DNA of 32,000 nucleotides from Paramicrosporidium saccamoebae KSL3 (lineage: Eukaryota; Fungi; Cryptomycota). The DNA is taken from assembly GCA_002794465.1 (NCBI GenBank), contig MTSL01000065.1, forward strand, positions 18,440 through 50,439. Direction: 5' to 3'. The notes beneath the pieces were generated by a model. That model was not told where the DNA came from, did no database searches, and saw only the letters and a list, made by a program, of their open reading frames with translations. Both the position numbers and the translations under genes were made by a program. Shown one piece after another: positions 1-32,000 of the stretch (positions are counted from its first letter, which is position 1; every line of letters starts with the position of its first letter).

Positions 1-291
1 GTGGACAATTTCATGCGTGACATGCCCGTAAAGTCAGAGGACCCCATTCAGTTGATGCTACTTAATCCCGTTGAGCGGAATCTGTGGGGAGAGCTGGAGC
101 CGGAGGAAGAGGCTCCTGTAGAAGAATTCGAGCCAGAGGGTCCGCAGGAATTGGCGTTGGACGAGGACCAAATCGATCAGTATCAGCCCCCATCGACAGC
201 TACCGAATACCGTGACAGGGAAAGAAATGCCGAGATAATGTCGGACGAATCAGAAGTGGTGCTGGTGCGTAAGAATATGCGTAGTAAGTAA
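1..291 (+). CDS. 3' end of a gene entering from the left; probable splicing factor SF3B2/Cus1 (SAP145) C-terminus
   Basis: VERNLWGELEPEEE followed by an acidic tract resembles the 'RxxWGELEP' segment after the PSP domain of SF3B2; only the last 96 codons are visible; TAA at 289-291. Confidence 0.5.
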   Translation: MDNFMRDMPVKSEDPIQLMLLNPVERNLWGELEPEEEAPVEEFEPEGPQELALDEDQIDQYQPPSTATEYRDRERNAEIMSDESEVVLVRKNMRSK

Positions 292-380
292 ATGTGTAAA
301 TGTCACGTGCATACATCTTGATTGGTCGATTCAATCGATAATAGTATCTTAGATCCCCCAAGCTGAGCCACACGCTTGCT

Positions 381-933
381 ATGTGGACAAAGAGTCTCTT
401 GCTAGGCTCACTTCTTGCGATGGTGGCGGTTTCTTGCTCGTATTATTGTAGCCAAGGTGCTTATATATAGGAGCAGCGCAAGTAGTTCCTCAAGCGCCAC
501 AGACGGTGCCGACGTTGCCAACTCAAAAGAGACGTCCTTTGATTTCCCACCTCGCATTCTCCGAGCAAGCACTTATCCCTTCTTTGGCCAAACTTCCACG
601 ATGCTGGAAACGGAGCACGATAAAGAGCCAGTAAGGCGAAACCTAAGCGGCACCCTGTATCCACGGTCCTCATCTAATGCAAATAACTGCTCGCCAGCGC
701 CCAGAGTCCAGAGACTCTCGCCTAACTCGTATCCATCGCACAAGCCGTCATTTCCTGGATTGGAAAAGCGCAGCCCGAAAATAATTAACACGCGGAGAAA
801 TTACTTTCCCGCAGGTGATTATTCCAGGGAACAATTGCGACTTCAAGAAATGATGAGGCAGAGTAGTCCCGATCACGGGAATCCATCGAGTTTAGAGTCA
901 AAGTCAACTGTGGATGGTCTGAACCTGCCATGA
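381..933 (+). CDS. Secreted Ser/Pro-rich protein of unknown function (173 aa); exons 381-439 and 471-933
   Basis: ATG at 381 gives the signal-peptide-like MWTKSLLLGSLLAMVAVSCS. Removing a 31-nt GT-AG intron (440-470) joins it in frame to the listed 415..933 ORF (SSASSSSS...). Confidence 0.7.
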
Positions 934-1305
934 ACTGCGTAGCCGTCATATAGAATAGTAAACTAAAAGTTAACTTGCGCGCTCCAAACGAGCTATCAGG
1001 CCTCCGCGGCAGGGCTTTTAATATGATTCTAGTAATTTTTGTAGTTTAATCATCGCCCTAAACGTTCATGGTCACACAAATCATTAGTGCTTGGGCAGTA
1101 TCGAAATTTCGACATGATGCAGCATGGAAAATAAAATAGGCGTTCAGTAAATCAAGACCTTATCATAAGAAGATAGTATAATCACGACCAGGGAGGGAGT
1201 ACAAGTCCTTGCTAGCAATTTCACATTTATAAAGTGTCTATCAATGTGCGCCAGTCCAGTAGTCTCGATATCATAGCCAGGCGAGCACCTGGATCCAGTC
1301 TCGTG

Positions 1306-1530
1306 TTAATGGCCGTTCGCATTCCTAGCAGCCTTCTTTTCAATTCGTTTAATAGCTTCTGCCTCGGCTGCGGACCTTGGGCTCCAATTGATCCTCTTTT
1401 GGAAAAGTATTCCATTCATAGTCTCCCAATGATTTCGTGACTTTGGAGTGTTATCGGCCATTTTCCTACCAGCTCTAGAGGCAGAAACGACACAGACGAG
1501 CGCGAGGATGACAGTAGCAGCAAAATTCAT
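1306..1530 (-). CDS. Small secreted protein, family S copy 1 (74 aa)
   Basis: Signal peptide MNFAATVILALVCVVSAS; colinear with copy 2 (NTPKS..HWE..NG..F.[KR]RINWSP); TATA-like CATAAAA about 50 nt upstream. Confidence 0.7.
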   Translation of the reverse strand: MNFAATVILALVCVVSASRAGRKMADNTPKSRNHWETMNGILFQKRINWSPRSAAEAEAIKRIEKKAARNANGH

Positions 1531-2039
1531 CGGTCGGAAGATACGTTGAATGCGCCCCGGCCAACATGGCCGTCGATTTTATGGTCCTATGGGCGACTGA
1601 TAAATTGCCACTACGGTGCCGTCCATAGATTCTGTCGCTAAAGGTTTGTCGAACCCCATCCCGAAACGTCCTTGGCTTCACAAACCATTAGTGGTTGGAC
1701 AGTATCGGAGATTTCTCCATGATGCAGCATGGAAAATAAAATAGGCACTCTGTAAATCGACACTTTATCGTGAAATAGTATAGTTACGGGCGAGGGATTG
1801 AGTGCAAGGTCTGCTAAACAGCATTCACTTACTAGTGGTGAGTCCGACCTAGATAGCGGTCTCACAGTCCAGTTTGATTATATTAAAAATGGCCACCTAT
1901 AAAGAAGCCATACGCTCTAATAAAAGTAAGCTAACCCATCAACAAGGTCTTTATCAACAATATCGCATTTATAAAATATCTACCAATGTGCACTGGTCTC
2001 AAGATTAAAGCTAAGTGGGCACCTGGATCTAATTTTGTA

Positions 2040-2270
2040 CTAGTAATGGCTTGCACTCCTATCCACTCTCTGTTCAGTCTGTTGGATGTTCTCCGATTCG
2101 GCCACGAAACTTGGACTCCAATTGATTCTCCTATGGAAAGATGCCCCATTCACCCTTTCCCAATGCCTTTGTGACTTTGGGGTATTATTGACCATTCTCC
2201 TACCAACTCTAGAAGCTGAAATGGCACAAACGAGCGTGAGGATGAGGATGACAGTAGCAACAAAATTCAT
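2040..2270 (-). CDS. Small secreted protein, family S copy 2 (76 aa)
   Basis: Signal peptide MNFVATVILILTLVCAISAS; paralog of 1306..1530; TATAAAA at 2312-2318 on the minus strand. Confidence 0.7.
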   Translation of the reverse strand: MNFVATVILILTLVCAISASRVGRRMVNNTPKSQRHWERVNGASFHRRINWSPSFVAESENIQQTEQRVDRSASHY

Positions 2271-2311
2271 CGTTCGAATGTATTGGATGCTCCCTGGTCA
2301 ACAACCATCGC

Positions 2312-2318
2312 TTTTATA
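2312..2318 (-). promoter_or_regulatory. TATA-like box of family S copy 2
   Basis: TATAAAA 42-48 nt upstream of the ATG; same position as TATAAAT (3579-3585) in copy 3 and CATAAAA (1577-1583) in copy 1. Confidence 0.5.
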
Positions 2319-2817
2319 GCCTTGCGGCCGACTGCTAAATTGGCCCTACGGAGCCTTCTGTGAATTTTACCACTGGCGATTTTCAATACCCACCCCCAAT
2401 ACCTGAACAGCGCCCTATCTCTATGATATAATCTCATTACATCTGTCCTCGCCAACACCATGGTGGCGGCTATAAATCTTGACGGCTTCGGCATTGCCTC
2501 AAACGTCCATGGCCGCGCATTAATTGTTGAACATTATCGGAAACCCAAAAATTTCGTCATGATGCAGTATGGAGACTATAAATTGTCCGGTAAGTCCAGG
2601 CCAAATATAATACTTGACAAATGATCTTGGGATTAGTTGGGCATTTGAGGATAATTCTCCAGTTTGAAGAAGATGGTAAAAATCATCTCTCTACGATTTT
2701 AAGATTAGCAGTAAACGGGCTCTCTTCTCACCTGAATTTAACTGGGCGCTAGTTGCGTGAGAGTATGTAGGAAAATCAAATTTTACAACCAAAGGTCATT
2801 CTTTATTACAAACCTTG

Positions 2818-3534
2818 TTAGTAACCATATTTCCTTCGCTCAGCTTCCCGTTTGGCTCTTCTAGCAGCTGCATCAGAAGCTATTTCTGCATCTCTCTCGG
2901 CTGCAATTTCATCAGCAATTCTACTTCTACGAGCAATAGACTCTTTTTCCCACTCGGCAGCCTCGAGCTCGGCTTGTTCTTCAGCAGCCTGACGCTCAGC
3001 TCGTTCTTCAGCGGCCCTGCGCTCGGCTTCTTCTTCAGCAGCCTTACGCTCGGCCTCCTTTTTGGCAGCTTGTAGTTCGTTATATTTTTTCAGAATGGGG
3101 GCCACAGTAGGAGCAACCAGCTTTCTATAATATTCCGCATCTTTTACCTCTTCCTCGGCATCTTTGCTTTCGGGCTTTAGATTACGATTTTTCTGCAACT
3201 TGTCTCCCTCTTCCTCAGCATCTTCTACTTTGGGGCTTAGACCACGATCTCTCCACGATTTCTCTAGCTCCTCCATAGCTTTGGGGTCGGTGAGCGACTT
3301 GCCAGCGGCCTTATTTTTGGCCATCATTGCTAGCTGCTCTTTGCTTCTTTGCTCACGCTTAGCATCCTCTTCTACAGCTCTTTTGTAGTCTTCTTTCTTG
3401 GGGTATCTTCTTTTCAACATACCATCATACTGTTGTGACTCTAGAGTTTTCTCGGCTTCCTTTCCATCGACTTTCGCCCTAGAGGCAGTCGCGACACAGA
3501 CGAGCGCGAGGAAGACAGTGGCAGTAAGGTTCAT
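2818..3534 (-). CDS. Secreted highly charged helical protein, family S copy 3 (238 aa)
   Basis: Same signal peptide (MNLTATVFLALVCVATASRAKVDG). E/K/R/A-rich body with (E)AERxAAEE repeats at about 2960-3060, typical of coiled-coil or single alpha-helix segments. Confidence 0.85.
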   Translation of the reverse strand: MNLTATVFLALVCVATASRAKVDGKEAEKTLESQQYDGMLKRRYPKKEDYKRAVEEDAKREQRSKEQLAMMAKNKAAGKSLTDPKAMEELEKSWRDRGLSPKVEDAEEEGDKLQKNRNLKPESKDAEEEVKDAEYYRKLVAPTVAPILKKYNELQAAKKEAERKAAEEEAERRAAEERAERQAAEEQAELEAAEWEKESIARRSRIADEIAAERDAEIASDAAARRAKREAERRKYGY

Positions 3535-3578
3535 CGTTTAGAAGATACGTTGAGTGTTCCCTGGTCAACAATTGTTGA

Positions 3579-3585
3579 ATTTATA
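3579..3585 (-). promoter_or_regulatory. TATA-like box of family S copy 3
   Basis: TATAAAT 45-51 nt upstream of the ATG, followed by the conserved leader motif ACGTATCTTC (3541-3550), which also occurs at 1537-1546. Confidence 0.5.
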
Positions 3586-4020
3586 GCACCACGTGGCCAT
3601 AGCATCTGTTGGACGAATCATCGTTCACCTCGTCAACATGGTACCGGGCACGAATGATTGGCTGCAGTAAATTGAGGTTCCACTGTCTAATGTGAAACAT
3701 TCTATATTGTGAGACTTGCAATAGCACTCTTTCCTGAGGGTATCTGACACGTGGTGGGGCAACTTGCGCTTAATAAAGAATTACTGTAGAATGAGTTGGT
3801 CTCTGTTACATACTAGAACCAGCTTTCGTCTGGCATGCATGATAAGGCTCCTGTACGTGGGCCGTTGTGACACCACGAGACAGTATCGATCCGGGAGTAT
3901 CTCCTATCACATAGCAAGCAATTTGAACCGAAGAAGGGCATTTTTATAATACAAGATGGGATATCTAATATAAAACGATATCCCCTTATGATGTGGAGTC
4001 TCAACTCAAATAGCCATCCC

Positions 4021-4113
4021 ACAAGTCAGATCCGGTTAGTGAAATGCATCTACAAGTCAGATCCGGTTAATAAAATGCATCTATAAGTCAGGTCCGTTTA
4101 GTAAAGTGCACTT
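4021..4113. repeat. Intergenic minisatellite, 3 x 31 bp
   Basis: Units 4021-4051, 4052-4082 and 4083-4113; consensus ACAAGTCAGATCCGGTTAGTAAAATGCATCT; no spacers. Confidence 0.9.
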
Positions 4114-4260
4114 ATAATATGCCATACAGTTAAATAAAGACATTTTCCCGTTTATCCTACATCTAATAAATAAGCCCTCACAACAAGTGTGTCAATGTCC
4201 AGTTATGAGGGCTAAGCATCACGTAGCTGCACGTTGGAATCGACTGCCGGGTATTAATGA

Positions 4261-5193
4261 CTATAGCTCCTGGTAAGAGTCCGCCTTGGTGGGTTGCTCA
4301 ACCGCGTCCTGGGTGCTCGTGGTCGGTGTAGGATCTAAAAGCAAAGAATCCTGCGTCGCAGAAATAATAGACTCGACAACATTCGATGAGGCCAAGGCAC
4401 TTACAGCGGCATCCAAGGACACATTGATAGGCTCGACAACATTTGATGAAGCCAAAGTGCTCACAGCAGTGTCCACGGTCACATGGATAGGCTCCCTGTG
4501 GGGATAAACCAGTCGGAACACAAAGGCTACGCAACGATAGATCCAGGGAAAGATGAACCGCGGGAACCATAGCCGTTTTCCAGCAATATACAGCAACACT
4601 AGCGAATACATTCCCACTGCCGCCATTATAAGCATCCGATCCGTCTTTTCCCTCCTCCACAAATTTGCAATCATCCTCTTGCTTGTCGTGAGCACTCCAC
4701 CAAACACGGTGTAGGTTTCTGCAGTCGCCTGCATCCGTTTAGTGCTGCGTGCCATAATTTCAAAGCTCGCCTCGGAGCGGAGGAGCTCGTCCTGCATGGT
4801 TTGGGTTAGGGTGCAAAGCGAATCGGTAATGTCCTGTGCAAGAGAGTCGGCAGGCTGAACGGGAGCGGCAATACGACGGACCAATTGAGAGCGTGCGGAT
4901 GGCTGAGCAGTGAGGGCAGACCGTGCAGATATGACGGCCTGGTGTTCAGAGGAAAAGAGTCGCTCGTAAGTGGTGCGGTGAGAGGAAATGTCAAGGTCTG
5001 GACACAATGCCGTGTAGCCAGTGCACCTTGTAATGGCTGAATCGTAATTAGCTAGCATTCGCTTTGTCTCGCGATGAATCACCTCCAGTTCAAAAGTTGA
5101 CTTTACCCCGCTTTTAATCAACTCGATTTTGCCTCTAATATTCTGTGACAGCGTCTCCAGTGAGGCAAGTAATGTCTCTACTGATTCATTCAT
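4261..5193 (-). CDS. SEC20: Sec20/BNIP1-type ER Qb-SNARE (likely start MNESV at 5193)
   Basis: ITDSLCTLTQTMQDELLRSEASFEIMARST...LTTSKRMIANLWRREKTDRMLI followed by a transmembrane helix matches the Sec20 domain; Ser/Thr-rich C-terminal tail. Confidence 0.85.
   Translation of the reverse strand: MNESVETLLASLETLSQNIRGKIELIKSGVKSTFELEVIHRETKRMLANYDSAITRCTGYTALCPDLDISSHRTTYERLFSSEHQAVISARSALTAQPSARSQLVRRIAAPVQPADSLAQDITDSLCTLTQTMQDELLRSEASFEIMARSTKRMQATAETYTVFGGVLTTSKRMIANLWRREKTDRMLIMAAVGMYSLVLLYIAGKRLWFPRFIFPWIYRCVAFVFRLVYPHREPIHVTVDTAVSTLASSNVVEPINVSLDAAVSALASSNVVESIISATQDSLLLDPTPTTSTQDAVEQPTKADSYQEL
4372..4495 (-). repeat. In-frame 60-bp (20-aa) tandem duplication in the SEC20 tail
   Basis: EPIHVTVDTAVSTLASSNVV / EPINVSLDAAVSALASSNVV. 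Confidence 0.85.
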
Positions 5194-5227
5194 TGTGAAA
5201 AGAAAGAAAAATACAAATACCCGTTTC

Positions 5228-5995
5228 ATGTCCTCGGATGAAGAGGGTCAGGTCTGGTCGGCCAATAGTGATTCCGAGGTGGAAGAATGGACCCTAAGAG
5301 GGATATTGCCGGTGGCACCTATGGACGCTGGCTTTGATCCAGAAGCTGTTCCTGAATGCGGTGAGGAATACCTTCGTCTAGTTCGATACCAGAGTGAGCG
5401 TCTTCCTCTAGTCCAGTTGCCAGAGCAACCTGTTGTATCCACAGCAAAAACACGCTTTGAGGAATACACCAGGTTAGATGCAGTCCTTAATGCCACTGAC
5501 GTCGAAAAACTTTCAACCCGCGAGTGGGCTGACAAGGTTGTTGAAACATTCCAAAGCGGCTGTATCAAAGACTATGATGGTAGCGCAGAGGGCTGGCCCG
5601 TCTTTGGAGACACCGACGGATGGCATCGACATCTCTATGGACAGCCCAGCGAAGAGGGTGCTGTTTCCATCGAACCCGACGATCTGTTATGCTCTCCCCC
5701 TGAACAACGACAGATCCATCAGTTACTTCGATTTCATCATAAATGGACAATATCCGGCGTGACTGAGCGACAATATAGATGGATAATCCGTCTCCTCCAA
5801 TGTGTTGATCCAAGGCTGAGTGCAAAAGAGACTTCTGATTTGAGGGAGCTGGCAATCCAATGTGCTACACTACGCACCACCTCATTAACTACCATGTTGG
5901 ATACAGACGAATTGTTCTATGTAAATGGAATCATCTCGATCATAGCGCGTGTTTTTGGACAGTCTGATTTACTATTGTTTAAAGAAAATTTGTAG
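5228..5995 (+). CDS. GEMIN2: Gemin2/SIP1 (Yip11/Brr1-like) SMN-complex subunit
   Basis: DPEAVPECGEEYLRLVRYQSERLP matches the Gemin2 'P..GEEYLR.VR.E' motif; C-terminal WIIRLLQCVDPRL...DLRELA...ARVFGQSDL also fits. First ATG at 5228. Confidence 0.85.
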   Translation: MSSDEEGQVWSANSDSEVEEWTLRGILPVAPMDAGFDPEAVPECGEEYLRLVRYQSERLPLVQLPEQPVVSTAKTRFEEYTRLDAVLNATDVEKLSTREWADKVVETFQSGCIKDYDGSAEGWPVFGDTDGWHRHLYGQPSEEGAVSIEPDDLLCSPPEQRQIHQLLRFHHKWTISGVTERQYRWIIRLLQCVDPRLSAKETSDLRELAIQCATLRTTSLTTMLDTDELFYVNGIISIIARVFGQSDLLLFKENL

Positions 5996-7375
5996 AAATT
6001 AAAGTGGGCTGTATCCTTCTTTTGGGTGGTTGAGTATTGTCACTTGGCGGATCAACCGTCATGTCCACGGAACTGACTTCCAGCACATCTATCGGATCAG
6101 ACGAGGGAAGACGGGAAGAATCGGCCATAACATTGAAGAACTGTGGCGGCACTCTTTTAATCTGTGATGCATTTAACTCGACCATGATCTCTCGCTGCTG
6201 TTCCTCTGGAAGTGTCTCCCCAAGCTCTTCCCGACTGAAGGAAACCAAAGAACAGAAGCCGTCGGTGGAAGCAACCAGTAGTGTGTAGCCATCAGCTGAC
6301 CAGCTGGCGTCAGTAAGGCTTCCATAGTGCAAATCGCGACAAGTTGCAATGGGAATACTCTGACGAGTGTCAAAAATTGCTACCATATCCATGGTAAAGA
6401 CGGCATACACCATCCGATACGGCCTAGCCAGCCAAGAATCGCCCTCAAGTTGGAAGAAACGGGGGTTGCATCGGACTCCAAGGACCGGTCTGTCAAATCC
6501 CCCAATCTGTGCCACAGGTGTTCCACTGATCTGGGAACGGCTTTGAATGTAAAAACAATTTCCATTTCCAGCGGGAAGGATCACTAATCCTCCATCTGGC
6601 GTAAATGCCGGGCGCCTGAAAAAGGACACGAGCGTCTCGTCGTGGAAATAATGTCCAGTCGTGGATTTGACCAATTTGTTAAGGGGAAGTGCCTGGAGCG
6701 TGCCATCCCGCCTTGTGCTCGTCTTCCAAATCTTTACTGATCGATCACAACTCTCTGACACTAAATATCTTCCCAACGGATCCCACGCCACGCCCTGTAC
6801 AAAATGCTGATGATCCCTCAATAGCTTTACACGCTTCTCTATAAACCGTCATTAGGCCCTATAGTAAATTGTACGTGTGGATAGTTCCCATATCTGGGCA
6901 GTATTGTCAGTGAGGCCAATTAGCACATATCGATCGTCGGGCGACCAGGCCAAGTCGTAAATATCCTCCCTATCAGACACTCGAATTATTGCCACTGCCG
7001 CCCAATATTCGCTGCTCTCATCCTCCTCCCCAAACATTTTCGAATGGGCAATCGGATGCTCACTCTGTCGCCAGATGATAAGGGTGCCACCATCGCCGGC
7101 CGAGGCAAGCAGAGTTCCAGAGGACGCAAAACGCACACAATTAACCGGCCGACTGTGGCGAGAAAGTGTGGCGCAATATTCTGGGATGACCTCGCCGTCA
7201 TTCTGGCTCGCAAGTTTCCACACCTACATATTCTACACCCACCCACCGGCATGGCTACTCTTATATTGTTATCACCGCCGGCGGTTACCATACGCGTCGA
7301 GTCATTTCTGTCAAAATCCACACTGAACACGGGCAGCTTGTCATGCCAATGGATTCTCAATACTTTTGCCAGCAT
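5979..7375 (-). CDS. CAC2: Chromatin assembly factor 1 p60 subunit (Cac2/CHAF1B), WD40 (441 aa); exons 7375-7259, 7223-6875, 6838-5979
   Basis: IHWHDKLPVFSVDF N-terminus, LSRHSRPVNCVRF, DHQHFVQGVAWDP, YFHDETLVSFFRRPAFTPDG, and the C-terminal Asf1-binding B-domain-like KRRIQPTLI. Introns 7224-7258 (35 nt) and 6839-6874 (36 nt) restore one ORF. Confidence 0.9.
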
Positions 7376-7442
7376 AAGAAATAAACTAAATTAATTGTTG
7401 ATCTACGGTCTATCGCAGTTGCAATTGCAGTTACAGTCCTGG

Positions 7443-8819
7443 TCAACGATAAAGACGGGAAATGGTGCTTCCAGTACTGGCAAGCAATATAAAGACCCCA
7501 AAGACAAACAGTCCCTTGGAGAGGGTACGGGTGGTCCGAGAATATTGATCTTTGGGAGACAGCTTGAGATAGCATGCTGCTGGGAATATAAAGGCTAGAG
7601 CGGAGGCTGCTAAACCACCAGTGATTTCCAGGATCAACTCGAGATTTGTGTATCCCAGACACACGGCAGTAGTCACACTAACCAACGTCGAGGTGATCAA
7701 GTAATGGGACCATTCGGGAGGCTTGGCACCAAAGAGAGTCGTGCTGAGGACTTCACGGGCCACAAAACAATCAAGTGGATAAGTCAGTCCCAAAGACACT
7801 GCCAACAATACTCGTGCCATGTTAATGGCAACCGAAGTCATGCCGAAATTGTTCAGCACATTGGCCTCAGTGTCCTCACCAAAACACAGATACACTGGCA
7901 CGGAAAGGATCACGGAGGCCAGCAGCGATATTCCGGTGGAGAGATGGGTGACCACGGCAAATGACGACACGGATGGAATCTCCAAAGAGTCGTGAATTTC
8001 AAAAGAATTGTGATGACAGACAAAAGCAAAACTGATAATTCCAAGAGAATCAAGGAACCCCCATCCGACCAAATTAATTGGACCTGGAGTAAAGGCCACC
8101 GGTGCCTCTATAACAATGGCAAAAATGATAAAAATCACAGAAACTAGGGCGAGGAGTGAGAAATTTCCCAAGAAAGTCAGATTCCTCGATAAAGACAATG
8201 GAAGCATGCCAAATATAGTGGTAACGAGGATAACAAACGCCCTCTCGGCAAGAATAGACTCGGGCAGATAGAATCCGGCAACGCGGGTGATATTGTCCGC
8301 AAGAATGATCACATAGGCACACATGCCTCCCAGAGAAAAGACGACCTGGAAGAGTCCACAGACCACTGATCCGGGAAATCCATATGCACGCCCCATTAAA
8401 TCTTGGTACGAGCTCGCACATGCGAGACGGCCAGTCCTTATGAGCAAAAGAATGGACCAATCCACAACCACCGTCACCACTGCTAACAAAACCAACCCCA
8501 GAATCAGACCACTCTTCATCATGGCATAGGGCAATCCCATCAATCCCGCTCCCAATATGGAGTTTGTGAAATTAAGAGTCGCCAGCACCGCCGAGCCAAC
8601 GCCCTGATTCTTGCTCAGCAACAGCAAACTGCTGTTGGAGTGGCTGCGTTTTCGCCCGCCAACTTCCAACTCATAGGTCTGCTCGCAGGGCTGCAGCTCG
8701 TAACTGTCATCACGACTTACGAAACGGCTACTCAACGAGAGGAGCGAATCAAAGAGAGGCGCGCGCTTAAGACGGACTGATTTGAGGATGAGCGGAGAGT
8801 CACTAGTCTGGTCGGGCAT
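7443..8819 (-). CDS. Amino-acid transporter, Aa_trans/AAAP family (Avt2/SLC38A11-like)
   Basis: NFTNSILGAGLMGLPYA, ISFAFVCHHNSF and LTYPLDCFVARE motifs; about 11 hydrophobic helices. Confidence 0.88.
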   Translation of the reverse strand: MPDQTSDSPLILKSVRLKRAPLFDSLLSLSSRFVSRDDSYELQPCEQTYELEVGGRKRSHSNSSLLLLSKNQGVGSAVLATLNFTNSILGAGLMGLPYAMMKSGLILGLVLLAVVTVVVDWSILLLIRTGRLACASSYQDLMGRAYGFPGSVVCGLFQVVFSLGGMCAYVIILADNITRVAGFYLPESILAERAFVILVTTIFGMLPLSLSRNLTFLGNFSLLALVSVIFIIFAIVIEAPVAFTPGPINLVGWGFLDSLGIISFAFVCHHNSFEIHDSLEIPSVSSFAVVTHLSTGISLLASVILSVPVYLCFGEDTEANVLNNFGMTSVAINMARVLLAVSLGLTYPLDCFVAREVLSTTLFGAKPPEWSHYLITSTLVSVTTAVCLGYTNLELILEITGGLAASALAFIFPAACYLKLSPKDQYSRTTRTLSKGLFVFGVFILLASTGSTISRLYR

Positions 8820-8864
8820 GCCGAGATTGTCGAATGACGACTATTTATAGGTTATTGAGTTATG

Positions 8865-9615
8865 CTACCAGTCGAGATGTTTGAGTGGTAGTGGGCTTGT
8901 CAGCAACTCTGTTATTCTAGTAAAAGTTGCAGCCTTAATCTTTTCTGTAACCTCCTCGATACTTCCTTGTCCATCGACAATCTACAAATTCAGTCTGGCA
9001 AGCACTAGCGACGTACGATCCAAGAATCATCCTTGAGGCTATCAAATGTAGCGCGAACCTTGACTTGGAGCTCGACTTGCTCGTACCTTTCCTCGCCAAA
9101 TCCATCGCGCCCCAATGCACCCTCAATTGGCACATCCAGGAAAATTACCAAATCGGGTTTAGGCAGTCCACGGTCTGGGGCCTTGCACCAATCGAGAGAC
9201 AGACCCTTGGCAGCCGAATATGCCACTCCTGACAATGCATATCGATCCAGCACCAGCGCAGTGCCTGCTGCCAATGTATTCTCCATCTGTTCCCTACCAA
9301 TGTTGGTGTGCATGCATTGGGTACCTTAGTTCCCAGCGGTTGGCGGAAAAGAGCAGATGGATGGCCTGATCATTTAACGATGAACTGCCAGTAAGATATT
9401 CGTTGATAATTTTCCCTATGGGAGTGGTGCGTTCTGGACGGTTAATGGAATGCAGGTCGCAATTTACCGGGAAATTTGACATATTCACTGGGCAATTCAA
9501 AAGTTTCCCGTAGCCAATCCTGCAAAAGTTTGCACTGTGTCGTCTTTCCGCCACGATCACAACCCTCGACGGCAATTAAGAGACCTCTGTGTCCGTTTTT
9601 CGTCGACGCCACCAT
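8865..9615 (-). CDS. CDC8: Thymidylate kinase (216 aa); exons 9615-9468, 9433-9325, 9293-9017, 8981-8865
   Basis: Spliced product has [18 protein letters not shown] (P-loop), [19 protein letters not shown] and [13 protein letters not shown]. Introns 9434-9467 (34 nt), 9294-9324 (31 nt), 8982-9016 (35 nt). Confidence 0.93.
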
Positions 9616-9636
9616 TACAATTTTGTTGATTTATTG

Positions 9637-10212
9637 TTAATTTGGATTCCGATGAGTGTTAAACCGTTTTATATAGAGAGTGCTTGTTCCTTGGATGATG
9701 CTGTCAAATTCATCCACAAGCGCCCTCACAATATCGGGTCTCCCACCAATATAACTCTTTCCATTCGCCTGCTCAATGACCCATCGCATGGCCATGGCCT
9801 CGGCATTTCTCGGATACAAGGCCAACGGCACAAATCGTCTCGTAATCTTCGACTTGTAGTACTTGATCACTGGTTTGATTGCATCAACAGCAATTTGGAT
9901 TGGATTGTCGACACCGTAACGCAGCCGGAGTTGAGCGTTAACAGAGGAGACGAGAGGCTCCCCACGTTGGCCTGCCTTGGTGAGGAGGGCAGAGAGGTGT
10001 CGGAGGAGGGCATGTGGGGTGGTAGGCCGATGATTCGCAGCGGGAGTCATGGAGAGCTGAGGGAGCGGGGGCCGCACTCCAAGCTTCGAAGCAAGTGAAG
10101 AGCCTGGTCCTACGCCAGGCGGGAATTTTGTGCTTATTGAATACGTCCGCCGTAGCAGAGCACTCGGACCGATCGAATGAATGCAATGGAGTAGGTTCGC
10201 CGACAATCCCAT
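9637..10212 (-). CDS. RSM7: Divergent mitochondrial ribosomal protein uS7m (likely start MGLSANLL at 10212; 191 aa)
   Basis: IAVDAIKPVI...VPLALYPRNAEAMAMRWVIEQA...LVDEFDSIIQGTS...KRFNTH follows the uS7 pattern; N-terminus is Arg/Ser/Leu-rich and free of acidic residues, like a presequence. Confidence 0.62.
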   Translation of the reverse strand: MGLSANLLHCIHSIGPSALLRRTYSISTKFPPGVGPGSSLASKLGVRPPLPQLSMTPAANHRPTTPHALLRHLSALLTKAGQRGEPLVSSVNAQLRLRYGVDNPIQIAVDAIKPVIKYYKSKITRRFVPLALYPRNAEAMAMRWVIEQANGKSYIGGRPDIVRALVDEFDSIIQGTSTLYIKRFNTHRNPN

Positions 10213-10236
10213 TGATTCGAAGCCCTGGTTTGCGGC

Positions 10237-11387
10237 ATGTCCAGTCCCACGGGACAGTCGCCTGCGTCTGCCCAGGCTCCCCCAAGCTTCACAGAACAGT
10301 GGATGACGCCTTTGGATGCTTTTGCAGACCCCACTGAACGATGGACTGCGTCGGCCGAGGCGTCCCCGAGCCCCAGGGAACAGTGGCCTCCCTTTGCAGA
10401 GACTCTGTCGAGTTCCAAAGCTAAAAAGAGACTCATTGATGTGCAGGAAGAGATTCTCCTGGCCATCGGGGTCGACATGAAAGGCATTATTGACACATTT
10501 ATAGAGGTACATATTATTGGATCTTTGTCATTTTGCAGGGCACAGATTTGTCGTTTGAGACTTTTTGTCAAATTTGGCAACAAGTGGATTTTTCGCTCGT
10601 GTACAGTTTTGGTTTCGCATCTTTGCCCACTGTGAAGCTTATCGAAAGTGTCTATACCTTTTTGTTTGGACTCTTGGATTCAGAGGACAATGTGCATTTG
10701 CAGTACGCTGTCATCTTCGCCCTCTACTACATGTACTTTTCACAGCCATGTGAGGAGACTCAAATTCCCATGCCGATTCTCGTTCCAGAGGCCTCGTTGC
10801 ACAAATTATGTAATATTTACTACCACCATGACTGGACAGGAAACCACGATGTAGCCTATGCCCTGCAGAGGCTATTCACATCCGGAGCCTTTCAGCTTAT
10901 CCTTCGTCCCGAGCTACCCAAGCAAAATTTTACCGGTGACTTGGACATTTTTGACACCAATACCTTGCCCGACGTGATACCCAGCAGGGTGCTTTGCAGT
11001 CAGATTAACAAAGTTGATGCTGCTCTGCAAAAAGATCCCTGGAAAAGTAGCGACTACACAGGAATCGCTCGCATTGCCGATGAATACGACAGATTAGTGG
11101 CGAAGCTTGCTATCCCGGATATCATGTCTGGTCCGGCTAAACGCAACTTTCCCAGAGAACTGGAGCGACTGCGTGCCGACTATTCGGAACGGAACATGGC
11201 ATTTGGTAGAAAAATGTCACAGAGACCCGCGTTGGTTGGGGGGAGATCAGCCCTCACACGGCGGTCGTCTATGCCGGTGCCTCAGAGACCCTCAACTGCG
11301 CCGCCTGAATACTATAGTGCCGACATGCCTGATCTCTCCTTTTTCGACATTCCCCAAGGCCTCCTATCCCGTCAAAGTCAATCATGA
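10237..11387 (+). CDS. SNAPC1: snRNA-activating protein complex subunit 1 (SNAP43) (372 aa); exons 10237-10506 and 10539-11387
   Basis: DMKGIIDTFIEGTDLSFETFCQIWQQVDFSLVY...AVIFALYYMYFSQP...HDVAYALQRLFTSGAF parallels SNAPC1 (D..ALLSRF.E...RFEDF..LW..M.F...LYLLYGLYNTQ...HFDAAYIFRKL...AF). 32-nt intron 10507-10538. Start codon uncertain. Confidence 0.75.
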
Positions 11388-11526
11388 ACAATATTGTGAA
11401 GTTTGTAATAAAGTTGTGAGGACCGTAACAGTTGCGATATATATAGAAGATGAATCATCTGGGTATTCGAGAACAAGGAGATTCTGTATCCTTACGATTG
11501 CAAGATTGGCAGCGAACAAGACTTCT

Positions 11527-11599
11527 TTTCGCCTCTTTCGCTCCTTTCGCTTCTTTCGCTCCTTTCGCTTCTTTCGCTCCTTTCGCCCCTTTTCGCCTC
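11527..11599. repeat. 9-bp tandem repeat (TTTCGCYYC) x8 between convergent SNAPC1 and TIM23
   Basis: Units read directly at 11527, 11536, 11545, 11554, 11563, 11572, 11581 and 11591. Confidence 0.9.
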
Positions 11600-11654
11600 A
11601 TTATGCAACCAATCCTCTACATCACGCAGTTGTGATTGGTAATGGATTTATTGT

Positions 11655-12242
11655 CTACATGTGTAAAATACTGCGCTCCTCATAATAACGTTTGGCTAGT
11701 TGGTATCCCAACATGCCCGTCCCAAAAAGCAGTCCTGCTACTCCCGCCTGCTTTACGCCCTTTGTCGACTTGTATATCACACCGGCCGTTACCGCAGAAC
11801 CTACTTCGGACGCCAAATCGTACCTCCCCTCCCGTGCCTTTACCACTCCTCCGTGCACCAAATTATAGAGCAGCGCCAGGATGCCCAGGTTGTTGGCCAC
11901 AAAGGGACCACGGGCAGTCATGCTGTTAAGGATGCAGTTGAGACGTAGTCGGGTGGTACGGCCGGCCGGGTTTCGGAGGCCGTCGAGCAGACCCCAGGAA
12001 CCACCCACCGCCAGACCGCTGAGGTAGGTCATTCCAGCGCCATAGCAAATGCGTGCACCCCAGGATGGGCCAGTGGGAGCATACTCGTCCTCAAACAGAA
12101 ATTCAAGTCGTTTGTCGGGCGGCGGCGTTTGTGCCTTCTTGAGCGCCCCCAGAATCAAACCGAACCCACCAGGGCTAGAAGTGCCTTCATCGTTGTCAGG
12201 TTGGAATATGGAGCCCGTATCAATCTTGGTCATTGCAGCCAT
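11655..12242 (-). CDS. TIM23: Mitochondrial inner-membrane translocase Tim23
   Basis: LEFLFEDE...SWGARICYGAGMTYLSGLAVGGSWGLLDGL...RLRLNCILNSMTARGPFVANNLGILALLYN. First ATG at 12242. Confidence 0.92.
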   Translation of the reverse strand: MAAMTKIDTGSIFQPDNDEGTSSPGGFGLILGALKKAQTPPPDKRLEFLFEDEYAPTGPSWGARICYGAGMTYLSGLAVGGSWGLLDGLRNPAGRTTRLRLNCILNSMTARGPFVANNLGILALLYNLVHGGVVKAREGRYDLASEVGSAVTAGVIYKSTKGVKQAGVAGLLFGTGMLGYQLAKRYYEERSILHM

Positions 12243-12330
12243 GCCACGAACAAGAGTCACCGGCCGTTGTGGAAGGTCCGCCAGCCGGGGATACTATTGG
12301 TCGAAACGAAAACAATAAAATGATTTCATC

Positions 12331-14865
12331 ATGACAAAACCCAGTGACATGGAAAAGCGTGACTTTGGCCGGCTTCTGCAAGAGTCGCGTCAATTGAATG
12401 CACGTATCCGGGCTGGAGGCCACGACAATGTTTTCCTACCCCAACTTCAGCGCGGACTGGAGCAAATTGAGGAGCTGTCTAGTCAGTTGGCGGCCAAAGT
12501 AGCGTCGGCTGGAGGAGCAGGTCAAGTAGAGTCCAAGGCAGCATTGTTCCTTGCTGCCAAAGGCTACGACGTCACTTCTATTGGAGCGCAGCTGAGAAAG
12601 GTTGCTGACATTGTTCCAGGACCCGTGTCTCAAGCAGCAGTGGCTTTTGATGCGGATGTGGACTTGTTCCTTCAAAGCGAGCTTGACAATGCAGTTTTGG
12701 GGACCTTGAACCGAATTGAACAGCTCGTTATCAAAGAGGCCGACAAGATTATCAAAGAACGCCGGGACGAGGCCTGGGAAAAGGGAAAGAGTGGCATAAT
12801 CGAAGAGAGACGCCATCTTGGAACAGGAAAGGACTTTGTCACTGGCAAAATGCCCAGTGGGCCAAAAGTTGCAACCTATGCCAAAGTTATCAAGGCTCTT
12901 AACGAGACACGGTTGCGTGGAAGCATGCTTGATCTCCCCCGTGAATTCGAGGCTGCCCTCCGAGAGCTGGAGGGATCCGATCCCCGAGGCCAGACCCTTA
13001 TTGATTGTTGGCGGGCTATGCAGTTTATTCTAAATGGCGAAGAGTCGGAAAATGTATTTGAAACCAAAAACTTTGGGACATCTTATCGCGCTGATCCGAA
13101 ATCGGCCGAGAGCAAAACTTGGAGAGCTCAGCTGGTGGGAGGATCAAAGAAATATCTGGAAGACATGTACATGCGCTTTGTTGATCGCACCTTGGCGCAA
13201 TATCCACGAGATGCAATGTTGGGCGGACGACCGTCGGCCTTGGAGCGGGTGCGGGCGTTTGTGGATATCAAGTTGAAACGAATGCCGCCCTCTGAGCTGA
13301 CGAATATCGAAATACTCAATGGAAGTGCGCTTTGGATGGTGCTGTTTGTTCTGGTTCGGTGTGGACTGTTAAAGGACGCTTTGTCATTGACCCAGTCCAT
13401 GGAACATTTGATTCAGCGAAACGATCCACAGTTTATGGGATTCTTCAAGACATTTGTCACCTCTCCCGGGAACCAAATAGCATCCAACCTGCTTAGTCAG
13501 CTCCGTCTGGAATACAGTCAGAAAATGACAGTGGGTGGTCAAGATCCCTTCAAGATGGCAATTCTTAAAATTATTGGTCATTGCGACCTGAGTCGCAAGA
13601 CTATTCCCGATGTGATTGCCACCAGCGAAGATTACCTTTGGCTCCAATTCTGGCTTATACAAGATTCCTTGATGGAAGAGACTGAGGGCGGAGCAGCCTA
13701 TACCTTGGCGGATCTCCAGCGGACAATTACCGATTTTGGACCCAACCATTTTGACCCGAAACAGAGCAACCCATGGCAATATTTCAATATTCTGCTCCTC
13801 GTGGGACTGTTTGAGAGTGCTCTAGAATATCTCTATCAGCAAGACCAGCAGATTGACACGGTGCATTTTGCCGTGGTCCTCCTACAGGCGGGCACTCTGC
13901 GAACGGGAAAGGCTGTCGATCCATTGTTCGTCAAACAGGGAATCCAAGGGACATTTGTTAATTTTGGAACCTTGGTTTCTTCCTATGCTGCATCCCTTGG
14001 CACCGGGGATATTGTCGACGCAGTCAATTATCTACTTCTCTTGTCGTTGGATAAGAAGGGAGAATATGATGCTTTTTGCCACAAGGCCGTACGTGACTTG
14101 ATCCTGAAATCGGGCGATTACGGCGCTTTACTCGGCGACGTACGTCATGATGGAAGTGTCCTGCCGGGATCGCTCTCGCAGTATGCCCGTCTGATGAATC
14201 TGCCCGACACCAAAACATTTATGGATGTGATTACAGCGGCGGCGGCAGAAAAGTGTGACCGGGAAGGACGGTTCCGCGAGGCGCTGCAGCTGTATAATTT
14301 AGCCAACAAGTACGATCGGGTCATTGAGGTTTTGTGTGCGCGACTGTGTCGGTCCTTTGTGGGGCCATACACTGCTCTGGAAGCGGACGAATTGCGACGC
14401 ACAGCAGAGTCGATTCTGTCCTATTACACAGCACATGGACACATCAGTACCGCTCTATCCCCGGCTGCACGCAATACTTGTGCCACACTGATCCAACTCA
14501 TTTCGGTTCGAAAGGCCTACGAAGGAGAACATTGGGCCGAATGCTTGGACTCTCTGCTAAAGCTGCCGCTGATCCCATTGGAGGGTGATGTGGCGATAGT
14601 GAGCAGTGCCGCTGATCGAGTACGCGATATGCCCGACAATCTGACCATTCTCCTTCCTGAGCTGCTAATGATTGCAATGAATGTCATTGTGCGTCGCAAC
14701 TCGGAGCTGCGTGGCTACATTGGCATTGATGCTGGTCGCGCTCAACAATCCGAACTGCTGCGGAGGATGGCACGAAATCTAATGACCTTTGTGGGAATGC
14801 TACGGTTACGCGTCCCCCAGGAAGTATATGCACAGCTGACCCGCATGGAAATTGCTCTCGACTAG
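12331..14865 (+). CDS. NIC96: Nucleoporin Nic96/Nup93 (844 aa)
   Basis: FGRLLQESRQL...LPQLQRGLEQIE...KAALFLAAKGYD N-terminus; LWMVLFVLVRCG, DPFKMAILKIIGHCD, SEDYLWLQF and LLLVGLFESALEYL motifs. Confidence 0.93.
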   Translation: MTKPSDMEKRDFGRLLQESRQLNARIRAGGHDNVFLPQLQRGLEQIEELSSQLAAKVASAGGAGQVESKAALFLAAKGYDVTSIGAQLRKVADIVPGPVSQAAVAFDADVDLFLQSELDNAVLGTLNRIEQLVIKEADKIIKERRDEAWEKGKSGIIEERRHLGTGKDFVTGKMPSGPKVATYAKVIKALNETRLRGSMLDLPREFEAALRELEGSDPRGQTLIDCWRAMQFILNGEESENVFETKNFGTSYRADPKSAESKTWRAQLVGGSKKYLEDMYMRFVDRTLAQYPRDAMLGGRPSALERVRAFVDIKLKRMPPSELTNIEILNGSALWMVLFVLVRCGLLKDALSLTQSMEHLIQRNDPQFMGFFKTFVTSPGNQIASNLLSQLRLEYSQKMTVGGQDPFKMAILKIIGHCDLSRKTIPDVIATSEDYLWLQFWLIQDSLMEETEGGAAYTLADLQRTITDFGPNHFDPKQSNPWQYFNILLLVGLFESALEYLYQQDQQIDTVHFAVVLLQAGTLRTGKAVDPLFVKQGIQGTFVNFGTLVSSYAASLGTGDIVDAVNYLLLLSLDKKGEYDAFCHKAVRDLILKSGDYGALLGDVRHDGSVLPGSLSQYARLMNLPDTKTFMDVITAAAAEKCDREGRFREALQLYNLANKYDRVIEVLCARLCRSFVGPYTALEADELRRTAESILSYYTAHGHISTALSPAARNTCATLIQLISVRKAYEGEHWAECLDSLLKLPLIPLEGDVAIVSSAADRVRDMPDNLTILLPELLMIAMNVIVRRNSELRGYIGIDAGRAQQSELLRRMARNLMTFVGMLRLRVPQEVYAQLTRMEIALD

Positions 14866-15109
14866 TGAGAAAGAGTATCTCTACCGATCGCAAACTACCA
14901 ATAAATAGTATTTACTGCAAACCTCACAGTATAAATCAGCTTTACTAGCAGCCTTAGAGACTTGAATTATACGTTTCATAAATTTTTCTCTTAAGGGCGC
15001 ACGTCAGCGTTACCTGGACTGACAGCGTTGACACTCAATTCCCGCCTATCGTCAACTATTAACCAGCGCCCACGTCTGACACAATGGCCCGGCCAAAGTA
15101 GAGCCAACA

Positions 15110-15546
15110 TGTCAGATGTGAGTGTTGGAAAGTCTAACTCGTGTCTTCATTCGTGAACGATCGCTAAATATCGACTCTTGAATCTCCCCTGCGAAATCTT
15201 GGTGTAGACTCCCGGCATTTTACTGTTTAGCTCTTTGAGAGAGCGGATTTTCTCCCTCATAAGCAGGAGTTTGATTATATCGTTTTCTGATGTTACTCGC
15301 CGCACAAAAATTATCTCACGCTGGGATTTTATCACGCCAATATCCCCATCGTGATTAAGCAGGGTTTTTTCCCCGGAATTCGCGGAAGTACCAGTGCAGC
15401 ACCGAGATCTGTACTTATGTCTTCGATGACGGCATTTATAGTCTGAGGTAAATTTAGAACAACCCGGGATTCTCAGTCCATGACCCATGCCTGAGGCCCA
15501 TGAGTTCCAGCTTCCCTGTGGCGTTTTTCGGTTGGAGAGCGTCCAT
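15110..15546 (-). pseudogene. Family B copy 0 (decayed)
   Basis: PQAWV, QTINAVIEDISTDLGAALVLPRIPGKKP and DIGVIKSQREII...NDIIKLLLMREKI...KMP align with the intact B copy but lie in different frames, with an in-frame TGA at 15473-15475. The RNxxxH position reads LDFPTL. Confidence 0.7.
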
Positions 15547-15701
15547 CCCTTGTACGAGTCTATCGCTGATACTTATACTCGTACCAATTTACCTAATTTG
15601 GAGCTTATCGTTCCAAAAGCATCGCAATCATGTCAAGTATTGACATTAGCTCTGCGGTCTTAGTTACTACACATTATAAGGAAATTACTGATGGCAATGC
15701 T

Positions 15702-16665
15702 TTATTGTGTGATTGGTGATGAATCTTTGTACGCCAACTCAAATTGACTCAACGAGAGTCGGAACAGGATGCGAAAGACTGTGGCAACCTCTAGTACCCT
15801 GATGGGAATCAAATCACTGACCGGATTCAATTGAGGCATCCTATCAACAAAGTCTGCCATCCTCTGGACATCTTCCCCGCGGACCTCAAGGATTTCTAGG
15901 ACACGTGTCCACTCGTCCTGGCGGTCCGCGTAACCATCTTGAAACTCGCGGATCCTCGCTCCAATGTGTAACAATAGTCCCCACCTGACCAGTCGGTCCT
16001 TGACTGTCAAGTAGCCGAATCTGAACAGTTTGATCCGTTGGAGGACTGCACTGATTTCGTGCGATGTCTGTGAGATGTGTATTCTCCAGCGTTCACCCGG
16101 AATGCGCAGTTTCGGTTTATAGGCCCACCATAGCACATTCGTGTTACTGAAAAACTCGCGTAGATCTGTGCAATTTTCGTATTGCTCCTCTGCAAGTGCA
16201 CGCCATGAAATGCGCGCTTCATCGGGACAAACTTTAATTCCAGTCACACGAGCCACCTCTTCTGCAAAGATGCTGGGGATTTCTTTCTTGCAGAACTGGC
16301 GATCTGGGAGCTTGCCACACCGGAAGGCTGCCGCCACTCCATACCCAGGCACGAAGTACATTATTTTAAACATGCCGTCCTCGACTCTACATCATAAGAG
16401 CGCTCTAATCCCAGTACCTCAACTCGGGCTCAAAAACATGGTCTTTAAAGAGCTCCACAAGCTTTTGCATGCGTGCTGTAAGAAGGATCTCGTTATCCTC
16501 TACACTAGCCCCAAGCAGCATGTTTTCAAGAAGCCGGAGAACCTTTTCTCTTTCTTGAAGGTCATCAAACCCAAAAGCCTCACATGTTTCGGTGTCAAAC
16601 TCCTTGCACACCCTCTGTTTCGCTGCGGTCTTCTTACCAGCTACGTTTTCAGTGTCTTTCTCCAT
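15702..16665 (-). CDS. Family A copy 1, unknown function (310 aa); exons 16665-16418 and 16386-15702
   Basis: A 31-nt GT-AG intron (16387-16417) joins two listed ORFs as ...PELR|VEDGMF, colinear with intronless copy 3. Confidence 0.85.
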
Positions 16666-16779
16666 TGTGTATTACCTACTTCCTCGGTGTTGGTCTGGAT
16701 GGAATTTTTGGGGACTTTCATCGGATCCTGATACACGTTTCATCTTTTTTAAGTAGGATTACTGGAACAGTCCCTCATC

Positions 16780-16999
16780 GTGACCAATCAATTTTCTTTC
16801 TGAAAAGTCTAAATGGGAGCTCGTATGGATCAATAGTAATTTGTCAGCCTAATGCTGGGATCGGATACAAACTCCATCATAGCTTCTCAAACGCTCTGTT
16901 CATTGAACAGCGGACGTCCTTTATCTTTTTTATCAACGATTGAATCCAGACTCGGGGATCTGACCTTTTGCGAGACTGTGCTTTTCTACCACCATCTAT
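16780..16999 (-). pseudogene. Family B copy 1 (truncated relic)
   Basis: ATA in place of the ATG; PRVWIQ, then a 1-nt deficit, then KGRPLFNEQSV*EAM..DPSI, with TGA at 16887-16889 where the intact copy has Trp; the rest is not recognisable. Confidence 0.75.
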
Positions 17000-17419
17000 C
17001 CTGCGATACTACCTCCTGTTATCTTGTGTCGCGTAGTGAGTAAATTACTACGGACTTTGCTACTGTTCTTTATTCGGGGGCAAAGAAGCTCTTATTGTTA
17101 ACCTGCAAGCTCTTTTATGGTTTCCCAAATAACGTATTAATCCTACAATATCCAGTTAATCTATTCATTCCATTACACACACATGTCTTCTCCAAACTAG
17201 GGAACTATTCCCAAATACCCAACTAGTCAATCCTCTACATCACACTTGTGCTATGTTGCCTCACTTATAATCGGTTCAAATTAAAGGACAGTACCGTAAT
17301 AAGAATGTGGTCAGGTGTGTTGTGATATTGTTCTTTGGATTATTCAAAGTGACATGCGTTGGTACTCTATTCGACAATTGCATGAGTGTTTTATTCATTA
17401 ATGGTGGGTTATTAAGGGG

Positions 17420-18374
17420 CTAGGAGGGGCACCTTGGAGCATCATATGCTAATTCGAAATCCCGTAGTGACAGCCGAAAGAGGACCCGGAACACAGTGAC
17501 AACCTCCAGCACTTTGATGGGAATGAGGTCGTCAATGGGATCTAAGCAGTCCATCCTGTTGGTAAACTCTAACATGGTCTTAATGTCCTCATCGCGGACA
17601 TCTAGGACAAGGAGAACGCGTTCCCATTCCTCAGGGCGGCCAGAGTACTCACGCTGAAATTCTAGAGCTTGTGACGCCGTGAGTATCACAATACCCCACC
17701 TTGTCAGTCTCTCCTCGACAGTGAGATAGCCCTCATTAAACCCTTTTATGCGCAGAAAAGCAGCGCTGATCTCGTAAGATGGTTGAGAGGAATGGCTCCT
17801 CCAACGTCCTCCCGGTCTACAAGTCTTGGGTACATAGCTCCAACCCATCAAACCACCGTCCAGGAAATAGTCGCTCAGGGCGGCATAGTCATCATGTTGC
17901 TTTTTTGAGCGTACGTTCCATGAGATATCAGTTTCATCAAGGGAGACCCTGATGCCGGTTATGCGGGCGACGTCTTTTGTAAGTCTATCCGGAATCTCTT
18001 CTTTGTTAAGCAATCCGTCCGGAAGCTTCCCACAGCGGAAGCCTGCAAATCCCTTGTTTGGCACAGAGTATAGAACAACCATTATTCCACTCTCCATTCT
18101 ATATCATAAGATCAGCTCAAATCGGATACCTTAGCTCCGACTCAAAGGTACGATCCTTGAACAGCTCCACAAGCTTGTCCATGCCTTCTAACGAGCTTTC
18201 AACAGTCTTACCGCTTGCACTGGGCATTACACTCTTTAATTTTTCCACGGCCGCATCTTCTTCTTCAAAGCTGTGGAATTCAAACGCAAGATTGGTCTCT
18301 CTCTCAAGCTCCTCCTCAACCTTTTCTCGAGCCGAATCGATGGAAACTATTGCAGTGTCAAAGTTTTTCGCCAT
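17420..18374 (-). CDS. Family A copy 2 (307 aa); exons 18374-18130 and 18098-17420
   Basis: 31-nt intron 18099-18129 at the same codon position; FRCGKLP, PGGRWR, GYLTVEERLTRWG and DLIPIKVLEVVTVFRVLFRLSL conserved. Confidence 0.85.
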
Positions 18375-18679
18375 GGCGCGCTATCCGCGATGGGTTGGGC
18401 TTAATTTCTGATACCAACTTTCTCAACCTTTGTGTCGAGTTTCATGTTTACCCAATTAGTCTATCAATACACTGGTTATATCCAATAAGCTCGTGGTCCA
18501 AAATTTGCAATGTAGAACTGCGAGGACCAATGGTAGAGGTGATAAAATACGGCTTGGCTTCCAGTACTTGTGTTGACAACGCAATATCGGCACATCTGCG
18601 CAATTTAGATGGCGCTTTACTTTTGTGCTTGTGGCTGTTTGCAGAGATCAAGTCATTACATTCCAAGACCAATGCTCAA

Positions 18680-19316
18680 GGCTTATACAAGAGTCCTGGG
18701 TTAAAGAGTTGGAGGCACCTGGGATTCTCATGCCGTATCAAGTGAACGGATGACAATCTTGAAATCTCGCTAAAGAGCACCTGTGATAGCTTGTCATAAA
18801 AGCTCTGGCGGCCTATTGTTTGATGATAGAATGCCACATTGAACTTGCTCCAACACGTAAAATTATAGACAAATTTTTTATCAGCTGTGTGCTATTTGAA
18901 ACTACCACTCTGTAGGATCCTATTGTCCAGGCCTTCAAACAGTTTTGATTGGGATTACCTACTCAACGTTCGGGCCTGGAATGCTGACCTCACTTAAGGA
19001 AGATCGTCATGCCACGCTCGAACATTGGGTGATGTATGATGTATTGGCAATAAGGCTTCTGTAGTTGTCGTAACAATTACTCCATACTGTTCCCCGATTA
19101 CACTTATGTCAGCGGAGAATTCAATGTCAGTGGTGCTCTTTCCCGAGATGACTGGACATGCAAGTCCAATGCTGGGATCGGCTGCAAGCTCTTCCACAGC
19201 TTTCTTGATTGTTTGCTTACCATATAGCGGACGCCCTTTCTTTTTCCAGAAACCGGCTGAACCCAGACTCGGGGGCTTGTTTTCATGCGGAGCTGAGCCT
19301 CTCTATCACCACCCAT
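18680..19316 (-). pseudogene. Family B copy 2 (frameshifted)
   Basis: MGGDREAQLRMKTSPRVWVQ, then a 1-nt deficit near 19240-19250, then KGRPLYGKQTIKKAVEELAADPSIGLAC...DISVIGEQYGVIVT; stop at 18994; a degenerate EISR-containing C-terminal remnant lies near 18680-18840. Confidence 0.7.
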
Positions 19317-19520
19317 CCCCGCGGTATTGTTTGCTGCTATTTTTATACTTGCATCATGTTGCCTAATTGGGAATCTGACTACGTCAAAGGGCAGCACCGC
19401 ATTAAGAATTTGGACAGGTGCATTGTAGCGCTGCTTTTCGCATTATGCAAAGTGTCAAGCCCCACTACTTTATTAGGCAATTTCACTCGTTGATGGTGAG
19501 ATAGCATGTGGCTAGGAGTG

Positions 19521-20513
19521 TCACATGGAAGCATCATATGCCAACTCGAACTGTCGTAAGGACAACCGAAAAAGGACTCGAAACACGGTCACCACCTCTA
19601 ACACCCGGATGGGAATGAGATCGTTGATGGGATGTAAACAGCTCATCCCGTCAGCAAACTCCAGCATGGTTTTGATGTCCTCATCGCGGACATCGAGGAG
19701 AAGGAGAACGCGTTTCCATTCATCGGGGTGGCCAGAGTACCCACGCTGAAATTCTCTAGCCCTTGATGCTGTGTGCATCACAACTCCCCACCTTGTCAGT
19801 CTCTCCTCGACGGTAAGGTAGCCTTTGCTGAACGTTTTGATGCGTTGGCAAACAGCGCCGATTTCGTGAGAAAGCCAAGAGGCGTCCCACCTCCAGCGCT
19901 CACCTGGCATGCGTGTCTTGGGAGCATAGTGCCACCCCAATAGGCCATCATTAATAAAGTATTCCCTTGGGCCGTCGAAATCTTCATAGTTCATCTCTGT
20001 ACGCACATCCCATGCAATACGGGTTTCATCGGGCGAAACTTTGATGCCGGCCATCTCGGCAACTTTACCTGCAAATATCTCTGGAATCTCTTTCGTGGTA
20101 AACGGAGAATCCGGTAACTTGCCGCATCGAAACATCCCGAAGCCGCCACCGGGTACATAGTACAATAGAGCGAACATCCCATCTTCCATCCTAAGCACTG
20201 GTTGGGGCATGCAGCCCTCGAATTTTTGTACAAGCATCTTCATACGTTTGGGCGAATCCTCAATATCTCCACAGTTCTTGTCAAGAATCATACTTTCTAA
20301 ATGTTTCAAGGCGCCAGCCTCTTCCTCCGGATTGCTGAACGAAAATGCAATGCAGGATTCTTTCTCAAAGTCATCTTCTATTGTTTGCATGTTCGTGGTA
20401 CCACAATCAACTAAAGCTTCATCATCCTTTTTCATTACTCTGCCAGTTTTCCGTCGGTTTGACTGCGCGGCATTCTTGACATTCGCTTTAACCAATTCTG
20501 CCGTGCGTTTCAT
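19521..20513 (-). CDS. Family A copy 3, intronless (330 aa from first ATG, 304 aa from the conserved MKKD start at 20435)
   Basis: Single ORF; reads PVLRMEDGMF with no intron at the site where the other three copies have one. Confidence 0.9.
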   Translation of the reverse strand: MKRTAELVKANVKNAAQSNRRKTGRVMKKDDEALVDCGTTNMQTIEDDFEKESCIAFSFSNPEEEAGALKHLESMILDKNCGDIEDSPKRMKMLVQKFEGCMPQPVLRMEDGMFALLYYVPGGGFGMFRCGKLPDSPFTTKEIPEIFAGKVAEMAGIKVSPDETRIAWDVRTEMNYEDFDGPREYFINDGLLGWHYAPKTRMPGERWRWDASWLSHEIGAVCQRIKTFSKGYLTVEERLTRWGVVMHTASRAREFQRGYSGHPDEWKRVLLLLDVRDEDIKTMLEFADGMSCLHPINDLIPIRVLEVVTVFRVLFRLSLRQFELAYDASM

Positions 20514-20805
20514 GCTTGTCCAATTGGGTTATCGATGCTCGCTATCGCGTCCAACAGGCCTACTGCCTAGGAGCCAATCAAGGGACTATGCGAACCAATA
20601 GCAAAGCTTGGATACCCATCATAGTAAACTTGAATACTGAAGTGTATGTTGTATTAGATCGAGAGCCACTTGCTATAATGTCATAAAAGCTGTAAAAGTG
20701 CATAAACATGAGTAAGTATATTTACGGGCGAGGGATTCTAGTCAGGGGCCTTTATTACAGGCCCCATTTTATTTTATTATATACAAGCTATTCGTTCTTT
20801 TTCAG

Positions 20806-21381
20806 TCATTGGGGAACCTCTTTAACCATGTGCAAATATGGGGAAGCATCCCATTTTAAGAGGTGCCTTCCAAGCTCCTTGCACTCATCAGGAATCGCCG
20901 AGAGATCAATGTCTCCTTCGGGTATTATATCAGGATCCGGGTGTGCTAAGCCGTTCCGACATCTCCGAAGTTGAGCAGCAATACTGTCAAACCTTGATAT
21001 GTCCTGAGTCTTAAGAACCTCGAGAAGCAAATTTGGAATCTTTTGCCTTGCCATGTCCAAGATGTGCAGCTTCTCAGTCACCAAGAGCAGGACATTAATG
21101 GCATCGCCCGGTGGCGATGCAGTCTTAGTAACAATCACGCCATGCTGAAGGCCTATGGTGCTGATGTCGTCGGCGGGTGAGATGTCTTGGGGTGCTTTAT
21201 CGGGTATCATGACACATGCCAGCCCAATACTGCGGTTAGACATGAGATCCGCTAGTGCGCTCCAAATGCTCTGAGCTCGGAATAACGGGCGTCCTGGGTC
21301 TTTGCGGCCAAATGACTTTACCCAGACTCGGGGTTGTCGGCTAGCGCGCGTGCAGTGTTTCCTTCTAGTGAATCTTTGCAT
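20806..21381 (-). CDS. Family B copy 3, the only intact copy (191 aa): putative Ubl/Crinkler-like header plus helical linker plus HEPN-like RNase motif
   Basis: Uninterrupted ORF; N-terminal PRVWVK...ISPADDISTI...VIV; C-terminal helical region with QLRRCRNGLAHP (R-N-x3-H). Domain names are inference. Confidence 0.75.
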   Translation of the reverse strand: MQRFTRRKHCTRASRQPRVWVKSFGRKDPGRPLFRAQSIWSALADLMSNRSIGLACVMIPDKAPQDISPADDISTIGLQHGVIVTKTASPPGDAINVLLLVTEKLHILDMARQKIPNLLLEVLKTQDISRFDSIAAQLRRCRNGLAHPDPDIIPEGDIDLSAIPDECKELGRHLLKWDASPYLHMVKEVPQ

Positions 21382-21606
21382 CTCGCACGGGGTTGTTTAC
21401 TGACTGCATCTTGTACTTGCGTTACGTTTCCTAATTTGGGCATATGAGATTATATGTCATGGGAGGAACACTTGTATGGATTTTACAGGCTGTAGGATTA
21501 CAATTTCGCTAGTTATCTAGCATTACTATGAAAACTCTTTAAGTACAATGTACAAAACAATATCCACTGCATATTGCCTTTGGTACTACAAATGGCTTAG
21601 GACAAC

Positions 21607-22560
21607 TCATGCAGTGATAGTATACGCCATTTCAAATTGCTGTAGCGACAGCCGGAAAAGAATTCGGAACACGGTCACTACCTCTAAAACTCGTATGGGA
21701 ATGAGATCGTCAATGGGATGTAAAAGATGCATCCCGCTGGTAAACTCTAACATGGTCTGAATGTCCTCCTCGCGGACATCGAGGACAAGAAGAACACGCT
21801 TCCATTCATCAGGACGGTTTGAGTAATCATCTTGGAATTCTTTGATTTCGGATGCAATGTGCATAACAAGCCCCCAGCGTGTAAGCCTCTCCTCCACCGT
21901 CAAATACCCCTCTCTATACATCTTTAAACGTTGGAACACTGCGCTAATCTCATGCGAGACTTGCGATCGGTGCATCCTCCATCGTTCACCAGGGATGCGT
22001 GACTTTGGTTCATAGTCCCAACCAAGAAGGCCGTTGTTCAGAAAAAACTCCCGTGGCTCTGAATAGTCTTCCACGTGATTATCAACGTTGATATCCCATG
22101 TTATACATCCGTCGCCAGGGGAGACTTGAATACCGGTAATCCGACCAATCTCCTTGGAAAATATGTCCGGCATTTCGTTTTTTCTAAAGGATTCCTCTGG
22201 CAATTTTCCACATCTGATAGCTCCCACTCCAAGATCGGGAATATAATAAAAGACACTTAGCATCCCATCTTTTACTCTACATTATGTGAGATACGCCCAA
22301 AACAAATACCTCGCCACCGGCTCGCTGGAGTAAGCGTTGAATCTTTGGACAAGTGTTTCCATGCGCGCAAGTAGATTCTCGTTATCTGCATCACTGGTTC
22401 CGACAAGCATTTCCTCGAGATGCCTGAGAGCACCTTTCTCCTCTTTAGAATGGTCAAATTCAAAATCAAACATGAGCCTATTCTCCCTGCGGAATTCACT
22501 CTTTACCCTTTCTCGGGCTGAAATCCCAGGATCTGGTACAATGTCAAAATCTTTCTTCAT
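21607..22560 (-). CDS. Family A copy 4 (306 aa); exons 22560-22310 and 22276-21607
   Basis: 33-nt intron 22277-22309, containing an in-frame TAA, at the same position; spliced junction reads PVAR|VKDGML. Confidence 0.85.
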
Positions 22561-22862
22561 TATGTGACACCCGTCTTTGTATCGGATTAGACTGTTTGTA
22601 ATGGGAGCCTTATCGACCTCTGCAGTGTTTCATACTGACCCAACCAACGTGTGGCCATGCACCCACAGCGCCTATTTATTGATAAATGTGCCTTGAACTA
22701 CTAAGACTAAAGGGGCCAATCATGGAACGCCGATGACGTGACATTGGACTTGTTTGCAATATGGCCTAGAAGGCTCTTCCCGGCCCAACGGTCCAAAATT
22801 CAGGTATAAATTTTCCCCGGTTCATAGGATCCCTGTCAGCATGCATCAACCATTACACTGCA

Positions 22863-23819
22863 TTAGAATGAAAATAATTTAATGCTCAACTCTGGCTCCA
22901 TTGAAGCGGTGGCAATGAGTCGTCGGGAGGGATGCGCAGCGACAGCAATGACGGGATTTTCGTAAATCTTTTCATCTAGAACAATGGTACGCGAATTGAG
23001 ATTCCATATGAGTATCCTTCCGTCTTCGGAGCCAGAAATGACATGCATGTCACCGCCACTGCGTTCATCGTCCGTCCGAATGGATACGAAATTGGGCGGA
23101 ATACAGTACTTTCGGTTCACATGACCGCTATATGACTTGACGCATTTGCCCGTCTGTAATGACCACAGCCGGATAGTGTCATCAAGGGTTGCAGCAAGTA
23201 GATATTTTCCATTGAGGGAAAAGACGACGCCCGAGACGGACGGATTATCATCGTCCACAATTGTCTTCAAACAGCGACCTGTGGCTGTATCCCAAACCCG
23301 GATCAAGCCGTCGTAGCTGGAGGAGACAAAGAGGGAGCCGTCGGGACCAAAGGACACTCCCGTGACGGGATCTGAATGAGCAGGAATGGCTCGAAGACAA
23401 CGGCCGTCCCGTCCGTCCCATATCCGCACACTTTCGTCAAAACCTGCAGAGGCCACCATCCCTGTTGGTCCCCAGGCCACCGCCATCACATAGTTACAAT
23501 GACCAGAAAGGGTGCGCAGAGACTCGCCTGCTGACGACCACAGCCGAACATCCGTGTCATCTGAACAAGTGGCCAAATGGCTGCTTGGGGACCAGGCGAG
23601 GTCGGAAAGTCCGCGGGTATGGCCTTTCAGGACGGCAGTGCAGTCCAAGGTGGACACATTCCAAACTCGCGCCGTCATGTCTGCCGCTACACATTACATC
23701 CTGCAGCATCCCTTACATGCGCTGGCAAGGTGCAGGCCATCTGGAGAGAATTTGAGCGAGGAGATGCTGCGTTCATGGCCATTCAGTGTCCCAACCAACG
23801 TCAGCTTTAACTTGCTCAT
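22863..23819 (-). CDS. WDR5/Swd3-like WD40 protein, divergent paralog (308 aa); exons 23819-23717 and 23686-22863
   Basis: GHERSISSLKFSPDG..LASAS, IPAHSDPVTGVSF, SSSYDGLIRVWD, SGVVFSLNGKYLLAATLDDTIRLW, VISGSEDG. 30-nt intron 23687-23716. Confidence 0.85.
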
Positions 23820-23907
23820 CCAATTTTCCTTAACACTGCGGAGCTAAAACGAAAAAATTTATTAACGGAAAAACTTGACCTGATCCAAATCCAAATCCGG
23901 ATATTAG

Positions 23908-24925
23908 CTAAAAATCAGAGACCCAAATGCGGATCGTGTTGTCACCCGCAACCGCGCCGGATGCAATCATATTCTCCTTGGGATGGCACGCAATAGCAAG
24001 GACGACGTCAGTGTGGCCTTCCAGCACCTGCACCGTCTCCCGTGTCTGCAGATTCCATAAATATACTTTGTGATCCTCTGACCCGCTAACAATCCACTTT
24101 CCGCCCGTGACGGAAAAGGAGGCAAAGCAACAAAAGGTCTCGTTGCGATGACCTGCGTAGCTCTTGAGCACTCTTTCGCCAGAAAAGCTCCACAGCCGAA
24201 TTGTGTGATCCCAAGTGCTGGCCAGGATGTATTTGCCGTTGGGGGAAAACTTTGCAAATCCCACCGGTGGCCGTTCCGGTGTGGCAAGGGTTTTAATGCA
24301 GTGGCCGGTAGACAGGTCCCAAATGCGGATGGTGCCGTCCCAACTGCCTGAAACTAACTTTGTGCCGTCGCGGTCAAAGTGCACCGACGTCACCGGCTCA
24401 GTGTGTCCTGTAAGCGTCAATAGACATTTTCCACGCTTCACATCCCAAATCTTAATGGTCGTGTCATATGACCCCGACGCCACCAAGGTGCTTTGCGGGT
24501 TAAAGTTGACACAAAACACATAGTGCAGATGACCCAGCATGACTTTGCTCTTGGTCCGGGTGGCCACATTCCAGATAGCCACGCTAGTGTCGTCAGAGGC
24601 TGAGACGATGTATTTGCTGTCTTTGCTCCACGAAATATCGGAAATGCCAGCCTGATGGCCGGTGAATGTGTGGGCATTTGTTCCAGTGCGAGGATCCCAT
24701 ATCCTGATCGTTGCATCATTGGCTAACACATTAGTAACAGCTCCAAAATGTACAGGCTGAGGCAAGCCATCGGCCATCCGGCGAGAACTTGACTGACGAC
24801 AGTGCGTCGGTGTGTCCCGAAAGAATGTTTCGGCAGGTGTAGTTGGACTTTGGCGTCGCTTCAGGCGTCTCGAGTGGGTCACGGACGGCTGCGTCGGCGG
24901 GGCGGGCTGCCACTGTGCTTGTCAT
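23908..24925 (-). CDS. WDR5: WDR5 (COMPASS/Set1C subunit Swd3) (328 aa); exons 24925-24754 and 24722-23908
   Basis: [22 protein letters not shown] and [28 protein letters not shown]...GHTDVV...[10 protein letters not shown] are near-canonical WDR5. 31-nt intron 24723-24753 with a TACTAAT branch point. Confidence 0.9.
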
Positions 24926-25136
24926 GGGTTGGCGGAGAGTTGCTTGTGTTACTGGCACTATGTACTGCCGCGCTGACCCCGGCTACACCCCCGGTCAGGT
25001 GGTATTGACCAAACAATGCTATAATACATACAACTTTTATGCTGCATCAGTCATTGTCACGGAACTAAAAACCAAGTAGTGGGGCTGTGCGGGTACCGAA
25101 ATACCTTTAATCCTATAAAATGCTTTGTTATCTTTA

Positions 25137-26314
25137 ATGGATCGGCTTGAGCACCTTTTTGGCAAGGTCCGCATCCATGCCATTTCTCATTGTGTAGAAC
25201 TCTGGCTCCTTGACGGCTCCCGTCTTTTTCCAAACCGCCAAGGCCCACTGCTTTAACAACGTTGCCCGCTCCCTTGTGGTGGACTGCGCTCTGCAGACTT
25301 CCCCTCACCATGTCCTTGGCTTGCTGGCTGCACATTTGTATGCCCTGCCTCGTACTCCTCTCACTCCTCTGCGCTTCTTGCAGTGTTCCGGGTCGGCAAG
25401 AGAGACGGTTCTGGTTTTGGTGGGATGCGAGACGCTGTTGCGAGAGGATGCAATGGTCTTGTGGGCGATTCTTCACATGAAAGAAGTGGTTCAGACGGAT
25501 GTGCCGCTCCGAGTGCTGCTGGTGACAGAGCGTCCATGGAACGAATTTGTCGCCGTCTTTGGTGGAATCACTCCGATTATTGTCCGCGAAAAGAGAACCA
25601 AACAGAATCTCGTCTCTTCAGCAGCCACAATCAACTGTCCTGAGGACATGGATGAGAAAGTGTACCATGGATTGGTGCAAAATGTCTACTCTATTGCCAA
25701 AGACCAAATCAGCACATCTGAATTACTCGCCGCCTACGTGTCTCGAATGCTGCCCGTCTTCCGAGAAGTGTCTGACCGTCGAAACAGTACCATCTATGAT
25801 TGTTGGTCCAATCTGTGTAGTTCCGTTAAACAGTCATGCGCGTCTGTACCAGGCCGCCTTGAAGCCCGTCACTAGTTTGGTTAATGGAGAGTCTTTGCGT
25901 ACCCTGTACACTGCACATCTCTCCACCCTCACTCAGACTGAAAAATTCCTCTTGCTAGCAGCCTATATTTCTGCAAATAACCCGGCCAAGTATGATGTAA
26001 AGATCTTTGGGAGCGCTGGGAAAAAGGCCCGTGTACGCAAAACCCAAAAGATGGAACGGGTCCGATACCCATTGCCAAAGTTGTTTCCCTTGGATCGGTT
26101 GCTGGCCATCTTTTACTTTATCAGCGCTCAGCCAGTGCCAATGTCTACAGCGCAAGCCGCAGTGACAAGGCTGGTGGAAATCCAGTTGTTGCATCGGGTC
26201 ACTGGGCTGGTGAAATTGGATGCACCCAAGTATCGATGTGCCATTTCTCTTGATGTAGCCACAATGGTGTCCCGCGACCTAACATTTGATCTGCAAAAGT
26301 ATCTATTAGTGTAA
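25137..26314 (+). CDS. ORC5: Origin recognition complex subunit 5 (370 aa); exons 25137-25166, 25198-25786, 25821-26314
   Basis: C-terminal KFLLLAAYISANNPAKYD...PKLFPLDRLLAIF is the ORC5 signature. Introns 25167-25197 (31 nt) and 25787-25820 (34 nt) join two listed ORFs. Confidence 0.85.
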
Positions 26315-26550
26315 TATACGATCATTTTGGTCTTGTTCAGGGTTCACGAGACTTTACTTGAGAAATATTGTAAAGTTAGTGAAAAGAGTCTTTATTCTTG
26401 CGAGGTTAGTAAAATGAGCCTCTATTGGAATCCCTGTTTCGTAGTTATGCCACCTCACTTACACACGTACACATATGGTATATGCATGTATATAATGGAT
26501 CAGGGAGGCTAATAAAGAAACGTTTATTTGTAACAACATAACATTAGTCC

Positions 26551-27408
26551 ATGGACGTTTTTTGGCTTTTGGGATTTTCAGTGGGGGTCGTTGTAGCGAC
26601 TGCTTTGTTGGGCGTCTCCGTGTACAAACGCATCTTGGTGCCGATACTGGCGAGGAGACTGCCCCGTAAGCCGAGACCAGAAAGAGTAATCAATAGAGTG
26701 AAATTGACCATATAGTTGCCAAAATCAGTGGTGGAGCGCATCCTAAAACTGGACCGAGAGAGGAAATGGTCTTCCCCGCCTGAAACGGCCAACTGGCTCA
26801 ACTTTTTGACGTTATGGCTGTTTGAGACAATACACGACACTCCCGCCTTTGCGCTATCGCTATCTCAGAGTCTCTCCGAGTCCTTGGTCGATCTCCGAAG
26901 GAAGCCGATGGGGTGCATCCTGAAGGAGGCTGTTGTGGAGGATTGTGCAGCCGGAACACTGCCCATTCTGAGTGACATCCGAGTGGTTGCAACGGGACGA
27001 GACGACACTCCGCTGACCGTGGCTGCCCGTGTGCATTGGACAGAGGGTGTCAGCGCAATAGCCCGGATGGAGAGCATATTTGGTCAGGTGTGGTTCTTGG
27101 GGGCAATCACTCGATTGACTGGCACTATGTATGTAGTGGTGCATAATAAGCAATACCATGTTGGATTTAAGAGATTAGATGTGGCCATGGAGGGACGTGT
27201 GATGCTGGGCAATCAGGAATGGCGATGGCTGAATTGGCTCGTGGCCAAAGTGTGGATGCCATGGCGTCTGCGTCAAAAGTATCGGATGCCAAATATGCAG
27301 AGCCGATGGATGATTGATCGGCCACCCTGTCCACCATATCCGTGGGATCCAGCTGTACAAAAAGACAATGAATTGCTATACCGAGAAGTGGATGATAAAA
27401 GTATGTAG
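26551..27408 (+). CDS. Membrane-anchored SMP-domain lipid-transfer protein, PDZD8/Mmm1-like (275 aa); exons 26551-26685 and 26716-27408
   Basis: N-terminal TM helix; ETANWLNFLTLWLFETIHDT; D...G.LPILSDIRVV; IFGQ..FL..ITRLTG; KYRMPNMQSRW. 30-nt intron 26686-26715. Confidence 0.75.
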
Positions 27409-27532
27409 ATATCAATGTACATGAGTAAGTAGAATGGGAGTAGTCGAGTGAGAATGACAAAAGAATATGCAACTCGAGCTACATTACACTATATCCACAC
27501 CACCTAACACATCACATGTACTATACAAAAGT

Positions 27533-28738
27533 TCATTTAGACTTGGTCTTGAGGGTAAAGCAGGAAATATTCAGGAAATTACAGAACGAATTAATAACGT
27601 GGTAGCTCCATTGGAAATAGCCAACCAACGCAAACACCAACCACGCCCACACATAGACAAGTTCCATGGTGGGTGTGATGAACGGCGCAATTGGCACAAT
27701 CAACGGAATATTTATCAACACGGCACCAGCAAACAGCGGAAACATCAGTCCAGAATGGTAGGGGAAACGACGTTTGGTCAGATGCGCGTAGATAATCTTG
27801 GTGGCCATTTTACCAAAACCCACTCCAAATGCCAGTGCAAAGAGCGCAAAATGGCGGACGCGGATGGTTGAATAGGGCGACCAGAGCCAAATGTACGCCG
27901 CAGCGGATACCAGACCCATGGGCAGCAGCTGTAGCAAAGCAACACGGAAGGACTGTTTCTTGGTACGACATGCCCTGTGAACAGCTATCACGCAGGTGGG
28001 TACATAGAGCCCAAGGAAGATGACGCCAAAGAATACAATGGCACAGTGTGGAATTGCTACGGAATGCAGCCATGTAGAGGGTGGAAAATAAACTGGAAAT
28101 TGTTCACCAAATGTACGGGTCCAGATGGCGGGGCCGTAAATGCCTGATAGACACATCATACCAATGGCAGCCAGAATGCCTTCCGTAGGCCCATTAATGT
28201 AGCCCAGGTACAGCACGCCCGTGTGGTACTCCTCCCAGGTGGGCAGATAAAAGGCCCAGAAAGTAATGCCCAACACTATCAACGCATAGCCTGACGAGCC
28301 TGCTCCCATTGCAGCCGTCTGCACAATGCCGCCAATGGAGCAGTTCAATGCGTCACAGCCATGGTCAAACAGCTCCCCCAGCGGCGACGATGACTTGGTA
28401 CGTCGCGCCTGCTTGCCATCCACATTGTCCAGCGTCGAGTACACCCACAGACAGGCTGCATAGAAAAAGTATACCCACGGCGGCCCTGGTCCTACCAAAT
28501 CGGGTGTGTAATGCAATGCCACTCCCAACGCCGCCAGCATGAAGCCCAGACCGATGAGGGTAATTAGGTTTGGGGCCATCCAGAGGGGGAATAGGGTGAC
28601 GGCCCAATTCCAGTACGGCGTCAGCACGTACCTTGAGATGGGTGAACGGTCAATGCCACGGTACTGATATGTCCGCAGCGGCTGCAGCCGTTCCTCGGCG
28701 TACATGGCGCGATGCTCCTCCGTCCGGCCCAGCGCCAT
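27533..28738 (-). CDS. EPT1: Choline/ethanolamine phosphotransferase (CDP-alcohol phosphatidyltransferase)
   Basis: LDNVDGKQARRTKSSSPLGELFDHGCD catalytic motif, WMAPNLITLIG, TWEEYHTGVLYLGYINGPTEG. Start at 28738 or 28705. Confidence 0.92.
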   Translation of the reverse strand: MALGRTEEHRAMYAEERLQPLRTYQYRGIDRSPISRYVLTPYWNWAVTLFPLWMAPNLITLIGLGFMLAALGVALHYTPDLVGPGPPWVYFFYAACLWVYSTLDNVDGKQARRTKSSSPLGELFDHGCDALNCSIGGIVQTAAMGAGSSGYALIVLGITFWAFYLPTWEEYHTGVLYLGYINGPTEGILAAIGMMCLSGIYGPAIWTRTFGEQFPVYFPPSTWLHSVAIPHCAIVFFGVIFLGLYVPTCVIAVHRACRTKKQSFRVALLQLLPMGLVSAAAYIWLWSPYSTIRVRHFALFALAFGVGFGKMATKIIYAHLTKRRFPYHSGLMFPLFAGAVLINIPLIVPIAPFITPTMELVYVWAWLVFALVGYFQWSYHVINSFCNFLNISCFTLKTKSK

Positions 28739-28746
28739 CCCCGGTC

Positions 28747-30171
28747 ATGATGCCAGTCGCCGACCCGTCCCTCTCCGCCCACCTCCTTGTCCATTTGGGG
28801 CTATTGAGCAATGCTATGGAAACTAATGAGCGCCGTCTGGTCGTCCGGGTACTACAGAATCTGCCAACGGTGCGTCGTCGTCTGGAAGGCCATGTCCTGG
28901 CCACATTAATGACCTCTTCGACCCTGCCACTGGCCCAGGAGCTACACCCATTACTTGGCGCTACTAGCGGCAAGAAGACGAGTTCAAATTCTTCGTCTGT
29001 CGCATCTGGTGCAGCCAATTCATCCCCCATGCCCCCCACACCTACCGCGTCTGCAACACTTAATTCATTCGCCGAAGTGTATTTGTTCTTCTTGTCGGCT
29101 GTCTACTTGCTTGATGCGGGTCAGGCCAGCGAAGCAAATGTGGTATTACTGCAGGTGGCGCGACTCATTGAGAGTCTCAATAGTCGCATTTTGGACCCAT
29201 TGTTGGCGCGCTGCTATTACTTCCTGGGCCGTAGCGCCGAACTGCAAGGCATATCCATCCATCCACCCCTCATGCTGGCGTTCCGACAGGCTGCACTGCG
29301 TCACGATTCTGAGACACATGCCACTGTCTATAATCTGCTCTTGCGCGTCCTTGTCCGTAGTGGTCAGGTTGAAGAAGCGGACAAATTGGTCCAGCGCTCC
29401 GTCTTCCCCAGCCAGGTCAGCGGTGCTAATCATGCGCGTCACTTGTATTATGTTGGCTGCATCCGTGCCGTACAGACCCAATACCCCGAGGCCCGTCGGG
29501 CACTGGAAGAGGCATTGCAAAAGGCTCCCCATGGGCGATTGGCTGCCGGTTTTGTTCAGGCCGTGCAAAAGCTGCTCGTTGTTGTTCTACTGCTGCTAGG
29601 CGAGATTCCCGAGCGCTCACTTCTCCGTGAAAATTTCCTGTCCTCTGCTCTGCGTCCCTATCTCTCATTGTGTCAGACGGTGCGACTGGGGGATTTGACG
29701 CGCTTCCAACAGCTGTTGACCGAGGCGCATCAGCGGTTTGATGCCGATCGCACTCTTATGCTTGTCCAGCGACTCCATCAAAACGTCCTTAGGGCTGGTC
29801 TGAAGCGTCTCAGTTCTGCCTACTCGCGCATCCCACTGACTGATGTGCAGCGCAAGCTCGGCCTCCCCTCCGTCGAGGACACTGTGTTTGTGCTCCTCAA
29901 GGCCATCCAAGATGGCGTCATTGGCGGTGAAATTGATCATCACGGCGGCTTCCTTGCCAGTGCCTCTGTTCCCAATCCCTACTACACCACAGAGCCCCAG
30001 GAATCCTTTAACACTCGCATCGTCGCCATCAACGCCCTCCACGATGATTGTCTCCGGGCCATGCGTTATCCTGATGGTGTAAAGAAGACTGCAATTACCA
30101 GCGAAGCTGCGCCCACCGAGGAAGAGATGATGGAGGAATATTTGGAAGCAGAAGACGATCTTGGCTTTTAA
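28747..30171 (+). CDS. RPN3: 26S proteasome lid subunit Rpn3/PSMD3
   Basis: ARHLYYVGCIRAVQTQY, LLLGEIPERSLL, RLHQNVLRAGLKRLSSAYSRIPL, YYTTEPQESFNTRI...LHDDCLRAMRYP. Likely start MMPVADP at 28747. Confidence 0.93.
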   Translation: MMPVADPSLSAHLLVHLGLLSNAMETNERRLVVRVLQNLPTVRRRLEGHVLATLMTSSTLPLAQELHPLLGATSGKKTSSNSSSVASGAANSSPMPPTPTASATLNSFAEVYLFFLSAVYLLDAGQASEANVVLLQVARLIESLNSRILDPLLARCYYFLGRSAELQGISIHPPLMLAFRQAALRHDSETHATVYNLLLRVLVRSGQVEEADKLVQRSVFPSQVSGANHARHLYYVGCIRAVQTQYPEARRALEEALQKAPHGRLAAGFVQAVQKLLVVVLLLLGEIPERSLLRENFLSSALRPYLSLCQTVRLGDLTRFQQLLTEAHQRFDADRTLMLVQRLHQNVLRAGLKRLSSAYSRIPLTDVQRKLGLPSVEDTVFVLLKAIQDGVIGGEIDHHGGFLASASVPNPYYTTEPQESFNTRIVAINALHDDCLRAMRYPDGVKKTAITSEAAPTEEEMMEEYLEAEDDLGF

Positions 30172-30411
30172 TTAATGAATAACATGTACGCTATCTTATC
30201 CCATGCTGTCCATTGTTGATAATTGTGAGGCTTGCGTTTTTAACCAAGACCCTATTGGATATTTTCCGCTTATGGTTGGTGGACCCAATAAAGGGTCTTG
30301 TCGCTAACCTCGCAATATATAGACTAGCTCTCAACGACATTCGTCGGCTAATCGTATGTGCAGTGTCAGGCGCGGCAGTATTGATAGCCAGGGCGACGTA
30401 TATTCTGAAAA

Positions 30412-32000
30412 ATGAACTTTACTGGTGTCGCTATCCTTGCACTTATCTGTGTCATATCCGCCTCTAAAATTGATGGGATTGAACTCAATTTGAGTGTCAA
30501 GGGTGAAATTGCAGACGCTGAGGCCAAAGAACAGGGTGGGCAAACGGGGTCCGAGCGGCAATTAGCGCCCCGAGAAGCTATGGGCCAAGCTAATATGAGG
30601 GATTACCGGGAAATAAAAGTAGCCCAAAATGTCAGAGAACAAACCAGACCGGGATACGACCGAGAAATAGCTCAATTCCGAAAATCTATGCGCCAGGCTG
30701 ATATGGAGGCTAAGGAGGAACGGAAAGCGGCCCAAGAAAAGAAGAACCAAGCTCATGCTAATGAAAAGAGGGGATACGAAGCTATGATGATGAACCCGAA
30801 GGCTAGTCAGGAAGATCTACGTAACCTAAAAGTGATCCATGGGGCTAACAGACGGGCCAGAGAGGCGAGTTTCAAAGCATTAACAGCGGCCCATGCAATC
30901 AATCATCGGATCAGACTTAAAACACTTGAAGAACTAATGGCGACCCAGAAAGCTGAGCGACAGGACAGAGAGAAGAAGCTTGGGGAACTAAAAGCGGCCC
31001 AGCATGGTGGAGAGCAGGCCAGAGTGAATGGCAGCCAGGAGCTGGTACAGCTCAAGGACGATACGGCAGCGTCGGATAAGAGGAAAAGAGAAGAGAGAAA
31101 AGCGGCCCAAATAGCTATACATCAGGCTAATCGAAAGGATGCCGAAGAACTAAGAGCGTTTCAACAAATGATGAGCCAAGCTGACGCGAGAGAAATGGAG
31201 GAGCGGAAAGCTATGGGCCAGGCTGATCCGAAAGCTTTAATAATGCTAGATAGGGCCCATAGGGCTAATAGATCTGCCAGACAAGCGAGACTTGGAGAAC
31301 TTTCAGCGGCCCAAAAAATGCGCCGTCTGAACAGAAACATCGAGTCTAAGGAACTACCAGCCGCCCTCACAAGTGGAAAACAAGACGGACAAAAAGAGCT
31401 CGAAGAAACAATACTAGCCCATAATGCTAAACAACAAGGCAGACCGGGAGATATTCAGGACTCGGCAAAATTTCAAGAATATACAGGCCGAGTTAATGAA
31501 AAGGAGAAAGAGGGACGAACTGTGCCTTATATAACTAGAACTCGGGCCGATAATAAGGAAAAGAAGGAATTCGACGCGGCCCAGCAAACTCTCAGCCAAG
31601 CTAATATAAAGGATCACCAGGAAATAGAAGCAACCCAAAATGTCAGAGAACAAACCAGAGCGGGGTACAACCGGGAGATAGCACAATTCCAAGCATTCAT
31701 GGAGCAGGCTGATAAGAAGGCTAAGGAGGAACGGATAGCGGCCACAGAGAATGAGCAACAGGCTAGAGAAGAGAGTGCTAAGGAGATAAGGGCGGCCCAA
31801 GGAAAGAACGACCAAGCCCATGTTAATGAAAGGAGGGAATACGAAGCTATGGAGGCGGACCCGAAGGCTGATCCGAAGGTTCTATATAACCTAAAGGTGA
31901 CCTGTGAGACTAACAGGCAGATCAGAGAGGCGGATTTCATGAAATTATCAGCGGCCCATGCAATCAATCATCGGATCAGACTTAAAACACTTGAAGAACT
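30412..32000 (+). CDS. Large secreted helical-repeat protein, family S copy 4; open to the window edge (>529 aa), absent from the ORF track
   Basis: ATG at 30412 after TGA/TAG; signal peptide MNFTGVAILALICVISASKIDG; I found no stop in this frame up to 32000; 18-aa periodic A/Q/E/K/R-rich repeats. Confidence 0.85.
   Translation, partial: MNFTGVAILALICVISASKIDGIELNLSVKGEIADAEAKEQGGQTGSERQLAPREAMGQANMRDYREIKVAQNVREQTRPGYDREIAQFRKSMRQADMEAKEERKAAQEKKNQAHANEKRGYEAMMMNPKASQEDLRNLKVIHGANRRAREASFKALTAAHAINHRIRLKTLEELMATQKAERQDREKKLGELKAAQHGGEQARVNGSQELVQLKDDTAASDKRKREERKAAQIAIHQANRKDAEELRAFQQMMSQADAREMEERKAMGQADPKALIMLDRAHRANRSARQARLGELSAAQKMRRLNRNIESKELPAALTSGKQDGQKELEETILAHNAKQQGRPGDIQDSAKFQEYTGRVNEKEKEGRTVPYITRTRADNKEKKEFDAAQQTLSQANIKDHQEIEATQNVREQTRAGYNREIAQFQAFMEQADKKAKEERIAATENEQQAREESAKEIRAAQGKNDQAHVNERREYEAMEADPKADPKVLYNLKVTCETNRQIREADFMKLSAAHAINHRIRLKTLEE
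30586..32000 (+). repeat. Internal duplication, about 30586-30935 versus about 31597-32000
   Basis: Offset 1011 nt, becoming 1065 nt after a 54-nt insertion; the last 52 nt (30884-30935 versus 31949-32000) are identical. Confidence 0.88.

Follow-up and report, generated by a model that had tools for sequence, protein, structure and literature searches.

A small Paramicrosporidium saccamoebae protein with a predicted ubiquitin-like domain and a likely HEPN-superfamily domain, encoded in a tandem two-gene array

Paramicrosporidium saccamoebae is an intranuclear parasite of amoebae belonging to the Rozellomycota (PMC5701793). In the 32,000-nt stretch of its DNA analysed here (the window), which is part of scaffold MTSL01000065.1 (assembly GCA_002794465.1), the open reading frame B3 is a real gene under purifying selection, and its product likely belongs to the HEPN superfamily, probably as a new family with a ubiquitin-like (Ubl) N-terminal domain. 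B3 lies in a tandem array in which it is paired with an orphan gene, A. The reading preferred here, for and against which the evidence seems about evenly balanced, is that B3 is a functional, small, non-secreted Ubl-plus-divergent-HEPN protein and one half of a duplicated B-A cassette with a conflict-like pattern. The gene and its parts are as follows:

20806..21381, minus strand: the B3 gene, an unspliced ATG-to-stop ORF of 191 aa (stop included), overlapping the annotated gene PSACC_00765
21328..21381, minus strand: residues 1-18, a tail at the N-terminus that varies within the family; its composition is polar and basic (7 K/R, no D/E), not hydrophobic
21121..21327, minus strand: predicted beta-grasp (ubiquitin-like) domain, residues 19-87, from the AlphaFold2 model and Foldseek
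20821..21108, minus strand: helical domain and candidate HEPN domain, residues 92-187, from the AlphaFold2 model; the sub-threshold Pfam HEPN matches of relatives fall here
21070..21075, minus strand: E103-K104 in the first long helix (E in 20 of 21 aligned sequences, K in 21 of 21), a candidate counterpart of the acidic residue that precedes the motif in HEPN sites
20938..20958, minus strand: Rx4H motif R142-N143-G-L-A146-H147-P148, where helix 128-145 passes into the low-confidence loop 147-155

An earlier, sequence-only reading of this DNA had described the ORF correctly: the ORF listing has it at the coordinates given, on the minus strand, and its translation contains both peptide stretches that had been quoted (PRVWVK ... 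ISPADDISTI ... GVIV in the N-terminal half, and DISRFDSIAAQLRRCRNGLAHPDPD).

B3 has few relatives. When 1.84 billion cluster representatives were searched exhaustively by HMMER, using a profile of three sequences, 31 proteins of 70-295 aa matched at E<=0.001; all of them belong to this one family, the B family. A word search with a 21-sequence B profile found family members only, even at E<=10, and HMMER profiles run against PDB sequences and sets of 5.8 and 1.84 billion proteins found nothing outside the family; matches of the B profile to MxiA/InvA and to a ligand-binding receptor among the PDB sequences, at E about 1, were judged spurious. None of the relatives has a Pfam domain or an informative name. 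JGI metagenomes account for every one whose source is reported; the contigs examined belong to samples 3300042203, 3300042204, and 3300042205, and one of them (L005) also has housekeeping genes of a eukaryote, for choline kinase, Mog1, and ribosomal S8. A pattern search of metagenome contigs for further B-like loci gave 152 matches, none of them confirmed. By these searches, the B family is small and lineage-restricted, with no HMMER-detectable link to anything named. One metagenome member (P0026, 295 aa) carries a second, partial B copy, consisting of the Ubl-like half and the first helix, fused behind its complete one; the gene call probably spans two tandem copies.

Conservation was assessed in an alignment of 21 sequences, 31-70% identical to B3. 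Five residues are invariant (K104, R142, N143, A146, and P148) and three more are present in 20 of the 21 (E103, R139, and H147), the sole exception at H147 being an arginine in P0042. At least 90% conservation is also seen at I73, G81, L108, P116, L118, L123, and W177; two of these, I73 and G81, fall in columns of the Ubl-like region and are kept in 19 of 19 sequences.

The sequence RNGLAH (20941-20958) had been proposed to be a HEPN-type R-(N/H/D)-x3-H motif at the end of a helix. The hallmark of the HEPN superfamily is Rx4-6H, in which the residue after the arginine is mostly N, D, or H (PMC3710099). In one sequence such a pattern is no evidence, because R[NDH]xxxH occurs six times across the six frames of the 14.8-22.7 kb region; what raises the B3 motif above chance, as judged from the alignment, is that 21 relatives only 31-70% identical have kept it. 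Conservation of RNxxxH in homologs had been named beforehand as a test of the proposal, and R and N are found in 21 of 21 sequences and H in 20 of 21.

The predicted structure places the motif where it would be expected. The AlphaFold2 model, built from the 21-sequence alignment, has a mean pLDDT of 82.8 and a pTM of 0.57 for the full two-domain protein; from three sequences the pLDDT reached only 40.7. In this model the helical domain comprises helices at residues 92-112, 118-123, 128-145, 165-176, and 180-187, with a low-confidence loop at 147-155. R142 and N143 close helix 128-145, and H147 opens the flexible loop preceding helix 165-176. The published position of Rx4-6H in HEPN domains is likewise at the end of a helix leading into a loop (PMC3710099). 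The location at a helix end, as modelled, agrees with what the sequence-only reading had claimed.

Comparison with family models gives a pattern of weak matches. When the 21 aligned B members were scanned against Pfam, there were 11 sub-threshold matches, of which eight were to five HEPN families: HEPN_Swt1 in four members (E 0.077-0.26), DUF4145 in P0027 only (E 0.0011; 19.5 bits, where the cut-off is 23.1), HEPN_Apea (E 0.019), HEPN_RiboL-PSP (E 0.046), and Abi_2 (E 0.24). All eight align the motif stretch with the corresponding C-terminal part of the profile, and span only about 25-55 residues around it. As a control, the weak Pfam matches of the partner family A include no HEPN family. No HEPN model reaches its curated cut-off in any of the 21 members, and B3 itself has no HEPN match in Pfam; taken alone, it has no meaningful match in Pfam, NCBIfam, PADLOC, or PDB sequences, and the B family as a whole finds nothing relevant in NCBIfam or PADLOC. 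Nor is there a HEPN chain among the best 50 Foldseek rows for either the PDB or the viral structure library BFVD; both searches used the complete model with its two domains, and Ubl domains make up most of what they list.

The resemblance to the HEPN superfamily (especially Swt1/Abi2-like and DUF4145-like families; PMC3710099) lies in particulars: an Rx4H motif with N after the R and a small residue before the H, its position where a long helix gives way to a loop, a candidate upstream acidic residue, and a domain of about 100 residues. Lineage-specific expansion, seen in some eukaryotic HEPN families, is seen in the B family too. The differences are a very short second helix, the form of the acidic site, and a proline fixed behind the histidine. 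Many HEPN families have a second conserved acidic residue, often as Ex3[KR] (Anantharaman et al., 2013, PMC3710099); in B3 the conserved glutamate belongs to the first long helix and has the lysine right behind it (“EK”), which is not the Ex3[KR] form. The helix following that one has only six residues (118-123), and this short element precedes the motif helix, while the last helix is divided into two (165-176 and 180-187). Because of the six-residue second helix and the “EK” in the first long helix, the mapping of the modelled domain onto the canonical four-helix HEPN core is uncertain. One possible correspondence, by analogy with the permuted KEN domain, is for helix 92-112 to be the canonical helix-2, with 180-187 replacing helix-1. 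Of the HEPN assignment as first proposed, the motif stands, conserved and placed as published, but no match to any HEPN family is significant.

The main alternative is that the helical domain is not an RNase at all. RNxxAHP might have a structural or binding role in an unrelated helical adaptor, for instance a Ubl-plus-helical-bundle co-factor resembling BAG1, or the domain might be an inert HEPN-like binder; some HEPN domains are known to be non-catalytic binders (PMC3710099). The want of a significant HEPN match by sequence or by fold is consistent with this, as is the proline immediately after H147, fixed in 21 of 21 sequences. Arabidopsis BAG1, which combines a Ubl domain with a helical bundle, ranks fourth in the Foldseek list, with a probability of 0.20 and an rmsd of 16. 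One argument against such a role is that the invariant positions are exactly the HEPN-catalytic ones (R, N, and H, with the upstream E), which is hard to ascribe to packing; another is that five separate HEPN families supply the commonest weak Pfam matches. On balance this alternative seems unlikely.

For the preferred Ubl-plus-HEPN protein, what we infer beyond the likely superfamily membership is a HEPN fold, RNase activity, dimerisation, and an effector or defence role for B3, together with a role for A. Residues 92-187 would form a divergent, previously unclassified HEPN-superfamily domain; by analogy with known HEPN enzymes, two copies of B3 might pair such that their R142-N143...H147 motifs, with E103, would make up an endoribonuclease site that needs no metal. 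The protein would be cytoplasmic or nuclear, with the Ubl domain acting in protein interaction or targeting. A partial precedent for the domain combination is vertebrate sacsin, a multi-domain protein with a ubiquitin-like domain at its N-terminus and, at its C-terminus, a HEPN domain of the HEPN-T family (Table 1 in PMC3710099). B3, by prediction, likewise has Ubl and HEPN in one polypeptide, but its two domains are adjacent within 191 residues, and no sequence relation was detected.

If the HEPN assignment is correct, the B family adds to the superfamily a new member family that escapes every current family model. B3 would in that case be, to our knowledge, the most compact Ubl-plus-HEPN architecture. 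If the assignment fails, what is left is still a lineage-specific two-gene array with a precise intron loss, and of modest interest.

The array itself extends over 15.0-22.6 kb of the window, with a period of about 2.09 kb; it has four units in which B copies alternate with gene A. The sequence-only reading had not recognised that B3 and A form a pair repeated in tandem. Besides B3, the elements of the array are:

21607..22560, minus strand: A4, the upstream paralogue of A3, in two coding parts split by a 33-nt GT..AG stretch
20514..20805, minus strand: B3-A3 spacer, with ATTGG (inverted CCAAT) at about 20595-20599, some 164 nt before the point where A has its conserved start
19521..20513, minus strand: A3, the downstream partner of B3 and a member of an orphan family; a continuous ORF of 330 codons, the sole intron-less copy
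19060..19287, minus strand: B2 remnant, the Ubl-like half only, 66% identical to P0028 over 58 aa, with no helical half and no motif
17420..18374, minus strand: A2, an A paralogue with the same two-part structure as A4
16815..16987, minus strand: B1 remnant without the motif; roughly 60 residues of the N-terminus remain, in two frames
15702..16665, minus strand: A1, an A paralogue, also of the same two-part structure
15057..15529 (outer bounds), minus strand: B0 remnant, interrupted, with the Ubl-like half and first helices in two frames

B3 is the only intact B gene here, B2, B1, and B0 being remnants. The motif had been said to be lost in B0, and this is so: B0 reads LDFPTL (15120-15137, minus strand) in alignment with the motif, and the histidine is replaced.

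Gene A consists of an N-terminal part of about 90 aa and a C-terminal part of 218 aa, divided at one conserved position; in the two-part genes these were compared separately. A4, A2, and A1 are 52-63% identical to A3. The dividing stretch is 31-33 nt long, starting with GT and ending with AG, and is found in A1, A2, and A4 as well as in three metagenome loci (L005:816-1758, L006:348-1290, and L009:1934-2897). Exactly this stretch is missing from A3, which looks, from the aligned copies, like a precise loss of an intron in one tandem copy. The start of A3 is probably the ATG at 20435 rather than that at 20513. ATTGG is found 160 to 165 nt before the conserved MKKD/MRIE start of A at six of six loci (A3, A4, L005, L006, L009, and L010), often with a second copy near -120, and this positional conservation suggests that A has a promoter element of its own.

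A word search with family A found 22 relatives, all from JGI and none from NCBI; because there is no NCBI protein among them, it follows that the public proteins of P. saccamoebae do not include the A genes. The locus table of the scaffold shows no gene other than B3 at 15700-22560. Among 25 sequences of family A there is no Pfam or PDB match. A nucleotidyltransferase function for A was considered and rejected, with no match to such a family.

In relatives, the two genes occur in the order B-A on L005, A-B-A-B on L009, and A-B-A on L010; next to the closest relative of B3 (L003/L004), a different ORF, not A, lies downstream. The B-A pairing is recurrent, then, but not universal. A second type of upstream neighbor exists as well: an ORF-like stretch unrelated to A (L007:1037-1270 and L008:1-216) is shared in front of two B genes from different samples.

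Under the reading preferred here, the cassette, with B followed by A on the same strand, would have been duplicated in tandem and would be diversifying and decaying fast; such turnover is the pattern that would be expected of a conflict system, whether between parasite and host amoeba or within the genome. A more specific interpretation is that B and A form a eukaryotic toxin-partner cassette (toxin and antidote, or sensor and effector), with the array as a selfish or defence locus. Same-strand adjacency of B and A, found four times in the window and again on L005, L009, and L010, is suggestive of this, as are the fast divergence of paralogues, the A copies being only 52-63% identical, and the decay of three B copies out of four; lineage-specific expansions of HEPN genes in eukaryotes have been tied to conflict (PMC3710099). 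On the other hand, A has neither a recognisable domain nor a nucleotidyltransferase signature, A genes outnumber intact B genes four to one in this genome, and the B gene of L003/L004 lacks a downstream A. The conserved element upstream of A also means that co-expression with B is not obvious. The toxin-partner interpretation is rather improbable.

A formal parallel is with prokaryotic HEPN-MNT pairs, which also place a small HEPN-type protein (putative in the case of B3) beside a recurrent partner gene. The B-A pair differs in that its partner lacks a nucleotidyltransferase or any other known domain, and in that its genes are eukaryotic, A having a spliceosomal-type intron as well as its own upstream element. 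In its fullest form, the proposal would be that the B-A cassette is a new two-gene conflict module of the Rozellomycota, pairing a Ubl-tagged HEPN ribonuclease with a partner of new fold and undergoing rapid tandem turnover. This is doubtful as a whole; if true, it would provide a eukaryotic counterpart of the bacterial toxin-partner loci. The host-interaction genes of this lineage, at the base of the Microsporidia, are essentially unknown; with B joined to an orphan gene in tandem arrays that evolve fast, this locus is a candidate for involvement in conflict.

The N-terminal half of B3 had been compared in the sequence-only reading to the ubiquitin-like headers of Crinkler/RHS-type effectors. 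Its first part has a predicted structure consistent with the comparison to ubiquitin. Residues 19-87 form a block with pLDDT 89-97 and a beta-beta-alpha-beta-alpha-beta order, made up of strands at 19-23, 31-33, 52-59, and 82-87 and helices at 39-47 and 73-78 (the latter short); in the model, this order is that of the beta-grasp fold. A Foldseek search of the whole model against 350,542 PDB chains gave no match at E<=0.001. Of the best 50 rows, most are ubiquitin-like domains, including every row with a probability above 0.4: examples are linear di-ubiquitin, the OASL tandem UBL, Ufm1, FAT10, and the Rad23 UBL. These matches are weak (E 0.15-0.6, probability <=0.89, 72-86 aligned columns), with target TM scores mostly about 0.3-0.55. 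In BFVD, most of the higher-probability matches are again ubiquitin-like proteins. Rows of low probability in both lists name animal-virus proteins, which were set aside. With these weak E-values, the predicted Ubl-like fold of the N-terminal domain is nonetheless the best-supported structural statement about B3.

The tail in front of this domain (residues 1-10, pLDDT 55) bears on export. A hydrophobic N-terminus is found in no member of the B family, so that there is no classical signal peptide, as had been proposed for B3 itself. Five of the 18 full N-termini begin with MG, and the tails are polar, variable, and often basic; they may include a myristoylation or nuclear-targeting signal.

The layout therefore invites comparison with the Crinklers (CRNs), whose N-termini, according to a review (PMC5289972), Zhang et al. 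(2016) redefined as Ubl headers lacking a true signal peptide. B3 as a Crinkler/RHS-type translocated effector would be a Ubl header with a toxin domain, delivered into the host amoeba. Its predicted Ubl-like N-terminal domain, putative nucleic-acid-targeting C-terminal domain, and absence of a signal peptide are laid out analogously, and its source is a eukaryotic, intranuclear parasite (PMC5701793). CRN headers, however, carry LxLFLAK on their strands, and in oomycetes HVLVxxP at their end (PMC5289972). Among 28 B-family sequences there is no match to an LxLFLAK-like or HVLVxxP motif. No Crinkler-named family appears among the Pfam matches of B3 and 20 relatives at E<=1, and Pfam presumably includes a Crinkler model. 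The B family also has one fixed C-terminal domain throughout, as opposed to the mix-and-match C-termini of CRNs, with no sign of export. This reading of B3 is very improbable: the ubiquitin-like part of the header proposal is retained, at the level of a predicted fold and weak Foldseek matches, while membership in the Crinkler/RHS group is not supported, and the architecture would be analogous only.

The public gene model for this locus differs from the one used here. PSACC_00765 has a span of 20806-21443 on the minus strand, and was one of just three relatives returned by a word-indexed protein search with B3, the other two being JGI metagenome proteins. Its product (P0001) is identical to the B3 ORF over the last 150 or so residues; the first 40 or so differ, coming from an upstream exon. 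The locus retrieved through P0001 (L001), when reverse-complemented, agrees at either end with 10806-31443 of the window. The residues that this exon displaces correspond to two predicted strands of the Ubl-like domain. The unspliced reading is matched by P0003, P0027, and P0031, and by the untrimmed L003 frame, which is 71% identical to B3 over residues 1-188. Because these relatives all match the unspliced ORF, the public 5′ model is probably wrong. The public annotation of this genome misses gene family A and probably mis-models the 5′ end of PSACC_00765.

Unbroken full-length homologues of B3 are found on L003, L002, L007, and L008. The Nei-Gojobori dN/dS for B3 against L003 is 0.20, with a dS of 1.04, and across the other measurable B-family pairs it is 0.19-0.30. 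The supposition that the ORF is a chance or decaying frame within a tandem-repeat spacer, and no gene, could appeal to the three remnant sister copies in the same array and to the different 5′ end in the public annotation, but is almost certainly wrong in view of dN/dS values in this range in every measurable pair, full-length homologues down to 31% identity, and a confident structure prediction.

A tRNA scan of the window found none. Elsewhere in the window, paralogous segments lie at 1103-1769, 1472-1566/3476-3570, and 2954-3081, and include the signal-peptide-like start of an ORF at 2818-3534, which is Lys/Glu/Ala-rich and has an internal 27-nt periodic repeat. At the other end, 30565-32000 contains two direct repeats of about 190-210 nt, 79-82% identical and about 1.0-1.07 kb apart, which suggests another tandem duplication at the window end.
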